DNA from: an uncultured Candidatus Saccharibacteria bacterium
GTDB lineage: Bacteria > Patescibacteriota > Minisyncoccia > JACPXH01
Length of the DNA stretch: 58,407 nucleotides
Direction of reading: 5' to 3'
Assembly: GCA_964409225.1 (NCBI GenBank)
Contig: CAYPCM010000004.1
Coordinates: 1 to 58,407, forward strand
Positions 1 through 58,407 of this stretch are shown here, in pieces. Each line of letters starts with the position of its first letter. Positions within the stretch are counted from its first letter, which is position 1. The notes below the pieces were generated by a model. The model saw nothing but the letters and a program-made list of their open reading frames with translations, made no database searches and had not been told where the DNA came from. The translations under genes and the position numbers were made by a program.

Positions 1-194
1 TTCTTGCCAAAATAGAACTCGGCCCGGAGTTTCTCGCCGAAACTGCGCACATGGCCGCAAGCCGTTTCCCAAAAACCAGCCACTTGCTTGAACGAACCGC
101 TAGTTTCGTGGGGCATAAGCGCGATCTACTCACCGCCATCGGCACCGAAGTCCGCGCGGCCTTTGAAAAGTACGCCCCGCAAGCAGCGCTATGA
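1..194 (+). CDS. 3' end of a hypothetical protein (partial)
   Basis: Open frame from position 3 (LAKIELGPEFLAE...EKYAPQAAL) to a TGA that overlaps the next ATG (ATGA). Confidence 0.55.
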   Translation, partial: LAKIELGPEFLAETAHMAASRFPKTSHLLERTASFVGHKRDLLTAIGTEVRAAFEKYAPQAAL

Positions 195-364
195 CCAACC
201 CAAAGGCAGAACTCACTGCGCTCAACCGGCAACTTACGGCACTTGGCGAAAACGCCGAGGAACTGTCGTATTGGCAGGATATTTTCGAAGATCTCACTCA
301 AGAAGAACAAAAACAGTTGCTTGCTGGCTTGCGGGAAGAACTTTCTGCGCTACAATCCTTGTAG
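191..364 (+). CDS. Small acidic helical hypothetical protein (57 aa)
   Basis: MTNPKAELTALNRQL...ELSALQSL*; ATGA coupling to the upstream gene; below the ORF-track cutoff. Confidence 0.6.
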   Translation: MTNPKAELTALNRQLTALGENAEELSYWQDIFEDLTQEEQKQLLAGLREELSALQSL

Positions 365-383
365 GAATTTAACGCGTTGTTTG

Positions 384-524
384 CATCAAGCAGGGCAGGC
401 TCGAGCGGCTTCTGAGGCCGAGCGGGCATGGTCTCCGACTTTAGTCGGAGGAGCGAGGCCGAGGAGCAGCGAAAAATCCAACGCTTAAGGATTTTCGCGT
501 AGCGAGAGCCTGCCTTGCTTAATG
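384..524. repeat. Palindromic intergenic element with nested hairpins
   Basis: CATCAAGCAGGGCAGGCTC...GAGCCTGCCTTGCTTAATG terminal arms; inner CTCCGACTTTAGTCGGAG and GCGAAAAATCC/GGATTTTCGC hairpins. Confidence 0.65.
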
Positions 525-580
525 TCAGATCATGTTATGCCTGCTTTTTATGTAAATAACGCGATGATTTCTTACACTTA

Positions 581-1273
581 ATGCCGCACCTCCCCAACCC
601 GGGCAAACAACTTGAAATTCATATCGGCGCCGAACGCTGGCTGCGCCTGCCTGTAAAAACCCACCTCATCACGAGCCGCGACCGGCTTAGCGATATCGTA
701 AACCGCTACGTACGCCCTCATCTTAAAACAGACGACCTTGTGTTCATTTCCGAGCGCGTGGTGGCCATTACCCAAGGCCGAGCGTACCCGATAAAAGACA
801 TCCGGCCTTCCGGATGGGCCAAATTCTTCGTCCGCTTCGTGCACAAATCGCCCTATGGCATCGGTCTTGGCAGCCCGTGGACCATGGAGCTTGCCATCCG
901 CGAAGTGGGACTAACGAGAATATTCCTGGCGGCCGTGGGCGCTGCCTTCACCAAACCGTTTGGCATCCGCGGCGTGTTTTATCGCATCGCCGGGCCACAA
1001 GCAGCCGCGATAGACGGCCCTTGCGACTATACGCTTGCACCGTATAATGAATACGCGACACTGGGGCCGAGCGAACCGGATCGCGTGGCCCAAGAACTTT
1101 CACGCAAGTTGGGTGCGCCAGTGGTTATTATTGACGCCAACGACCTTGGCGTTTCAGTACTCGGCAAAAGCAAAGGGCTCACCGCTGAATTCGCAGGCGC
1201 GGTCTTCCGCGACAACCCACTGGGTCAAAGCGGCGAACAAACGCCGATGGCCATCGTGAGAAAATCCAAATGA
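581..1273 (+). CDS. F420-0:gamma-glutamyl ligase-like protein (CofE/F420_ligase family)
   Basis: SERVVAITQGR, AAIDG, IIDAND and DNPLGQSGEQTP motifs. Confidence 0.8.
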   Translation: MPHLPNPGKQLEIHIGAERWLRLPVKTHLITSRDRLSDIVNRYVRPHLKTDDLVFISERVVAITQGRAYPIKDIRPSGWAKFFVRFVHKSPYGIGLGSPWTMELAIREVGLTRIFLAAVGAAFTKPFGIRGVFYRIAGPQAAAIDGPCDYTLAPYNEYATLGPSEPDRVAQELSRKLGAPVVIIDANDLGVSVLGKSKGLTAEFAGAVFRDNPLGQSGEQTPMAIVRKSK

Positions 1274-1433
1274 CAAAATCCAAAGCTCAACTTCTCGACT
1301 CGTCCCTCGCCAGGATCGGGACTCGCTCGAAGAATAATTTTAGTATTCGAGCAAGCGAGTCTCTCGATTCGACTCGAGATGGCCTTCGCGAGCGCGTCGA
1401 GAATTTGACATTTGAGCTTTGATATTTGAAATT
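1262..1433. repeat. Composite palindromic element with AT-rich short-repeat arms
   Basis: AAATCCAAATGACAAAATCCAAAGCTCAA...TTTGACATTTGAGCTTTGATATTTGAAATT around TTCTCGAC/GTCGAGAA hairpins; related to 30495-30622. Confidence 0.6.
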
Positions 1434-1439
1434 CCGCCA

Positions 1440-2015
1440 ATGCCCCTCCTCCCCGAAACCAACGAACCGATAGTAAACCTGCGCGCGAAAAAATCAGCTG
1501 CGCCAGAAACGCCGGCCGAGCCACCTCAGCCCGCGCCCACGGTTGAAGCAAAGCCGGCGCGCGCGTTCTCCTGGCAAACCCCTGAATACGAAGAGCGACC
1601 GAGACCCAAGGGCTGGACCATGGCGGTAGTCGCAGTGGCGGCAGTGTTTGCCATTTTCGGCATGATCACGGAAAACCCCTTATTCGCAATAATAGTGGCG
1701 CTGTCGGCGATTCTCGTCATTATCTCGGCCAAACGGCCGGCCAGAATACTGGCAGTGCGAGTAGGTGAAAATGGCATCCTGATCAACGGCATGCTGCACC
1801 CTTGGGAGTCATTTATGTCTTTCTGGGTTATTGCCGCTCCAGGCAACCACCGCGAATTGCGCCTGCGCGCAAGCGGCTGGCTGCTGCCGTTTCTCACAGT
1901 GCCCATTGCCAACCAAGACCCCGACGCACTCCGGCTCTTCATCGCCGAATTCCTGCCCGAAAAAGAAGACCTCCCCTCACTTGCCGAAATAATGGCCGAA
2001 CGGTTAGGATTTTAA
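1440..2015 (+). CDS. Conserved membrane protein (two TM helices plus PH-like C-terminus)
   Basis: W..PEY motif, two hydrophobic helices, ends AERLGF. Confidence 0.7.
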   Translation: MPLLPETNEPIVNLRAKKSAAPETPAEPPQPAPTVEAKPARAFSWQTPEYEERPRPKGWTMAVVAVAAVFAIFGMITENPLFAIIVALSAILVIISAKRPARILAVRVGENGILINGMLHPWESFMSFWVIAAPGNHRELRLRASGWLLPFLTVPIANQDPDALRLFIAEFLPEKEDLPSLAEIMAERLGF

Positions 2016-2129
2016 AAGGCTCTAACCCCGTACCGCGACGTGAGAAGCAGTGCCTGCGGGCATCGATACGCGTACGCTCCAGCCAATTAACAAACTACCC
2101 ACGCATGCCCCGGGCATCGCTGGTCGCTC

Positions 2130-2292
2130 AAGGAATGCCCGGGGCGTTGCGTTCGGCCTCGCGTCCCTCGACGCGACTCGGGACAAGCTCGGCCGGCAAC
2201 GCCCGCGAAACGCCAAGCAGTTGGCGTTTCGCCCCCGCTCGGCCGTCGCAAGACAATAAATTGTCTTGCTCAATCCGCCAGCTGGCGGATTG
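2130..2292. repeat. Multi-hairpin element (AAGCAGTT-capped family), homolog of 20837-20952
   Basis: Shares GTCCCTCGACGCG(A/G)CTCGGGACA and GCGAAA(C/A)GCCAAGCAGTTGGC(G/T)TTTCGC with the 20.9 kb copy. Confidence 0.75.
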
Positions 2293-2300
2293 ACGGCCTC

Positions 2301-2374
2301 GCGCCCATAGCTCAATCGGACAGAGTGTCAGGTTGCGGACCTGAAGGTTGGAGGTTCGAGTCCTCCTGGGCGCA
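2301..2374 (+). tRNA. tRNA-Arg(GCG)
   Basis: Cloverleaf: acceptor GCGCCCA/TGGGCGC, anticodon arm TCAGG-TTGCGGA-CCTGA, T arm GGAGG-TTCGAGT-CCTCC. Confidence 0.93.
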
Positions 2375-2380
2375 CAAACC

Positions 2381-2412
2381 ACCAGCGCCCCGCCATTTGG
2401 CGGGGCGCTGGT
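2381..2412 (+). terminator. GC-rich hairpin after tRNA-Arg
   Basis: ACCAGCGCCCCGCCA-TT-TGGCGGGGCGCTGGT; no clear U tract. Confidence 0.45.
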
Positions 2413-2453
2413 GCGTTGCGACCTAACCGCCCCGTGCTGATATACTGAACCCA

Positions 2454-4685
2454 GTGGCTAAGAGCATCGTTTCTCCCAACCTCGCAAGCCCCGTAGCCAA
2501 GCTGCCGCGGGTGCGGCCGCTGGTGGCCAAACGCCTCAAAAACCTCGGTGTCGAAACCGTGCGCGACCTGCTCTTGCATCTGCCCCGGCGATACGACGAT
2601 TTCTCGAACGTAACGCAAATCAGAAATTTACAAGTGGGGGAGACCACCTCGGTAAAGGGGGAGGTGGCGTGGGTCAAATCCCAACGTACTTGGCGCAAGC
2701 GCATGGTGATTACCGAAGCCGTCATTGCCGACAAAACCGGCTCGGTGCGCGCGGTTTGGTTCAACCAACCGTACCTTGCCGATTCTCTCCGGCAGGGATA
2801 TCTCGTCGCTGTTTCCGGCAAGGTGTCCCTCGACCAACGAGGCCTCGTCTTCTCTCACCCGTCACACGAGGTGCTCCGCGGAACGCGAAGCGAAAAAGGG
2901 GAGTCGGAAACACTGCACACGGGCCGGCTCGTCCCTGTTTATCCCGAAACCGCCGGCCTTACGAGCCGCTGGCTAAGGTTCCTTATCCAACCGCTCGTAA
3001 AATCAGTAGGGGATTTACCCGATCCCCTGCCGGCTGAAACCCTGCGCCGCCACAAACTCCCTTTTTTCGGTGAAGCGCTTCAACAAGCTCACTTCCCTAC
3101 CAATCTCGAAACAGCCAAAGAGGGGAGACGGCGGCTCGCCTTTGAAGAACTGCTTTTAATCCAACTCGCCCACCAAAAGGCGCGGCGGAAAGTGAAAACG
3201 CTGGCCGCGCCCGCAATCACCCTCAACCTTGAAACAGTCAAGGCCTTTGTCGCTGCCCTACCCTTCGCCCTTACCAATGCCCAGCGCAAAGCCGCCTGGG
3301 AAATCCTGCAGGACATTACCAAGCCCCACCCGATGGCGAGGTTGCTGGAGGGCGACGTGGGCTCTGGTAAAACCGCGGTGGCGGCAATCGCCGCGAATGC
3401 AGCCGCTCATGCCGGCTATCAAACTGCTTTCATGGCGCCCACTGAAATACTCGCGCGCCAACACTTTTACACGCTCAATAAACTCTTTGCACACACACCC
3501 CACTCGGTTGGATTACTGACAAACTCTGAGGCACGGATTGCGCGAGGCGGCACAGAAGAAACGATGCCGAAGCGCCGTCTGGTCGCAAGCGTCGAAGCCG
3601 AACTCATTGACGTGCTGGTGGGGACGCACGCACTGCTGCAAAAAAACGTCTCCATACCCAAGCTCGCCTTCGTCGTCGTTGATGAGCAGCATCGGTTCGG
3701 GGTGGAGCAGCGAGCCGCACTAATGCGGAACCACGAACCAGAAATAAAAAAACTGGGAGAAGCAAACGAAATCAAAATTCAAAATTCAAAATTCAAAATT
3801 CCTCATTTATTGAGCATGTCTGCCACCCCCATTCCCCGCACCCTCGCACTAACTATCTACGGCGATCTGGATCTGTCGATCCTCAACGAACTGCCCAAAG
3901 GCAGACGTGCCATTGAAACGCGGCTGCTCCCGCCGGTTGAACGCAAACGCGCGTACAAATTCGTCCGCGATCAAGTTCGGCTGGGTCGGCAAGCGTTCGT
4001 CATCTGCCCGCGCATCGACCCCCAGAGCGCAGACGAACGCGGAAGTGTTATGCGCGAGTCCGCGTTCCACCAACGTCAGTCCGCGCTTGCGCTATGGGAG
4101 GTAAAAGCAGTCACAGACGAATATCAGAAACTTTCTAAAACAATATTTCCTGACCTGAGGGTGGGCATGCTGCACGGCAAGCTCCCGGCAAAGGAGAAAG
4201 CCAAAACAATGACGCAGTTTGCAAACGGTAATCTCGACATACTCGTGTCCACCTCTGTCGTGGAAGTCGGCGTGGACATCCCCAACGCGACCGTGATGAT
4301 GATTGAGGGCGCGGAACACTTCGGTTTGGCGCAGTTATACCAATTTCGAGGCCGCGTGGGTCGAGCCGAACACCAGTCGTATTGCCTGTTATGCACCGAT
4401 TCCACGGCCAGAGCGGCGCATGAGCGCCTCAAAGCAATTGTCGAAGCGAAATCCGGCTTCGAGCTTGCGGAAAAAGATCTGCAGTTGCGAGGCCCGGGCG
4501 ATTTTCTGGGCACGCGCCAATCAGGGCTCCCAGATCTCGCCATGGCAAGCTTGTCAGACGGCCGACTCATCAAAGCCGCACGAACCGAAGCCGAGTTGCT
4601 GCTTCAACAAAACGCCGACCTCTCGCGCTGGCCGCTGCTCAAGCAACGCCTGACAGAGTTTGAAAATGAAGCCCACCTAGAATGA
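2454..4685 (+). CDS. recG: ATP-dependent DNA helicase RecG
   Basis: Wedge/OB domain, GDVGSGKT, DEQHRFG, SATPIPRT, QFRGRVGR, RGPGDFLGTRQSG. Confidence 0.97.
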   Translation: MAKSIVSPNLASPVAKLPRVRPLVAKRLKNLGVETVRDLLLHLPRRYDDFSNVTQIRNLQVGETTSVKGEVAWVKSQRTWRKRMVITEAVIADKTGSVRAVWFNQPYLADSLRQGYLVAVSGKVSLDQRGLVFSHPSHEVLRGTRSEKGESETLHTGRLVPVYPETAGLTSRWLRFLIQPLVKSVGDLPDPLPAETLRRHKLPFFGEALQQAHFPTNLETAKEGRRRLAFEELLLIQLAHQKARRKVKTLAAPAITLNLETVKAFVAALPFALTNAQRKAAWEILQDITKPHPMARLLEGDVGSGKTAVAAIAANAAAHAGYQTAFMAPTEILARQHFYTLNKLFAHTPHSVGLLTNSEARIARGGTEETMPKRRLVASVEAELIDVLVGTHALLQKNVSIPKLAFVVVDEQHRFGVEQRAALMRNHEPEIKKLGEANEIKIQNSKFKIPHLLSMSATPIPRTLALTIYGDLDLSILNELPKGRRAIETRLLPPVERKRAYKFVRDQVRLGRQAFVICPRIDPQSADERGSVMRESAFHQRQSALALWEVKAVTDEYQKLSKTIFPDLRVGMLHGKLPAKEKAKTMTQFANGNLDILVSTSVVEVGVDIPNATVMMIEGAEHFGLAQLYQFRGRVGRAEHQSYCLLCTDSTARAAHERLKAIVEAKSGFELAEKDLQLRGPGDFLGTRQSGLPDLAMASLSDGRLIKAARTEAELLLQQNADLSRWPLLKQRLTEFENEAHLE

Positions 4686-4863
4686 TCAAGGCTCGCCACA
4701 AGAAGTTTCCTAATTGTGTCACGATCGTAGCATAATTAGGAAAGAGGCAGTGCGGCCTAACTTGACGCAAAAACTTTTACTGTGCTAGTCTACAAATACG
4801 TTCTCTCGCAATGATGACGCGGGTGGGGGCCTTGCCTAGAACGTTGCCGAATATGGAGGGGCT

Positions 4864-5295
4864 ATGGCAACGACGCAAGCTCCCATCGTGATGCCGCAAG
4901 GAGTCCTGGTAAAGAGGAATGGCAACGGAAGCCAGCCCGTGTGGGTAAAGCTCGAGTTTGTTTTGGGTGGCGTGCCGGGACGTCTGGCTAGCCACCGGAC
5001 CGAACTCATCGGCGGGGTAGTTGAACCCGTCGAGCTCATCCAATACAACGCTGATCCGTTGCGCCAGTGGTCGGATCTTCTTTTGCCGAGCGGCAACAAG
5101 GTTTCGCTCCCAAACAACAAGATCCGGTTCCACGACAACCAGGACGAGGCAAGGGCAGCCCGGGGCATACTCGAGCGGGTCAAGGCGGAGATCCGTGCGC
5201 AGGAACTTCGCCCGATCCAACAAGAGCAGGCCTACCACAACCACAACGGCGGCCAAAGGAGCAGAGCGATCGCCGCCCGAGGTCGGCCACGGTAA
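4864..5295 (+). CDS. Hypothetical protein
   Basis: 143-aa ORF with strong SD (GGAGGG) and a candidate TTGACG promoter at about 4762. Confidence 0.55.
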   Translation: MATTQAPIVMPQGVLVKRNGNGSQPVWVKLEFVLGGVPGRLASHRTELIGGVVEPVELIQYNADPLRQWSDLLLPSGNKVSLPNNKIRFHDNQDEARAARGILERVKAEIRAQELRPIQQEQAYHNHNGGQRSRAIAARGRPR

Positions 5296-5399
5296 CGCAA
5301 TCCCGAGCGTAACTGTCGGCCCCCACCTGCGTCTCCTCTTTTGTGCAACGTTCTTTCTCTCGACCGGGACATGAGCTTAGCCCCTCAGCCCCCCGGTCA

Positions 5400-5474
5400 G
5401 CCCGTAGCGACGAACCAACTGTCCGGCCGGACAGAACGTGCCGCGAGGCACTTTTCGGTTCGCTCGCTACGGGC
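5400..5474. repeat. Branched palindromic element
   Basis: GCCCGTAGCGA..GAACC / GGTTCG..TCGCTACGGGC stem enclosing CTGTCCGGCCGGACAG and GTGCCGCGAGGCAC hairpins. Confidence 0.55.
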
Positions 5475-5570
5475 TTTTTTCATCCCGCACTTTCCAGAAT
5501 GCTCTTGAAAAAGGTACGGAGTGAATACTTCCCGTGGGGTCCATATATCCCGCGGGAATGCAGGATTTAT

Positions 5571-7130
5571 TCATATTTTTGGAGTCACCCAAAACCCCAT
5601 ATATTTGCCGAACATGAGCCGGGTTTGCGCCTCGAGTCCCGGGAACGCGCCGAACACCAAAATCGTTACCGGCATAAGGAGCCACTGCACCGCCATCCAC
5701 AGATAGCGCCGCCGACCGAAATCAGGGGGCTTAGGCGGCAAGAGGTTAAGCGACAGCACCGCCGACGAAATCATCCCAACCATAGCGAGCGTCATGAGAT
5801 CCCGAGTAATCACGGGCAAGTGCGCTGAAAGCACTGTCGTCGTAAAAGCCGTGCCGCCAAGAAAAAGAGGCAACCACCCCAATAGAAAAATAATTAGCGC
5901 GTTCGTGGCCCACGCGTGGAAACCCTCTATCACCATAAAACCAAACCTTAATTTCTTCCGAAAAGGAATGTTCCGATTCTTGGAAAAGCCGTAAAGAAAG
6001 TAAGGAATGTTTTCAACGCCATAGCCCCAGCGACGCTGCTGTCGGTACACGTTGGCAAGTGTTCGCCAGAAGGACGGCACAACATTAGCGTCCATCTCCA
6101 CCGGGAAGTACAGCGGCACCACCCGCCAGTTGCCGTCAAAGAAAAGATAGCACTGCCAGAAAATGCGCGAGTCCTCCGAAACCACGTTCGTCTGCCAATA
6201 ACCGATTTCGACAAGCGGCGCAAATGACATCGCGTGAGATGAAAACGTGGTCTGCCGTTCCGGCCGCTCTTGCTGCATCATGTGCCAGAACGTGGCCGAG
6301 AAAGCGACCACGCGCGCCAGAGCCGGCGCCTGCCAGATGTTGTTGGTATAAAACGGAACCGGCTGAAAACTTTTGCGCGTGGGTTCGGGTGTCGTCAGGT
6401 AGTGCCAAGTAAGGCAAGCGAAATAGTCGGGCTTGACCACGGTATCAATGTCGAGCACCGACGTAATAATGTGATCGTACGGGATTCCAATCGGATCAAT
6501 AATTTTATCCTTCACCTCACGCGCCGACCATGTTTCATTCGACCCCTTGCCAGCAATCTCGCCGGGAATACCGGCCGGGTGAACTGTAATGAGGAATTGG
6601 CCAAACCGTCGGCCGAACTCGCGCTCCATGGCGGCCGCAATCTCGCGAGCGGTTTCGCCCACGCGCTCTTCAATCGCCATCACCACCATGATGCGATCCA
6701 GCGGATAGCGCGAGGCGGCGAGCGCAGCGAGCGTGGGCCGAACCACGGCACTCCCCTCGGTCGCCATAGGCAGAATGACAAGGTGCCACAAATCTCTCCA
6801 CGCACCAACCGGCAAAGTGTACACCACCGGGGATAACGCCTCCAATTTTTTAAGCCAGTCAGTGGCGAGATGCTGGTTAAGGCGCCGATAGGCCGCGCGC
6901 AAATGCACAGAGAGGTAAACGGTCTTGACGAGCCAATACACGTCAAAAGCAATAACAAAAAGCGCCGCCGCCACCGGTTGAAGCCACGCACCGAGCACGA
7001 CGGCCAGAAGCGTCAGCCACGCGATCACGCCGGGAAACATCTCCAGCCGCCGATAGCGCGCGCGTTCAACCGGATCCTCCAGTTCAGAGGCCCGGCCGAG
7101 GCGCAGATACGAACGATCGACAACTGTCAT
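5571..7130 (-). CDS. Membrane-bound family 2 glycosyltransferase (processive, cellulose-synthase-like)
   Basis: GKGSN, DID, SED and QQRRW (D,D,D,QxxRW) motifs with flanking TM helices. Confidence 0.9.
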   Translation of the reverse strand: MTVVDRSYLRLGRASELEDPVERARYRRLEMFPGVIAWLTLLAVVLGAWLQPVAAALFVIAFDVYWLVKTVYLSVHLRAAYRRLNQHLATDWLKKLEALSPVVYTLPVGAWRDLWHLVILPMATEGSAVVRPTLAALAASRYPLDRIMVVMAIEERVGETAREIAAAMEREFGRRFGQFLITVHPAGIPGEIAGKGSNETWSAREVKDKIIDPIGIPYDHIITSVLDIDTVVKPDYFACLTWHYLTTPEPTRKSFQPVPFYTNNIWQAPALARVVAFSATFWHMMQQERPERQTTFSSHAMSFAPLVEIGYWQTNVVSEDSRIFWQCYLFFDGNWRVVPLYFPVEMDANVVPSFWRTLANVYRQQRRWGYGVENIPYFLYGFSKNRNIPFRKKLRFGFMVIEGFHAWATNALIIFLLGWLPLFLGGTAFTTTVLSAHLPVITRDLMTLAMVGMISSAVLSLNLLPPKPPDFGRRRYLWMAVQWLLMPVTILVFGAFPGLEAQTRLMFGKYMGFWVTPKI

Positions 7131-7246
7131 AGCTCAACAGTACCACCCTATTCCATATTCTGCGATACAACAACACGTACGGTAACTGACGTAAACGCTA
7201 AGGCCGCGAGCGCTCCACGCTCGCGGCCTTCGAAAAAGAACGTGCA

Positions 7247-7495
7247 CTACTCCCCTCCCCGTTGGACAAAGGAGCCCACGAACTCCTCCGCCGCGGCCTT
7301 GCGCGCCTCTTCGCCGCTGCCGAAGTTCTTGCGTTGTGCTATTCCCTCGAGCACACGGTCAACCTCGGCGGCCACCTCATCGATCCTTTCTCTCAACTCC
7401 TTTCCTTTCTTCACCACCGCCTGGGTGTTCGGCACCCGCTCGTCAACCTGCGCGCTATTCCGACGCTGCGATTGTTCCTTTTCCTGCTGTGCCAT
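7247..7495 (-). CDS. pup: Prokaryotic ubiquitin-like protein Pup homolog
   Basis: 82 aa; MAQ start, charged N-terminus, IDEVAAEVDRVLE helix and AEEFVGSFVQRGGE C-terminus resembling Pup (AEDFVRAYVQKGGQ/E); SD AAGGGTGA. Confidence 0.72.
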   Translation of the reverse strand: MAQQEKEQSQRRNSAQVDERVPNTQAVVKKGKELRERIDEVAAEVDRVLEGIAQRKNFGSGEEARKAAAEEFVGSFVQRGGE

Positions 7496-7914
7496 ATCTC
7501 ACCCTTTGACTCAAAGGGTTCAGCGTATGAAGAACTGGTCCCGATGAAAGGACTCGTGGGCCGGCAATGGCGAAAACGAGCTCACGGGGCGTAGCCCTTC
7601 CATCGGGACGTTTAAACGGTACCGCAGCGCCACCACAAAATCAATCGCTGCTGCGAAGAATTAATTTCGGATACCCAGCGTCAGCGAGGGTTGCTGCCGA
7701 GGCTGACGAACAGTCTTGCTGTGTAAAGCCGGGCGCCGTCGCTCCTGAAGCGACATCCGCAGCTGCCTGGCACGGTCCGAGCACTCAACGCCTTGAGTGC
7801 TCGGCAGGCAGCGAGGACAGAGTGAGCGAGTCGCTGGACGAGCGAACGATCGCTGAAGGAGCGCGGCGCCTGGCCCCTCGGATGCGGTATGGACGCGAAA
7901 TGTGCTCGCCCCAG

Positions 7915-8937
7915 TTAACGTGCGGCAGCAGCAAACAGCTTCTTCGCCTCTTCCCACATCTCCGGCTGGCCGTATTTTGTTTTCAACCAATACCACCACT
8001 CCGCGCCCCAAAAGTATACTTCGTCAAAACCGGTGTCGCGTTCAAAGCGGACGATAGCGCGAAATTTTTCTGCGTCCATGGACTTTGCCATCTCTTCAAA
8101 CGAAAGCTCATGATTCTGCTTCGGCCCCCACGGTTCGCCCTGCAATTCTACAACGATAATCCGCTTGGTGCGCAAAAACGTTTTCACCATCCACGCCTTT
8201 ATCCTGAAAAACACCGGTCCCATGGGATAATGTACATAGCCAATCCGCCGGTCCCAAACCGTGCGATACATGGTGGTGCCGAATACATCCGAGCGCTTGG
8301 CTGCGCGCACCCATCGGCCAAGTTCGCCTGAATCCGTAATCACTATGGCTCTGTCGTCGAGCTCTCGCACAAGCGCAATCTCTCGATCGAGCAGACCCGC
8401 GTCAAGCCATGGACACTCGCCAAACCCAAACAAGAATGGTTCATTCTCAACCTGCCAACCCCAAATTGCCCTTGACCCGCGGTAACGCTGCACCACTTCT
8501 TTAATATAGTCCAATAACTCCTCGTTGCGCTTTTCTGCCGCCAGAGAGTTCGTCCAGCCGGGCAAGTGACATTCCGGCCAGCCGGGCAGACGCATTCCTA
8601 CCGCCAGAAGCACAGAGACGTTTCGCGCCTCGGCTTCGCGGATGAAAAAGTCGAGTTCGTCCCATGAAAACGCATCCTTTTCTGTTTCCACTCGATCCCA
8701 ATACGCTGCCAGACGCAGACGCCGCGCGCCGAGATCATCGAGTATGGCGAGATAGGCGCGGCGTACGTCAAGCCCGTAGAGGTCGGCGGCGCGCTTGGGA
8801 GAAAATGTAACGCCATAGCGCACGTCGCGGTTATCCGGCACCTCGCGCACCTGCCACCACGCCACCCCCACCACCACCCCGAGCAGCAAAAGCGCCAAGA
8901 TGACTAACCGAAACAGCCAACGCACAAGTCGTCTCAT
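7915..8937 (-). CDS. Membrane-anchored glycoside hydrolase (clan GH-A, GH5/GH42-like)
   Basis: N-terminal TM, WQVENEP acid/base motif, ELQGEPW nucleophile region. Confidence 0.8.
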   Translation of the reverse strand: MRRLVRWLFRLVILALLLLGVVVGVAWWQVREVPDNRDVRYGVTFSPKRAADLYGLDVRRAYLAILDDLGARRLRLAAYWDRVETEKDAFSWDELDFFIREAEARNVSVLLAVGMRLPGWPECHLPGWTNSLAAEKRNEELLDYIKEVVQRYRGSRAIWGWQVENEPFLFGFGECPWLDAGLLDREIALVRELDDRAIVITDSGELGRWVRAAKRSDVFGTTMYRTVWDRRIGYVHYPMGPVFFRIKAWMVKTFLRTKRIIVVELQGEPWGPKQNHELSFEEMAKSMDAEKFRAIVRFERDTGFDEVYFWGAEWWYWLKTKYGQPEMWEEAKKLFAAAAR

Positions 8938-9833
8938 ACCGCAGCAGTAGTTAACATTGCCAGTCCCGCGCCCACCGCGGCTAAGCCCGCGACTTTATTC
9001 AAAATACTTGCGGCGCGAAGGTCTTCGGTCAACAGTCGCGGCGCTACCACTGACAAACCAAGTACAATCAAGAAGAGAAAGGCGAACTCAACACCCCGCA
9101 GGGCGTTCACGAGGGCCGGGCTCGCGAGCGCAACCGCCGCGTTTACCAAGAGAGACCCCGTGCCGGCAATAAGACGATTCCCAAGCACCACTGCGCCAAG
9201 CCAAACAGTTGTCTCCTTGGGTTGCCGCCCACGTTTCCAGAAACGGCGCAGCGCCAACCACAACGTAACCGCGCCGGCAAACGCGCCAAGCCGTGTCCAG
9301 ATGAACCCATTTATGAACCCAAGCTCCGCAAAAACTAACTTCGCCAGAAAAAAGTACAGCGCCGAAGCAAGCCCCGCCACTGCCACTAGCAGCGCAAAGC
9401 CGGCGACCGCTGTGGGCTTACCACGCCGATGCGTAAGAAAAAAGGTGCCTATGACAAGCAAACCCGCCGCGAGCAAATCCGCCGCAGTGAATTGCGTTAC
9501 CAGCGCGTAGCGCTCGATAACCAACAGTATAACAACTACCAGCGCACCGTAAATTGGAACTACGCGCGACGGCTCAAAACGCTGGAGTAAACGAAAAATG
9601 AACATAATGCTGCCAAGAAAAACAAGGCCTGCCAGCACGCTCAAGACAACCCAGATCGAAGGCGGTACACTGAACCCCCACGGCGCAAGCACAAACGCAA
9701 AAATACTGGCCAGGCCCACATAGGTTGCGTAACGTACCGGCTCCGGCACAGACCGTCGCAAAACCACGGTATCCACCGTAACGGCCACGGCGTTGCAAAA
9801 GTATCCACCGAGAACGAAAAGAAGCCAGGTCAT
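8934..9833 (-). CDS. EamA/DMT-family transporter
   Basis: About 10 TM helices in two repeats; start taken at MTWLLF. Confidence 0.75.
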   Translation of the reverse strand: MTWLLFVLGGYFCNAVAVTVDTVVLRRSVPEPVRYATYVGLASIFAFVLAPWGFSVPPSIWVVLSVLAGLVFLGSIMFIFRLLQRFEPSRVVPIYGALVVVILLVIERYALVTQFTAADLLAAGLLVIGTFFLTHRRGKPTAVAGFALLVAVAGLASALYFFLAKLVFAELGFINGFIWTRLGAFAGAVTLWLALRRFWKRGRQPKETTVWLGAVVLGNRLIAGTGSLLVNAAVALASPALVNALRGVEFAFLFLIVLGLSVVAPRLLTEDLRAASILNKVAGLAAVGAGLAMLTTAAV

Positions 9834-10187
9834 GGAGTCAATGCGTACACTATTCTTACCAAAGTAGGGCGCCGGCACTCCCGAAGCATCGTCCCCAGCC
9901 GGATAAGATAGATTATGGGCCGCCGCATGTCGGCTAAGCAAAATTTCGCAGAGCCGCGATACCTTAAACCATAACGTAGTGGATATAATAGCCCTGAACG
10001 CGGCGAGCGAAAGCGGCGAAGAGAACGAAGCTTGAATACCTCGGAAGGTGTCGACCGCGGTTTTGCGTGCCGACTGCGGCGGCCCCTATAAGAACATTGC
10101 ACGAGCGAACGATCAACGATCGCTGAAGGGGGCCGGCGCCCGACCGCCGAAACTCACAATGCCTCTCTGGGACAAAAGAAATGCGAA

Positions 10188-11435
10188 TCATGTCGGCAGT
10201 CTTCCGGTCCGACAAATCTCCGCATACACCTCTGCTGACGGCCGCGGGGTGCGCTTTTGGCTCCGATAGTCAACTTGCACTAGCCCGAACCGCGGGCCAA
10301 ACCCATCCGTCCACTCAAAATTGTCGAGTAGCGACCAATGCAGGTACCCGCGCACGTCGATCGCCTCGTCAAGCGCCTGCTTTACGCGCCGGAGATGCTC
10401 AACGATAAAACGGCTTCGACACACATCCATGGCGTCAGCTAAACCATTTTCCGTAACAATGATCGGGCGCGTATACCGCGCGAGTTTACGCAACACCGCA
10501 AGCAGCCCCTCTGGATATATTTCCCAGCCCATGTCGGTGGTTGCGAAAACCGGCGGTTCTTTTTCCATAAAGAACGCCTGCGGCCGGCTAAGCGCAAACC
10601 TCACGCGCCGACGCGAATAGTAGTTAACGCCAATAAAGTCAGACGTGGCCAGCGCCGCTTCAACCGGATTGCGAAAGGCGACCCGTTCAACCATGCGAGT
10701 AAGCCAACGATCCACGGCTGAGTGCTGGCGGCTTGGTTCGAACGCGGTCAAATGGTGCGCCACGCCGACCGATGACACCGGATCAACAAACTTAATCACC
10801 TCGTACGCAGCGCGGTGCGCTTCAAAGAGCCGGCCCAGCACCTTCTGCGCCCGGCCTATGTCGCGCACCTGCGGCGGAAACTCGCCCGTGCGATATACCT
10901 TCCAGATATACACCGTCGGTTCGTTAATCGTAATCCAATAACGAACCCTGAGCGCGAAATCGTGCACCACGCGGGCTACGTACCGTTTGAAGCGATCGAC
11001 TGCGCCTGGCGCCTCCCACCCGCCGCGCTTAGCCAGCCACTGCGGCAAGGTCCAGTGCCACAGGGTTACAAACGGCTCGATGCCGCGGCTGCGGAGTGCT
11101 TCGAGTACCGCCGCGTAATGAGCGAACGCAACCTCATCAAACCTTCCCTCCCGCGGTTCGCACTTGGCCCATTCGATAGAAAAGCGGTGGGCGTTGTGCC
11201 CGAAGTGCTTGGCCCAGGCAAAATCCTCTTCAAATCTGCGCCAGTGGTCGCACGCTTCACCGGAAATAAAATCGCGCGGGTCTAAACCCCTTTGCCTAAG
11301 CCCTATCACCCGCGGCCGGCTTCGCTCCCACCGCCACCAATCGCTTGCGGCGTTATTGCCTTCAACCTGATGGGCAGAGGTAGCCGCACCAAAAAGAAAC
11401 TCCGGAGGGAAATCTCGCGCTTGCGCCATGGTCAC
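10188..11435 (-). CDS. Glycoside hydrolase family 1 (beta-glucosidase)
   Basis: FLFGAATSAHQVEG, TINEP, VTENG, WSLLDNFEW motifs. Confidence 0.95.
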   Translation of the reverse strand: MTMAQARDFPPEFLFGAATSAHQVEGNNAASDWWRWERSRPRVIGLRQRGLDPRDFISGEACDHWRRFEEDFAWAKHFGHNAHRFSIEWAKCEPREGRFDEVAFAHYAAVLEALRSRGIEPFVTLWHWTLPQWLAKRGGWEAPGAVDRFKRYVARVVHDFALRVRYWITINEPTVYIWKVYRTGEFPPQVRDIGRAQKVLGRLFEAHRAAYEVIKFVDPVSSVGVAHHLTAFEPSRQHSAVDRWLTRMVERVAFRNPVEAALATSDFIGVNYYSRRRVRFALSRPQAFFMEKEPPVFATTDMGWEIYPEGLLAVLRKLARYTRPIIVTENGLADAMDVCRSRFIVEHLRRVKQALDEAIDVRGYLHWSLLDNFEWTDGFGPRFGLVQVDYRSQKRTPRPSAEVYAEICRTGRLPT

Positions 11436-11507
11436 ATAATACTCTATGGCCGCGCCTGGTGCGAACGTGCTGAGCGGCCCGCCGCAGGCGGGCCGCTCGA
11501 TGAACGA

Positions 11508-11810
11508 CTACTTAAACCGGATGTCGCCATTATCCCTCGCGATGGATTCGAGGAGTTCACGGGGAGCGTCGACGAATATGCTCGGCGACCGACCCCTCGC
11601 ACGCGTCCGACCAGGTGGTCTCCCTCGCGGTCGCTCCTTTGGCGGCATTGAGCCGAATGAAACGTTGCCTCCTGCCGGCAGACGAAGCTCGAACTCAACG
11701 CCTCGCATCCGGCTTGCATCGAAAAAAGTGAGGGTGGCGGGGTCTTTCGCCCCGGGAAGGAAGATCGTCAGGGTAACCTTCGGGGAGATTCGACGCTGAA
11801 TGACGACCAT
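11508..11810 (-). CDS. Hypothetical protein
   Basis: ORF from MVVIQRR with AGGAGG SD. Confidence 0.45.
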   Translation of the reverse strand: MVVIQRRISPKVTLTIFLPGAKDPATLTFFDASRMRGVEFELRLPAGGNVSFGSMPPKERPRGRPPGRTRARGRSPSIFVDAPRELLESIARDNGDIRFK

Positions 11811-11937
11811 CGCTTGCCTCCTCACACATCTTCCTGTTGAGTAATCCCCCTCCGACGCGGACGGGTGTGCACGCGCGGAGCCTGCGATCGCCCCAACAGC
11901 TCAACCCGCATGATCGACCCCTCCTCCCTTCTCCGCC

Positions 11938-12594
11938 TCACCCGTATCGTTCCTCTCGCCAAGGACTACCGTAGTTGTGGTATCCCCGCACCTCCCAAAA
12001 TCCGGGTTCATCTTCCTCCACAAACCTGATCATCGTCAAGAACTTGGCCGATTTCCAACCGTAGAGATGCGGGACGATCATGCGCACCGGCCCGCCGTGT
12101 TCGGGCGGGATTTCTTTGCCGTCGAGTTGCAGCGCCACGAGCACGTTCGGCTTCTTGAGATCTTCAAGCGGCACGTTCGTGGTATATCCATCGAACGAGT
12201 GAAAAATCACGTGCTTGGCTTCTGGTTTGGGCTTGACTGTCTCCATGATTTTAGCAAACGGCACGCCGACCCAATGCAGGTCATATGCTGACCAGCGTGT
12301 TACGCAATGAAAATCAGAGGTTTGCTCAACCGCGCCAAACTTCCGGAGCTCATCGAGCGTCCACTCCATCGGTCGCTCCACCAACCCTTCTGCCGTAACT
12401 TTCCACATCGGATACAAATCCCGCGTAGGCCGCACCCCCAAATCGAGTATCGGGAATCGATCGGTCTTCACCTGCCCGGGCGGGAGCCGATTCGGCTCCG
12501 TAGTCGGCCCATGCGCTTGCCCGTGGCGCGCGACCTGCGCCGCCTTCACCTTGAGGTAGACGTGGTTATACTCTCGGGAGTCAGGGATAATCAT
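11938..12594 (-). CDS. Sulfite-oxidase-like molybdopterin oxidoreductase (YuiH/MsrP-like)
   Basis: RLPPGQ, DFHCVTRWS (Mo-ligand Cys), EHGGPVR, YGWKSAK, GFWEVRGYH. Confidence 0.9.
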   Translation of the reverse strand: MIIPDSREYNHVYLKVKAAQVARHGQAHGPTTEPNRLPPGQVKTDRFPILDLGVRPTRDLYPMWKVTAEGLVERPMEWTLDELRKFGAVEQTSDFHCVTRWSAYDLHWVGVPFAKIMETVKPKPEAKHVIFHSFDGYTTNVPLEDLKKPNVLVALQLDGKEIPPEHGGPVRMIVPHLYGWKSAKFLTMIRFVEEDEPGFWEVRGYHNYGSPWREERYG

Positions 12595-12816
12595 AGCAAG
12601 AGAAACTATACCATACTCTAAGCTCAAGTGGGATGTTGGATGTGCAAATGTAGCGATGCCTTGTGGCCCCAGTCTCTGCCCCGAGAGACGCGACCCAATA
12701 CTGAACCGCGGTTTGACGTAGCCGCACAACCGCATTATCATACGAACGTAAATTGTGGTCCCGCCTGATACGCGCCGAGGGCTCTGTGCCCATCAGCACA
12801 AAGAAAGGAGGGGGTA

Positions 12817-13275
12817 ATGGACGCACGGGAGCACCTTGAAAGCCTGTTGCCCGAGAAGTGGAGGGGGAGGGCGCACCTTTTGCCTCTACCGGAAAGTAGG
12901 ACCGGCGAAGGGATCGTCTTGATTGTGTTTGGGATCCTTGGGGGGGCATGCACCGTCAAAGCAGCCACTCCACTGTTGGGCCTTCTGGTCGCCATCGTGT
13001 TCGTTGGACAAGGCATCGCGATCCTCGAAACAAACCGACGCGCCCAAGAGAAGTTTGTCGGCAACTTCTCTAAGATGACCGCGGAAGAACGCGATGCCTA
13101 CATGGCTAAGTGTGAAGCAGAAAGCTCCTCCAGTGGTCCGGGATGGCCGACGACAGAGTATGAAACCGAGGAGCGCATCCATTACCGCAAAACCAAGTGG
13201 GGCTTCGAGAGAGGCTACTACGGGCCGTATCGGGAATCGGGCAGGACCGTGGTACGCCGAGAGAAAAAGAAATAG
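12817..13275 (+). CDS. Hypothetical membrane protein
   Basis: Two TM helices, AGGAGG SD, downstream hairpin near 13300-13327. Confidence 0.55.
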   Translation: MDAREHLESLLPEKWRGRAHLLPLPESRTGEGIVLIVFGILGGACTVKAATPLLGLLVAIVFVGQGIAILETNRRAQEKFVGNFSKMTAEERDAYMAKCEAESSSSGPGWPTTEYETEERIHYRKTKWGFERGYYGPYRESGRTVVRREKKK

Positions 13276-13432
13276 AAGCGCTGCCCGCCCTAACACCTAC
13301 ACCCCAGCACGTGCGTGCTGGGGTGTGTTCATTTATCTACTCGTGCCGCCTTACTTGCGCTTCTTTGGCTCTGAGGTAGGAATGGTTATAGCTTTTGGAG
13401 TCGGGAGTGAGCATACTCTGGACACCTCAAAA

Positions 13433-13972
13433 TTACCGCAAATATGGCTTAAAATCAAAAAACTTCGAAAAGTTTATCTGCAATTCCCTTGATTCAGAGA
13501 GTTCCACACGATAGCGAACGCACATCTTGATAAAATCTTCAAAGTAATTAGAGAGGCACAAAACAATCTTCTTCTCGTGCCAACCAACTCCCGGGGCTCC
13601 AACTCCTCGGGGATGATGCCTGGCTATTACAAAATTCTTCTTAACAAAGAATTCGTGGGTCAGCCCACACCTTACGATATCGTAAAAATTCCGTGCTTTT
13701 CCATGATGGTACCGAAATTTCTTCATAATCGACTCATCAAATTCAGTATACGCATCGCCTAATTGATTATAGGCCTTATAGAAGTTAGACTCGGCAAAAC
13801 CTCGCTTTCCTCCGTTACCGGACATCAACCCCCCGATAAATTCTGTATAAGTAACCAACCCCAACGCCGTCAAAAGTTTGGCGCCTACCTCAAGCGACTT
13901 GCTGATATCCGAAAAAATAAACCATATAACATATCTATCAAAAAGATCGAGTATCTTTTTCTTTGTCATCAT
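13433..13972 (-). CDS. AT-rich hypothetical protein with HEPN-like Rx4H motif
   Basis: YDIVRCGLTHEFF; composition visibly more AT-rich than neighbours; starts just after tRNA-Glu 3' end. Confidence 0.6.
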   Translation of the reverse strand: MMTKKKILDLFDRYVIWFIFSDISKSLEVGAKLLTALGLVTYTEFIGGLMSGNGGKRGFAESNFYKAYNQLGDAYTEFDESIMKKFRYHHGKARNFYDIVRCGLTHEFFVKKNFVIARHHPRGVGAPGVGWHEKKIVLCLSNYFEDFIKMCVRYRVELSESRELQINFSKFFDFKPYLR

Positions 13973-13995
13973 GTTTACGCTGCCAGAAGTTGAGT

Positions 13996-14070
13996 TGGCG
14001 GCCCCACGGGGAGTCGAACCCCGATCTTCATCTTGAAAGAATGACGTCCTGACCGTTAGACGATGGGGCC
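13996..14070 (-). tRNA. tRNA-Glu(TTC)
   Basis: Acceptor GGCCCCA/TGGGGCC, loop CTTTCAA, encoded CCA. Confidence 0.95.
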
Positions 14071-14123
14071 GGTTTGGTTTGCTAGTTTGTTGGTTTGCTA
14101 GTTTACTAGTTTGCTGGTTTGCA
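14071..14123. repeat. Degenerate 8-nt tandem repeat (RGTTTGCT x about 6)
   Basis: ggtttgct agtttgtt ggtttgct agtttact agtttgct ggtttgca. Confidence 0.7.
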
Positions 14124-14192
14124 CGTCAGACGAACGCACCAACGATACCAGAAATATTGAGTAATCGCAATAATTCCGCTATACTCGCGTCG

Positions 14193-15392
14193 ATGAGAAT
14201 TCTCGCCATTGAAACCAGCTGCGACGAGACCGCGGCGGCGGTTGTGGAGGATCTTCAGCTCCGCGCTTCTCGACTTCGCTCGAAACAAAACCAAGCGCGG
14301 TTCCGAATCCTCTCCAACGTCGTCTCCTCGCAAGTGAAAATCCACGCGCCGTTTGGCGGGGTGGTGCCGAATCTTGCCAAGAGAGAACACCAAAAAAACT
14401 TAGTACCAGTTTTTCTTGAAACCCTTGGCAAAGCCAAACTTTTAAACTCGAATTCCGAAATTCGAATTTCGAAATTGGTTCAAAATTCAAAATTCAAAAT
14501 TCTCCACTCCATCCTAGAGCGTGAACCGGAGCTGTTGAATCAAGTAGTAAAGCGCGTGTTGTCCCTCAAGCCGCCGCCAATAGACGCAATCGCCGTAACG
14601 ATCGGCCCTGGGCTCGCGCCCGCGCTGTGGGTGGGGGTGAACTTTGCTCGCGCGCTTGCGTATGTGTGGAATAAACCACTCATTCCGGTCAACCACATGG
14701 AAGCGCACCTCTATTCTAATTTCTACGGCCCGCGTCGTACGTTCCGCTACCCTATCGTGTGCCTCACCGTATCTGGCGGCCACACGCAACTTATCCTGAT
14801 GACGTCACTCAAACGCTACCGCGTGCTTGGAGAAACACGCGACGACGCGGCTGGCGAGGCCTTTGACAAAGGCGCACGGCTTTTGGGCCTCGCCTACCCG
14901 GGCGGCCCGAAACTTGCCGGACTTGCACGCAACGGGGATCCATACACATTCGCTTTCCCGCGGCCTATGTTGAAAGATAAAAGCTACGACTTCAGCTTTG
15001 CCGGACTTAAAACATCTCTCCTTTATCTTCTCAAAGACGACCCAAAACTGCTCGGGCGCAAAGCTGATCTGGCGGCAAGTTATGAAGCGGCAATTGTGGA
15101 CGTGCTCACAGCAAAAACCCTGCGCGCCGCGCGCGAGTTCCGGGCGAAGACAATTTTTATCGCCGGAGGTGTCGCAGCCAATAAAAAACTCCGTAGCCAG
15201 ACGATTCAGCGAACCGCCTCATTGATCCCGAAACCGCATGTGTACGCTCCCGAAGATAATCTTTCAACCGACAATGCGGTCATGATTGCGATTGCGGCAT
15301 TCGTCGCAACATCGCGCCTGCCAGCAACTGACAATTGGAAAGACGTCGCCGCCAACGCAAATCTTCAACTTTCAGAAACCGCGATTTCCTAA
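14193..15392 (+). CDS. tsaD: tRNA t6A37 threonylcarbamoyltransferase TsaD
   Basis: ILAIETSCDET, NHMEAH, VSGGHT, DDAAGEAFDK, TDNAVMIA. Confidence 0.97.
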   Translation: MRILAIETSCDETAAAVVEDLQLRASRLRSKQNQARFRILSNVVSSQVKIHAPFGGVVPNLAKREHQKNLVPVFLETLGKAKLLNSNSEIRISKLVQNSKFKILHSILEREPELLNQVVKRVLSLKPPPIDAIAVTIGPGLAPALWVGVNFARALAYVWNKPLIPVNHMEAHLYSNFYGPRRTFRYPIVCLTVSGGHTQLILMTSLKRYRVLGETRDDAAGEAFDKGARLLGLAYPGGPKLAGLARNGDPYTFAFPRPMLKDKSYDFSFAGLKTSLLYLLKDDPKLLGRKADLAASYEAAIVDVLTAKTLRAAREFRAKTIFIAGGVAANKKLRSQTIQRTASLIPKPHVYAPEDNLSTDNAVMIAIAAFVATSRLPATDNWKDVAANANLQLSETAIS

Positions 15393-15465
15393 TTATATTA
15401 CGTACGTAATATAATTCGGCGCGGTTGCGCGCGCGCGCAGACACCGCCATAATAAGAACGCGACT

Positions 15466-17976
15466 ATGGAGGACTTCCCAAAAGCATACACGCCAAAAGA
15501 CGTCGAGGCTAAGATTGCGCGACTCTGGGAAGAATCCGGATTTTTTAACCCGGATAACCTGCCCGGAAAACGCCGAAAGACCTTTTCCATGGCGCTCCCG
15601 CCGCCCAACGCCACGGGCGTTTTACACGTGGGACACGCGGTCATGCTCGCGATTCAAGACATCATGGTGCGCTTTCACCGCATGGCCGGCCTCAAAACGC
15701 TGTGGCTGCCCGGAACAGACCACGCCGCCATCGCCACCCAAAACGTAGTGGAAAAACAACTGTCCAAAGAAGGACTCACGCGCGCCAAACTCGGCCGCGA
15801 GGCATTCCTCAAGCGCGTGGAGACCTTTATTGAAGAATCAAAGAACACAATCCGCAGCCAAATCCGCGCCATGGGCGCGTCGGTGGATTGGTCCAGAGAG
15901 CGCTATACGTTAGACAAGGGACTTTCGACCGCGGTTACAGAAAGTTTTGCCCGTCTTTACCACGATGGTTTGATTTATCGCGGCACTAAGGTTGTCAACT
16001 GGTGCCCGCGCTGTCGATCCACGCTGTCGGATGACGAGGTGGAATATAAACCAACCAAAGGCAAGCTATATTTCATCAAGTACGGTCCCTTTACGCTCGC
16101 GACCGTCCGCCCCGAGACCAAACTGGGCGATACGGGCCTCGCCGTGCATCCGGCTGACAAACGATACCAGAAGTATGTCGGCAAAAATATCAAGATCAAG
16201 TCCGTTGACGGCGAAATTTCCCTCAAGATCATTGCCGACAAAACGGTTGATCCGGCCTTTGGCACCGGCATCATCAAGGTAACGCCGGCGCACGACTTCA
16301 CCGATGCCGAAATCGGCGCGCGCCATAAGCTCGCATCACGCCAGGTTATCGGCGAAGACGGCCGGATGACCAAACAGGCAGGCGCCTATGCCGGACTCAC
16401 CGTCAAAGAGGCCCGCGAGAAGATCGTGGCAGGACTCCAGAAACTGGGACTGATCGAAAAAGTCGAGGATTACGAACATAACCTCTCGGTCTGCTACCGG
16501 TGCGAAACGCCCATCGAACCGCTGCCGTCTTTGCAGTGGTTTGTCGCAGTCAATAAAAAAATCCCCGGCCGCAGCAAAACCATAAAGCAGCTCGCGACCG
16601 ATGCGGTCAAATCCGGCGCCATCAACATTATCCCCGCTCGCTTCTCTAAAATCTACTTTCACTGGATGAAGAACCTGCACGACTGGACCATCTCGCGGCA
16701 GATTTGGTTTGGGCATCGGATTCCGGTGTGGTACAAACAAAAAACAAAAAATCAAAAATCAAAAATCAAAAATGACACCGCGTGTCATAGGGATCTCGAG
16801 GTTTACGTCGGCGTTAAGCCGCCGAAAGGCGACGGCTGGGAACAAGACCCGGACACGCTCGACACCTGGTTTTCTTCGGCGCTGTGGACATTTTCGACCT
16901 TGGGCTGGCCGGATAAGACCAAAGATCTCAAAACGTACCACCCGACCACGGTGATGGAAACCGGCTACGACATTTTGTTTTTCTGGGTCGCGCGCATGAT
17001 CATGATGTCCGCGTACGCCCTCAAAGAAGTGCCGTTTCGAACAGTGTACCTGCATGGGCTCGTGCGTGACAGTGCGGGTCGAAAGATGTCAAAGTCGCTC
17101 GGCAACGTGATTGACCCGCTCGAAATGGCGGAAAAGTACGGCGCTGATGCCACGCGCCTCGCGCTAACGATTGGCGCCACCCCGGGCCTCGACACAAAAC
17201 TGTCAGAGGCAAAAATCGCGGGCTTTCGCAACTTCTCAAACAAGCTCTATAACATAAGCCGCTTCACTTTCCTCACTGTCAAACCCGGCACCATCGTGCC
17301 GAAGTCGCCGCGGCCGCGCACGCTGGCCGATCGCTGGGTTATTTCGCGCCTAGAGCGGGTCCGCCAAGACGCCACAGAACATCTTAAAGCATTTAGATTC
17401 TCTCAAGCTGGCGAGATGCTCCGCTCCTTCACGTGGGATGAATTTGCCGATTGGTACGTCGAAATCGCCAAGATTGAAGGCGGCAAAGGCGCAATACTGG
17501 CCCATCTTCTTGCCGAACTCCTTAAACTCTGGCACCCTTTCATGCCGTTTCTCACCGAGCATTTGTGGCAAACAGCGCGCACGCGCGTGAAAGGCCTGCC
17601 GTCTGAACTTTTGCTGATCGCGCCCTGGCCTAGCCGAGAGCGCCGCTTTATTAATGAGAAAAGTGAAAATGACTTCGCGGTTTTGCAGGACGTAGTTACG
17701 GCATTACGCCGCCTGCAACGGGAAGCGCGTTTGCCAGCCGACTTGTCCGCTGAAAGCTTGCTGAAGGCGGAAGCATCTGCGGCGGCAATTTGCTACGCTG
17801 GACCCCAGACCAAGTTACTGCGCCAACACGAAACGCTCATGAAGCGGCTAGCTCAACTCAACGCCCTGGAAGTATTCCCCGGGGGCGCCCCGCCGCCGGG
17901 CGCAACGTATACCTCTGCATCCGTACACGGAATCCGCATCTACGTACTGATCGCGCCATCAAAATCGCAACATTGA
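15466..17976 (+). CDS. valS: Valyl-tRNA synthetase
   Basis: [37 protein letters not shown]. Confidence 0.97.
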
Positions 17977-17988
17977 ACCTAAAAACTG

Positions 17989-18696
17989 ATGCCCGGCCTT
18001 CCCTTCCTTTCAATATTTGCCGCGTTCGCCTTGAGCGTCGCGTGGCTTGTTTTTTACTTGCGCGAAGACACGCACCCAGAACCAAAGCGGCTGTTGCTCG
18101 CCGTGTTTCTCGGCGGCATGGCCACTGCCCCTGTCGCGATCCTGCTCGAATGCGGGTGGCTCACGTTTCTGGGCGGAGCGTGCGGTGAATCAAGCGGCAC
18201 ACCGACATTTCTTGCCTTTCTCGGATACGCCTTCATTGAAGAAACACTCAAATTCTTGGTGGTCGCAATTGGCGTCAGCCGCTCGAAAGAGTTTGATGAA
18301 CCAGTGGATGCCATGATTTATCTGATTGTAAGCGCTCTGGGGTTCGCGGCGGTCGAAAACATGTTTTTCCTGTGGCGACCATTTACCGAATCAGTAGGGT
18401 TTGGTATACAGGTAGCGGGGCTGCGTTTTGTCGGCGCCACCTTGCTGCATGTGCTTGTCTCGGCAGTGGTGGGCTATTTCTTTGCGCTTGCCATCATCAT
18501 GCGCGAACGGGCTTACGCACTTATAGCTTTTGGGCTTGGGCTTGCCACCATCTTGCACGCGCTTTTCAATTCGCTTATACTCTTGAACAGCCGAACGTCT
18601 CTTGTCTTTCTCGGCCTACTCCTTGTGGCTCTAATACTGGTGGTGGCTGCTTACTTTACTAAGCTCCGTCGCGTTGCCAACCGCACCAACGCTTAA
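17989..18696 (+). CDS. prsW: PrsW-family intramembrane metalloprotease
   Basis: HPEP, EETLK, GFAAVEN, HALFN motifs. Confidence 0.88.
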   Translation: MPGLPFLSIFAAFALSVAWLVFYLREDTHPEPKRLLLAVFLGGMATAPVAILLECGWLTFLGGACGESSGTPTFLAFLGYAFIEETLKFLVVAIGVSRSKEFDEPVDAMIYLIVSALGFAAVENMFFLWRPFTESVGFGIQVAGLRFVGATLLHVLVSAVVGYFFALAIIMRERAYALIAFGLGLATILHALFNSLILLNSRTSLVFLGLLLVALILVVAAYFTKLRRVANRTNA

Positions 18697-18780
18697 ATCC
18701 CTTAACTCTCGTGAAGTTTCTATGCAATGTGCGTCATTTAACTTTAAACCTTTAAACTTTTAAACCCGTTATACCCCGTT

Positions 18781-19362
18781 ATGTCGCCATCTTTTTTCGA
18801 ACGGCTCACAGGCCTGAGCCAAACCGACGACCAACCAACCGAACCGCAGCAGCCCGTACCCACAACCGCTCCCGCGCCAGCTCCAACTCCAGCGCCGGAG
18901 CCGAGCCCGACCGCGCCGCCGCCGAGCGAACCGCCTTCTGCTCCGACCACGCCGGTGGTCCAGCACTACCCGGCGCAGACGACCGTCCAACCTGTAGTAA
19001 CCGCGAAAAAAGAGGACTGGGTCCAAGAACCAGAAGGGCAACTGACGATCGATGTCTATCAGACGCCTGCTGACATCATCATCAAGTCAACCATTGCGGG
19101 CGTAACACACGACAACCTCGACATCACAATCACAAACGACATGATCACGATTAAGGGCAAGCGCGAGCGCGACGATTCGATCCGCGACGAGGACTACTAC
19201 TACCAAGAATGCTATTGGGGCGCGTTTTCCCGCTCGGTCATTCTGCCGGTTGACATCAAAGCCGACGAATCTGAAGCCATACTCAAAAACGGCATCCTTT
19301 CCATTCGTCTGCCAAAAGCAGAAAGGGAGAAACGCAAGCGTATAGAAGTGAAAACCCTCTAG
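18781..19362 (+). CDS. Hsp20/alpha-crystallin small heat-shock protein with Pro-rich N-terminus
   Basis: IDVYQT, QECYWGAFSRSVILP, NGILSIRLPK. Confidence 0.92.
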   Translation: MSPSFFERLTGLSQTDDQPTEPQQPVPTTAPAPAPTPAPEPSPTAPPPSEPPSAPTTPVVQHYPAQTTVQPVVTAKKEDWVQEPEGQLTIDVYQTPADIIIKSTIAGVTHDNLDITITNDMITIKGKRERDDSIRDEDYYYQECYWGAFSRSVILPVDIKADESEAILKNGILSIRLPKAEREKRKRIEVKTL

Positions 19363-19478
19363 CGACATTCCCTTACCAACCCCGCCCTCCGGCGGGGTTG
19401 GTACTATATGGGCAATGATGAAGCGATTTAGACCGGATCGGCGTCGCGGCTCTGCTTACCGCTACCGCAGCGCATCCA

Positions 19479-19597
19479 TACCGTCTGCTGACGATCGCTA
19501 GAAGACGGTACAAAAACAACTGAATCACTCCCACTATACCAACACGTCCGATGTGCTGTACCATCTCCTGACGATCGCTAGAACACGTCACAGAAAC
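19479..19597. repeat. Two 39-bp palindromic direct repeats (core CTGACGATCGCTAGAA)
   Basis: 19479-19517 and 19559-19597; inverted third copy at 20219-20250. Confidence 0.75.
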
Positions 19598-20154
19598 TAC
19601 AAATCAAAGTGCTGCCGGAGTGCCTGGTTGCAGTCGATGCTCGAGACCTCCAGGTAATGCACGTATCGTTCGACGCCGTAGCATGCGTTGAGGAACTCGA
19701 CGGCCTCGCGGCATGGGTACGGCGTAATGAAAACGCTCCGCTGCAGTTGATGGAATTCAAGCTGTCGGAGCCTCGCCCGGAGCGCTGCCCGAGCTGCCCT
19801 GCGTTCCTCGGGGATGTCAAAGATGATCATCCGCCACTGACCGTCCCAACGGCCTGGCTTCCTGGGCGTGAGCTCGGCGAGACGGTACTGCACGAGCCGC
19901 TGCCGGCCGCGGTCTGTCATCACGACGGTGATCTCACGAGCCCGTTTCCGGAACCGCACCAGCCGCTCGGCACGCAGCCGATAGAGCGAGCGGCGCATCG
20001 CCGCGGGCTGATAGCGTCGCCGGCGTACGAATGGCTGGAGTGCGAATGCTAACCCTGGCAGGGCGGCCAGTGTCACCACGAACGCACCAGCGGCGAGCAC
20101 CCCGAGGATGCCCCTGGTGAGCTCACCGTACCGTCTCGGTGCTTCATCGACCAT
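19597..20154 (-). CDS. PaaX-like wHTH regulator with Cas2-like C-terminal domain
   Basis: WDGQWRMIIFDIPE...LR..L.QLEFHQLQRSVF. Confidence 0.8.
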   Translation of the reverse strand: MVDEAPRRYGELTRGILGVLAAGAFVVTLAALPGLAFALQPFVRRRRYQPAAMRRSLYRLRAERLVRFRKRAREITVVMTDRGRQRLVQYRLAELTPRKPGRWDGQWRMIIFDIPEERRAARAALRARLRQLEFHQLQRSVFITPYPCREAVEFLNACYGVERYVHYLEVSSIDCNQALRQHFDL

Positions 20155-20290
20155 ACGTCTTGTTGATCCCCCGAACGCCTGATGCCAAATATGATACAAG
20201 ATATATGCCCATCTACTATATCATCTTCTGGCGATCGTCATAAGATGATAGCGGTATGCACCGTCGTTCAACCGAGCGCAGCTCGCGGCT

Positions 20291-20830
20291 TCACCGTCCG
20301 CCAGATCTCGGGCGACACGTCAGGAGCACCGCGGCGAGTATCGTCGCGCTGACGAGAATCGGAAACCACACCGGCGCAAACCACGGCACCGGCATCAGGA
20401 ACAGAACGTCGGGAGTGGTAAGCGAGGCGGGCCAACGCACCGTGGCCCACAGCCCGACGTAATACACAAGATCCCAAATCGCGAACGTCCAGAGAAAAAT
20501 TGCCCAGCGCTCGCGGCGAGTGGACGCCGCGAGTAACGCAATGGTTGCGAGCATCACGAGCGTTGCGGCTTCACGAAAAAATTCGATTATCAACAAGCGC
20601 CCGGAAATTTTCCCCAGCGCTTCAATATTCTGAACAAGTGCGGGGTCGGCAAACCCGACCGCCGCGCGCAAGTACACGACCGCCGCCGCCTCCACAAACC
20701 CAAAGGCGAACCCAAAGAGTGTCGCAAAAACGAGAGTTTTCGGCGATATGGCCAGGCCGCTCCGCCGCCAGACAAGATAGGCGACGAATGGAATGATGGC
20801 CACTAGATTAACCCACCAGGGTTGAGCCAT
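20291..20830 (-). CDS. Conserved membrane protein
   Basis: EAAAVVYLR, REAATLVML, WDLVYY, PVPW motifs; multiple TM helices. Confidence 0.75.
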   Translation of the reverse strand: MAQPWWVNLVAIIPFVAYLVWRRSGLAISPKTLVFATLFGFAFGFVEAAAVVYLRAAVGFADPALVQNIEALGKISGRLLIIEFFREAATLVMLATIALLAASTRRERWAIFLWTFAIWDLVYYVGLWATVRWPASLTTPDVLFLMPVPWFAPVWFPILVSATILAAVLLTCRPRSGGR

Positions 20831-20977
20831 GGAAATGCAACAAAGAAATAAGGAACCCGGGGCGCCTCACTTCGGCCTCGCACGTCCCTCGACGCGGCTC
20901 GGGACAGGCTCGGCCGCGGCGCCCGCGAAAAGCCAAGCAGTTGGCTTTTCGCCCCACCAGGGTTGAGCCATGGAAAT
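20812..20977. mobile_element. Hairpin element flanked by 25-bp direct repeats
   Basis: CCCACCAGGGTTGAGCCATGGAAAT at 20812-20836 and 20953-20977; interior homologous to 2130-2250. Confidence 0.7.
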
Positions 20978-20984
20978 ATAACGG

Positions 20985-21066
20985 TGCCGGCGGGAGGACT
21001 CGAACCCCCATGCCTTGCGGCACATGGTCCTAAACCATGCGTGTCTACCAATTTCACCACGCCGGC
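20985..21066 (-). tRNA. tRNA-Leu(TAG)
   Basis: CATGG-TTTAGGA-CCATG, long variable arm, acceptor GCCGGCG/CGCCGGC. Confidence 0.95.
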
Positions 21067-21136
21067 TACTCAACAAATTATGTTCACATTCTACCCACCA
21101 AAACCCCTTATTTCAAGCCAAAAACAGTCATTCCTA

Positions 21137-21165
21137 TTGACTTACATATATAATGTTAGTATAAT
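21137..21165 (+). promoter_or_regulatory. sigma70-type promoter
   Basis: TTGACT-17 nt-TATAAT upstream of the three-gene operon. Confidence 0.65.
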
Positions 21166-21274
21166 CTAGAACGAATCGTCCTGACAACTGCGGAGGGCAG
21201 CCAAAACAGGACGAGCGCTCGTTGACAGTAGAATACGGGAAAAACAAAAGGGCTATACGGCCCAGGAGGGAATA

Positions 21275-21997
21275 ATGGCAGACGCACGAAGGGAGGACCG
21301 CAAACCAACGACGCCCAATATAGACCTAACGTGGTCAAACCCTGAGCTTGCGCCGGACAACACGTACTCCACGACTCTCTATATTTTCGTGGGTGGGTCA
21401 TGGATGAACGGGTTGCCGGATCGAGCACGCTTCCGTGTGGACGGCGCCGATTGGTACGATCCGGTACCGATATTCAACCGGAGAGCATCAAAGCCGCTTA
21501 CCAACCTTCTCCCGGGCAGCCATTGCCGCATCGAGGTGGAAGTGCGAGGTCTCATCGTGGAACGCCTCCTCCTTGTGCCGCCGCTACCGAAACAGAAAAC
21601 GACCGAGCAGGAAAGGAACGAGCGGGCCATCGCCGATCTCGAACTTGATACCAAACTGGCGGGGGCCGAGCGGGCGAATCAGGAAGCTCGCCGCGCGCCT
21701 CCACCAATCATTCCGAAACTTTCGGTCGAGCCGCTCGGGTTCAAGCCGAATCTTCGGTTCATCGTCCACCTCACCGATCACGAGATCCGCGGGACGGCTG
21801 GGAAGGTTGAGGTGAGCACACGCGCTGACCCTACCCTCTTCGAAATCGTAGAGGTGGATAGCTCTGGTTCTACTATTTGGCCCCCAAGGGATGCCTCGGC
21901 AATTACGTTCCCAGACAAACGTCGCACATACCGATTCCGGATTGCCGGAGCCGACCTCAAGGACAAAGAACGCACCTGCGAGTGCGTCGTTTCCTAA
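21275..21997 (+). CDS. Hypothetical protein (beta-rich domains joined by a coiled linker)
   Basis: 240-aa ORF, AGGAGG SD. Confidence 0.65.
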   Translation: MADARREDRKPTTPNIDLTWSNPELAPDNTYSTTLYIFVGGSWMNGLPDRARFRVDGADWYDPVPIFNRRASKPLTNLLPGSHCRIEVEVRGLIVERLLLVPPLPKQKTTEQERNERAIADLELDTKLAGAERANQEARRAPPPIIPKLSVEPLGFKPNLRFIVHLTDHEIRGTAGKVEVSTRADPTLFEIVEVDSSGSTIWPPRDASAITFPDKRRTYRFRIAGADLKDKERTCECVVS

Positions 21998-22014
21998 AAG
22001 AAAGGGAGGGTGCT

Positions 22015-22638
22015 ATGGCAGAAGCAAAAGGCACGACGCCTGCCAGTGGTCTAGGCGTGCTCGGCCACTGGGTAACCGGAATCTTCGCGACCCTCGCCGC
22101 CATCATCGGCATCAAGGGTCTCGATGACATCCGCGATAAAATCCGCGACGTGGCCAAACGGCAGATGGAGAACCTGAGGACAGACCGGCACATCTACGAG
22201 CGAACGCTCGGGAGAATGACCGCGGAGGGAGGTGAATGGGCTCGGTACGCTACGATCTTGGAGCAACGACGCCGAGTTGCTGAACGCGATCCATTTGTGG
22301 AAAACCGACAGGTGGCCCTTATAACCGAACTGCTCAAGGGCAGAACCGAGGATGAGCAGCTCGAGACAATGCGGGAACTCGCCCTCATGTCGAAACTAGA
22401 GTTCGAGGCGAGACTCCGCAGTGTGGAGGACAATAGGACCGGAGAAGTGATCCGGGCCGCGAAACACGCAGCCCGAGAGCTCCGGCCAATCGTCCAAGAG
22501 GTCAATCAACGTCTCAAGCGACGAGTACGAGCGCGCAACCGTTGGCAACGCCGACATCCGCTTCCTCGGACGGGTGCGGAGCGACGGCGATACATCATCC
22601 GGCGGGAGGGATTCTTCCGCTGGCTGATAGGAGGATAG
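22015..22638 (+). CDS. Hypothetical membrane-anchored helical protein
   Basis: MAEAK start with GGGAGG SD, one TM, Arg-rich C-terminus. Confidence 0.65.
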   Translation: MAEAKGTTPASGLGVLGHWVTGIFATLAAIIGIKGLDDIRDKIRDVAKRQMENLRTDRHIYERTLGRMTAEGGEWARYATILEQRRRVAERDPFVENRQVALITELLKGRTEDEQLETMRELALMSKLEFEARLRSVEDNRTGEVIRAAKHAARELRPIVQEVNQRLKRRVRARNRWQRRHPLPRTGAERRRYIIRREGFFRWLIGG

Positions 22639-22642
22639 CACC

Positions 22643-23776
22643 ATGCGAGGATTCCTAAGAATCTTGTACCGGCTTCTCTTCCGCGACATTCGTAAAACGT
22701 TAAAGCTGCTGCGTCGGTTGACCGGACTCACGCCGCATCAAATCCGGACCGAACTGTGGCCGCGCGCCCAGCTCTACTGGCATCGGCTCGTAGGGGCCAC
22801 GATCCGCTTTGTGCTCTTCCCCCTGGTTTTCTTTATCGGGGGGGGTCTACTCGGCGGTGTCTCGCCCCTTGCGAAAGACCTGCTCGTGGGGTTTGGAACG
22901 CTGTTCGCGGTCGTTCCCTTCTTCTACTTCCTGCAGCGTGCAGCACTCCTCGGGATCGTGGTGCCGATACTCTTCGAGGCGTCGCGCGCCGGCGATCTTA
23001 TCGTCGGCGAGGCGCTCGCGAAGCGATTGGAACAGTACGGACGTAACATGGCGGGGGTCCTCGCGAGCGAGTTCGTGATCGGACTCATCGTCTGGATCGC
23101 CCCGCTCCATGAACAGCCGCGCTATCTACTCTGGCTCATCATCGCAGCGCTCGCCTACGCCATGTGGGCCCTGTGGACTGGAGGCGTAGGATTCTGGAAG
23201 AAGGTGGTGCGCTGGGTCCCAGCGGCGGTCATCGCGTTCATATTCCTCGCGATGATTTTCCCGGGCGTTCCTCGCGTGTTGGGCTACGCCCGGCAAAGCA
23301 TCAACGACTCCATCAACTGCACCCTGCCAGGCGCGAACTGCCCGAGGCCGCCAGCGCCCAGAGAGAAGTTCGAGGTACGGTACCCGCCTGTGGCCCAGGC
23401 GAGCATCTCGGCGATATCGGGAGAAGGAATGATCTTTCTCAAAGGCCTGCCCTACTTCCCGACGCCGAACGCCCTCCAACCAGGCCAGTGCGCCCGGGTG
23501 TGGATAGAGGGGGCGGTCCAGCCCGGGTGGGAACATATCCCGCTCGACCGAAGGCCGGTGCTGGAGCGGCTGTACCTTGACGGCCTCAAGAAAGGCCGGA
23601 ACCCAATCTTGGACGAGACCGAAATCGTCGTGGGTGAAACGCCGTACCGCTTCGACCCCGCGACGCTCGAGGCCTCTGTTTGTAACAACTCGACCAAACC
23701 CCAGTACGTGGCCTTCAAGACCAACGGCTGGGGCGGAAGCGAGGACTCGCTGACGGTGAAAATCACGCCGCAGTGA
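22643..23776 (+). CDS. Hypothetical multi-pass membrane protein with C-terminal beta domain
   Basis: 377 aa, AGGAGG SD, about 6 TM helices. Confidence 0.7.
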   Translation: MRGFLRILYRLLFRDIRKTLKLLRRLTGLTPHQIRTELWPRAQLYWHRLVGATIRFVLFPLVFFIGGGLLGGVSPLAKDLLVGFGTLFAVVPFFYFLQRAALLGIVVPILFEASRAGDLIVGEALAKRLEQYGRNMAGVLASEFVIGLIVWIAPLHEQPRYLLWLIIAALAYAMWALWTGGVGFWKKVVRWVPAAVIAFIFLAMIFPGVPRVLGYARQSINDSINCTLPGANCPRPPAPREKFEVRYPPVAQASISAISGEGMIFLKGLPYFPTPNALQPGQCARVWIEGAVQPGWEHIPLDRRPVLERLYLDGLKKGRNPILDETEIVVGETPYRFDPATLEASVCNNSTKPQYVAFKTNGWGGSEDSLTVKITPQ

Positions 23777-23807
23777 GCCGCAAAAGGAGGTGGTTCTTTC
23801 GGAAACA

Positions 23808-23845
23808 CGCCGCCCCGATGGCAATGCCATCGGGGCGGTTTCTAT
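23808..23845 (+). terminator. Intrinsic terminator
   Basis: CCGCCCCGATGGCA-A-TGCCATCGGGGCGG followed by TTTCTATTT. Confidence 0.7.
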
Positions 23846-23873
23846 TTCGATTCTGTCTTACCGAGTATTAAGG

Positions 23874-24239
23874 TTAAAGTACGGGTTGCCCTTGGGCGCT
23901 AAGGATATTCTGCACCACCTCTGCAAGGCCAAAGGCCAAAAATCCTACCACGAGAGCAATAACTCCGTATTGGATAAATTGCCGTCCCTTCGTCTTATTC
24001 TCATCCTTCTGCCCGCCAAATAAATAGTAAAACGCACCAACCATAAAAATGACAACCGCAAGCACGAACAAGACGGCAAAGGCAGTCCGTGACAAATTCC
24101 TTATTAGTTGGAGCAGTCCGGAAAGGGTCGTAGGAGGATTTACTTGACCCTGTGCAAGCGCCGCTAGTGGCGCAAGTAGCGTCGTGACTGCAACGACTGC
24201 GGACTGGGCCATGTGCCGACGTAAAGAAGATATGTCCAT
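23874..24239 (-). CDS. TrbC/VirB2-like pilin
   Basis: Signal peptide ending ALA-Q, two TM helices joined by GG..ENKTKGR..I.YGVIAL. Confidence 0.8.
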   Translation of the reverse strand: MDISSLRRHMAQSAVVAVTTLLAPLAALAQGQVNPPTTLSGLLQLIRNLSRTAFAVLFVLAVVIFMVGAFYYLFGGQKDENKTKGRQFIQYGVIALVVGFLAFGLAEVVQNILSAQGQPVL

Positions 24240-24283
24240 AAAAGTAAATTAAGAATTAAAAATGTTTCGTCGTCAAAGCCAAA

Positions 24284-24799
24284 CTAAGTTGGCGTTCCTG
24301 CGGCAGGTGGGGGCCTTTGCTGGCCGGCCTCGGGATTGGTCAAAACGTCCTTTACGATGAAAGCTATGCCGCTGCCCAATAAAATTATAGCATACCCGAC
24401 AACTGTCCACAACAACGTCTTTTTGGCTTTCTCCACAAGGGCCGGGTTGGCGCCGGAAAACAAAAGCTGGTACGCGGCCCACAGCACCATGATTGTTACA
24501 ATGCTCGTCGCGAACGCAATGAGTTTCGGGACAACCGCGTTAATAAACTGCTCGATGCTCTCGAACCCGAGGAAGTTGTCAATGCGCACAACCCCCCCGC
24601 CGCCGCCCTCTGCTACACCGCCTTCGTTCTGACACGCTTGAGCGCACGACTGTCCCGCTATGGGGGTAAAAGAACGCCCGCTGTTACACCGACACATCTG
24701 GGCCGCTGCGGGAGTTGCTTGAAAAGAAACCACCCCAATGATCAACAAAAAGATGGCAACCCCCCCAACAGCACTCGTTCTCCAAAGCGCAGCAGTCAT
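24284..24799 (-). CDS. TrbC/VirB2-like pilin with Cys-rich N-terminal domain
   Basis: CRC..CAQAC domain, SGANP...EKAKKTLLWTVVG. Confidence 0.8.
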   Translation of the reverse strand: MTAALWRTSAVGGVAIFLLIIGVVSFQATPAAAQMCRCNSGRSFTPIAGQSCAQACQNEGGVAEGGGGGVVRIDNFLGFESIEQFINAVVPKLIAFATSIVTIMVLWAAYQLLFSGANPALVEKAKKTLLWTVVGYAIILLGSGIAFIVKDVLTNPEAGQQRPPPAAGTPT

Positions 24800-24805
24800 A
24801 CGCGA

Positions 24806-26140
24806 TTACCTCGTTGCCACACTCATCTCATTCGTCGCCGTCTCAATGGCTTCAGCCGGCGTTTTCTCGCGGCGCACGACCGCTTCAATGGCCTCGGCCA
24901 GAATTTGTTCGACCCTAAAATTATCGTATTGGTAAAAACTCTTGGCCGTAAGCGCCTGCTCGTGGAACAAACCCAAGTCCGCATCGCCCTTGAGCTCGTC
25001 AACCAGATCCCGACGCGCGGTGGGCCGGCGGCTCGCTTGCAAATATGATACCACGCCTTCCCGGCTTGAGGCAAAGGTCAGAAACTCCCACGCCGCCCGG
25101 CCGCTGCGGGATTGAAACGACACGGCCGGCGCCCAGTAGTTGGCGTAATTCACGTCGCGCTCGCGGTTTTGCACCTGCGGCATTTTTGCGATGCCCAAAC
25201 GCAAATTCGGGTTTTTCTGTCTGAACACCGGCAGTTCGTACGCGTAGTGAAAAGTCATGGCCGCCGATTCTTCGGCAAACGCATCCACTGACCAGTGGAA
25301 GTTTGAAGCGAGCCCCCAGGTAAAAGCGCCCGCATCCAAAGGATTGGCAAAGTCGGTGTAGAAGCGCACCGCATCCATGCCCGGCTGGTGCGGAGTTCCG
25401 TCAGGCAAAGGCCGCGTTTCGTCCATGACCACTCGGCGCGACTTGCGATCCACTATTTGCGTGCCTGATTGCAGCATGAGTAGCGCCAGAACGTCGGTGG
25501 AACGGTTTATGTTTCTGGCGGTGCCGATGGTGGCCGCGGCCCGCGCCACCAACCCGCCCGGCCCGAGCTGCCGCACTTTCGGGATCCCTGCCAGAAAATC
25601 ATTCCACGTTACAGGTGGCTGGGCGATGTTCGCCGAATTGAGGAAATCCTTGTTGTAGTACAGCGCAAGCGTGTCAACATAGAGCGGTACGGCGTATATT
25701 TTGCCCTCGGTGGTAAGATCTTCGATCGCGACATCAACGAATGAATCTTGGAACTGCTTGAATGACAGAACGTCTGTCGGCGCGGCTTGAAGCTTGTCGC
25801 GGTAGCGCGCGAGCCACGTGTGGTGAATGAAAAAAATGTCAGGACCCCGACCGGCAGCAAAGGCCTCAAGCAAGTCCTGCTCGTAGCGTTTAGGGTCTCT
25901 GGCATCCTTCTTGCGGTATGTGATGCGCGTATTTGGATGCGTGCGCTGATAAGCGCTCAGGGTAGCGGCAAACGCGTCTTCGTCGTCAAACACGCCCCAC
26001 ACCGTAAGCGTCACCGAACGGTTTTTATCCGAGCAGTATTTTACGCCCGGAATGACGCAGGTGAGCATCAGCACCGCCGCGAGGGCCACGACGATGATAA
26101 CGGCAAACGTGATGATGAGACCGCGGGAAAGTGGAGGCAT
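24806..26140 (-). CDS. Extracellular solute-binding protein (carbohydrate ABC type)
   Basis: LTVWG, GPDIF, YAVPLYVDTLALYYNKD, PPVTW. Confidence 0.88.
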   Translation of the reverse strand: MPPLSRGLIITFAVIIVVALAAVLMLTCVIPGVKYCSDKNRSVTLTVWGVFDDEDAFAATLSAYQRTHPNTRITYRKKDARDPKRYEQDLLEAFAAGRGPDIFFIHHTWLARYRDKLQAAPTDVLSFKQFQDSFVDVAIEDLTTEGKIYAVPLYVDTLALYYNKDFLNSANIAQPPVTWNDFLAGIPKVRQLGPGGLVARAAATIGTARNINRSTDVLALLMLQSGTQIVDRKSRRVVMDETRPLPDGTPHQPGMDAVRFYTDFANPLDAGAFTWGLASNFHWSVDAFAEESAAMTFHYAYELPVFRQKNPNLRLGIAKMPQVQNRERDVNYANYWAPAVSFQSRSGRAAWEFLTFASSREGVVSYLQASRRPTARRDLVDELKGDADLGLFHEQALTAKSFYQYDNFRVEQILAEAIEAVVRREKTPAEAIETATNEMSVATR

Positions 26141-26207
26141 GATCACAAATCCAAATTTCAAAATCCAAATGTCAAACCAATATCAAAGTTCAAAACGACG
26201 GCGCAGC

Positions 26208-26272
26208 CGTCATCCTGAGGGAGCGAAGCGACCGAAGGATCTCGAGATCCTTCGCTTACGCTCAGGATGACA
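26208..26272. repeat. REP-like palindrome (GTCATCCTGAG...CTCAGGATGAC)
   Basis: Terminal inverted repeat with inner CGAAGGATCTCGAGATCCTTCG palindrome. Confidence 0.75.
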
Positions 26273-26310
26273 CGCGGTGTCGTTTTACGCTTTAACTTTT
26301 GCATTATGCA

Positions 26311-26862
26311 TTATTTTTTGAACACTATCGCAAAATGATGGCTGCCGGCTTCAAGCGTGTGGTCTTGTTTGAAGCCAGCCGCGGCCGCAAGCGTCTGCAC
26401 GTCTGCTTGGAAGACGGGTGAGGCCATTGAGCGGGCCAGGGGCGATTCACCCTGCCATTCTATCGCGACGAGCCGTCCGCCGGGTTTGAGCACGCGATAC
26501 GCTTCTTCGACCACCGCTGTCCGGTTTTGCACCTGAAACAAAATGTTAGCCATAAATACCAGATCTTGAGATTCGTCCGGCAAGCCGGAGCCACGGGGTA
26601 TTTCCAGATCGGCGCGGTGCGTTTGAATGGTGTAGACGCCTTCGAGCTTGGCCCGGCCCACGAGCGCCTCCAACGGCTCCGCCCGCACGTCAATCGCATG
26701 CACTGTGCCATGTGCGCCGAGTAAATGCGCCAGTGCCAACGTGAAATACCCCGCCCCGCAACCAAAATCAGCCACCTCGCTCTCACGCTGAACCTGAAGG
26801 CGCGAGAGGAGTTCGCTCGGATTCAAAAATTCACTCGGCGCTGCCTTTGAAATTGTCCGCAT
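26311..26862 (-). CDS. Class I SAM-dependent methyltransferase
   Basis: VADFGCGAG, RVLKPGG. Confidence 0.9.
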   Translation of the reverse strand: MRTISKAAPSEFLNPSELLSRLQVQRESEVADFGCGAGYFTLALAHLLGAHGTVHAIDVRAEPLEALVGRAKLEGVYTIQTHRADLEIPRGSGLPDESQDLVFMANILFQVQNRTAVVEEAYRVLKPGGRLVAIEWQGESPLARSMASPVFQADVQTLAAAAGFKQDHTLEAGSHHFAIVFKK

Positions 26863-26864
26863 GA

Positions 26865-29312
26865 TTAAAACACCGTCACCGCCGCCACGCTGTCGCCCCC
26901 GCCAACTTTCATAAGCCGCACTCCTTGCGTGGCCCGACCAAGCACGGAAATCGCCTCCATCGGCGTTCGAATCACCTGCCCCTTGGCTGAAATCGCCAGC
27001 ACCTCTGTTGCTTCTGGATGCGGCACCAGCGCCACCACCAAATCCCCTGTTTTTTTGGTAACCTTGGCGGTTTTGATTCCCTTGCCCGCGCGCTTTTGCC
27101 GCTTATAGGCCTTCAGATACGTCCGCTTGCCAAAACCGTTTTCGGTAACGACAAGCACCGCCTCACCCATCGGCACCTCGCCCTTTTTGGTGATAACTTC
27201 CATGCCCACCACCTCGTCTTTGGCTCGGAACTTGATGCCGGTTACCCCACCGGCTGGCCGGCCCATGGACCGCACGTCGCGTTCAGAAAAACGAATGGCC
27301 TGACCTTGCTTTGTAACCATGAGCACATCATCAGCGCCGCTTGACGCCCGCACCCAGCTGAGCACGTCGCCCTTCGCAAGCTTAATTGCAATAAGCCCGG
27401 ATCTGCGCACCTGCAAGAATTCTTCAATCGCGGTTTTCTTGATTATACCACTGGTTGTGCCCATGACCAAAAACTTGGCCCCAACTGGCTCACCCTTCTT
27501 TAGCCGGTATGGTAAAACAGCCGTAACCGCCTCAGCCGGTCCGAGTGCCAGGAAGTTTTCGATGGCCCGGCCGCGGCTCTGCCGAGTTGCTTCCGGAATC
27601 TCGTATGTTTTGGTCTGAAACACCTTGCCGGTATTCGTAAAAAACAGCAGGTTCGCGTGCGTGTGGGCAGAAACCGCATGCAGAACCACGTCTTCTTCTT
27701 TCGGCACCACGCCAATCACGCCTTTGCCGCCGCGCTTTTGCGTGCGGTAGGACGCCGGGTTCATGCGCTTTATAGATCCGCCGCGGGTTACGATCACGAG
27801 CGCTTCTTCTTCCGGCACCAAGTCCTCGGTCGTAATCTCGCCCGGGGCATGCGCAAAGACATGCGTTTTGCGCTCGTCTCCGTGCTTGGCTTTCGCTTCG
27901 AGCGCCTCGCGCTTGATAACCTCAAGAATGCGCTTTGGGTCCGAAAGCAGGAGTGCCAACTCTTTAATCAGTTTTTTCTTTTCATTCAACTCCCCGCGCA
28001 CTTTTTCTTGCTCGAGGCCGGCCAGCGTTTGCAGTCGCATGTCCAAAATGGCCGCGGTTTGTATGTCCGTAAACCCGAAATGTTTAACCAGTGCTGTGTG
28101 CGCGGCCTCGCGGTCAGATGAGCGCCGGATGGTTTTAATGACAGCATCAATTTGATCAAGGGCTTTTACCAGCCCCTCAAGTATGTGGGCCCGCTCCTTA
28201 GCTCGACCGAGATCAAACTCGGCTCTACGGCGTACCACCACCTCACGATGCTTCAAATATTCTTCCAGCATCCCTTTGAGCGACAGCACCTGCGGCTGGC
28301 GGCCGTCCACCAAGGCCAACATATTCATGTGAAAGGTCTTCTGGAGATCGGTATATTTATACAAACTGTTCAAAACTTTCTGGGGAAAGGCGTCTTGCTT
28401 CAAGTCGATTGCGATGCGCAACCCTTCTCGGTCTGACTCGTCGCGGATGTCACGGATGCCCTCGATTTTGCGCTCCTGCACAAGTTCAGCCAGGTGCTCG
28501 ACTAGCGTGGCCTTGTTCACTTGATATGGAATGGAGGTGATGACAATTTGCTGCCGATTCGCTTTGTCTTCCACGATCTCGGTAATGCCGCGCATCAAAA
28601 CCGTGCCGCGGCCGGTGGCATAGGCGGCAGCAATCTCTTTGGTGTTGTAAATGGCTCCGCCGGTCGGAAAATCAGGGCCTTTCACGAACTTAAGCAGCTC
28701 TTCGCCAGTGGCATTGCGACGTTCGATAAGATGCACGAGTGCATCCGTAATCTCACCCAAATTGTGCGGCGGAATGGAAGTCGCCATGCCGACCGCAATG
28801 CCGACGGTGCCGTTGAGTAAAAGCTGCGGCACTTTGGCCGGCAGCACCGTGGGCTCCTGGCGCGTGCCGTCGTAATTGTCAACGAAGTCCACGGTGTCGC
28901 GGTCAATGTCCGCCAGCATTTCAGCCGCCATGGGCGTAAGGCGCGCCTCCGTGTATCTCATAGCCGCCGGCGAATCTCCGTCTATGGAACCAAAATTCCC
29001 CTGCCCTTGAACGAGCGGGTAGCGGAGCGAAAAATCCTGCGCGAGCCGCACCATGGCGTCATACACCGGCACGTCGCCGTGCGGGTGGAATTTTCCGAGC
29101 GTCTCTCCCACGACGGTCGCCGACTTGCGTAGCTTCGCCTGCGGCCCCAAGCCAAGTTCATTCATGGCAAACAAAATCCGGCGCTGAACGGGCTTGAGGC
29201 CGTCGCGCGCATCTGGCAGCGCGCGCGCCACAATCACCGACATCGCGTAGTTGAGGTATGACTCGCGCAGCTCGTCGGTTATTTCTCGAGGTTTAATCGA
29301 ACCAATGCCCAT
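26865..29312 (-). CDS. gyrA: DNA gyrase subunit A
   Basis: [28 protein letters not shown], GyrA-box QKRGGKG. Confidence 0.98.
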
Positions 29313-29387
29313 AATCCGAAGTTCAACATTCAAAACTCAAAACTCCGATGAACTCGAAGAAGCGCTACTTGCAACCTTGAAATTTCG

Positions 29388-29720
29388 TCATTGTGCCGTG
29401 GGGAGTTTGTGCGGCGCAAGGTCTGGTTTCTGCGGTGCCGGTGTCTCGCGCGCGGGCTTCGTGAATACCGAACGCACAAACTGCCAGAAATCGTGCGCGC
29501 TCGCCCGTAAACTTTCGGGTACCGACGGCAGTCCCTCGGGCGCGGGCGCGCTCGATCGAGTGGCGATCTGAAATGTCATCTGCACAGACCAGGCGAACAC
29601 CATGACCGCAAGCGCGCCGGCAACCAACATAAGAAACAGGAGTATCTGGCGACGCACGGGCTCACCCCGGCTCCACAGCCACGTCTTCAACCGTTCAAAA
29701 AAATTCGCGTGCCGCCTCAT
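29388..29720 (-). CDS. Hypothetical single-TM protein
   Basis: 110 aa, overlaps the upstream stop codon (ATGA). Confidence 0.6.
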   Translation of the reverse strand: MRRHANFFERLKTWLWSRGEPVRRQILLFLMLVAGALAVMVFAWSVQMTFQIATRSSAPAPEGLPSVPESLRASAHDFWQFVRSVFTKPARETPAPQKPDLAPHKLPTAQ

Positions 29721-30358
29721 TTTTCAAACGTCAGCTGAACAATTTTGGTCTCACCAGTCGGCAAATCTTTCTTTTTAAGCGTGAGTTTCGGCATGGCTTC
29801 CACGGCAATGCCCATTTCTTTGAAGAAAGCGTCCGCTGGCTCAAGATTTATTGTCAGTCCCGGCAAAAGATAATGCATAGGGATCACGATGCGCGGCTCG
29901 ATCTGGTTGACCACCAGAGCCGCCTCACGGCCGCCAATGGTATAGACGCCGCCCACTGGCACAAGCAGAATGTCAACTTCTCCAATCGCCTCCACCTGCG
30001 TTTCAGTCAGGCGCTTTTGCCCCAAATCAGACAGATGGCACAAGCGTATATCCTCCAGTTCAAGGGTGAATATGGTGACCTTACCTCGTTCAGCGCCGCC
30101 GACTTCGTCATGGTCAGCCAAGATGCCGCGGACTGCCACCTCCTTAACTTCATACTCTCCCGGCCCGTCCAAAACCGCCGGCTCTCCTTCCAAACTAGAG
30201 ACGTTATTGTGATCAAAATGGTGGTGGCTGACAAGCACCGCATCAGCCCGGCCTCGCGGCGGCACAAGGCCTATCTCCTTTGAGAAGGGATCAATTACGA
30301 GCACCGTCTCGGAGCTCTGAATCCGGAAACAAGATTGGCCGTACCAGGTGATGACCAT
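29717..30358 (-). CDS. Metallo-beta-lactamase-fold hydrolase
   Basis: ITWYGQSCF, SHHHFDH, GPGEYE, IPMHY. Confidence 0.9.
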   Translation of the reverse strand: MVITWYGQSCFRIQSSETVLVIDPFSKEIGLVPPRGRADAVLVSHHHFDHNNVSSLEGEPAVLDGPGEYEVKEVAVRGILADHDEVGGAERGKVTIFTLELEDIRLCHLSDLGQKRLTETQVEAIGEVDILLVPVGGVYTIGGREAALVVNQIEPRIVIPMHYLLPGLTINLEPADAFFKEMGIAVEAMPKLTLKKKDLPTGETKIVQLTFEK

Positions 30359-30494
30359 ACCGCGCGCGAGAAAAGATGGCGCGTTTGGGGCCATCTCTTT
30401 CTACCCCAGCATATCAAAAAATATCGGGTCTGGCAATGCATTCAGAATATTAACTTCATAGCCAAACAAGCACTAAATGGAGCAACGTCCTAAT

Positions 30495-30622
30495 CTATAA
30501 ATCCAAATGCCAAAATCCAAATTTCAATCCTTCGACTCGTCGCTACGCTCCTCGCTCAGGAAATAACGCTTATACCCCGAGCCTGTCGAGGGGTTGACAT
30601 TTGGGCTTTGAAATTTGAACTT
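30495..30622. repeat. Composite palindromic element with AT-rich short-repeat arms
   Basis: AATCCAAATGCCAAAATCCAAATTTCAA..CCTTCGAC...GTCGAGGGG..TTGACATTTGGGCTTTGAAATTTGAACTT; same layout as 1262-1433. Confidence 0.6.
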
Positions 30623-30637
30623 GCCTTTTACCGGATC

Positions 30638-30666
30638 TTGCCATTCAGGCCTTCTCCTTATATACT
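30638..30666 (+). promoter_or_regulatory. Probable rpsA promoter
   Basis: TTGCCA-17 nt-TATACT. Confidence 0.5.
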
Positions 30667-30678
30667 TACAGCGCTTGT

Positions 30679-31875
30679 ATGTTTGAAACAGAGACCGAAC
30701 TTCAATCATCAGCCAAGAAACTCCGTACCCCCATGGCAGAGGCGTTCATCAAATTGCCAATCGCACAGGTCTTGCCTCAAATCGGCACAGTGTTGCAGGG
30801 CACGGTAATAGAAAAAGCCCCGGCCAGCATCTATGTGGACCTAGGCCTATTAGGCACGGGCATAGTGTACGGCCGCGAGTATCTGGACGCAATCGGAGTG
30901 GCGCGTAAAATGAAGGTGGGCGATAGGATTTACGCCAAGGTGATTGAGATCGAAAACGAAGACGGCTATGTGGAGCTTTCCTTGCGAGAAGCTGGACGCG
31001 AGAAAACCTGGGAGCGCTTTAACCGCTTGAAAGAAGAAGGCGAAGTCGTTTCGGTGAAAATAATTGAGGCGAATCGTGGAGGGCTCATTGCCGAAGTGGA
31101 AGGCGTGAAAGCGTTTTTGCCTGTTTCACAACTTTCGTCTGAGCACTATCCCAGAGTGGAGGGCGGCGATAAGCAAAAAATTTATTTGGAGCTTCAAAAG
31201 TTCGTGGGCAGCGACTTGCACGTAAAAGTGCTGGACGTGGATCCACGAGAAGACAAACTGATTCTCTCGGAAAAGGAGATTGAAGCCAAAGAGGTACGCG
31301 AACTCTTGAGCCACTGGCACGTGGGCGACGTTGTGGCGGGAGAAGTGTCCGGGGTCGTTGATTTCGGCGCTTTCATCAAATTCCGGGTTGACCCTGCTGA
31401 TGAAAACGCGCCGCTTGTCGAAGGGTTGGTCCACATCTCCGAACTCGACCACAAACTCATAGACGACCCCAGGACCATCGTGAAAATCGGCGACAAAATC
31501 AAGGCCGTGATCATAGGTCTTGAGGGCGGCCGAGTGTCGTTCTCGTTAAAACGCCTTAAGGAGGACCCGTGGAAAGCCGCCACCAGCAAGTACCAGAAAG
31601 GTGACGAGGTGCAGGGTGAAATCACAAAACTCAATCCCTACGGCGCCTTCGTGCGGCTCGACGAACACATCCACGGCCTGGCACACGTCTCGCAGTTCGG
31701 CTCCGAAAACGACATGCGCCGCGCGTTAGTTATCGGCAAAAACTATCAGTTCCGAATCACCGACTTAAAACCGGAAGAGCACCGGCTCGCGCTGACCCCG
31801 GTTACGCCTGAAGAGTCGTCCTCCCCCGCTCCCGCTCCAGAAACACCGGCAACGCCCACGGAGGACCATGCGTAA
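30679..31875 (+). CDS. rpsA: 30S ribosomal protein S1 (four S1 domains)
   Basis: NRGGL..AFLPVSQ, DFGAF..GLVHISE, YGAFV..GLAHVS. Confidence 0.92.
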
Positions 31876-34800
31876 TGCGTAATCTCTCCAAAAATATCCT
31901 CATTGCCGTAGGCGTGTTCCTGCTCATCGCCGCGCTCTTTGGCATGTTCGCCTCGCCTTTCTCTGAAGCGCCGAGTACGTCGCTGAAGGACTTGGTTGAA
32001 AAAATCAACTCGGGCACCGTCGAAAAAATCGTCATCAAAGGCGACACGCTCGAAGCGACGTTCACTGACGGCGCCAAAGCGCGCGTCCGCAAAGAAACCG
32101 ACGCCGCCTTTACCGAAACGATGAAAAACCTTGGGGTCAGTGAAGATCGCCTTCGCGCCGTTGATTTGAAAGTGGAAGACGATACCGGCCCGGCGTTCAT
32201 CTTCGGCACGCTTTTGCCGCTCCTCTTGCCGTTCCTGCTCATCGGTTTTTTCATCTGGTTCATGTTCCGCCAGGCGCAACGCGGCAACATGCAAGCGTTT
32301 ACCTTTTCACGCGCCCAGCCCCGGCTCGCCTCCCCACTGGACAAAAACCGCATCACTTTTGACGACGTGGCCGGCCTGCACGAAGCCAAAGAAGAACTAA
32401 AAGAAATCGTTGAGTTTTTGCGCAGCCCCAAAAAGTTCCTTGATATCGGCGCCCGCATCCCGCGAGGGGTGCTGCTCATGGGTCCGCCCGGGAGCGGCAA
32501 GACGCTACTGGCGCGGGCGGTGGCAGGTGAAGCCAGCGCGCCTTTCTTCCATATCTCCGGGTCAGAATTCGTTGAACTCTTCGTGGGCGTTGGCGCGGGT
32601 CGGGTGCGCGACCTTTTCCGCACCGCCAAACGCAATGCGCCGTCCATAATTTTCGTTGATGAAATTGACGCAGTGGGCCGCCATCGCGGCGCGGGCTTGG
32701 GCGGCGGGCACGACGAACGCGAACAAACGCTCAATCAAATCCTGGTCGAGATGGACGGTTTTGATCGCGAAACGCAAACCATAGTCATCGCGGCAAGCGT
32801 AACGGGCGATACGCCTGTACTCATCAAAAAAGGCGCGGAATGCTACCTCAGGCCCATTGCTGAAGTCGTTGATTCCTACTACCGCGACGGCGAAGAAGGG
32901 ACGGAAAAGGAGGTGCGTGGCGCCTTTGAGGTGCTCGGCTTCCGAAGCAGACCGCGCAGCCAGCAGTATTTCGATGCCGCAGTATTCCAGCCGGTGCGGA
33001 GCGTCTTCCGACACCGCGTCAATGAAATTTTCTGTGTTGAATACCTAGGAGGATCGCTCCGCGCCACGGGGAATCATTCGGTGTTTGTAAGGACGAACGG
33101 CGGAGTCAAGCCAAAAGCAGTCGAGAACCTCAAGCCAGGCGATGTGCTCGCAGATCTACCGTACACGGTGAACCGAACCCAGAAATTGAGACGGGAAACC
33201 AGAGCATATGCCTGTGCCCCAGAATTTCGCCTAGAGCTGCCAGTCTGGCAGCCGCTTTTCCAGCCGCATGAACACGTCGCCCAGGCGTACGCGTACGCCC
33301 GCAGTCACGAAGGCGAATATTCTCAACAGCACATCGGCGCGATGTTCGATGTCTCCCAGCGCACCATCGGCAAGTGGCAACAGGGGCTATGCGTGCCGCG
33401 AGCGCTCTCGCGCAACTACTTCCAGCACGCGACGATGCTCCCCGAAAGCGTACCCGTAACACCCCCGTTGATGCGGCTCTTCGGCTACTTCGTCGCCGAG
33501 GGATATGCACGCAAAGAGATCGATTTCTGTCTTGGAACGCACGAGCACACGAAGATCGCAGAGGTCAAAGGCCTCATGCAAGACATCTTTCGCCTCTCGC
33601 CAAGTAGAGAACGACGCCTCACGCCGAACGCCATCAATATCGTGTATCACTCGAAACCCCTCGCCGCATTCTTCGCCCACTACTGCGGTACCGGAGCTGC
33701 GCATAAACACCTCCCCCCATTCCTCTTCACCGCTCCCCGGGAGTACTTTGTTGAGTTTCTTAGAGGTTATTTCAATGGTGATGGACACGAAGATAGGCAC
33801 GGCCAGTTGGGGATGACTTCGATGAGCAGACGATTGATTCTGGAGCTCAACTGGCTCGCGCGGATGCACGGCTTCAAGAGCTACGTCTCTTCGTTTCGTA
33901 CCAAGGCGGGAAGACGCATCGGCCAAGGCAAACCACTGAAAGCGAGTACGGCTTGGAGAGTCGGCTTCGGGAAGACCCAGAATCCACTGCGAGTAGTCGC
34001 GGGCAAAGCGAGCACTAAGCGAGCGATTGTCCGGAGGATTACGAGGGTTCCATTCGATGGATTTGTGTATGACTTCTGCGGCTGCGAAAACGAGGCGTTC
34101 TTTGGCGGCGAATCGCCGATGTTGCTTCACAACACCAACCGCCCAGATATTTTGGACCCTGCGTTACTGCGACCGGGTCGCTTCGACCGACGAGTGGTGC
34201 TGGACGAACCGGACATAAGAGACCGCGAAGAGATCCTGAAAATACATCTTAAGTCGAAGCCCCAAGCCCGCACTGTTAACATCCGCGAACTGGCCGAGCG
34301 CACGCCGGGTTTTTCCGGCGCTGATCTCGCCAATTTGGTCAACGAAGGCGCCATCTTGGCGGCTCGCCGCGGCAAAACCTCTATCGGCCAGCGCGAACTG
34401 TTTGAATCAATTGAAAAAGTCATGCTCGGTCCTGAACGCAAAAGCCACGTGCTCACCATGCGCGAAAAGGAAATTGCGGCTTATCACGAGGCCGGCCACG
34501 CGCTTACTGCAGCGGCCCAACCAGACGCCGATCCGGTGCACAAAATTTCTATTGTTTCTCGCGGTATGGCTGCCGGCTACACGCTGAAGCTTCCGACCGA
34601 AGACCGACACCTGCATACGCGGGCACAATTCCTCGCTGATTTGGCGGTGATGCTTGGCGGCTATTCGGCCGAAGAGATTGTTTTTAACGAAATCACGACC
34701 GGCGCGGCCGACGATTTGAGGCGCGCCTCACAGCTAGCCCGCCGTTTGGTAACAAACTTCGGCATGTCCGAACGGATCGGCCCCGTTGTCTACGGCGAAA

Positions 34801-35114
34801 AAGAAGAGTTAGTATTCCTCGGCAAAGAGCTCGGCGTAGAACGCAATTACTCGGAAGAAGTGGCAGCCCTAATTGACAAAGAAGTGGAGAAATTAATCCG
34901 TGACGCCCACTCAAAGGCGCGTACAATCATCGCTGACAAACGCAATCTGCTTGATGCCATCGCCAAACAACTTAAAGTGCACGAAACCATAGAACGAAAC
35001 GAGTTCGAAAAAATCATCGCCGGCCAAGTGCCGCCCAAACGCAATCAGGAGCTCGCGCAGGTAGAGGACGATGCGGAAGAACCAACGCAGGGAACGGCTG
35101 AAGCGATCGCGTAG
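31875..35114 (+). CDS. ftsH: ATP-dependent zinc metalloprotease FtsH, intein-containing
   Basis: Two TM helices, [37 protein letters not shown]. Confidence 0.97.
32796..34133 (+). mobile_element. Intein with LAGLIDADG homing endonuclease (446 aa)
   Basis: IVIAA|SVTGDTPV...ATGNHSVF...VYDF...LLHN|TNRPD; LFGYFVAEG and [10 protein letters not shown] motifs. Confidence 0.95.
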
Positions 35115-35118
35115 CCGG

Positions 35119-35225
35119 ACGCGCCCGTTAGAAAACTTACCGTGAGCGCTTTATCTCAAGAAGTATTCCCAAGTTTGCGTACGGCCGAGTAACTCATTAC
35201 GCAGCAGGTTTTCTAACGGGCGCGT
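35119..35225. repeat. CCCGTTAGAAA/TTTCTAACGGG inverted-repeat element overlapping the tRNA 5' end
   Basis: ACGCGCCCGTTAGAAAAC (35119-35136) pairs with GTTTTCTAACGGGCGCGT (35208-35225). Confidence 0.8.
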
Positions 35226-35293
35226 AGCTCAATTGGCAGAGCAGGCGACTTATACTCGCTCGGTTCTAGGTTCGAGTCCTAGCGCGCCCACCA
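35218..35293 (+). tRNA. tRNA-Ile(TAT)
   Basis: Acceptor GGGCGCG/CGCGCCC, anticodon arm GGCGA-CTTATAC-TCGCT, ACCA end. Confidence 0.9.
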
Positions 35294-35341
35294 CATAGTG
35301 CGCCCTGCCCCAACGGGGCAGGGCGCATTGCTCTGGGCCGA

Positions 35342-35422
35342 CTACTTCTTGGCGCCTTGACCGCTACCGCCTCCGCCGCCAGGAACTGCCGGGCCCTTCT
35401 TCGGCTTCTTCTTCGTGGCCAT
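35342..35422 (-). CDS. Candidate 26-aa Lys/Gly-rich peptide
   Basis: MATKKKPKKGPAVPGGGGGSGQGAKK*, GGGAGGGGGTGA SD, hairpin at 35299-35328 downstream. Confidence 0.4.
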   Translation of the reverse strand: MATKKKPKKGPAVPGGGGGSGQGAKK

Positions 35423-35666
35423 CCTGCTCACCCCCTCCCTATGCCAGCGCTCATCGGTAGTAACGCCCGCGGGCAACGGCCGAAAAGACATGGCCTGCGG
35501 CCGCCGCGGAACCCACGCCCGCACCATGTGCTTGCCCGCTCCCCTCTGACTGCAGTATACGAAAACGCAGCGCGTGGTTCAAACACAATTGCCAATAAAG
35601 CATACTACTCGTACAATACTGACGAACATGGTCGTGCGCGTCGTTGGTTCACCCCGCTCGATATAT

Positions 35667-35741
35667 GCGCCCTTAGCTCAGTGGCAGAGCGCTTGCATGA
35701 CACGCAAGAGGCCGTAGGTTCAATCCCTACAGGGCGCACCA
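35667..35741 (+). tRNA. tRNA-Val(GAC)
   Basis: CTTGC-ATGACAC-GCAAG, ACCA end. Confidence 0.93.
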
Positions 35742-35742
35742 A

Positions 35743-36462
35743 ATGAAACTCGCCATCATTGCCGATACTCCTGACTACATCGTGGTAGATAAGCCAACTG
35801 ACGTTTTGACCCATCCCACAAGCCGCCACGAACCCGACACGCTCATCGCGGCTGTCTTGAACCGCTACCCGGAGATTTCCTCGGTCGGGGATTCGCCGAA
35901 CCGGCCCGGGTTGGTGCACCGGCTCGATCGCGACACGTCCGGCGTACTCATCGTCGCGCGAACGCAGCCGACGTTCGAACTGCTCAAACGGCTTTTCGCA
36001 ACCAGACAAATAAAGAAAACATACCTCGCGCTCGTCCACGGCATTGTGCGAAACGACAAGGGCTCTGTTGATTTGGCCATCGGACGCTCAACGCGAGATT
36101 CGGTGCGGCGCGTAACCGCGCTCAGTCGTGCAGCCAAAGACCTCAAGTCCGCCCGGACGCGCTTCCGGGTTCTCCAGCGCCTCACCGCCGGCAAAACCGA
36201 TTTCACGCTTCTCGAAATCTCGCCGGAAACCGGCCGCACCCATCAAATTCGGGTGCATCTCGCTCACCTTGGCCATCCCGTGGCCGGCGACGAGCTGTAC
36301 CGGCAAAAACGCGCTATCCCGCCCCCGGGGTTGAAGCGTCTGTTTCTGCACGCGCTCCGGCTTGAAATCCCATTCCCAGAGGGCAAAAAAACTTTTGAGT
36401 CCCCACTACCACCTGAATTGCAGGCGACGCTCTCAGGCCTTGAACCAAAACTGGAATCATGA
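35743..36462 (+). CDS. RluA/RluD-family pseudouridine synthase
   Basis: [24 protein letters not shown]. Confidence 0.95.
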
Positions 36463-36478
36463 TATCCTCAAAAGCTGT

Positions 36479-36832
36479 ATGGCCCCCATTATCCTAGCGG
36501 AACAGCAAACCCGAACCGACCTGCCCGACCTCAAACCCGGGGATACGGTTCGGGTCTGGCAGAAAATCAGAGAAGGCGACAAAGAACGTCTGCAGGCGTT
36601 CGAGGGCGTGCTCATTGCCCGTCGTCACGGCCGCGGCGTTTCAGCCACGTTCACGGTGCGCCGCGTGGTATCGGGCATAGGCGTCGAACGCATATTTGCG
36701 CTGCACTCGCCCGCAATCGACAAAATCGAACTCCTTAAACGTACAAAGGTCCGCCGGGCCAAACTCACGTATCTCCGCCAGCGCTCGGGCAAAGCCGCGC
36801 GGATGCGCGAGGCAATCGCCTCGACACCCTAA
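36479..36832 (+). CDS. rplS: 50S ribosomal protein L19
   Basis: [33 protein letters not shown]. Confidence 0.97.
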
Positions 36833-36844
36833 ATTCGAAATAGT

Positions 36845-36928
36845 GCGCGGGTGGCGTAACTGGTAGCCGCGCAAGGTCGAGGGCCTTGTGGGAGCAATCC
36901 CGTGGAGGTTCGAGTCCTCTCCCGCGCA
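36845..36928 (+). tRNA. tRNA-Leu(GAG)
   Basis: CAAGG-TCGAGGG-CCTTG (C at position 33), long variable arm. Confidence 0.88.
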
Positions 36929-36980
36929 CAACGCTAAGCGTTGTTTCGGGCGCGCTCAGCGTGCCACCAACAACTAATCC

Positions 36981-37505
36981 ATGACTCCTGCAGGACATTT
37001 AGCCGGCGGATACCTTGTGGCTACCGCCTTAACCGCCCTCGTCCCTGAAACGCGTCCCTTTTCGCAGTGGCTCATCGCGGCCACGATGTTGGGCAGCGTA
37101 TTCCCGGACATTGATCTCGTCTACCATCTGTGGAAACAGCAGAGCATCCGCATGGAATATGGCGCCATCTACCATCGCGCCTATCCCACCCACGCGCCGG
37201 TACTCTACGCCGCGGCTGCCGGTGTGGCCTTATCACCGCTAAGTCCGCTGTACGTCGGCATCTGGGCACCTTTCGCCTTTTTCATAGGAGTACTCATCCA
37301 CTTCGTACAAGACAGCTTCGGCGCAGGCCCTGGCATCCGGTGGCTGTGGCCGTGGCGTAAAAAGTTCCTGCGGGCGCCAACCGTCTATCGCAGCGACGGC
37401 TCATTCAAAAGGAATGTTTTTATGCGTCCGAACCAATATCTGCGCCACTGGCTGTGCTGGATAGAGGCGGCATTAGTCGTAGTGGCAATTTTCATCGGCA
37501 GGTAA
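36981..37505 (+). CDS. Membrane metal-dependent hydrolase (YdjM-like)
   Basis: GH, PDID, HR..TH, H...D motifs. Confidence 0.85.
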   Translation: MTPAGHLAGGYLVATALTALVPETRPFSQWLIAATMLGSVFPDIDLVYHLWKQQSIRMEYGAIYHRAYPTHAPVLYAAAAGVALSPLSPLYVGIWAPFAFFIGVLIHFVQDSFGAGPGIRWLWPWRKKFLRAPTVYRSDGSFKRNVFMRPNQYLRHWLCWIEAALVVVAIFIGR

Positions 37506-37547
37506 GATGGGCGCGCCTCAAAAGAATGGCTCGTTTATTAAATGTAT

Positions 37548-37619
37548 GCGCGCTTAGCTCAGTGGTAGAGCGACTCGTTTACACCGAGTAGGTCGGGAGT
37601 TCAATCCTCTCAGCGCGCA
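37548..37619 (+). tRNA. tRNA-Val(TAC)
   Basis: ACTCG-TTTACAC-CGAGT. Confidence 0.95.
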
Positions 37620-37666
37620 CATCAAAAAATCTAACGGGGCAAGCCGAAGAGGGGAACGCATCCACC

Positions 37667-38200
37667 ATGACCATCGGCATTATCTCCGACACTCACGACC
37701 GGCTCGATACGCTCGAGCGCGCTGTACAGACATTCAAGCAACACGGCGTTAAGCTGGTGGTGCATTGCGGCGACTGGATCGCGCCTTTCACCGTGGCCAA
37801 AATTGTTTCTCTTGTTCGCGACGAACTCAATTGCCCGCTTAAGGGCGTGTTTGGCAACAACGACGGCGACCTGTTCTATATTCTCACACAAAATTACGCC
37901 CAGGGCTGGAACATCGAATTTTCGGATACAATTTTGGAGCTTGAATTCGACGGCCGGAAGATCGCGGTTTATCACGGCACCGATCAAGCCGTCACCGCTT
38001 CGCTCATCGCTTCAAAACGCTACGCTGCCGTCTTCACCGGCCACACGCACGCGCCTCTAAACGAGGCCAAAGACGGCATCCTGCATTTGAACCCGGGCAG
38101 CACCTCGTACCTCCGCAACGGCTCTATTATTGACGAAGCGACGGTGGCTGTGTACGATACGGAAGCGCATACCGCACAAATCATCGCCCTTGATTCGTGA
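37667..38200 (+). CDS. YfcE/MJ0936-family metallophosphoesterase
   Basis: SDTHD, HCGD, GNND, YHG, GHTH, NPGS. Confidence 0.92.
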   Translation: MTIGIISDTHDRLDTLERAVQTFKQHGVKLVVHCGDWIAPFTVAKIVSLVRDELNCPLKGVFGNNDGDLFYILTQNYAQGWNIEFSDTILELEFDGRKIAVYHGTDQAVTASLIASKRYAAVFTGHTHAPLNEAKDGILHLNPGSTSYLRNGSIIDEATVAVYDTEAHTAQIIALDS

Positions 38201-38235
38201 TTTTTAATTCGTTATTCGATGTTCTTTCGTAATCT

Positions 38236-38417
38236 GCCTGGGTAGCTCAGTGGTACCTGCCTGCCGGCAGGCAGGGAGCGCCCAGCACCTTTTACCGCCG
38301 GACTAGCTCATTGGTAGAGCGCTTCCCTGAAGAGGAAGGCGTACCCAGTTCGATTCTGGGGTCCGGCACAATATCCAAAAGGTGCTGGGGTGTCGGGGGT
38401 TCGACCCCCCCCAGGCA
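38236..38417 (+). pseudogene. Interrupted outer tRNA (Phe-like body) enclosing an intact tRNA-Phe
   Basis: Acceptor GCCTGGG/CCCAGGC-A, D arm with 20-nt palindrome insert, anticodon arm replaced by CCCAGCACCTTTT/AAAAGGTGCTGGG stem, GTGTC-GGGGG-TTCGA T arm 2 nt short. Confidence 0.8.
38297..38368 (+). tRNA. tRNA-Phe(GAA), nested
   Basis: Acceptor GCCGGAC/GTCCGGC, CTTCC-CTGAAGA-GGAAG. Confidence 0.92.
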
Positions 38418-38468
38418 CTTGAATCAGTTAAAAGTTAAAAATGAAAAGTTAATAGAAGCTATTTAATC

Positions 38469-38567
38469 ATGGCCACGGAAGAAAAACTCCTTATTGGTTT
38501 TGGTATTTTTATAGGGATCGTCGTCGGCGGATTCATCGGGGCGCTCGCCGGCAAATTCCTTTTATGA
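38469..38567 (+). CDS. 32-aa single-TM Gly-rich peptide
   Basis: MATEEKLLIGFGIFIGIVVGGFIGALAGKFLL*, ATGA-coupled to the next ORF. Confidence 0.55.
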   Translation: MATEEKLLIGFGIFIGIVVGGFIGALAGKFLL

Positions 38568-38776
38568 ATGGCGAACGCCAAACCGCGCTCGCCCAAAAGC
38601 TTGCCGAGTTAGAAACCGAACTTGCGGGAATACGCAAACTCAAATCCGAAGCGCTTGAAGCGGGTGGAAACGGTTGGCACGACAATGCGAGCTATGACAT
38701 TGTGGTCCAAGATGAATACCGCCTATTGAGAAAAATCGCCGAACTGAAGGCAAAAGTCCAAGCGACGCGGGGTTAA
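38564..38776 (+). CDS. Small coiled-coil hairpin protein resembling the GreA/GreB N-terminal domain
   Basis: Helix-GGNGWHDNASYD-helix (compare GDLSENAEY). Confidence 0.6.
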   Translation: MNGERQTALAQKLAELETELAGIRKLKSEALEAGGNGWHDNASYDIVVQDEYRLLRKIAELKAKVQATRG

Positions 38777-38842
38777 ATCTGCTGCTATTGTATAACTGTA
38801 CCCAATACACTAGCATCAGACATATGTATATTGGGTTCAGTT

Positions 38843-39496
38843 ATGCGCAAAGATAAACTGCGTGCGATAGCCCTTAGAAAACGCGGCTATAGCTACAACA
38901 ATATCAGGAGAAAGCTCAGCGTACCAAAAAGTACGCTGTCAGCGTGGTTCTCGCCATTCGCTTGGTCCAACGTTATTAGGCGAGACCTAACGCGACGATC
39001 ATTCGAAAAAGTATATCCGCAACTACGAGCTATGGCTCGCGCTCGAGCGGTGATGTGGGCTAAGTGGCGCGCCGAAGCTCGTAAGGAAGCGACAGGGGAA
39101 TTCAAGAAGCTTGCTAGTGATCCGCTGTTCATTGCCGGAGTAATGCTTTATTGGGGAGAAGGCGACAAAAATCCAGTAAATCCAGTGAGAATCTCTAATA
39201 CAGATTCGCGCCTCGTACGCATCTTCGTTGAGTTTCTTCAAAAGAGCTGTGGTCTGCCGAAAGAGAAAGTGAAAGCCAACCTCATTCTTTATCCAGATCT
39301 GAATGAACAGATGAGCAAAAAATACTGGTCCTCGACCACAACCATCCCTGAAGAATCATTTACGAAAACTCAGTTTATCAAGGGCAGGCATAAGACCAAA
39401 AGGTTAAGCTACGGCATCTGTGTAGTGAGTGTTTCAAGTAGGCAATTGAAAGAAAAAGTTCTGACATGGATCGAAAGTTTCGCCCACAGATTATGA
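38843..39496 (+). CDS. HTH plus LAGLIDADG-like protein abutting tRNA-Gly
   Basis: LRKRGYSY..I...L.VPKSTLS.W HTH; GVMLYWGEGDK; ISNTD. Confidence 0.75.
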   Translation: MRKDKLRAIALRKRGYSYNNIRRKLSVPKSTLSAWFSPFAWSNVIRRDLTRRSFEKVYPQLRAMARARAVMWAKWRAEARKEATGEFKKLASDPLFIAGVMLYWGEGDKNPVNPVRISNTDSRLVRIFVEFLQKSCGLPKEKVKANLILYPDLNEQMSKKYWSSTTTIPEESFTKTQFIKGRHKTKRLSYGICVVSVSSRQLKEKVLTWIESFAHRL

Positions 39497-39498
39497 GT

Positions 39499-39572
39499 GC
39501 GGGTATGGTTTAGTGGCAGAACGGGATCTTGCCAAGATCCTAGCGGGGGTTCGATTCCCCCTACCCGCTCCA
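39499..39572 (+). tRNA. tRNA-Gly(GCC)
   Basis: GGATC-TTGCCAA-GATCC, TCCA end. Confidence 0.95.
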
Positions 39573-39634
39573 TACAATACCGCCCCGATGGCCATCGGGG
39601 CGGTATTGTTTTCCTCGTTTTTTCTGAAACATTG

Positions 39635-39711
39635 ACCCCGTTAGAAAACACGATGGTCCCGGCAGATCGACAAACAAAAGGAAGTATAAGCCACGAGTTT
39701 TCTAATGTGGT
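39635..39711. repeat. Degenerate ACCCCGTTAGAAAAC inverted-repeat element
   Basis: ACCCCGTTAGAAAACACG...CGAGTTTTCTAATGTGGT. Confidence 0.65.
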
Positions 39712-39740
39712 TGACAAGTTATGAGAAGCATTGCAGACCA

Positions 39741-39769
39741 TTGACAAGCCTGCCCCTGCCTGCTATAAT
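39741..39769 (+). promoter_or_regulatory. Consensus sigma70 promoter with extended -10
   Basis: TTGACA-17 nt-TATAAT, with TG at the extended -10 position. Confidence 0.8.
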
Positions 39770-39806
39770 GGATATACAATCCCCTATTTGCGGGATTTTT
39801 TGTTTG

Positions 39807-39905
39807 CCCCATACCAAATCTCTAAGCTCAGGAATCTCAGCAAAACTGCTTACTATTTAGCGTCCTAGAGCCAAAAACGCCAAGCTAGCGCTATTTGGTA
39901 CGGGG
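39807..39905. repeat. CCCCATACCAAAT/ATTTGGTACGGGG inverted-repeat element in 5' UTR
   Basis: Arms at 39807-39819 and 39893-39905. Confidence 0.65.
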
Positions 39906-39985
39906 TTTGCCAGAGCCAAGAATCGTTGTACGCGGCCTAAAAAGCCATTTTATAGACAAGACGCCTTGTTTCCGGCAAACACCTT

Positions 39986-40546
39986 ATGCCTTATCCGAAC
40001 CAAAAACTACACCGGCGCAAAATCCTGCCTGCTCTCATTGTGGGCGGCGCGGTAGCCGTGGCGACGATTCTGGTGGTGCTGCCGCTTATCTTCCCGCTTT
40101 CCGCGGCCACCAACCGCAGTCAGTTCACGCCGGCTACGGATGTTGAAAATAAAAGCGTTCTCGTTGAGGACGACGCCTCGCCGTTCATCACTATAATGAG
40201 CACAACGCTGGTCGCACCCACCATTCCTGACACCCCTCTCGCAAATCGTTTCCGGATTGTCCAGCGCCGGCGCGTGCTCGTAACTGCATACTCTTCAACA
40301 CACGACCAAACCGACTCGTCACCCTTTGTCACGGCGCGCGGCACCATGGTGCGCGACGGCATCGTAGCCGCAAACTTCCTCCCGTTCGGCGCCAAAGTGC
40401 GCTTCCCGAAAATCTGGCCGCACAGGGTTTTCACCGTAGAAGACCGCATGCATGGTCGCTTCGCTAATCGGGTGGATATCTGGTTCGCGACCCGCGAAGA
40501 GGCGCTCGCCTTCGGCCTCAAAGTAACCGAACTCGAAATCTTCTAA
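39986..40546 (+). CDS. 3D-domain (MltA-like) cell-wall protein
   Basis: N-terminal TM, TAYSS..DQTD, VEDR, VDIW. Confidence 0.88.
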   Translation: MPYPNQKLHRRKILPALIVGGAVAVATILVVLPLIFPLSAATNRSQFTPATDVENKSVLVEDDASPFITIMSTTLVAPTIPDTPLANRFRIVQRRRVLVTAYSSTHDQTDSSPFVTARGTMVRDGIVAANFLPFGAKVRFPKIWPHRVFTVEDRMHGRFANRVDIWFATREEALAFGLKVTELEIF

Positions 40547-40609
40547 CCGCCGGAGCGTCTCCGAACGCTCCGCCGCCCCGCCTGAAGGCGGGGCGGCGTT
40601 GTTTCTGCT

Positions 40610-48416: not shown

Positions 48417-51257
48417 TTACGGACGCTCGGGCGACTCGATCCGCCTCTCCCCCTTCTCCTCCACCGGCGCCTCTGTCCGCGCCTCCGGCGTAGGCGCCGG
48501 CGGCGCAATGCCTTGAAGCGCATCTTGGCCGCCTCTAAGATTTTCCAGAATGCGCTTCACCTCCTGATTGTCGGGATTGAGCGCCGCCACTTTCTCAAAC
48601 TGTTGAATGGCTTTTTCTTTTTCGTTATTGCCGTCGTAAATAAGCCCGAGGAAATAGCGGGCATTAGAGAAGTTCTGATCCAGCCCCACCGCCCGTTCAA
48701 ACGCCGTCTGCGCACTCACTCGATCATTCGACTTATAGAGCAGAAATCCAAGCTGGAACCAAATCCCCGCGTCGTTCGGCGCCGCTTGCGCCAATTGTGC
48801 GGCCCGGTTTACGGCACTCGGTAAATCGCCCTGCCGGTCAAACACCTGCACCAAGAGGAAATGCGCCGGTCCAAAATCGGGTTTCAGTTCGAGCGCTTCT
48901 TCTAGAAACTGTTTTGCGCCGCTAAGCAGAGACGTGCGTTCGTTTTCCATTGACTTAATCTGCTCAGCCGCCTGCTGGTTGCTTTTGAGCTGCTGAATTT
49001 GGTTGGCAATGCGATCGGCAGTGCTCACGGCCGTGCGCGCCGTAAACAGTTTCGCCAGCGGGTTTACCGGATCAAGCTGGCCGGCCGCGCTATAAGCTAT
49101 ACGCGCCTCGCCTTCAGCGCCCGGCACCAGCGGCAACACGTTTTCGTATGCGAGCCCCAACGTAATCCAGTTCTGCGCATCCAGTCGGTTCAACGCCACC
49201 GCCTGACGGGCCGACTGAATGGCGTTTTGAATCGTGCCTTCAAGCTGGTTGCGCGTGGTCTGCACATCTGCTTCATTCGGCCGAAAGTCCGCAATTGTCC
49301 GCGACGCCTGCAACAGGAATGCCTGCGTGAGCGAACGATAATACGCCGGTTCTGACCCCCAGAATTGCACCGCCCGCACCAAGTGAGCCACCGCCCGGCT
49401 GGGGTCGCCCCCGCGGTTCAACCTCTCCAACCCAAACCCGTAAAACACCGTGGAAGCATAACGCTGCAACTCCAGATACCCGCCCGCCACGCCCGCAATC
49501 ATAAACAGTATTATAAGGAATGACGCGCCGAGCGTTCGATGCGAACTGCGGTACAAATCCCACCGCCGTTCGATATCGCCCATCCTATCAGTCCTATTTG
49601 TCCTATCTGTCCTATTGGACTTATCGACCCAATCAGTCCTATCCGTCCAATCCGTCCTATTTGTCATTCCGGGCTCGACCCGGAATCCACGATCGGACTT
49701 ATCGCTCCCGCCGTCGTCCCCGCCGCCGCCCGTCGCCGCAACCAGCCGCACGCTCGGCCGCTCGAAGAACGCGAATGCGCCGGTAAGCCCAAGCAACAAA
49801 GCATAAGTGGCCAGATTCAAAGAATACATAAACCACACTGCCCAGCCGAACACAATCGCGCCAAATATGCCGAGCGCAAGTTCGGGGTGCTCGCCCTTTC
49901 CCGATCGGTAAAGCGCGCGCACTGCCGCCAGCCCAAACAAAGCCATAAGCCCGAGCCAAGCAACCACACCCAGATACCCCTGCCCGGCCATTACGTTTAC
50001 GAGCGCCGACCGGCCTTGGTCAAACCGCACGCCCCAGAACGCAGTCGCGTTCAAGGCCTGCGGTTTGAAGCGGCTGTAGCCGTAGCCGAACGTGCCCGGC
50101 CCTGTACCCAGCAGAAGGCCAACTGGTCCGCGTTCAGTGAGCGCCCGCTGCGCCACTGACAGCGAAACGCCGTAGCCCGGAGAGACCTCGAGCGGCAGGT
50201 CTATAAAGGGCTTGGCCAGCGGAATCTTAAATAACGCGAGGAGCACCGATAGCGCCAACACCAGCATCGGCAACGCCAGGCCCCGCGGCAGCGCCCGCCG
50301 CTCCGGTGATTCGTCGTCCGGATTTTTGATTTTTGATTTTTGATTTTTGATTTCGGAATTTGTCCTTCCCATCACAAACGCCACCATCGCCGCCATGGCC
50401 ACCGCCAGTCCAAGCCACGTCCACCGCAGGTTTATAACCACAATGTTAATCAGGAATATGACCCCGGCCGCCCCGTACCCAAGCCGCGCCACGGCCGAAA
50501 GCCGCTCCTCGCGGGACTTCGTCGCCATGCCAATCAAAAGCACAAGCAAAATGCCAAACACAACCCCCAGATGGTTTTGACTTCCTGCGCCCGCAAAGTT
50601 GAGGTTCCGGCTGAACTCCCACGGCAAAAGGAAGGTACCCGTCACCTGAATCAAATTGAACGCGCCATAGATCGCCGCCGCTCCAATCAACCACCCCACG
50701 GCACGGCGCACGTCGTCAGCCGAGCGCCACAAGGCGGTAATCAAAAAGGCAAACAGCCCCAGACCCAAAATTCCGGGCAATGCCTCGTGGCTTAAACCGA
50801 TGTTGGCGAAGCTTTGCGTGGGCGCGGCGGAAAAGAACGCGGCCGCAACGCCAACCGCCGTGACGGCGAATATCCCCCAGTGCATAAGCGACTTGCGATA
50901 ACGCACCTCGCCGGTGGCCAGCGCCTCGCCCAGCCAACACAATAGCGCCCCCAGCACGAGCATTGCGAACACAAACTCTTTATTGAGTTCAACCGGCGCC
51001 GCCGTAATCGGCAGAAACACAAACGGCACGAGCGCGAACGCCGCATACAGCAGCCGTCGGCCCACGCTGAGCCACCATGTTTCGTCTGCAGCCGCCACTT
51101 CCCCCGGTGTAACCGCCGCGCGAATCCGTCCCAGCAGCCCTATCGGTCCTATTGGACTTATTGGACTTATTGGTCCTATCGGACCCATTGATTCCGTTAC
51201 CGGCTCCACCGACTCTGCCGGCGCTACCTCCTCCTTCCGACGCGGAAATACGTCCAT
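48417..51257 (-). CDS. O-antigen-ligase-like multi-pass membrane protein with C-terminal TPRs
   Basis: Many TM helices, LLGTGPGTF, TPR repeats (AHFLL, IWFQLG, ARYFLG). Confidence 0.85.
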   Translation of the reverse strand: MDVFPRRKEEVAPAESVEPVTESMGPIGPISPISPIGPIGLLGRIRAAVTPGEVAAADETWWLSVGRRLLYAAFALVPFVFLPITAAPVELNKEFVFAMLVLGALLCWLGEALATGEVRYRKSLMHWGIFAVTAVGVAAAFFSAAPTQSFANIGLSHEALPGILGLGLFAFLITALWRSADDVRRAVGWLIGAAAIYGAFNLIQVTGTFLLPWEFSRNLNFAGAGSQNHLGVVFGILLVLLIGMATKSREERLSAVARLGYGAAGVIFLINIVVINLRWTWLGLAVAMAAMVAFVMGRTNSEIKNQKSKIKNPDDESPERRALPRGLALPMLVLALSVLLALFKIPLAKPFIDLPLEVSPGYGVSLSVAQRALTERGPVGLLLGTGPGTFGYGYSRFKPQALNATAFWGVRFDQGRSALVNVMAGQGYLGVVAWLGLMALFGLAAVRALYRSGKGEHPELALGIFGAIVFGWAVWFMYSLNLATYALLLGLTGAFAFFERPSVRLVAATGGGGDDGGSDKSDRGFRVEPGMTNRTDWTDRTDWVDKSNRTDRTNRTDRMGDIERRWDLYRSSHRTLGASFLIILFMIAGVAGGYLELQRYASTVFYGFGLERLNRGGDPSRAVAHLVRAVQFWGSEPAYYRSLTQAFLLQASRTIADFRPNEADVQTTRNQLEGTIQNAIQSARQAVALNRLDAQNWITLGLAYENVLPLVPGAEGEARIAYSAAGQLDPVNPLAKLFTARTAVSTADRIANQIQQLKSNQQAAEQIKSMENERTSLLSGAKQFLEEALELKPDFGPAHFLLVQVFDRQGDLPSAVNRAAQLAQAAPNDAGIWFQLGFLLYKSNDRVSAQTAFERAVGLDQNFSNARYFLGLIYDGNNEKEKAIQQFEKVAALNPDNQEVKRILENLRGGQDALQGIAPPAPTPEARTEAPVEEKGERRIESPERP

Positions 51258-51312
51258 AAAATTGATCTTATTAGTCTTATCAGGCCTATTCGACTTATTG
51301 GTCTTATTAGTC

Positions 51313-51906
51313 CTATCGTCCCCAAATCTGCCTCTTCCTCTCTTCAATCCGCTTCTGAAAAAGCCGTTCTGTCCACCCGCCTTCTTTCACAAACTGCTCT
51401 TCGAGCGCCCGAATTTGTCGGTCCAGCAGAAAATTCACCTGATGGATGAGGCAAATCGCCGCATTCGCCGCCGTCTCCGGCTCGTCTAAATAAGACCTAT
51501 AAGTCCAATAAGTCCTATCTGACTTATCTGACTTATTGGTCTTATCCGTCCTATCGGACCTATACACCAACCCCCTCACTGCCTTAGCTTCCGGATCATC
51601 TTTCCCCCACTGCCTTAAGCCCCGCTGGCGCAAAAAGTCCTCATAGTCCTCTAATAACTCCTGAAACGATGCCCGCGCAACCCCGAGGAGCTTGAGCTCG
51701 CCTTTCTCAGAAGTTCGCTCGGTCGAGCCCTCCACGATATTTTGCTTGCCGGATCGCGCGGCTTGCACCATCTGGTCCGTCGTCCTATTGGACCTATATG
51801 ACTTATCGGACTTATCCGTCGCTCGAACGTAGCGGTCGCAAAATTCCACCGTGTAGTCGTAAATAATCACCGCCTGCTGATAAGATTTAAGTTCTCTATA
51901 GCTCAT
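51313..51906 (-). CDS. Four-helix-bundle protein with suffix domain (23S-IVP/Avd-like family)
   Basis: YRELKSYQ, DQMVQAARSGKQNIVEGS, VARAS..ELLEDYEDFLRQR, FVKEGG.TE. Confidence 0.88.
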   Translation of the reverse strand: MSYRELKSYQQAVIIYDYTVEFCDRYVRATDKSDKSYRSNRTTDQMVQAARSGKQNIVEGSTERTSEKGELKLLGVARASFQELLEDYEDFLRQRGLRQWGKDDPEAKAVRGLVYRSDRTDKTNKSDKSDRTYWTYRSYLDEPETAANAAICLIHQVNFLLDRQIRALEEQFVKEGGWTERLFQKRIEERKRQIWGR

Positions 51907-52037
51907 ATTCGTCTTACTAGCTGATAGACCCTATCAGTCCTATTGGTCTTATTAGTCCTATCGGCCTTATTTGACTTATCCGTCCTATCGCCCCAGCAGA
52001 TACAACTGCTTCACCTCTTGAGCCGTCAGCGCGCGGT

Positions 52038-52295
52038 TTACCCCGTGAAATACGATTTGAGGCGTCTACGCAAAAACATTTTGCCCCTATACGATTTTAA
52101 AACTCGCTCTCTCCTGCTCGCATCATCTTGTTTCTTACACGCTTCATAATAAATGAGCTCAAGCGGCCTGCGATCTTTTGTTGACTCAACCCATCCTTTC
52201 TGGTGTTCCTCAAATCGTGATTGTAAATTTTTTGTATAACCAGTATAAAGTTGCTTGTCTTTATGGCTAAAAAGTACGTATGTGTAGTAAAACAT
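52038..52295 (-). CDS. GIY-YIG nuclease (small standalone)
   Basis: YTYVL..LYTGYT..L..RF.EH..G...TK.RRP.ELIYYE....A..RE..LK. Confidence 0.93.
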   Translation of the reverse strand: MFYYTYVLFSHKDKQLYTGYTKNLQSRFEEHQKGWVESTKDRRPLELIYYEACKKQDDASRRERVLKSYRGKMFLRRRLKSYFTG

Positions 52296-52331
52296 ATTCT
52301 GTTGCAAAAAATTTACAATATTTCACGGGGT
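52040..52331. mobile_element. GIY-YIG mini-element with 13-bp terminal inverted repeats
   Basis: ACCCCGTGAAATA (52040-52052) / TATTTCACGGGGT (52319-52331). Confidence 0.8.
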
Positions 52332-52352
52332 GGAGATGCGGACTTGTTATAA

Positions 52353-54578
52353 TTAACGACCCATATTATAGAGTTGCTTTACTTCAGCAGCACTCAATGC
52401 CCGATTATACACCCGGACTTCGTCAATGAGGCCGTCAATATAATTGCCATCTGACCTTCTTCCAATTTCCAGATTTTTAGTTAAATCTTGAGTACTATTC
52501 AAAGCGGCATTAACTTCGCTTCTATCAAGCACCCCATCGAGATAAAATTTAAGAGTAGTACCTCCTGCATATGTCAACACAAAATGATACCACCTATTAG
52601 TTTGTAACGACGTTCCTCCCGCTTCAATATCTATATAATGAAAATCTGAAGCTCCACCAGTATTATCCATGGCTATTCCGCCACCTTTAGTTACGCCTCC
52701 TGATGTTAGAGTTCTAACTTCAAATTGATTATTTGCCCCTTTGGTAATTAGCATATCGTAATCAGGTGGCAATGTATCAAAATATGCCCAAGCAGAAACA
52801 GTCATACCATTAGTAGGGTCAAAATTAAGTGATGAAGCTGCAGAAACACTCACATAATCATCACTCCCGTCAAAACTCAATGCCTGTCCGAGTTTGCCGA
52901 TGGCGGGGGCGGTGGAGGTGGACATGTTGGTGATGGTGCCGTCGTTGCCTTGACCCGAGCGATCATAGGCCTTGTTGGCGGTAAAGCTCACATCCGGGCC
53001 GTCGAAGGACCATTCGCCCACCAAGCTTGAATCGCGCAAGCGAATGTTTTGCGAAGTGTTTGCGCGCACAGAGCCGGCCAGATACAACTGCTTCACCTCT
53101 TGAGCCGTCAGCGCGCGGTTATAGACGCGGACTTCGTCAATGAGGCCGGGGAAACGTAAATCGTCTGCAGAGTTCACTTTTCTATTACCTATTCTACATG
53201 TTTCCGCGCCTGTAATGTCACCGATCCAATTTGAATCATCATGCGGACCTCCACTTCGCTCTGTCAAAGATTGAGATACGCCATCAACATATATTTTCGG
53301 AGCAACCGCATCTTGAACGGCGACCACATGATGCCATACATTTTCACTAACCGCTGGTGTTGAATAGTTCATTTCATTACCAGACGGCGGGTACGCATAC
53401 AGTCCTATAAATTTTGTCCCATTTCCTTCCGAGCTATACTCAATAGCCAAGACATTAAACGCGTCTGTTGATTTGCTGACACTAAAGAGCGCCCCTCTGT
53501 TAGTGTTACTTGCTTTAAACCAAAAACTAATACTTCCTTTTGTAAAACTAGAGATCAATTGCCCAAGAACATTTGTCCCATCGGCTGGACACGATACATA
53601 ATCATCACTCCCATCAAAACTCAACGCTTGGCCGAGTTTGCCGATGGCGGGGGCGGTTGAGGTGGACATGTTGGTGATGGTGCCGTCGTTGCCTTGACCC
53701 GAACGGTCATAGGCCTTGTTCGCGGCAAAACTCACGTCTGCCCCGTCAAACGACCACTCACCCACCAAGCTTGAGTCGCGGAACCGGATGTTCTGCGAGG
53801 TGTTCACATGCGCAGCGCCGGCCAGATATAGCTGCTTCACCTCTTGAGCCGTCAGCGCGCGGTTATAGATGCGGACTTCGTCAATGAGGCCGTTGAAGTC
53901 ATACTCTGCCGCAAGAGAATTATAGATGCCGATGAGAAAAGAAACCGTCTCCGTGGGAAGCGACACGGTGGCAGTTTCTGTCGCCTCCTGGACGCCGTTG
54001 ATGTAGACGCGAAGTGTATTGCTGCCATTGTAAGTCGCCGCGCCGTGATACCAGCGACCCGGAACGATAGTGGTTGTCGTGTCGTCATCGCCGACGACTG
54101 TCGTGCCATCGTAGACGAGGCAACGCAACCGGTCGTTCGTGTTGTTGATATAACAGGAGTAACCGCTCCCGTCCGCCGAATCACGACGGGAGAATATGTA
54201 GTTATTGGTATCGTGAATCGCATTGGCCTTGAACCAAAATGAAGCCGTCCAACCAGTTGTAACATTCAATGACGAGTTAGTCCCCGCATTTACATAATCA
54301 TCACTCCCATCAAAACTCAACGCTTGGCCGAGTTTGCCGATGGCGGGGGCGGTTGAGGTGGACATGTTGGTGATAGCGCCGTTGTTGCCGCTTCCCGATC
54401 GGTCTGACGCGATGTTCGTGGTGAAATTCACATCCGGGCCGTCGAACGTCCAATACCCCACCATGCCGAGGTTATTGATGGGTCGCGTGATGCGCCCGCC
54501 GGCAGAAACATCTCTGCCAAAGCCAAAAAGGAATACACCGAGGAGAATAAAGAAAAATGCGAGAGAAAACTTTTTCAT
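52353..54578 (-). CDS. Secreted protein with three LamG/concanavalin-A-like domains
   Basis: Signal peptide; 3x W.FDG...GKLGQALSFDGSDDYV...GLIDEVR.YNRAL. Confidence 0.93.
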   Translation of the reverse strand: MKKFSLAFFFILLGVFLFGFGRDVSAGGRITRPINNLGMVGYWTFDGPDVNFTTNIASDRSGSGNNGAITNMSTSTAPAIGKLGQALSFDGSDDYVNAGTNSSLNVTTGWTASFWFKANAIHDTNNYIFSRRDSADGSGYSCYINNTNDRLRCLVYDGTTVVGDDDTTTTIVPGRWYHGAATYNGSNTLRVYINGVQEATETATVSLPTETVSFLIGIYNSLAAEYDFNGLIDEVRIYNRALTAQEVKQLYLAGAAHVNTSQNIRFRDSSLVGEWSFDGADVSFAANKAYDRSGQGNDGTITNMSTSTAPAIGKLGQALSFDGSDDYVSCPADGTNVLGQLISSFTKGSISFWFKASNTNRGALFSVSKSTDAFNVLAIEYSSEGNGTKFIGLYAYPPSGNEMNYSTPAVSENVWHHVVAVQDAVAPKIYVDGVSQSLTERSGGPHDDSNWIGDITGAETCRIGNRKVNSADDLRFPGLIDEVRVYNRALTAQEVKQLYLAGSVRANTSQNIRLRDSSLVGEWSFDGPDVSFTANKAYDRSGQGNDGTITNMSTSTAPAIGKLGQALSFDGSDDYVSVSAASSLNFDPTNGMTVSAWAYFDTLPPDYDMLITKGANNQFEVRTLTSGGVTKGGGIAMDNTGGASDFHYIDIEAGGTSLQTNRWYHFVLTYAGGTTLKFYLDGVLDRSEVNAALNSTQDLTKNLEIGRRSDGNYIDGLIDEVRVYNRALSAAEVKQLYNMGR

Positions 54579-55040
54579 GAATTCTTAATTTCCAATTTTG
54601 AATTTTGAATCAAATTCGAATGCTTGAATTTTGAATGCGCGCCTTGTTCATAGAAGAAATGATTTTCCCAAAAATGAGTGTTAGCTCCTGCGCTTCTTTC
54701 CACAGCGTTTTGATTTCTTCTCTGTGCGGCGGAAAACATCGAGCAAGCATTCTCAGCCAGTGCTTAGATTCCTGCGCTTCTTTCTTGCAAATGAAGACCT
54801 TGTTCTTAAAGTCCTTTTTGGAACTCGCCGCGTTCGCCTCCATGTAATTGGCTCCGATGCCGGTGGCCGAACGAATCAGCTGACTGATAATTGGCTTGGA
54901 TATAGCATCCTGGGGCAGCTTCTTGCAGAAATCTATAACTCTCTCACCAAACTTGGCGGTTCGTTCTTCGAGGTCATAGTTGTTTCGAGTTTCAGTCATT
55001 TGGAATTCATTCAAAATTCAAAATTGGAAATTAAAAATTC
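54579..55040. mobile_element. Four-helix-bundle cassette with 32-bp heptamer-built terminal inverted repeats
   Basis: GAATTCTTAATTTCCAATTTTGAATTTTGAAT (54579-54610) vs ATTCAAAATTCAAAATTGGAAATTAAAAATTC (55009-55040), one mismatch. Confidence 0.8.
54610..54999 (-). CDS. Four-helix-bundle protein (23S rRNA IVP/Avd-like family)
   Basis: DLEERT..F, QLIRSATGIGANYMEA..A.SKKDF..K..I..KEA.ES..WL. Confidence 0.92.
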   Translation of the reverse strand: MTETRNNYDLEERTAKFGERVIDFCKKLPQDAISKPIISQLIRSATGIGANYMEANAASSKKDFKNKVFICKKEAQESKHWLRMLARCFPPHREEIKTLWKEAQELTLIFGKIISSMNKARIQNSSIRI

Positions 55041-55685
55041 TCACCGGAACTCCCACGTCTGTAAAATCTTACCCAGCAGATCGTCCATCTCCGCATAAGC
55101 GGTGATTTGATACAGATACCCGCCGGACACAAACCACACTTCGCGCGTGTTCCCGAGCGAATCGTCGCGGCTTAAAAAGGCGAGCGCGTTTTCGCCGCCC
55201 ACCGAGACGGTCTGCGGCGTATCAATCGCCATGTCCGGAATGTCTTTCCGGATGCGCTCGGGCGTGATGGGGCCGGGCTTGCCCTGAGCGGGGTCGAAGG
55301 GCTCGTCGAATTCCGAAATGCGAATCTGGAACTCCTGCTTCTGGTCGTTTGGGTTGCGCATAAGCACTGTTTCGCCGTTGTCGTCTGGCGGCAGGGCGGT
55401 AACGGTGAACCCGGCCGGATAGCGGAACGAAAAATACGGTTTCGGGTGAGTATAAACGAGCGCGCCGGTTTCGCCGGCCGATTCTAACGACTTACGGCTA
55501 GTAGGGTCTGACCCTCCTGCGAGCGCATCTGCCCCGCCGGTTTTAACGATCGGATTTTCGGAAACAGCGGCCGGCTGCGGAGAACGCCTCAACGAAACGA
55601 ACGCGAATATCCCCGCCAGCACAAGAACGACGGCAATGAATACCGCGGGTCTTTTTGCGAATAACTCTAAGAATGGCTTTGCCAT
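55041..55685 (-). CDS. Membrane-anchored PsbP-like protein
   Basis: N-terminal TM, FSFRYP, GYLYQIT, KILQTWEF. Confidence 0.7.
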   Translation of the reverse strand: MAKPFLELFAKRPAVFIAVVLVLAGIFAFVSLRRSPQPAAVSENPIVKTGGADALAGGSDPTSRKSLESAGETGALVYTHPKPYFSFRYPAGFTVTALPPDDNGETVLMRNPNDQKQEFQIRISEFDEPFDPAQGKPGPITPERIRKDIPDMAIDTPQTVSVGGENALAFLSRDDSLGNTREVWFVSGGYLYQITAYAEMDDLLGKILQTWEFR

Positions 55686-56484
55686 AAAGTTATCTAATCG
55701 GCTCCAGCCCCATAAAGTAGGGTCAGACCCTACTTTTGCTTATTCGATGATCTCCTGGCCGAATTCTGTTTGGCCGGCCTTAAAACGAATCCATTCTGCC
55801 ACAACTTCTCTACACCTCTTTTCACTGCCGTAGAAATCAAGAAAAAAATTACGGTCCACGACATGAAGGAACTTTGGTTCCCCAATATAATCGTTATAGC
55901 TTGATGCCCAATATCCCTCGAGTTCTTTGATTGCCCTCCCCGGGTTTTTGACTTTATGTTCTTTCCAACCCGGTTCCCAGAGTTCTACCGGATTGGTGTG
56001 CACGTATGCAAAGACGGCATTCAGCTGCACATCATTTTGAATTCGTACCGCCCTAAAACGCGACTGGAAAAGCGTACCAACCCTATCGTACTGTTTGTTA
56101 AAATAGGTGGAGTAGCCGCCCATTTTTTGCATGAATTGGGAAATGCCGCCTTCCTTGATTTCACGAAGAATGACATGAAAATGATTGGGCATAAGTGTAA
56201 ATGCCAACACTTCAACTATGGGAACATTTTTCATTTTGCGCTTTTCTTCAAGCCGCTTCACTAGCTTAATAGGAGGGTCTGACCCTACTATTAACGCCCA
56301 GAGGTCTGTGGATTCGGGAGTGTTACAAAACTCCAAACCCAAAATAAACCTGTGGTAATCTTGGGGTTTCAGAAAAATTTTACGTTTCTCAACCCCGCGC
56401 TTCACTACATGATAGATTCCGTTTATTTCAAATTGTCTTGGTTGTCTTGGCATGATAGTAAACAATAGGAGGGTCTGACCCTAC
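55501..56484. repeat. Four REP palindromes G[T/G]AGGGTC[T/A]GACCCT[A/C]C
   Basis: 55501-55517, 55714-55736, 56266-56294, 56468-56484. Confidence 0.88.
55740..56453 (-). CDS. REP-associated tyrosine transposase (RAYT, IS200/Y1 HUH family)
   Basis: YHVVKRG, MPNHFH (HUH), LFQSRF, YVHTNPV. Confidence 0.92.
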   Translation of the reverse strand: MPRQPRQFEINGIYHVVKRGVEKRKIFLKPQDYHRFILGLEFCNTPESTDLWALIVGSDPPIKLVKRLEEKRKMKNVPIVEVLAFTLMPNHFHVILREIKEGGISQFMQKMGGYSTYFNKQYDRVGTLFQSRFRAVRIQNDVQLNAVFAYVHTNPVELWEPGWKEHKVKNPGRAIKELEGYWASSYNDYIGEPKFLHVVDRNFFLDFYGSEKRCREVVAEWIRFKAGQTEFGQEIIE

Positions 56485-56495
56485 TTTGCTACTTA

Positions 56496-58407: not shown

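What the first reader, a model, noticed from the sequence alone, without database searches (positions are those of the whole stretch)
38236..38417. Second Russian-doll locus: tRNA-Phe(GAA) nested in a Phe-like tRNA shell
Seen: the same architecture occurs independently. The outer body (GCCTGGG...GTGTC-GGGGG-TTCGA...CCCAGGC-A) has a perfect 20-nt palindrome CCTGCCTGCCGGCAGGCAGG (38256-38275) in its D-loop. Its anticodon arm is a 13-bp stem CCCAGCACCTTTT/AAAAGGTGCTGGG enclosing an intact, sequence-divergent tRNA-Phe. No anticodon loop can be rebuilt and the T arm is 2 nt short, so the shell looks dead. Inference: an inverted-repeat element delivered a replacement tRNA into the resident gene, a self-compensating tRNA swap. 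Two cases within 6 kb argue for a mechanism rather than an accident.
Basis: partly seen in the sequence, partly recalled or inferred. Interest (0 to 1): 0.85.

Follow-up and report, generated by a model that had tools for sequence, protein, structure and literature searches.

The report
Replacement tRNA nested inside dead tRNA
A working phenylalanine tRNA gene, carried on a small inverted-repeat cassette, sits inside the wreck of the cell's original phenylalanine tRNA gene, and the same Russian-doll layout recurs for many tRNAs in related ultra-small bacteria, which points to an undescribed kind of mobile DNA that replaces the gene it destroys.

Summary
At 38236-38417 (+), a canonical tRNA-Phe(GAA) (Rfam 60.8 bits) lies between perfect 13-bp inverted repeats, inside the two halves of a second tRNA body. 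That body has a perfect 20-nt palindrome in its D-loop.

Synteny shows the outer body is the resident gene. In the sister genome G001, the same site holds an intact tRNA-Phe with the same acceptor stem and a group I intron (RF00028, 56.3 bits). The inner gene is the only tRNA-Phe found in this genome. It has no counterpart in G001 and is 69/72 identical to tRNA-Phe of another family.

The layout recurs:
- This genome has three nests (Phe, Val-CAC, Gly-CCC).
- Nested tRNA-Val occurs in at least 17 of 401 same-class genomes.
- The finding's inverted-repeat subtype occurs in 48 of 401 genomes, enclosing either a tRNA (at least ten isotypes) or an ~80-nt non-tRNA module.
- Nests reach three levels deep.

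The D-loop palindrome is a separate, pan-bacterial mark of tRNA 5' fragments, and these are often followed by a small GIY-YIG nuclease gene.

Best reading: a self-compensating insertion of a MITE-like cassette that carries a replacement tRNA. The enzyme and the transposition chemistry are unknown. My literature searches found no description of this.

The parts
38236..38255 (+). Outer (resident) tRNA-Phe, 5' part: acceptor 5' strand, nt 8-9, D-stem 5' strand, D-loop
   Evidence: Read. With 38276-38280 it matches the 5' exon of the syntenic G001 tRNA-Phe at 24/25 positions.
38256..38275 (.). Perfect 20-nt palindrome inserted in the outer D-loop
   Evidence: It is the only copy in G000. The same 20-mer sits in the D-loop of tRNA 5' fragments in 50 of the 120 loci returned by a scan of species genomes.
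38276..38280 (+). Outer D-stem 3' strand plus nt 26 (GAGCG)
38281..38293 (+). Left arm of the cassette's inverted repeat (CCCAGCACCTTTT)
   Evidence: I16, 13 nt, 100%. It differs by 1 nt from the repeat of a nested tRNA-Val in G154. This repeat subtype was found in 48 of 401 class genomes.
38294..38296 (+). 3-nt leader (ACC) of the inner tRNA
38297..38368 (+). Inner, intact tRNA-Phe(GAA), the only tRNA-Phe detected in the genome. CCA is not encoded.
   Evidence: ARAGORN. Rfam RF00005 60.8 bits. 69/72 identical to the tRNA-Phe of G014.
38369..38376 (+). 8-nt trailer of the inner tRNA
38377..38389 (+). Right arm of the cassette's inverted repeat (AAAAGGTGCTGGG)
38390..38417 (+). Outer tRNA-Phe, 3' part: variable loop, T arm with a 2-nt deletion in the loop, acceptor 3' strand, discriminator A
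   Evidence: It matches the 3' exon of G001 at 26/28 positions. Contigs of 4 DNA runs show 0 differences here.
43933..44205 (-). Second nest: outer tRNA-Val(CAC) halves around a cassette. Repeat arms are at 44071-44083 and 43975-43987. The inner tRNA-Val(CAC) is at 43995-44066. A G000-specific insertion of about 87 nt, rich in hairpins, lies in the outer D-loop at 44104-44190.
   Evidence: The nest is conserved in G001 at 98% identity over 174 nt, without the D-loop insertion. It belongs to the class-wide family of tRNA-Val nests.
52036..52340 (-). Small GIY-YIG nuclease gene (52065-52292) bounded by a related inverted repeat (52041-52052 and 52319-52330; the arm reads CCCCGTGAAATA). This is a candidate relative of the cassette family.
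   Evidence: Pfam PF01541, E = 7.1e-15. A duplicate of the neighbouring gene's C-terminal end follows the cassette.
39636..39905 (.). Two non-tRNA copies of the same inverted-repeat family (39636-39711 and 39807-39905)

Best explanation
The locus is a tRNA gene replaced from within.

The organism's resident tRNA-Phe gene (the outer body) was invaded by a cassette of about 109 bp. The cassette consists of 13-bp terminal inverted repeats around a complete tRNA-Phe(GAA). It now occupies the place of the outer anticodon arm.

Because the cassette supplies the same isoacceptor, the insertion was not lethal. Since then the outer gene has decayed: its anticodon arm is gone, its T loop is 2 nt short, and a 20-nt palindrome sits in its D-loop.

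The inner gene is now the cell's only tRNA-Phe. It is presumably transcribed inside the old gene's transcription unit and cut out by RNase P and 3' processing. The host therefore cannot lose the cassette.

Shown:
- the anatomy
- that the outer body is the resident gene
- that the inner gene is a newcomer at this site
- that the inverted repeat belongs to a multi-copy, widely distributed family with tRNA or non-tRNA cargo
- that nests of the same isoacceptor recur, up to three deep

Inferred:
- that repeat and tRNA moved as one unit
- that selection for compensation explains why inner and outer always share an anticodon
- the RNA processing route

Unknown: the enzyme. Candidates are the small GIY-YIG nucleases, or an HTH/LAGLIDADG-like ORF that abuts tRNA genes.
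For: Anatomy and statistics.

The outer body is the resident gene. The G001 syntenic site carries a tRNA-Phe with the same acceptor stem and downstream genes. Its insert is a group I intron (RF00028, 56.3 bits against a gathering score of 50, E = 6.7e-12). When a script joined its exons, ARAGORN called tRNA-Phe(GAA). G000's outer halves match it at 24/25 and 26/28 positions.

The inner gene is a newcomer. G001 has no match beyond the D-arm of its own gene. The inner gene is 52/72 identical to the G001 gene and 69/72 identical to that of G014, in another family. It is the only Phe among the 46 ARAGORN tRNAs.

The repeat family:
- The pattern CCCMGCACC-N75-105-GGTGCKGGG occurs in 48 of 401 class genomes. 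The reversed control pattern occurs in none.
- In 9 of 9 loci where ARAGORN found a tRNA inside the repeat (Arg, Met, Leu, Pro x3, Phe, Ser, Ala), I saw remnants of outer tRNA halves by eye.
- The remaining interiors are an ~80-nt non-tRNA module.
- G000 itself holds at least 8 copies of the related CCCCGTTAGA-type element, four of them with exactly 83 nt between the arms, as in both window nests.

Recurrence:
- G000 has 3 nests.
- In the listed rows, 17 of 401 genomes have two-sided matches to the nested Val unit.
- Of 22 Val loci read by eye, 16 have remnants on both sides and 6 on one side.
- Triple nests occur in L211 and L241.
- Other nests: Asn (L057, with a GIY-YIG ORF between the outer 5' part and the cassette), Ile-UAU (L102), Thr-UGU (L147).
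- One nest is in a single-contig genome (G019).

The insertion site and ends are conserved in Val nests. The cassette enters after anticodon nt 35, with invariant TTCA-CCCC...GGGG-CAAG junctions.

Outer genes decay. 12 of the 22 Val nests show truncations or hairpin insertions in the outer D or T loops.

Presence and absence differ between sister genomes at the Phe locus (G000 has the cassette, G001 has an intron) and at the Pro locus (G001 is nested, G000 is plain).
Against: - The locus has no transposase, integrase or nuclease gene, and I saw no target-site duplication. The moving enzyme is unidentified.
- I found no 'empty versus filled' alleles within one species.
- The Val nest is 98% identical between G000 and G001 across outer halves, repeat, leader and trailer, while the flanks do not align.
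- In 10 aligned Val nests the outer stems are 96-98% paired with compensatory changes. Outer halves are no more diverged than inner tRNAs (0.69 against 0.705). This is not what a long-dead relic should look like. It fits constraint, gene conversion or repeated recent insertion. I chose those 10 loci by eye as the cleanest of 22.
- Inner tRNAs and their own outer halves often share the anticodon stem or T arm (up to 31/35). That could mean local duplication or conversion, not import.
- At the Pro locus, the plain G000 gene resembles G001's inner gene, not its outer one.
- The exact repeat pattern was not found in viral contigs.
- No listed contig piece bridges 38281-38340.
Confidence: 0.7

Rival explanations
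1. The outer shell has been put to new use. The outer halves plus the inverted-repeat stem are kept because they fold the precursor so that the inner tRNA is correctly excised or protected, or because a two-piece tRNA-like RNA has a job of its own. This does not exclude an origin by insertion.
For: In 10 aligned Val nests the outer stems are 95.7-98% paired, and 38 of 55 pairs show compensatory changes. The repeat stem is 97.5% paired in its proximal 8 bp. Slid controls give 35-46%. The Val nest is 98% identical between G000 and G001, leader and trailer included, with unalignable flanks. The whole 182 nt is predicted to fold as a double cloverleaf, z = -5.36.
Against: In this particular locus the outer T loop is 2 nt short and the D-loop carries a 20-nt palindrome. 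12 of 22 Val nests have truncated halves or halves invaded by hairpins, and 6 of 22 lack one half altogether. Covariation among genomes may predate each insertion. I chose the 10 aligned loci as the cleanest.
Confidence: 0.2
2. The nest arose locally, not by import. The inner tRNA arose from the resident gene by duplication or gene conversion inside a hairpin element that had already inserted in the gene. No tRNA-carrying cassette ever moved.
For: In several Val nests the inner tRNA and its own outer halves share the anticodon stem, variable loop and T arm (G337 27/31 and 31/35; G321 29/32 and 30/35). In L194 the outer 3' fragment repeats the inner 3' part. Non-tRNA copies of the same repeat family are common, so empty shells exist.
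Against: At the Phe locus the inner gene differs from the outer in every stem (21/25 and 15/28) and is 96% identical to the tRNA-Phe of another family. Acceptor stems of inner and outer differ in all nests I read. I cannot see a simple route by which duplication would place a complete, co-oriented copy inside a hairpin.
Confidence: 0.12
3. The insert behaves as an intron. It is removed and the outer exons are joined into a second functional tRNA, so the locus yields two tRNAs.
For: The sister genome has a genuine group I intron at this gene. In Val nests the insertion lies in the anticodon loop, and the flanking loop nucleotides are partly retained.
Against: The outer has no anticodon-loop nucleotides left here. 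The D-stem and nt 26 abut the repeat, and the repeat abuts the variable loop. There is no bulge-helix-bulge motif, because the helix is continuous for 13 bp. Nothing in the window reached the Rfam gathering score other than tRNAs. No group I intron in G000 is above the cut-off. The outer T loop is defective.
Confidence: 0.03
4. The nest is an assembly artefact: a chimeric join of two tRNA-Phe loci in a metagenome-assembled genome.
For: tRNA k-mers are repeated in metagenomes, and no listed public contig piece bridges 38281-38340.
Against: Both outer halves lie exactly where G001 has its tRNA-Phe, with the same flanks. The Val nest is present in two independent assemblies. The same architecture occurs in dozens of genomes, including a single-contig one. 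The perfect 13-bp repeat frames the inner gene symmetrically.
Confidence: 0.02

Closest known systems
Bacterial tRNA genes with a group I intron in the anticodon loop
   Same: The gene is interrupted in the anticodon region. The orthologous gene in sister genome G001 is of this kind (RF00028, 56.3 bits).
   Different: The insert here is about 109 bp, has no ribozyme core (no Rfam hit), is bounded by perfect inverted repeats and contains a complete tRNA. The outer gene cannot be restored by splicing.
Disrupted archaeal and eukaryal tRNA genes (multiple introns, split or permuted genes), and the Caldiarchaeum model of disruption by a mobile element (PMC3293823, abstract read)
   Same: tRNA genes are broken by inserted DNA, and 5' fragments are left next to a functional copy. 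The cited abstract proposes a mobile element as the cause.
   Different: Those cases depend on the bulge-helix-bulge splicing endonuclease or on trans-joining to rebuild one tRNA. Here the host is a bacterium, the outer gene is abandoned, and a second complete gene of the same anticodon sits inside it, recursively.
Integrative elements (phage, ICE and plasmid integrases) that insert into tRNA genes and carry a copy of the displaced tRNA part (from my own knowledge)
   Same: The self-compensation logic is the same: the element brings sequence that keeps the target tRNA functional.
   Different: Those elements are kilobases long, encode an integrase, duplicate only the 3' part and leave one intact gene. 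Here a ~109-bp unit without coding capacity brings a whole tRNA and leaves both halves of the old gene around it.
Phage T4/T6 SegB, a GIY-YIG homing endonuclease in tRNA gene clusters (PMC2330249, abstract seen in the search listing; PMC13096335, abstract and section 10 read)
   Same: A GIY-YIG nuclease is associated with tRNA genes, and tRNA segments are duplicated. The palindrome-marked 5' fragments are followed by a GIY-YIG ORF in 23 of 51 cases.
   Different: The ORFs found here were 79-96 aa in the examples printed, roughly the length of the 78-position Pfam GIY-YIG domain. This locus has no such ORF. SegB is not reported, in what I read, to produce nested genes or a conserved palindrome.
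MITEs and REP-like palindromic repeats (from my own knowledge)
   Same: Small size, terminal inverted repeats, no coding capacity, many copies per genome.
   Different: The cargo can be a functional tRNA. Insertion is into the cognate tRNA gene. I saw no target-site duplication and found no partner transposase.

Membership tests
tRNA (Rfam RF00005), inner gene | Scores above the gathering threshold with a full-length cloverleaf and an anticodon | tested here: met
   60.8 bits against 29, model positions 1-71 of 71. ARAGORN calls Phe GAA.
tRNA (functional), outer body | Complete cloverleaf with an anticodon arm and a 7-nt T loop | tested here: not met
   Nt 27-43 are absent: the D-stem plus nt 26 abut the repeat, and the repeat abuts the variable loop. 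The T loop is 5 nt where G001 has 7. I could not run a covariance model on joined halves with these tools.
Orthologue of the resident tRNA-Phe, outer body | Same genomic position and same sequence as the tRNA-Phe of the sister genome | tested here: met
   Same upstream phosphoesterase (79% aa identity) and same downstream ORFs. Halves match at 24/25 and 26/28 positions.
Group I intron in tRNA | Ribozyme core detected by RF00028 | tested here: not met
   The window search at gathering threshold listed only tRNAs. The best hit in G000 is 22.3 bits on another contig. The feature is met in G001.
Archaeal-type spliced intron | Bulge-helix-bulge motif at the exon-intron borders | tested here: not met
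   The helix is continuous and perfect for 13 bp, with no bulges.
MITE-like element | Terminal inverted repeats, small size, no ORF, many copies | tested here: met
   13-bp perfect repeats. The repeat subtype occurs in 48 of 401 genomes, with up to 9 copies in one genome. A related family has at least 8 copies in G000.
MITE-like element | Target-site duplication and a cognate transposase | tested here: inconclusive
   I saw no duplication at the borders of this locus or of the Val nests. I did not run a systematic search for a transposase.
GIY-YIG homing cassette at tRNA genes (palindrome-marked type seen here) | Palindrome in the D-loop of a tRNA 5' fragment, followed by a GIY-YIG ORF and then a complete tRNA | tested here: inconclusive
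   The palindrome and the complete tRNA are present, but the locus has no ORF. L057 has the same break points (after nt 26, before nt 44) with the ORF present. In the scan, 18 of 51 fragments have both ORF and tRNA, and 19 of 51 have the tRNA only.
Integrase-type element with a tRNA att site | Integrase gene and duplication of the tRNA 3' part only | tested here: not met
   No ORF lies within the insert, and both halves of the old gene flank a whole new gene.

The most novel reading that the evidence does not exclude
A class of Patescibacteria harbours a previously undescribed family of ~110-bp cassettes bounded by inverted repeats. These cassettes can carry a complete tRNA and insert into the loops of the cognate tRNA gene. 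In tRNA-Val the insertion is precisely between anticodon nt 35 and 36. The cassette kills the resident gene while replacing it, so the host becomes dependent on the element: a genetic addiction without a toxin. Repeated rounds build nests up to three deep.

A second component is a strictly conserved 20-nt palindrome plus a minimal GIY-YIG nuclease. It marks tRNA 5' fragments from Patescibacteria to Bacteroidota, Omnitrophota and Planctomycetota. It may be the nuclease arm of the same or a parallel tRNA-gene replacement system.
Probability: 0.5. Interest if true: 0.92.

Novelty: categorically new. Interest (0 to 1): 0.88.

Why it matters
If this reading holds, tRNA genes in these ultra-small bacteria are turned over by a mobile element that carries its own substitute. 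That would be a new strategy for a selfish element to become irreplaceable, and a new kind of disrupted tRNA gene in bacteria.

It would have several consequences:
- It explains odd tRNA annotations in these genomes, such as orphan halves and apparently missing isoacceptors.
- It shows a route for horizontal replacement of core translation components.
- It makes long-standing ideas about how tRNA genes become split or interrupted directly testable.
- The pan-bacterial 20-nt palindrome with a minimal GIY-YIG nuclease may be a site-specific nuclease system of practical interest.

Tried and rejected
- Expression could not be addressed. No RNA holder was listed for the stretch.
- Public contigs of four DNA runs from one study cover both sides, but no listed piece spans 38281-38340.
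- The promoter/terminator scan of 38120-38520 gave only two weak promoter-like sites inside the upstream gene and no terminator. It was uninformative.
- The exact CCCCGTTAGA-type repeat pattern gave 0 hits in viral contigs. The D-loop palindrome pattern gave 6 hits there, of which 1 (L251) is a tRNA fragment with a GIY-YIG ORF and 5 look like chance GC-rich matches.
- NCBIfam has no model for the small GIY-YIG ORF.
- No group I intron in G000 is above the cut-off.
- I considered reading the outer body as a missing tRNA-Lys(UUU) because of the TTTT in the left arm. I rejected this once the arm proved to be a family-wide terminal repeat and G001 showed that the gene is Phe.
- I considered an integron attC-like site, because GTTAGAT/ATCTAAC resemble the core sites as I recall them. 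I rejected it: the arms are in the opposite order and the other repeat subtype lacks the motif.
- I considered a bulge-helix-bulge intron and rejected it, because the helix is continuous.
- Literature: the palindrome string gave 0 papers. Combinations of GIY-YIG, tRNA gene, palindrome, CPR/Patescibacteria, group I intron, nested or disrupted tRNA gene, and inverted repeat returned organelle, archaeal, red-alga and phage SegB papers. None of the titles or abstracts listed describes bacterial nested tRNA genes. Supplements were not consulted, and subscription journals are not covered.
- I did not build a tree of inner against outer tRNA-Phe. I used pairwise identities instead.

Full report
**What is there.** The window is contig C4 of an 883-kb genome in 60 contigs, 98% complete. 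Records with related loci are titled Patescibacteria.

At 38236-38417 (+) the sequence reads, in order:
- a canonical tRNA 5' part: 7-nt acceptor strand, TA, D-stem, D-loop
- the perfect 20-nt palindrome CCTGCCTGCCGGCAGGCAGG (38256-38275)
- the D-stem 3' strand plus one nucleotide
- a 13-nt arm (38281-38293)
- ACC
- a complete tRNA-Phe(GAA) (38297-38368; Rfam 60.8 bits; ARAGORN)
- an 8-nt trailer
- the complementary 13-nt arm (38377-38389)
- a variable loop, a T arm, the complementary acceptor strand and a discriminator A (to 38417)

The whole stretch is predicted to fold as one cloverleaf inside another (-98.1 kcal/mol, z = -5.36, 0 of 200 shuffles as stable).

Flanking stems of this length are not a general property of the genome's tRNAs. 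Of 45 tRNAs, 2 have a perfect 13-bp stem and 1 has 11 bp. Of 20,000 random windows, 7 reach 13 bp.

Contigs from four public DNA runs of a single study reproduce 38015-38280 and 38341-38725 without a difference, so the run of eight C is not an obvious assembly slip. No listed piece spans 38281-38340.

**The outer body is the resident gene.** The only congeneric genome available (G001, 94% complete) has the orthologue of the upstream phosphoesterase (79% identity) and the same downstream small ORFs. Between them lies a tRNA-Phe with the same acceptor stem as the outer body. It is interrupted after U33 by 269 nt that Rfam recognises as a group I intron (56.3 bits, gathering score 50, E = 6.7e-12).

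When a script joined the two exons, ARAGORN called tRNA-Phe(GAA). G000's outer halves match those exons at 24/25 and 26/28 positions. The differences include a 2-nt deletion in the T loop.

So the outer body is a decaying orthologue of a gene that still looks functional in the sister species.

**The inner gene is a newcomer and is now indispensable.**
- It is the only tRNA-Phe among the 46 tRNAs that ARAGORN finds in the genome.
- G001 has nothing like it. Its only match is the D-arm region of its own intron-bearing gene.
- The inner gene is 52/72 identical to the G001 gene, but 69/72 identical to the tRNA-Phe of G014 and 66/72 to those of G017 and G009. All three belong to other families of the class.

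**The 13-bp stem is a terminal repeat of a widespread cassette family.** A nested tRNA-Val in G154 is framed by arms that differ from the finding's arms by one nucleotide.

A pattern search for this repeat subtype with 75-105 nt between the arms hit 48 of 401 genomes of the class. The reversed control pattern hit none. The interiors are of two kinds:
- tRNAs. By the listed sequences these are Val, Phe, Arg, Pro, Ser, Leu, Met/Ile-CAU, Ala, Thr and Asp.
- An ~80-nt non-tRNA module with a conserved small hairpin.

In the 9 loci where ARAGORN confirmed a tRNA interior, I could see remnants of an outer tRNA around the cassette in all 9. These include an insertion in a T loop (L221) and a triple nest (L241).

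G000 itself has a related family, with arms beginning CCCCGTTAGA. It has at least eight copies, four with exactly 83 nt between the arms. That is the same spacing as in both nests of the window.

It follows that CCCAG/CTGGG in the finding is the base of the repeat. The outer anticodon arm is absent altogether.

**Recurrence.**
- The second nest in the window (43933-44205, minus strand; tRNA-Val CAC) is conserved in G001 at 98% over 174 nt. G000 has an extra hairpin-rich insertion of about 87 nt in the outer D-loop.
- A third nest (tRNA-Gly CCC) lies on contig C1.
- With the nested Val unit as query, 17 of 401 class genomes gave matches extending into both outer halves. This count uses the listed rows only; 108 matches were not listed.
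- I read 22 such loci. 16 have remnants on both sides and 6 on one side. All three Val isoacceptors occur, and the outer fragment always has the same anticodon remnant as the inner gene. L211 is nested three deep. One locus is in a single-contig genome.

In ten loci that I chose as the cleanest, the cassette enters after anticodon nt 35, with invariant TTCA-CCCC and GGGG-CAAG junctions.

Other nests found in passing:
- Asn (L057), with a GIY-YIG ORF between the outer 5' part and the cassette, and the same break points as the finding
- Ile-UAU (L102)
- Thr-UGU (L147)

**The palindrome is a separate, much wider phenomenon.**
- It is single-copy in G000.
- It was not seen in G001 in the listed rows.
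- It is multi-copy in at least 18 of the 60 other relatives listed, where it forms the core of genome-specific intergenic repeats.

Fifty of these loci (51 matches) are tRNA 5' fragments with the palindrome in the D-loop. The 80 record titles listed, most of them metagenome-assembled genomes, name Patescibacteria, Omnitrophota, Planctomycetota, Gammaproteobacteria, WOR-3 and Bdellovibrionales, and cultured Bacteroidota strains.

Of the 51 matches:
- 37 are followed within 800 nt by a complete tRNA on the same strand
- 18 of those 37 have a small GIY-YIG ORF in between
- 23 of 51 have such an ORF in all

One such ORF scores Pfam PF01541 at E = 3.9e-14.

In several cases the fragment is an exact copy of the 5' part of the downstream gene.

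**How it most likely works.** A cassette carrying a tRNA inserted into the cognate tRNA gene. Only insertions that bring the same isoacceptor survive in genomes with single-copy tRNAs. This explains why inner and outer always match in anticodon. The old gene then decays and collects further small palindromic insertions in its loops. The new gene is expressed from within the old unit and cannot be lost.

The anatomy, the polarity at the Phe locus, the family relationship of the repeats and the recurrence are shown. Movement as a unit, the selection argument and the processing route are inferred. The enzyme is unknown. Candidates are:
- the small GIY-YIG nucleases. One in this window, at 52065-52292, is itself framed by a related repeat and followed by a duplicate of the neighbouring gene's C-terminal end.
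- an ORF at 38831-39496 with weak, sub-threshold HTH matches and, by eye, a LAGLIDADG-like motif. It abuts tRNA-Gly in G000, and its homologue abuts tRNA-Phe in G001.

**What does not fit neatly.**
- The outer stems of the ten aligned Val nests are 96-98% paired, with many compensatory changes.
- Outer halves are no more diverged than inner genes.
- The Val nest is almost identical between G000 and G001 while its flanks are not alignable.
- Some inner genes resemble their own outer halves except in the acceptor stem.
- G000's plain tRNA-Pro resembles G001's inner tRNA-Pro, not its outer one.

These points leave room for a retained role of the shell, for gene conversion between inner and outer, or for frequent recent re-insertion. 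They are the reason for a confidence of 0.7 and not higher.

**Comparison with the known.** The nearest precedents are:
- group I introns in bacterial tRNAs, which is the state of the sister genome
- disrupted archaeal tRNA genes and the mobile-element model proposed for Caldiarchaeum (PMC3293823, abstract)
- integrase elements that restore the tRNA they split (from my own knowledge)
- phage SegB (PMC13096335, abstract and section 10; PMC2330249, listing only)
- MITEs

None combines a complete replacement tRNA on a ~110-bp non-coding unit bounded by inverted repeats with insertion into the cognate gene and recursive nesting. Eight full-text searches found no description of this. The library lacks most subscription journals, and supplements were closed.

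Noticed in passing
window 31875-35114 (+), insert about 32790-34130: The FtsH gene is interrupted in frame by an intein-like insert that contains a LAGLIDADG domain (Pfam LAGLIDADG_3, E = 4e-7; Intein_splicing is below its cut-off).
   Followed up: partly
window 38831-39496 (+); L167 (G001): A 221-aa ORF with weak HTH matches and, by eye, a LAGLIDADG-like motif ends 2 nt before tRNA-Gly(GCC) in G000. Its homologue in G001 ends about 20 nt before the intron-bearing tRNA-Phe. It looks like a free-standing, tRNA-adjacent, possibly mobile gene.
   Followed up: partly
window 52036-52340 (-): A GIY-YIG ORF framed by a 12-bp inverted repeat of the CCCCGT type sits just after the stop codon of a gene with LamG-like repeats. 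It is followed by a 17-aa duplicate of that gene's C-terminal end. This is the same 'replace what you displace' logic, here in a protein gene.
   Followed up: partly
window 35119-35225, 39636-39711, 39807-39905; G000 C1, C9, C11, C12, C13, C16, C45: A MITE-like repeat family with terminal repeats of the TTGACCCCGTTAGAAGTC type and an ~83-nt interior. On C9, two copies flank a small tRNA cluster.
   Followed up: partly
G000 C9, about 11440-11520 (-): A 5' fragment of tRNA-Arg(UCU) without the palindrome lies directly upstream of the complete tRNA-Arg(UCU). The homologous locus L047 in another Patescibacteria genome has the palindrome.
   Followed up: partly
whole genome G000: ARAGORN finds no tRNA-Lys(UUU), Asn(GUU) or Gly(UCC), and only one CAU tRNA. 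These may be interrupted genes or may lie in assembly gaps. An orphan 3' half at C20:9670-9693 is a lead.
   Followed up: no
window 40855-40928 (-) and 36845-36929 (+): The ARAGORN tRNA-Thr(cgt) at 40855 lies in a long open frame and is not in the Rfam table, so it is probably a false call. Leu(gag) at 36845 is also missing from the Rfam gathering table.
   Followed up: no
L060, L008 (G026), L205, L208: A second small palindromic element (ends TCCCGATG...CATCGGGA) and other hairpins are inserted in the loops of tRNA fragments. The D, anticodon and T loops of abandoned tRNA halves seem to be preferred landing sites.
   Followed up: no
L211 (G185), L241 (G337), L209 (G155): Nests three levels deep, or piles of two successive 3' fragments after one tRNA. 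These indicate repeated rounds of replacement at one locus.
   Followed up: partly
L022-L040 (G038, G041, G031, G058 and others): The 20-nt palindrome is the invariant core of intergenic repeats whose flanks are constant within a genome and differ between genomes. G038 gave 25 matches.
   Followed up: partly

Follow-up and report, generated by a model that had tools for sequence, protein, structure and literature searches.

A GIY-YIG nuclease gene enclosed by an inverted repeat: a candidate selfish unit resembling the Ssn systems

The Ssn proteins are a family of nucleases that act specifically on hairpins in single-stranded DNA (ssDNA), and hairpin repeats lie on either side of their genes (Chenal et al. 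2025, PMC11893778). In the passages of that paper drawn on here, cleavage is restricted to ssDNA and occurs beside the hairpin; which loop the hairpin has makes no difference, the loop as such is dispensable, and two separate strands can make the stem. Its authors liken the hairpin-gene-hairpin layout to an insertion sequence, and their Discussion names REP/REPIN-RAYT and IS200/IS605. The first-pass annotation of the locus described here held that small standalone GIY-YIG proteins are usually annotated without a mobility role; given the Ssn family, such proteins no longer lack a proposed one. Among the systems we compared, the Ssn nuclease with its hairpin repeats is the closest to our unit (PMC11893778). 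Both have a single-domain GIY-YIG protein of about 85-95 residues (85 in the unit), and in both the gene is tied to a cognate hairpin repeat that in some genomes, though for the unit not in the one studied here, is also dispersed.

REP/REPIN elements with RAYT transposases, and IS200/IS605, rely on HUH/Y1 enzymes that cut and rejoin DNA via a covalent intermediate. Like the unit, they combine dispersed short hairpins with a single-copy gene thought to act on them as ssDNA, insert beside a short preferred sequence, and show no classical target duplication. They differ in that a GIY-YIG enzyme only hydrolyses, and in that RAYT genes are flanked by REPs whereas the gene of the unit is enclosed. 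GIY-YIG homing endonucleases, both free-standing and intron-borne (such as I-TevI and the Seg proteins), are 200-250 residues long and have a separate DNA-binding domain; they resemble the unit in their GIY-YIG core, in the conserved host-gene motifs and in spread with flanking DNA, but are not known to have a bounding inverted repeat or gene-less hairpin derivatives. The UPF0213 proteins BH0048 (1zg2) and EF2693 (1ywl) are the best solved-structure matches and have the same small single-domain size; in contrast to the unit, no repeat association is recorded for them in the literature examined. Classical TIR insertion sequences and MITE parents share the terminal inverted repeats and the shorter gene-less derivatives (for the unit, in other genomes), but the unit has neither a fixed-length target duplication nor a transposase of the DDE, serine, tyrosine or HUH type.

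In the window, that is, the whole 58,407-nucleotide stretch of DNA that was analysed, a perfect 13-bp inverted repeat (P1) surrounds a GIY-YIG gene, as the first-pass annotation had recognized. The arm ACCCCGTGAAATA is found at 52040-52052 and its exact reverse complement at 52319-52331 (13 nt, 100% complementary, 266 nt apart in a repeat search of the window). These are the only two exact copies of the 13-mer, both in the window and in the 883,525-base genome. The G+C content of the core unit is 38%, versus 56% for the genome. The unit and its gene are composed as follows:

52040..52331, minus strand: core unit, arm to arm, 292 bp, with homologous units at 160 other loci
52319..52331, minus strand: P1 5' arm, ACCCCGTGAAATA, 23 nt upstream of the ATG
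52040..52052, minus strand: P1 3' arm, TATTTCACGGGGT, doubling as codons Y-F-T-G and the T of the stop
52038..52295, minus strand: CDS of an 85-residue single-domain GIY-YIG nuclease (Pfam PF01541, E 1.7e-14)

The likely start of the CDS is the ATG at 52293-52295, within an ORF that spans 52038-52307 on the minus strand. This ORF matches PF01541 with 54.3 bits (cut-off 22.6), the only Pfam domain found, over residues 7-73 of its 89 residues. It is also the sole ORF inside the unit, which encodes no DDE, serine, tyrosine or HUH transposase. Residues Y5, Y16, G18, R26, H30 and E50 are retained in 98-100% of 110 relatives; when R61, E62 and the C-terminal RLKSY.TG are included, the range is 95-100%. 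We take the conserved Tyr (GIY), Tyr/Gly (YIG), Arg, His and Glu to be the catalytic set. The closest solved structures, 1zg2 (E 2.3e-4) and 1ywl (E 8.4e-4), align over about 66-72 residues, and NCBIfam, PHROGs and PADLOC gave no family for the 85-residue protein. The last codons of the nuclease are indeed written by the repeat, as first proposed, with TAT TTC ACG GGG T(AA) constituting the 3' arm.

Several features distinguish the unit from the Ssn systems as these are presented in the cited passages. No NTS-like SRM hairpins (CGTCATTCCCGCG...GCGGGAATC) flank its gene, and its arms, TTYACCCNGTGAAAT..., have no sequence relationship to NTS. A single hairpin contains the gene, whereas an Ssn gene lies between two. 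Furthermore, the CDS takes part in two added staple helices, and orphan duplicates of host-gene ends are located alongside. Two NTS-like hairpins do occur in the window, at 49665-49687 and 48275-48298, which is 2.3 and 3.7 kb from the unit. NTS-like flanks are also found at a paralog in the same genome (C34:2064-2276), to which the window protein is 34% identical (E 6e-8).

Inverted pairs of at least 12 nt within 400 nt number 57 in the window, so a 13-bp repeat is not rare in itself. We judge P1 to be non-random because it is conserved in homologous loci, and not because of its length. Collecting homologs, a check proposed with the first-pass annotation, gave 161 loci from many phyla; in 157 of these P1 has no more than 3 mismatches, and in 107 it has 0-1. 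These loci occupy many different surroundings (114 distinct flank contexts among 155 loci), which is the opposite of repeat-free homologs at a fixed syntenic place. The two arms are complementary in 1528 of 1824 cells, compared with a mean of 1481 and a maximum of 1511 in 1000 permutations. Compensatory arm variants (GTTAAAT/ATTTAAC, GTCAAAT/ATTTGAC) are present despite the resulting change from Phe to Leu. Mismatches in P1 are about equally G-T (96) and A-C (102), and thus neither strand is favoured. Recent copies cease to be identical at P1, which also marks both ends of the insert in the LamG tail described below.

The same arms also delimit hairpins that contain no gene. Three of five gene-bearing genomes hold 19, 31 and 39 such hairpins and the remaining two hold 1 small hairpin each, while a reversed control pattern gave 0 matches. 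Further arm-like 10-mers are observed in 44 of 154 loci, several of them as gene-less arm pairs. In the genome studied here, no gene-less hairpins with the arms of the unit were found, nor any small CCCCGT...ACGGGG hairpins in the window. The suggestion that the nuclease mobilises related non-coding repeats thus finds no substrate in this genome, where the unit seems to have arrived once and recently, with no other substrates. Their absence here and the single hairpins in two of the five genomes count against the mobile, Ssn-like reading.

Two additional helices join the leader and the coding sequence:

52305..52319, minus strand: P2 5' arm, in the leader, ATTGTAAATTTTTTG, 15 nt, 100% complementary to 52220-52234, with compensatory changes
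52220..52234, minus strand: P2 3' arm, in the CDS, codons T-K-N-L-Q, in the region of the YIG motif
52208..52218, minus strand: P3 5' arm, in the CDS, ACGATTTGAGG, codons R-F-E, with column pair 130/294
52052..52062, minus strand: P3 3' arm, CCTCAAATCGT, codons L-K-S, contiguous with the P1 3' arm

P1, P2 and P3 together fold one strand into a three-way junction at which every base is paired. In an alignment of 99 sequences, 92.9% of the cells of the three helices are paired, versus 85.6% in shuffles. Changes on both sides of a pair are found in 203 cells, compared with 45.7 +/- 9.5 after shuffling, a number reached in 0 of 500 shuffles, and sliding the partner columns lowers the pairing to 26-58%. 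At column pair 130/294, the synonymous Arg codons AGA/CGA covary with the synonymous Ser codons TCT/TCG about 160 nt away (73 rows A-U, 23 rows C-G). Such covariation of synonymous codons is an unusually clear case of selected nucleic-acid structure inside a protein-coding sequence. Folding the window unit alone recovers P1, P2 and P3, with z values of -6.3 and -6.5 for the two DNA strands and -4.4 for RNA.

Upstream of the unit lies a gene with three LamG modules, and the flanks of the unit are two halves of a LamG tail motif:

52353..54578, minus strand: intact three-module LamG gene, 741 residues (Laminin_G_3 E 3e-82, 3 stretches)
52353..52406, minus strand: working tail of this gene, NRALSAAEVKQLYNMGR and stop, 40% G+C, about 75% identical to the other tails
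52334..52345, minus strand: orphan left half of a LamG tail, (E)VRI, 12/12 identical to 53867-53878
51985..52038, minus strand: orphan right half of a LamG tail, NRALTAQEVKQLYLLGR and stop, 59% G+C, with 51997-52038 identical at 42/42 positions to 53079-53120
53079..53134, minus strand: uninterrupted paralogous site in the tail of module 2, recognized by repeat identity to the orphan halves
53823..53878, minus strand: uninterrupted paralogous site in the tail of module 1, recognized in the same way

On the minus strand the flanks read (E)VRI(S), then the unit, then NRALTAQEVKQLYLLGR and stop; 51997-52038 is in addition 95% identical to 53823-53864, and the orphan Asn codon has its first base in common with the stop TAA of the nuclease (52038-52040). 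The first-pass description of an insertion into a LamG remnant is therefore right in that the flanks are two halves of a LamG tail motif, but the split copy is an orphan duplicate and not a working gene. The intact LamG gene keeps a complete tail of its own, VRVYNRALSAAEVKQLYNMGR and stop, and the orphan tail begins 8 nt past its stop codon. Likewise, the putative pre-insertion site is visible in the uninterrupted paralogous tails and there is no clean target duplication, as had been stated, but the cut itself is not clean: relative to the uninterrupted copies the junction has about 3 extra bases (TCC-A ... T-AAA). A junction that is neither a clean duplication nor a clean insertion counts against a mobile unit. 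To judge from its composition, the low-G+C working tail possibly arrived together with the unit.

The orphan-tail layout recurs at five further loci (L004, L110, L121, L127 and L137). The site is the same to within one base in the window, L004 (one A more at the right junction), L110, L121 and L137, and L127 retains its left half. Altogether the unit adjoins a LamG tail site at 6 loci and a Rossmann motif at 17, always with an intact copy of the gene alongside. A mirror-image layout is observed at the 5' end of epimerase genes. There, direct repeats always end in TTCA(T/C)C beside the 5' arm; they are 84-136 bp long and perfect, apart from a near-perfect one of 212 bp. In the family as a whole, placement between an intact host gene and an orphan duplicate of its end is frequent.

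The flanking tetranucleotides are chiefly (TTCA,TAAA), with 24 cases, and (TTTA,TGAA), with 15. The two are identical in 8 of 114 contexts, and a fixed-length 4-bp target duplication fails for most contexts, as does a palindromic target. A role of the right-hand TAAA/TGAA solely as the source of the stop codon is weakened by the gene-less hairpins inspected by eye, which share those flanks. For the class with CTTG flanks, we considered adjacency to tRNA genes and found 1 tRNA in 26 loci, not adjacent.

The distribution is patchy: of 101 class relatives, 20 have a homolog at E<=1e-20, only 2 of these with more than 60% identity, and the unit was not found in a same-genus genome. The nearest relatives, at 83-71% identity, come from metagenomes and from other phyla. 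Within one genus of 31 genomes, the unit is present in 9, at differing places; the flanks are too diverged there for a base-by-base search for empty sites, so this comparison shows only that the position is not conserved. In genome G071, the unit is on another contig than both flank genes, and one MAG has two copies that are 290/293 identical with different flanks. One flank is often common to copies (the left in L159/L169, the right in L061/L082), which fits recombination better than clean cut-and-paste. The copy number of 1-3 per genome is low, unlike that of proliferating insertion sequences, and counts against mobility. No excision product, empty allele, circular form or single-stranded form was seen. 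Joints in read contigs, such as 52035>52414, have sides of 20-29 letters with 10 other letters between and correspond to intact LamG tails of paralogs or of other organisms; they speak neither for nor against excision.

The foreign G+C content, the variety of contexts, the differing places within one genus and the near-identical copies in different flanks support, at the level of sequence comparison, the earlier view that the unit has defined bounds, carries a gene and is selfish or mobile in kind. That the locus is a selfish, mobile, Ssn-like unit consisting of a nuclease in a hairpin is a reading whose chances we put as evenly balanced. On the model of the Ssn nucleases, the protein would recognise the P1 stem in ssDNA, such as that of replication forks or of incoming DNA, and nick beside it. 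P2 and P3 may act as staples that let P1 form across its 266-nt loop. A dispensable loop and a two-strand stem, as described for Ssn (PMC11893778), would allow a stem whose loop is the whole gene. The nick or the excised strand would then be copied or repaired into new sites, with a probable preference for T-T-Y-A / T-R-A-A-like sequences or for short conserved multi-copy coding motifs (LamG tails, Rossmann N-termini). Neighbouring DNA may often travel along, which would leave an intact host gene beside an orphan fragment. To our knowledge, GIY-YIG nucleases do not rejoin DNA; as they only cut, a host function must complete any move.

The recurrence of the LamG site also fits a homing-type spread, which we consider unlikely overall. 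Here the nuclease would break or nick a host motif (LamG VRIY/NRAL, Rossmann GAGFI/G) in a unit-free allele or paralog, repair would copy the unit with neighbouring DNA, and the fold, instead of being the substrate for movement, would serve expression control or self-immunity. In agreement with this, nucleases from different parts of the tree occupy the same LamG position in five loci, with the left half in L127, although the tree is quick and poorly resolved (3 starred branches of 109). The same holds for the loci at Rossmann motifs, for the duplicated host-gene ends that leave the gene intact, and for the single flanks common to copies present in low number. The working LamG tail, as poor in G+C as the unit beside a native-like orphan tail, is what co-conversion from a donor would produce. 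The same host-gene site in different lineages is a homing trait; a DNA-binding domain and a PHROG match are absent, and an 85-residue protein without such a separate domain is unlike the known GIY-YIG homing enzymes (see also PMC11893778). Moreover, most contexts are intergenic and have only the TTYA/TRAA-like flank without a host motif, and the other 8 intact LamG tails of this genome are all unoccupied. Homing explains neither why gene-less hairpins with the arms of the unit are dispersed by the dozen nor why a fold bringing together the precise ends of the unit has been selected.

The covariation by itself cannot separate RNA from ssDNA, and the fold could instead belong to the mRNA, an explanation that we regard as quite unlikely. 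Pairing of the leader with two coding segments would govern how the message of a nuclease gene, toxic when over-expressed, is translated or processed, or how stable it is; the gene would spread by ordinary, passive transfer only, and the small hairpins would be unrelated REP-like terminators sharing a motif. The fold is predicted as RNA too, and the start codon and leader are in or beside P2. Phage homing-endonuclease genes hide ribosome-binding sites in hairpins, which speaks for such control. RNA stems usually tolerate G-U pairs, however, and these are scarce in the three helices (about 60 of 3267 cells, 19 of them at the outermost pair). An Rfam scan of 51000-53200 at E<=1 returned only a chance miRNA match (22.5 bits against a gathering score of 80). 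An mRNA element is also difficult to reconcile with arms that delimit gene-less DNA repeats spread genome-wide, and with a P1 that marks both the identity limits of recent copies and the insert limits in the LamG tail. It is extremely improbable that the locus is simply a resident gene whose inverted repeat arose by chance, or that it is an artefact of assembly: short inverted pairs are common in the window, but P1 is conserved and covarying, and contigs from 4 sequencing runs (one study) cross both junctions with no differences, a weak argument given that the runs are possibly the assembly's own source.

Returning to the Ssn-like unit, full-text literature searches gave no description of this repeat-bounded clade, and the one relevant paper they yielded was PMC11893778; the supplementary homolog and SRM lists of PMC11893778, outside that scope, could include members. 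It is apparently an undescribed, widespread family of selfish nuclease-gene units. More tentatively, and with some doubt on our part, the family may represent a new class of minimal prokaryotic mobile element, in which a hydrolytic Ssn-like ssDNA nuclease has its gene as the loop of its own hairpin with co-evolved staples. Such an element would colonise short, conserved, multi-copy coding motifs and bring a replacement gene end that lets the host gene survive, and its enzyme would seed and maintain genome-wide REP-like hairpin families in Patescibacteria, Bacteroidota and others.

In the passages cited here, the Ssn paper leaves open the role of Ssn-type nucleases outside Neisseria and whether the hairpin-gene-hairpin arrangement is mobile (PMC11893778). 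The present family offers a sharper test case, with a gene nested in its own hairpin, natural gene-less derivatives, and ends defined to a few bases by the identity limits of recent copies and by split host motifs. For annotation, the family shows that many genes labelled "hypothetical GIY-YIG" form one unit with the gene fragments orphaned beside them. If the nuclease cuts the P1 stem in ssDNA, the ssDNA toolbox would gain enzyme/site pairs with new specificities, and widespread REP-like repeats of uncultivated bacteria would be explained.

The unit lies on the minus strand, behind an intact LamG gene and between the two halves of an orphan LamG tail.

Features of the unit and its setting in the window
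54578-52353, minus strand: intact LamG gene, 741 aa, three modules, C-terminal end GLIDEVRVYNRALSAAEVKQLYNMGR and stop
8 nt, minus strand: spacer between the LamG stop and the left half of the orphan tail
52345-52334, minus strand: left half of the orphan tail, AAGTCCGCATCT, coding (E)VRI
52331-52040, minus strand: unit, 292 bp
52038-51985, minus strand: right half of the orphan tail, AAC CGC GCG ..., coding NRALTAQEVKQLYLLGR and stop

The unit starts with ACCCCGTGAAATA and finishes with the exact complement, TATTTCACGGGGT, as located by a repeat search. Its sole gene (52295-52038, minus strand) encodes an 85-aa protein with a Pfam GIY-YIG match (E 1.7e-14), and the 3' arm consists of the last four codons of this gene plus the initial base of the stop. 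The first-pass annotation had described a 13-bp repeat that encloses only the nuclease gene and contains its last codons, which is borne out by both the sequence and the repeat search. Neither 13-mer arm has a further copy in the 883,525-base genome. Since the window holds 57 inverted pairs of at least 12 nt within 400 nt, the 13-bp repeat alone is not significant, and the case for this candidate unit is carried by the comparative data. The inverted pairs at 35119-35136/35208-35225 (18 nt, 100%, 71 nt apart) and 55500-55518/55716-55734 (19 nt, 95%, 197 nt apart) are unrelated in sequence to the unit.

The pieces flanking the unit are identical (12/12 and 42/42) to the uninterrupted tails of LamG modules 1 and 2, so the earlier observation of an insertion into a LamG tail is correct. 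However, the split tail is an orphan second copy: the LamG gene ahead of it keeps a complete tail, and the orphan lies past that gene's stop codon. The G+C content of the unit is 38%, against 56% for the genome; the working tail (52353-52406), at 40%, resembles the unit, and the orphan tail, at 59%, resembles modules 1 and 2. The working tail regains identity to the native modules within ~20 nt upstream of the VRxY codons. We infer the joint arrival of ~375 bp from a low-G+C donor, comprising the unit, the spacer, a replacement tail and a remnant of an earlier target; the orphan would then be the native LamG tail left behind. The finding is real, and its scope is much wider than was visible in the first-pass annotation. 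Next to the first LamG gene lies another multi-module one (window ~55300-58400), carrying three VR[IV]YNRAL tails, all intact.

A four-helix-bundle gene of the 23S rRNA IVS type (TIGR02436 with a TIGR04258 suffix, 51313-51906) follows the orphan tail. It is flanked, and interrupted in frame, by arrays of a 9-nt tandem unit (GTCCTATYGG/GACTTATYGG) at 51119-51334, 51489-51577, 51782-51829 and 51910-52006, which extend to the N-terminus of a 976-aa TPR ORF and end, with the last of them, directly against the orphan tail. Six of the eight genome matches to GACTTATYGG are on the window contig.

A protein scan of species genomes gave at least 158 relatives among 599 candidate stretches, from which 80 loci among the matches listed were taken (61-76% identity to the window protein). 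Metagenomes gave 288 relatives among 596 stretches and another 80 loci (63-83% identity). The record titles cover Patescibacteria groups, Bacteroidota, Balneolota, Pseudomonadota, Elusimicrobiota, Cloacimonadota, Chloroflexota and Planctomycetota. In the 160 loci and the window, the complement of the gene's 3'-terminal 13 bases is found 8-93 nt upstream of the start, with 0 mismatches in 42 of the 161 loci, 1 in 65, 2 in 30, 3 in 20, 4 in 3 and 6 in one. The end repeat, which the first-pass annotation had proposed to look for in homologues, is therefore present with at most three mismatches in 157 of the 161 loci. Collapsing loci with similar flanks (155 of 161 usable) leaves 114 contexts, in which 1528 of 1824 arm cells are Watson-Crick pairs; permuting the right arms gives a mean of 1481 (sd 9, maximum 1511, 1000 permutations). 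Compensatory arm pairs are seen by eye, such as GTTAAAT/ATTTAAC and GTCAAAT/ATTTGAC, despite the Phe to Leu change in the protein. The outermost arm base covaries with the third base of a Gly codon, and the third base of the Thr codon is the one free central arm position.

The distribution is patchy. A same-genus genome has no match to the unit, and 20 of 101 genomes of class relatives have one at E<=1e-20; identity exceeds 60% in only two of the 101, one of which carries two stop codons. Around locus L071, 9 of the 31 genomes sampled from its genus carry the unit. Genome G071 has it on another contig than the two L071 flank genes, and genome G097 has both flank genes without the unit. Five genomes contain one to three close copies each. 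One MAG holds two copies, 290/293 identical, with unrelated flanks, and the identity of the MAG pair extends from the A of the 5' arm to a point just past TGAA at the 3' end. Other recent pairs share at least 40 nt of one flank (left in L159/L169, right in L061/L082), so neighbouring DNA is often copied along with the unit. Together with the low G+C content, these comparisons suggest mobility of the unit, taken broadly. Neither an excision product nor an empty allele was seen, and the layout of sequencing-run contigs was uninformative.

Extra arm-like 10-mers occur near the gene in 44 of 154 loci, several as arm pairs closing a short loop. In these gene-less pairs the same arms stand 15-50 nt apart, often around small G+C-rich hairpins; in locus L157 one is directly in tandem with a full unit. 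The gene-less pattern has 19, 1, 31, 39 and 1 copies in five gene-bearing genomes, and the reversed control pattern has none in any of the five. The window's genome has no gene-less hairpins apart from a doubtful remnant on contig C6, so the earlier proposal that the nuclease serves non-coding relatives finds no substrate here, although it fits other hosts. The remnant (C6:25566-25632; L179 4566-4632) is intergenic and reads GTAAACCCCGCTAGAATA ... GATTTCACGGGGTAAAACCGCAAC; 15 nt of it match the 3' end of the unit, and a reading that resembles a LamG tail (NR..QLY) comes next. It may be a decayed mini derivative. A third GIY-YIG paralog (C6:26964-27167) lies 1.3 kb away. Internally deleted units, with the 5' arm joined to the last 20-25 nt of the gene, are seen in tandem with full units in L083 (~2860-2900), L137 (downstream of the gene) and L157 (1401-1500).

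The contexts are mostly intergenic. The four bases outside each end are non-random: those outside the left end are of a T-T-Y-A type (TTCA 30, TTTA 20, CTTG 20) and those outside the right end of a T-R-A-A type (TAAA 53, TGAA 24). TTCA+TAAA (24 contexts) and TTTA+TGAA (15) are the common combinations, and the two fully complementary ones are rare (2 and 2), such that one strand has two well-formed 5-bp end hairpins and the other a C-A mismatch. These classes are scattered on the protein tree, which is poorly resolved. Because near-identical units differ in the left four bases, at least these behave as part of the target and not of the element. A need for a stop codon probably does not explain the rule, since gene-less hairpins, inspected by eye, have the same flank types.

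Two host-gene ends recur beside the unit. In the window and in L004, L110, L121 and L137 the unit is directly followed by an orphan LamG tail whose first residue is the Asn of NRAL; in L127 just the left half of the tail remains, and in L104 it is split at another position. Of the six same-site loci, L004, L110, L121, L127 and L137 have, like the window, an intact LamG gene with its own tail immediately upstream. In 17 loci, mainly from Bacteroidota and Balneolota, an orphan M..LVTGGAGF(I) abuts the 5' arm, and the order is orphan N-terminus, unit, spacer and intact epimerase gene. The orphan and the real epimerase start form direct repeats of 134/134, 136/136 and 84/84 bp, plus a near-perfect one of 212 bp; their right end is always TTCA(T/C)C, and their left end is variable, at times reaching the 3' end of the nuclease gene. 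In L083 the epimerase 5' end is present in three successive copies. Flank repeats exceed the shuffled maximum in 15 of 110 contexts. Spread of the unit by a homing-type process aimed at such host motifs is a rather unlikely alternative. The LamG and epimerase motifs are short, conserved and multi-copy, which would favour recombination at microhomology, and none of the eight intact LamG tails in the window's genome is occupied by a unit. A four-helix-bundle gene follows the orphan tail in the Berkelbacteria locus L004 (~3400-3800) as well as in the window, the two being of different subtypes as read from translation only. This shared neighbour could be chance, as such genes are common in these genomes, or the mark of a larger travelling block.

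The pairing extends into the gene. In the window, the leader just after the 5' arm (52305-52319) is perfectly complementary over 15 nt to codons T-K-N-L-Q (52220-52234). This holds generally: over the 114 contexts, the longest stretch of exact complementarity linking the leader to coding sequence has a mean of 12.1 nt, against 6.5 with shuffled coding sequence. RNAalifold analysis of 99 units (the window and 98 of 111 eligible contexts) adds a third helix, between codons R-F-E (52208-52218) and L-K-S (52052-62).

Helices in the 99-unit alignment
P1, end arms: columns 1-12 with 296-307
P2, leader with YIG-region codons: columns 13-26 with 115-128
P3, R-F-E with L-K-S codons: columns 129-137 with 287-295

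The three helices abut as a three-way junction, with zero unpaired bases between them. Of 3267 cells, 92.9% are paired (85.6% in shuffles); both-sided changes affect 18 of 34 pairs (12.1 in shuffles) and 203 cells (45.7 ± 9.5), values reached in 0 of 500 shuffles. When the 3' partners are shifted by 1-3 columns, just 26-58% of cells still pair. The most clear-cut pair is column 130/294, where Arg AGA/CGA covaries with Ser TCT/TCG ~160 nt away (73 A-U, 23 C-G, 3 broken). P2 positions alternate among A-T, T-A, G-C and C-G across contexts; its pairing score (84%) is below that of the other helices, partly because rows with a one-base-shorter leader, among them the window's, stand one column out of register. 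Folded by itself, the 300-nt stretch from the window recovers P1, P2 and P3, with z-scores of -6.3 for the coding strand as DNA, -6.5 for the opposite DNA strand and -4.4 for RNA. G-U cells are few (~60/3267, 19 of them at the outermost pair), and G-T and A-C arm mismatches are equally common (96 and 102), so no strand is singled out. The helices resemble complementarity at the DNA level more than an ordinary RNA stem, although this is suggestive only. A purely RNA-level regulatory fold, with the gene transferred passively, is a rather unlikely alternative.

The best solved relatives of the window protein are UPF0213 proteins. As described for the Ssn family (PMC11893778), Ssn proteins are single-domain GIY-YIG proteins of 94 aa. 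They bind to a hairpin repeat (NTS/SRM), and the cut is made next to it, in single-stranded DNA only. The loop identity is irrelevant, the stem can be formed from two oligonucleotides, and hairpins are nearby in 71% of Ssn genes; its authors call the layout insertion-sequence-like and compare it with REP/RAYT and IS200/IS605. A paralog on contig C34 of the window's genome (2064-2276) shares 34% identity with the window protein and has CGTCATTCCG...CGGAATC hairpins on its flanks. Since it is surrounded by four of the genome's nine NTS/SRM-like hairpins (CATTCCGKGC...GGAATC), it has the appearance of a classical Ssn gene accompanied by its repeats. Two hairpins of this type lie in the window (48275-48298 and 49665-49687), one of them inside the 976-aa ORF (48417-51347), which may be composite. 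Two more LamG tails are found at C34:343 and 1000, downstream of this paralog, so LamG genes adjoin small GIY-YIG genes at two places in this genome. In contrast to Ssn, the window unit has a different arm sequence, carries its gene inside the hairpin, has staple helices and is linked to host-gene ends. Full-text literature searches turned up no account of its clade. On this comparison, the unit would be best placed with the Ssn or hairpin-repeat kind.

The unit family combines a covarying fold with conserved catalytic residues, a patchy distribution over many contexts, derivatives and a distinctive flank architecture. The nuclease would cut beside P1 in single-stranded DNA, with P2 and P3 enabling P1 to bridge a 266-nt loop. 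Host functions would then help to repair the nick or gap, or to copy it into new sites.

Follow-up and report, generated by a model that had tools for sequence, protein, structure and literature searches.

A small gene of the PF05635 (S23p/Avd-like) family, enclosed between heptamer-built terminal inverted repeats and lodged in the spacer of a protein-coding operon, is probably a selfish element of the intervening-sequence (IVS) type. It lies in a 58,407-nt stretch of an uncultured Candidatus Saccharibacteria genome, which is referred to below as the window. The initial annotation had regarded it as an IVS-like mRNA element or a non-autonomous mobile cassette, and this reading was supported, since each part of it that could be checked held. 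The features of the locus are listed in the direction of transcription.

55041..55685, minus strand: upstream co-directional gene, 214 aa, with weak PsbP_2 likeness
54984..55040, minus strand: extended imperfect 5' arm, 57 nt, 82% complementary to 54579-54635
55009..55040, minus strand: 5' terminal inverted repeat, 32 nt, about 4.6 heptamers of the AATTTTG type, starting at the base after the upstream TGA
54610..54999, minus strand: four-helix-bundle gene (PF05635 / TIGR02436), 129 aa
54579..54635, minus strand: extended imperfect 3' arm, partner of 54984-55040
54579..54610, minus strand: 3' terminal inverted repeat, 32 nt, its last base adjoining the LamG ATG
52353..54578, minus strand: downstream co-directional LamG-repeat gene, 741 aa

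The cassette measures 462 bp (54579-55040, minus strand) and contains a single PF05635/TIGR02436 four-helix-bundle gene. It sits between two protein-coding genes, outside any 23S or 16S rRNA gene helix. The terminal arms are complementary at 31 of 32 positions (96.9%), and TRF gave period 7 for both, with 4.6 and 4.7 copies. Their outer ends, 55040 and 54579, directly abut the upstream stop TGA (55043-55041) and the LamG ATG (54578-54576), and the single mismatch and both junctions agree with what had been annotated. The cassette gene's TGA ends on the first base of the 3' repeat, and the ATG of this gene (54999-54997) falls within the extended 5' arm, whose subterminal part is common to gene-less hairpin copies. 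The cassette had further been described as filling the whole spacer and folding out as one stem-loop; the predicted terminal stem, of about 38 bp, was present in the MFE and centroid structures alike. The flank inverted-repeat score of 32.5 (z = 24 against 50 shuffles) was the second highest when 347 ORFs of 90-200 aa from this genome were ranked (median 8, 95th percentile 12), the first rank belonging to another repeat kind, a self-palindrome. An Rfam search of 50000-58407 at E ≤ 0.1 returned no matches.

The encoded protein scored 54.9 bits with the PF05635 profile (cut-off 33.8) and 74.4 bits with TIGR02436 (cut-off 24). None of the three overlapping ORFs of the cassette matched Pfam, consistent with the earlier statement that it carries no recognisable transposase. 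The start codon is likely the ATG at 54999 (MTETRNNYDLEERT, as in relatives) and not the TTG at 55014. The nearest solved structure was 2rld_A (E = 4e-14); the 2rld entry has five chains, and homology to it suggests a four-helix-bundle fold and a homopentamer for the cassette protein. A motif GxxRxxxSxxxNxxE is reported for the 23S_rRNA_IVP family in the relevant passage of PMC3936711. With the pattern R-x3-S-x3-N-x2-E, the cassette protein has R43, N51 and E54, and residue 47 is G in the window copy, a position taken by S in at least 90% of 20 aligned relatives. The protein is 75% identical to its homolog at locus L037, where the flanking genes are only 34-37% identical, which indicates that it is under constraint as judged from these identities. 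PADLOC anti-phage defence profiles gave no family for either PF05635 paralog of the window.

The same design was found in a large family of fixed size (about 460 bp), nearly always co-directional with both neighbours. Relatives number in the hundreds (569 from one scan, in one clade alone). Flank inverted repeats with z > 5 were present at 38 of 53 PF05635 genes, in 24 of 41 class-level genomes, this gene set being 54 places minus a 63-aa fragment at a contig end (G017:C90:6-158). A significant inverted repeat was absent in the other 15 genes, and whole clades were devoid of it (L013/L015/L027 and L009/L012/L034/L011). Within the protein clade of the window, the repeats accompanied the gene in 25 of 26 class-level relatives, and in the genome collection they were found in 68 of 78 testable same-clade loci from many Patescibacteria lineages, so that relatives keeping the gene without repeats, which had been named as a possible refutation, are few in this clade. 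Across 106 cassettes, the period was 7 in 99, with a median arm of 36.5 nt (5.2 heptads), a median gap of 380 and a median element of 463.5 bp. The upstream neighbour was on the same strand in 36/37 cases of the class set and 58/67 of the wide set, the downstream neighbour in 29/34 and 57/64, respectively, and the median distance from stop to arm was 4 nt in the class set and 7 nt in the wide set. The match between about five heptads per median arm and the pentameric homologs is regarded as numerology, not as evidence.

The arms stay complementary via compensatory changes, and the repeat unit follows the protein clade. This correspondence, proposed beforehand as a check, was found, and a heptad core n-A-A-T-t-w-n is shared. 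From a MAFFT alignment of 17 elements, RNAalifold recovered nine pairs of the terminal stem, few because the repetitive arms align poorly; therefore, the window's own stem was projected onto the alignment for the covariation test. In this way, 81.3% of cells were paired compared with 27-60% with the partners slid, a control that the projection biases in favour of the window's stem. Double-change cells amounted to 42 versus 27.7 ± 4.2 in shuffles (none of 500 reached 42), and pair 76/545 was GC in nine elements, CG in seven, GU in one and unpaired in none. In 29 cassettes, their own 3' arm was the best partner out of 106. An RNA or ssDNA stem would account for the covariation, but so would, to the same degree, recognition of the two ends as identical DNA sites or the correction of quasi-palindromes during replication.

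Relative to the empty junctions of relatives, the element is an insertion. Of 28 testable loci, 17 had a long same-strand ORF ending ≤37 nt before RecR, and a cassette was present at the RecR junction only in this genome (G000) and in G008. Conversely, the three cassette sites of G001 (rplJ/rplL, DprA/TopA and CorA/CysRS) had no PF05635 gene in G000. The rplJ/rplL and DnaB/RecR junctions are among the cassette sites and are empty in most relatives, and the empty alleles that the initial annotation had asked for were present at conserved junctions (RecR and the three G001 sites). No target-site duplication was evident by eye at three cassettes of the genome. The site in the window is also occupied elsewhere: homologs of the 214-aa PsbP-like gene precede same-clade cassettes in two other families (L037 and L030), a LamG gene comes after the cassette in L037 too, and the PsbP-like/cassette/LamG site is occupied in three families. 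Together with the DnaB/RecR junction, occupied in two, this looks like long residence rather than frequent movement. A DNA search of a same-genus genome with window positions 53800-56500 found nothing. A search for sequencing runs listed none of RNA and four DNA runs of one groundwater-metagenome study, which may be the source. Of the contig pieces listed for these, none spanned the stretch, and breaks fell at the repeats. Two metagenome joints, from 54621 or 54627 to 55004, had 24-28 other letters between the sides, 90% likeness and sides of 27-35 nt; these resemble short hairpin copies or sequence from other organisms and were not counted as an empty allele.

The cassette design is common to three of the four PF05635 genes of this 0.88-Mb genome. 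The second cassette (C1:68647-69140) has a sugar transferase stop on one side and a glycosyltransferase ATG on the other, and the third, on contig C56, lies between DnaB and RecR. The arms are of the CAAAAAT type in the C1 cassette and of the TTAGCTT type in the C56 cassette. The paralog at 51313, previously noted for a different repeat type, indeed has nonamers in direct orientation, also in frame within the gene, as opposed to the heptamer inverted repeats of the cassette. The ends of the window cassette were found at 15 or more other loci as gene-less hairpins of about 100 nt, the ORF being unique, and those of the C1 cassette at 27-33 loci; for the C56 cassette, no dispersed copies of the ends were found in the genome. 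Terminal inverted repeats and dispersed gene-less copies are traits shared with DNA transposons of the IS/MITE type. In total, about 157-172 AT-rich heptamer arrays were counted in 883 kb, and many of these are hairpins without a gene. Two arrays of the cassette-arm type lie within the window itself.

3772..3801, strand not assigned: solo heptamer array, with 90-100% matches to the arm
14444..14502, strand not assigned: heptamer array or hairpin

Heptamer arrays were enriched in co-directional spacers (89/107 vs 596/893, p = 4e-4) and depleted in convergent ones (5/107 vs 160/893, p = 1.6e-4). Because of this depletion, a role as terminators was rejected. The distribution suits an alternative in which gene and repeats form a host-integrated partnership or regulon and are not selfish: the protein would be a putative sequence-specific binder of heptad hairpins, the scattered hairpins would be cis-elements for mRNA processing, stability or coupling, and the gene would regulate itself from within one such site. 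Its anatomy overlaps with that of the selfish element, the difference being what selection maintains. The correspondence of repeat unit and protein clade, the shared heptad core, the conservation of the protein far above its neighbours and the cognate hairpins at many loci all speak for it, as does RNA stem-loop binding by the homologous Avd. Arrays of three or more copies were also denser in five PF05635-positive genomes (4-19 per 100 kb) than in four negative ones (0-2), in a comparison of only nine samples of related genomes in which the G008 arrays may be merely the cassettes' own arms. On the other hand, G000 has several hairpin families without a cognate gene, and the C56 cassette is without dispersed copies. 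On balance, such a partnership is considered rather unlikely.

It is less likely still that the gene is a passive lodger. Heptamer hairpins would then be a generic intra-operon feature in whose loop a small gene survives best, and the inverted repeats would say nothing specific about the gene. The abundance of arrays in the genome agrees with this, and so does the DprA/TopA junction, where G000 has a hairpin of another type and G001 has a cassette. However, when the top of the ranking of 347 ORFs was inspected, the heptamer-armed genes were PF05635 only (ranks 2, 3 and 4-5), and the other two top scores came from a different, self-palindromic repeat. The recurrence of the design at constant size in many lineages and the clade-specific repeat unit also argue against a passive lodger, and cassette and hairpins share subterminal sequence that includes the start-codon region.

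A Y1 transposase gene (IS200-like/REP-associated, RAYT-like) is located at 55740-56465, about 700 bp upstream. Since Y1 enzymes act on hairpin DNA and the only Y1 gene of the genome adjoins the cassette, a non-autonomous DNA transposon moved by this enzyme was considered, but it is very improbable. In 41 genomes, both genes occurred in 10, PF05635 only in 13, Y1 only in 8 and neither in 10 (odds ratio 0.96, p = 1), and G008, G013 and G036 lack Y1 and carry 4-5 PF05635 genes. The Y1 gene has its own palindrome, TAGGGTCnGACCCTA, with 10 copies, 4 of them around the gene, which differs from the cassette repeats. The lack of association and the separate palindromes led to rejection of this transposase as the cassette mobiliser. 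In REPIN-RAYT systems, a single-copy gene is flanked by a hairpin repeat that is dispersed genome-wide, and each gene clade has its own repeat type. There, however, the gene is a Y1 HUH transposase, whereas the cassette gene encodes a four-helix bundle without known catalytic activity, and the RAYT-like gene of the window has palindromes separate from the cassette repeats. Finally, an Avd accessory gene of a diversity-generating retroelement is scarcely credible. PF05635 does resemble Avd (PMC10053308), a reverse transcriptase neighbours one relative (L049) and G000 has one such enzyme. However, the only one in G000 is on another contig (C45), the cassette neighbours are housekeeping genes, and L049 falls in another clade, on a long branch and with a weak inverted repeat.

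The selfish IVS-type element finds its closest counterpart in the 23S rRNA IVS of Coxiella burnetii, as described in the passages of PMC4990558 on this element (Warrier et al. 2016). It has 428 nt and is closed by a 28-bp terminal stem that contains a bulge and a single mismatch; its 5' arm carries, just upstream of the S23p ATG, tandem heptameric repeats whose copy number differs between strains. It is excised by RNase III, which cuts inside the stem, and its ORF is decaying and probably untranslated. The initial annotation had described the founding family members as 23S rRNA intervening sequences excised from a stem, and this agrees with the same source, where they are stem-bounded and excised by RNase III. 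Like this IVS (about 430 nt), the 462-bp cassette combines a sense-oriented PF05635/S23p ORF with a closing stem and period-7 arms. The two differ in location, helix 45 of 23S rRNA for Coxiella and a position between protein genes for the cassette, and in heptad, GACAGAT and AATTTTG, respectively. Excision by RNase III is established for the former, whereas it would apply to the cassette by analogy. The Coxiella ORF is decaying, and the protein's role may therefore not carry over to the cassette, whose protein is highly conserved. Gene-less copies are present for the cassette and are not reported for the Coxiella IVS in those passages. The Leptospira 23S rRNA IVS, attributed to Ralph and McClelland in 1993, a work cited in PMC4990558 and PMC3936711, is said to be stem-bounded as well and to carry the founding conserved ORF of the family; its host site is rRNA, whereas that of the cassette is an operon spacer. 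A mobile element with an ORF for mobility was proposed by the authors of the Leptospira work, as cited in PMC4990558, and the Coxiella paper treats both this idea and a "remnant of transposition" as still untested.

Other systems share single traits. 23S_rRNA_IVP genes occur in cas operons, one of them separated from the flanking cmr3 and cmr2 by 85 and 5 nt (Zhang, Doak and Ye 2013, PMC3936711). They resemble the cassette in that genes of the same direction flank them at very short distances, but they were read as CRISPR-associated, and the passage concerned does not mention inverted repeats or heptamers. Avd forms a pentameric barrel like S23 proteins, and RNA stem-loops that bind it are described in bioRxiv 10.1101/2023.10.23.563531. 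This homologous basic four-helix bundle of diversity-generating retroelements partners an adjacent reverse transcriptase and a template repeat, whereas no such partner was seen at the cassette locus. In marine Beggiatoaceae, intergenic direct repeats of the heptamer TAACTGA often end about 1 base before a start codon (passages of PMC4679880). These arrays are, like the cassette arms, tandem heptamers in spacers, but they are direct (with one inverted case) and enclose no gene, while the cassette arms are inverted with the gene inside; 'intervening sequence' and 'four helix' have no occurrences in the text available for that paper. In the literature searched, which took in few of the subscription journals, PF05635 cassettes that are bounded by heptamer inverted repeats and lie between protein genes were not described.

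As a selfish IVS-type element, the cassette would be transcribed together with the rest of the host operon by read-through. Its arms would close into a stem of 32-38 bp, with the gene looped out and the upstream stop brought beside the downstream start, and the insertion may therefore be tolerated. Either or both of two routes could account for tolerance, namely cutting out by RNase III, as happens with the rRNA elements, and structure-mediated translational coupling; the genome has an RNase III gene (C15:3287-3682). The encoded protein may act on the repeat hairpin, by analogy with the stem-loop binding of Avd. No transposase is provided in cis, and the neighbouring Y1 transposase is unlinked.

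It is possible, and put forward tentatively, that PF05635 proteins in general are heptad-reading hairpin binders and that each clade maintains or propagates its own heptamer hairpins, in a transposase-free symbiosis of gene and repeat analogous to RAYT-REPIN. If true, the classical rRNA intervening sequences would be merely those members that landed in rRNA, and the stem that allows excision from rRNA would also permit harmless or regulatory residence between translationally coupled genes, in Patescibacteria and beyond. The element type known as the rRNA IVS is common outside rRNA. For annotation, this means that genes of this kind inside ribosomal-protein, replication or cas operons may wrongly be taken to work together with the genes beside them. 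Where bacterial rRNA intervening sequences and their conserved S23p ORF come from and what they do has been a standing question since the early 1990s, and it becomes testable through heptad-hairpin binding, RNase III excision from mRNA and coupling preserved by the stem.

The cassette occupies the complete spacer between two protein genes on the minus strand, arranged as follows:

55041..55685, minus strand, upstream ORF of 214 aa, ending in TGA
55040-55009, minus strand, 5' arm of 32 nt, beginning at the base directly after the upstream TGA
54610-54579, minus strand, partner 3' arm, ending at the base directly before the LamG ATG
52353..54578, minus strand, downstream LamG gene of 741 aa, its ATG abutting the 3' arm

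The arms were complementary at 31 of 32 positions and abutted the TGA and the ATG, in agreement with the initial annotation of inverted repeats (IRs) that fill the spacer from stop to start with one mismatch. Pairing extended imperfectly to 57 nt (82%), and each arm held a period-7 array of 4.6-4.7 copies. The flank-IR score was 32.5 (z = 24 against 50 shuffles), the second highest among the 347 ORFs of 90-200 aa scored in the same way throughout the source genome, G000 (median 8, 95th percentile 12). Rank 1 and one side of a tie at ranks 4-5 corresponded to another repeat, a 38-bp perfect self-palindrome flanking two genes. About 20 copies of this palindrome (TTTCCTAATTATATCACGnnCGTGATATAATTAGGAAA) are present in G000, in some cases flanking a gene on either side (C6:11040-11075 and 11816-11851; C7:1028-1063 and 1785-1820), with half-sites in the window at about 4707 and 15386; its role might be that of an operator, terminator or REP-like element. 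The single stem-loop initially suggested was also obtained by RNA folding of 54559-55060 (-144.5 kcal/mol, z = -3.55, none of 100 shuffles as low), where the MFE and centroid structures alike have a predicted terminal stem, about 38 bp long, that encloses the entire cassette.

The cassette ORF matched PF05635 (54.9 bits, cut-off 33.8) and TIGR02436, "four helix bundle protein" (74.4 bits, cut-off 24), and its product matched the solved chain 2rld_A with E = 4e-14. Since relatives share the N-terminus MTE..YDLEERT, the start was assigned to the ATG at 54999, giving 129 aa. Residue 47, inside the R-x3-S-x3-N-x2-E motif, is G, and S occupies this position in at least 90% of 20 aligned relatives. 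The absence of a recognisable transposase was borne out, as the cassette encodes the PF05635 protein and three overlapping ORFs gave no match in Pfam; a PADLOC profile search returned nothing for the cassette gene.

Four PF05635 genes (E ≤ 1e-5) were found in G000 (883,525 bp, 60 contigs, 56% GC, rated 98% complete; the window is contig C4). The other three are:

contig C1, 43-nt heptamer-built arms (84%), between a sugar transferase stop and a glycosyltransferase ATG
contig C56, TTAGCTT-type arms, between the DnaB stop and the RecR ATG
51313-51906 of the window, minus strand, TIGR02436 plus a TIGR04258 suffix domain, flanked on each side by directly oriented nonamer arrays (51266-51316 and 51930-51994)

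The last copy thus has a different repeat type from the heptamer IRs of the cassette, as had been noticed initially; its nonamer arrays also occur in frame within the gene, with peptide runs such as DKSDKSYRSNRT and RSDRTDKTNKSDKSDRTYWTYRSY. A 976-aa O-antigen-ligase/TPR-like ORF (48417-51347, minus) likewise contains in-frame arrays in both orientations (for example 49583-49660, 50321-50353 and 51139-51190), consisting of nonamers (PIGPISPISPIG, NRTDWTDRTDW) and a single heptamer array, 33 nt long, that encodes 11 residues, and its frame is unbroken despite this invasion of coding sequence by short repeats. An intein with a LAGLIDADG domain lies within the DnaB gene upstream of the C56 cassette.

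Among class-level genomes, PF05635 was present in 23 of 41 (G000 included) at 54 places, of which 53 were analysed once a contig-end fragment of 63 aa had been dropped. IRs with z > 5 flanked 38 of the 53 genes. The upstream neighbour of these 38 was on the same strand in 36 cases, opposite in 1 and absent in 1, with its stop within ±20 nt of the arm in 29/36 (median 4); the downstream neighbour shared the strand in 29 cases, was oppositely oriented in 5 and missing in 4, and its start lay -20 to +40 nt from the arm in 22/29 (median 12). The junctions often involve housekeeping genes: rplJ|rplL, DnaB|RecR, SHMT|FolD, GAPDH|RpiB, CorA|CysRS, DprA|TopA, RNase III|SMC and PilC|PilM. The cassette between the RNase III gene and smc is L033 (G036:C8), and the RNase III gene region of G000 (C15:2991-4423) has AATGTCA-type heptamer arrays at both ends. 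The cassette gene between SHMT and FolD (L022, G025:C14) contains an in-frame TAA, the only internal stop among the 53 copies.

A wider scan of one-genome-per-species contigs, with an alignment of the protein clade of the window's cassette as query, gave at least 569 confirmed relatives. The best 80 of these, 53-75% identical, were spread over many Patescibacteria lineages and also included MAGs assigned to other phyla, assignments that in some cases may be binning errors. Among these 80, IRs with z > 5 occurred in 68 of the 78 loci with enough flank, and neighbours were on the same strand upstream in 58/67 and downstream in 57/64. For all 106 cassettes with z > 5, the period was 7 in 99, with a median arm of 36.5 nt (5.2 heptads), a median gap of 380 and a median element of 463.5 bp; that of the window is 462 bp. 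The 5' arms share a heptad core on the coding strand, n-A-A-T-t-w-n, whose positions 2-4 carry 0.9-1.1 bits versus 0.3-0.5 in shuffled arms.

Tabulation of repeat unit against protein clade, as initially proposed, showed that the unit tracks the clade when the 53 proteins are arranged in a maximum-likelihood tree. The clade of the window's cassette (9 rows) has AATTTT[GC] units and its sister group AAATCC[TG]; the unit is CAAAAAT around the C1 copy and TAGCTT/CTAGG around that on C56, with GAATTAT in another clade. Relatives keeping the gene without IRs, named at the outset as one observation that would refute the proposal, were rare around the window's gene, with IRs in 25 of the 26 rows of its clade (support 100/99) in addition to the 68/78 wider loci. 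The 15 genes without a significant IR grouped in a few clades, and some, such as L025, still have visible arrays. One of the 15, L049 (G033:C18), a divergent PF05635 gene with an adjoining opposite-strand reverse transcriptase and only a borderline flank IR, is probably a true DGR Avd.

The own 3' flank was the best partner of 106 for 29 of the 5' flanks and in the top three for 41. When the window's stem was projected onto an alignment of 17 elements, 81.3% of cells were paired versus 27-60% with partners slid, and both-side changes were found in 42 cells versus 27.7±4.2 in shuffles (reached by 0/500), in a test that takes its structure from one aligned sequence and is inflated by relatedness. 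Pair 76/545 was GC in 9, CG in 7 and GU in 1, and never unpaired. This covariation fits an RNA stem and DNA-level maintenance of identical ends equally well.

The comparison of junctions showed the cassette to be an insertion whose sites turn over. In 17 of the 28 loci that could be tested (two others run into contig ends), RecR is preceded by a same-strand ORF of 440-500 aa whose end lies no more than 37 nt from the RecR start; this ORF was Pfam-confirmed as DnaB only in G000 and G008. A cassette was present at this junction only in these two genomes, with short arrays in a few others; in the same-genus genome G001, a GIY-YIG-like ORF, identified by eye, lies there (L052). Three of the four G001 cassette sites were located in G000, with no match for the fourth. 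The rplJ|rplL spacer, with a complete four-helix-bundle cassette with TAGTAGC-type arms in G001 (L010), measures about 100 nt in G000 and contains fragments of nonamers (window ~47401-47535). DprA|TopA, with a full cassette of another clade and type in G001 (L032), has a gene-less AATTTTG-type hairpin of about 100 nt in G000 (C31:5671-5754), which spans precisely the interval between DprA stop and TopA start. CorA|CysRS, with a cassette in G001, has an arm remnant and about 750 nt of other DNA in G000. Empty alleles, which the initial annotation had advised looking for, exist at conserved junctions: most relatives lack a cassette upstream of RecR, and in G000 none of the three G001 sites holds a PF05635 gene.

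The order [214-aa gene]-[cassette]-[LamG] recurs in G013 (36.6% identity for the upstream gene, 74.8% for the cassette protein, 33.6% for LamG) and in part in G018 (upstream gene 36.4%, cassette protein 60%), which counts against frequent movement. At the DnaB|RecR junction, RecR is 44.7% and the cassette protein 57% identical between G000 and G008. Conservation of the cassette protein thus greatly exceeds that of its surroundings, which implies either strong constraint or transfer. After the LamG gene comes a GIY-YIG gene (52038-52307, minus), and beyond it a remnant of about 20 codons (~51985-52050, VNRALTAQEVKQLYLLGR*) resembles the C-terminus of LamG, as would be expected if the nuclease gene had landed close to the 3' end of a LamG gene.

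Gene-less derivatives are common in G000. The terminal 30-45 nt of the cassette recur at 15 or more other loci (up to 97% identity over 36 nt) and its 297-nt middle is unique. The matching loci are hairpins of about 100 nt with the same heptamer arms, sharing with the cassette a subterminal sequence on both sides, start-codon region included. The C1 cassette ends recur 27-33 times; C56-type ends had no further copies in G000.

TRF gave 215 period-7 rows in the 883 kb, merged into 157 AT-rich arrays: 89 in co-directional, 13 in divergent and 5 in convergent spacers, 47 within crude ORF calls (partly ORF-start artefacts) and 3 at contig ends. Relative to the background spacers (596/137/160, respectively), arrays were enriched in co-directional (OR 2.46, p = 4e-4) and depleted in convergent spacers (OR 0.22, p = 1.6e-4); this scarcity rules out ordinary terminators. 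In 100-kb samples from four PF05635-negative genomes, there were 2, 0, 1 and 0 arrays of at least 3 copies; samples from four genomes with the gene had 4, 4, 11 and 10, and the density in G000 was 19 per 100 kb (Mann-Whitney p = 0.019, for a small number of related genomes and with some arrays being the cassettes' own arms).

Two candidate partners were discarded. The only reverse transcriptase of G000 is on another contig. The Y1 gene at 55740-56465 (minus), the sole Y1 in G000, is IS200-like, with a REP-associated tyrosine transposase as best NCBIfam match, below cut-off. Its occurrence was independent of PF05635 in the 41 genomes (both 10, PF05635 only 13, Y1 only 8, neither 10), and it has its own palindrome, TAGGGTCnGACCCTA, on its flanks and inside (55502, 55718, 56273, 56469). 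With 10 copies genome-wide, some within coding sequence, gene and palindrome look like a small REP/RAYT-like system apart from the heptamer hairpins.

Related genes have been described in other settings. The Coxiella IVS is a 428-nt "selfish genetic element" in 23S rRNA helix 45 with an S23p ORF preceded by two to three tandem GACAGAT heptamers, and the idea that the IVS ORF serves mobility is quoted in the same paper (PMC4990558). A few 23S_rRNA_IVP ORFs are among CPR rRNA insertions (PMC11270868), and eighteen such genes have been reported in cas loci, for example between cmr3 and cmr2 (PMC3936711). Avd has been described as an S23-like pentameric barrel, with Avd-binding stem-loops in 207/278 DGRs (bioRxiv 10.1101/2023.10.23.563531). 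The passages retrieved in the literature search held no account of heptamer-armed PF05635 cassettes between protein genes, nor of hairpin derivatives.

As no promoter role is evident and the cassette runs in the direction of its neighbours, it would probably be transcribed by read-through. The stem would then loop out about 380 nt and bring the upstream stop next to the downstream start. By analogy with rRNA, RNase III, which is encoded in G000, might excise the element; a ribosome terminating at the stop might also unwind the stem at its base and expose the downstream start. Excision and such coupling would not be mutually exclusive, and the cassette protein would probably act as a binder of the heptad hairpin.
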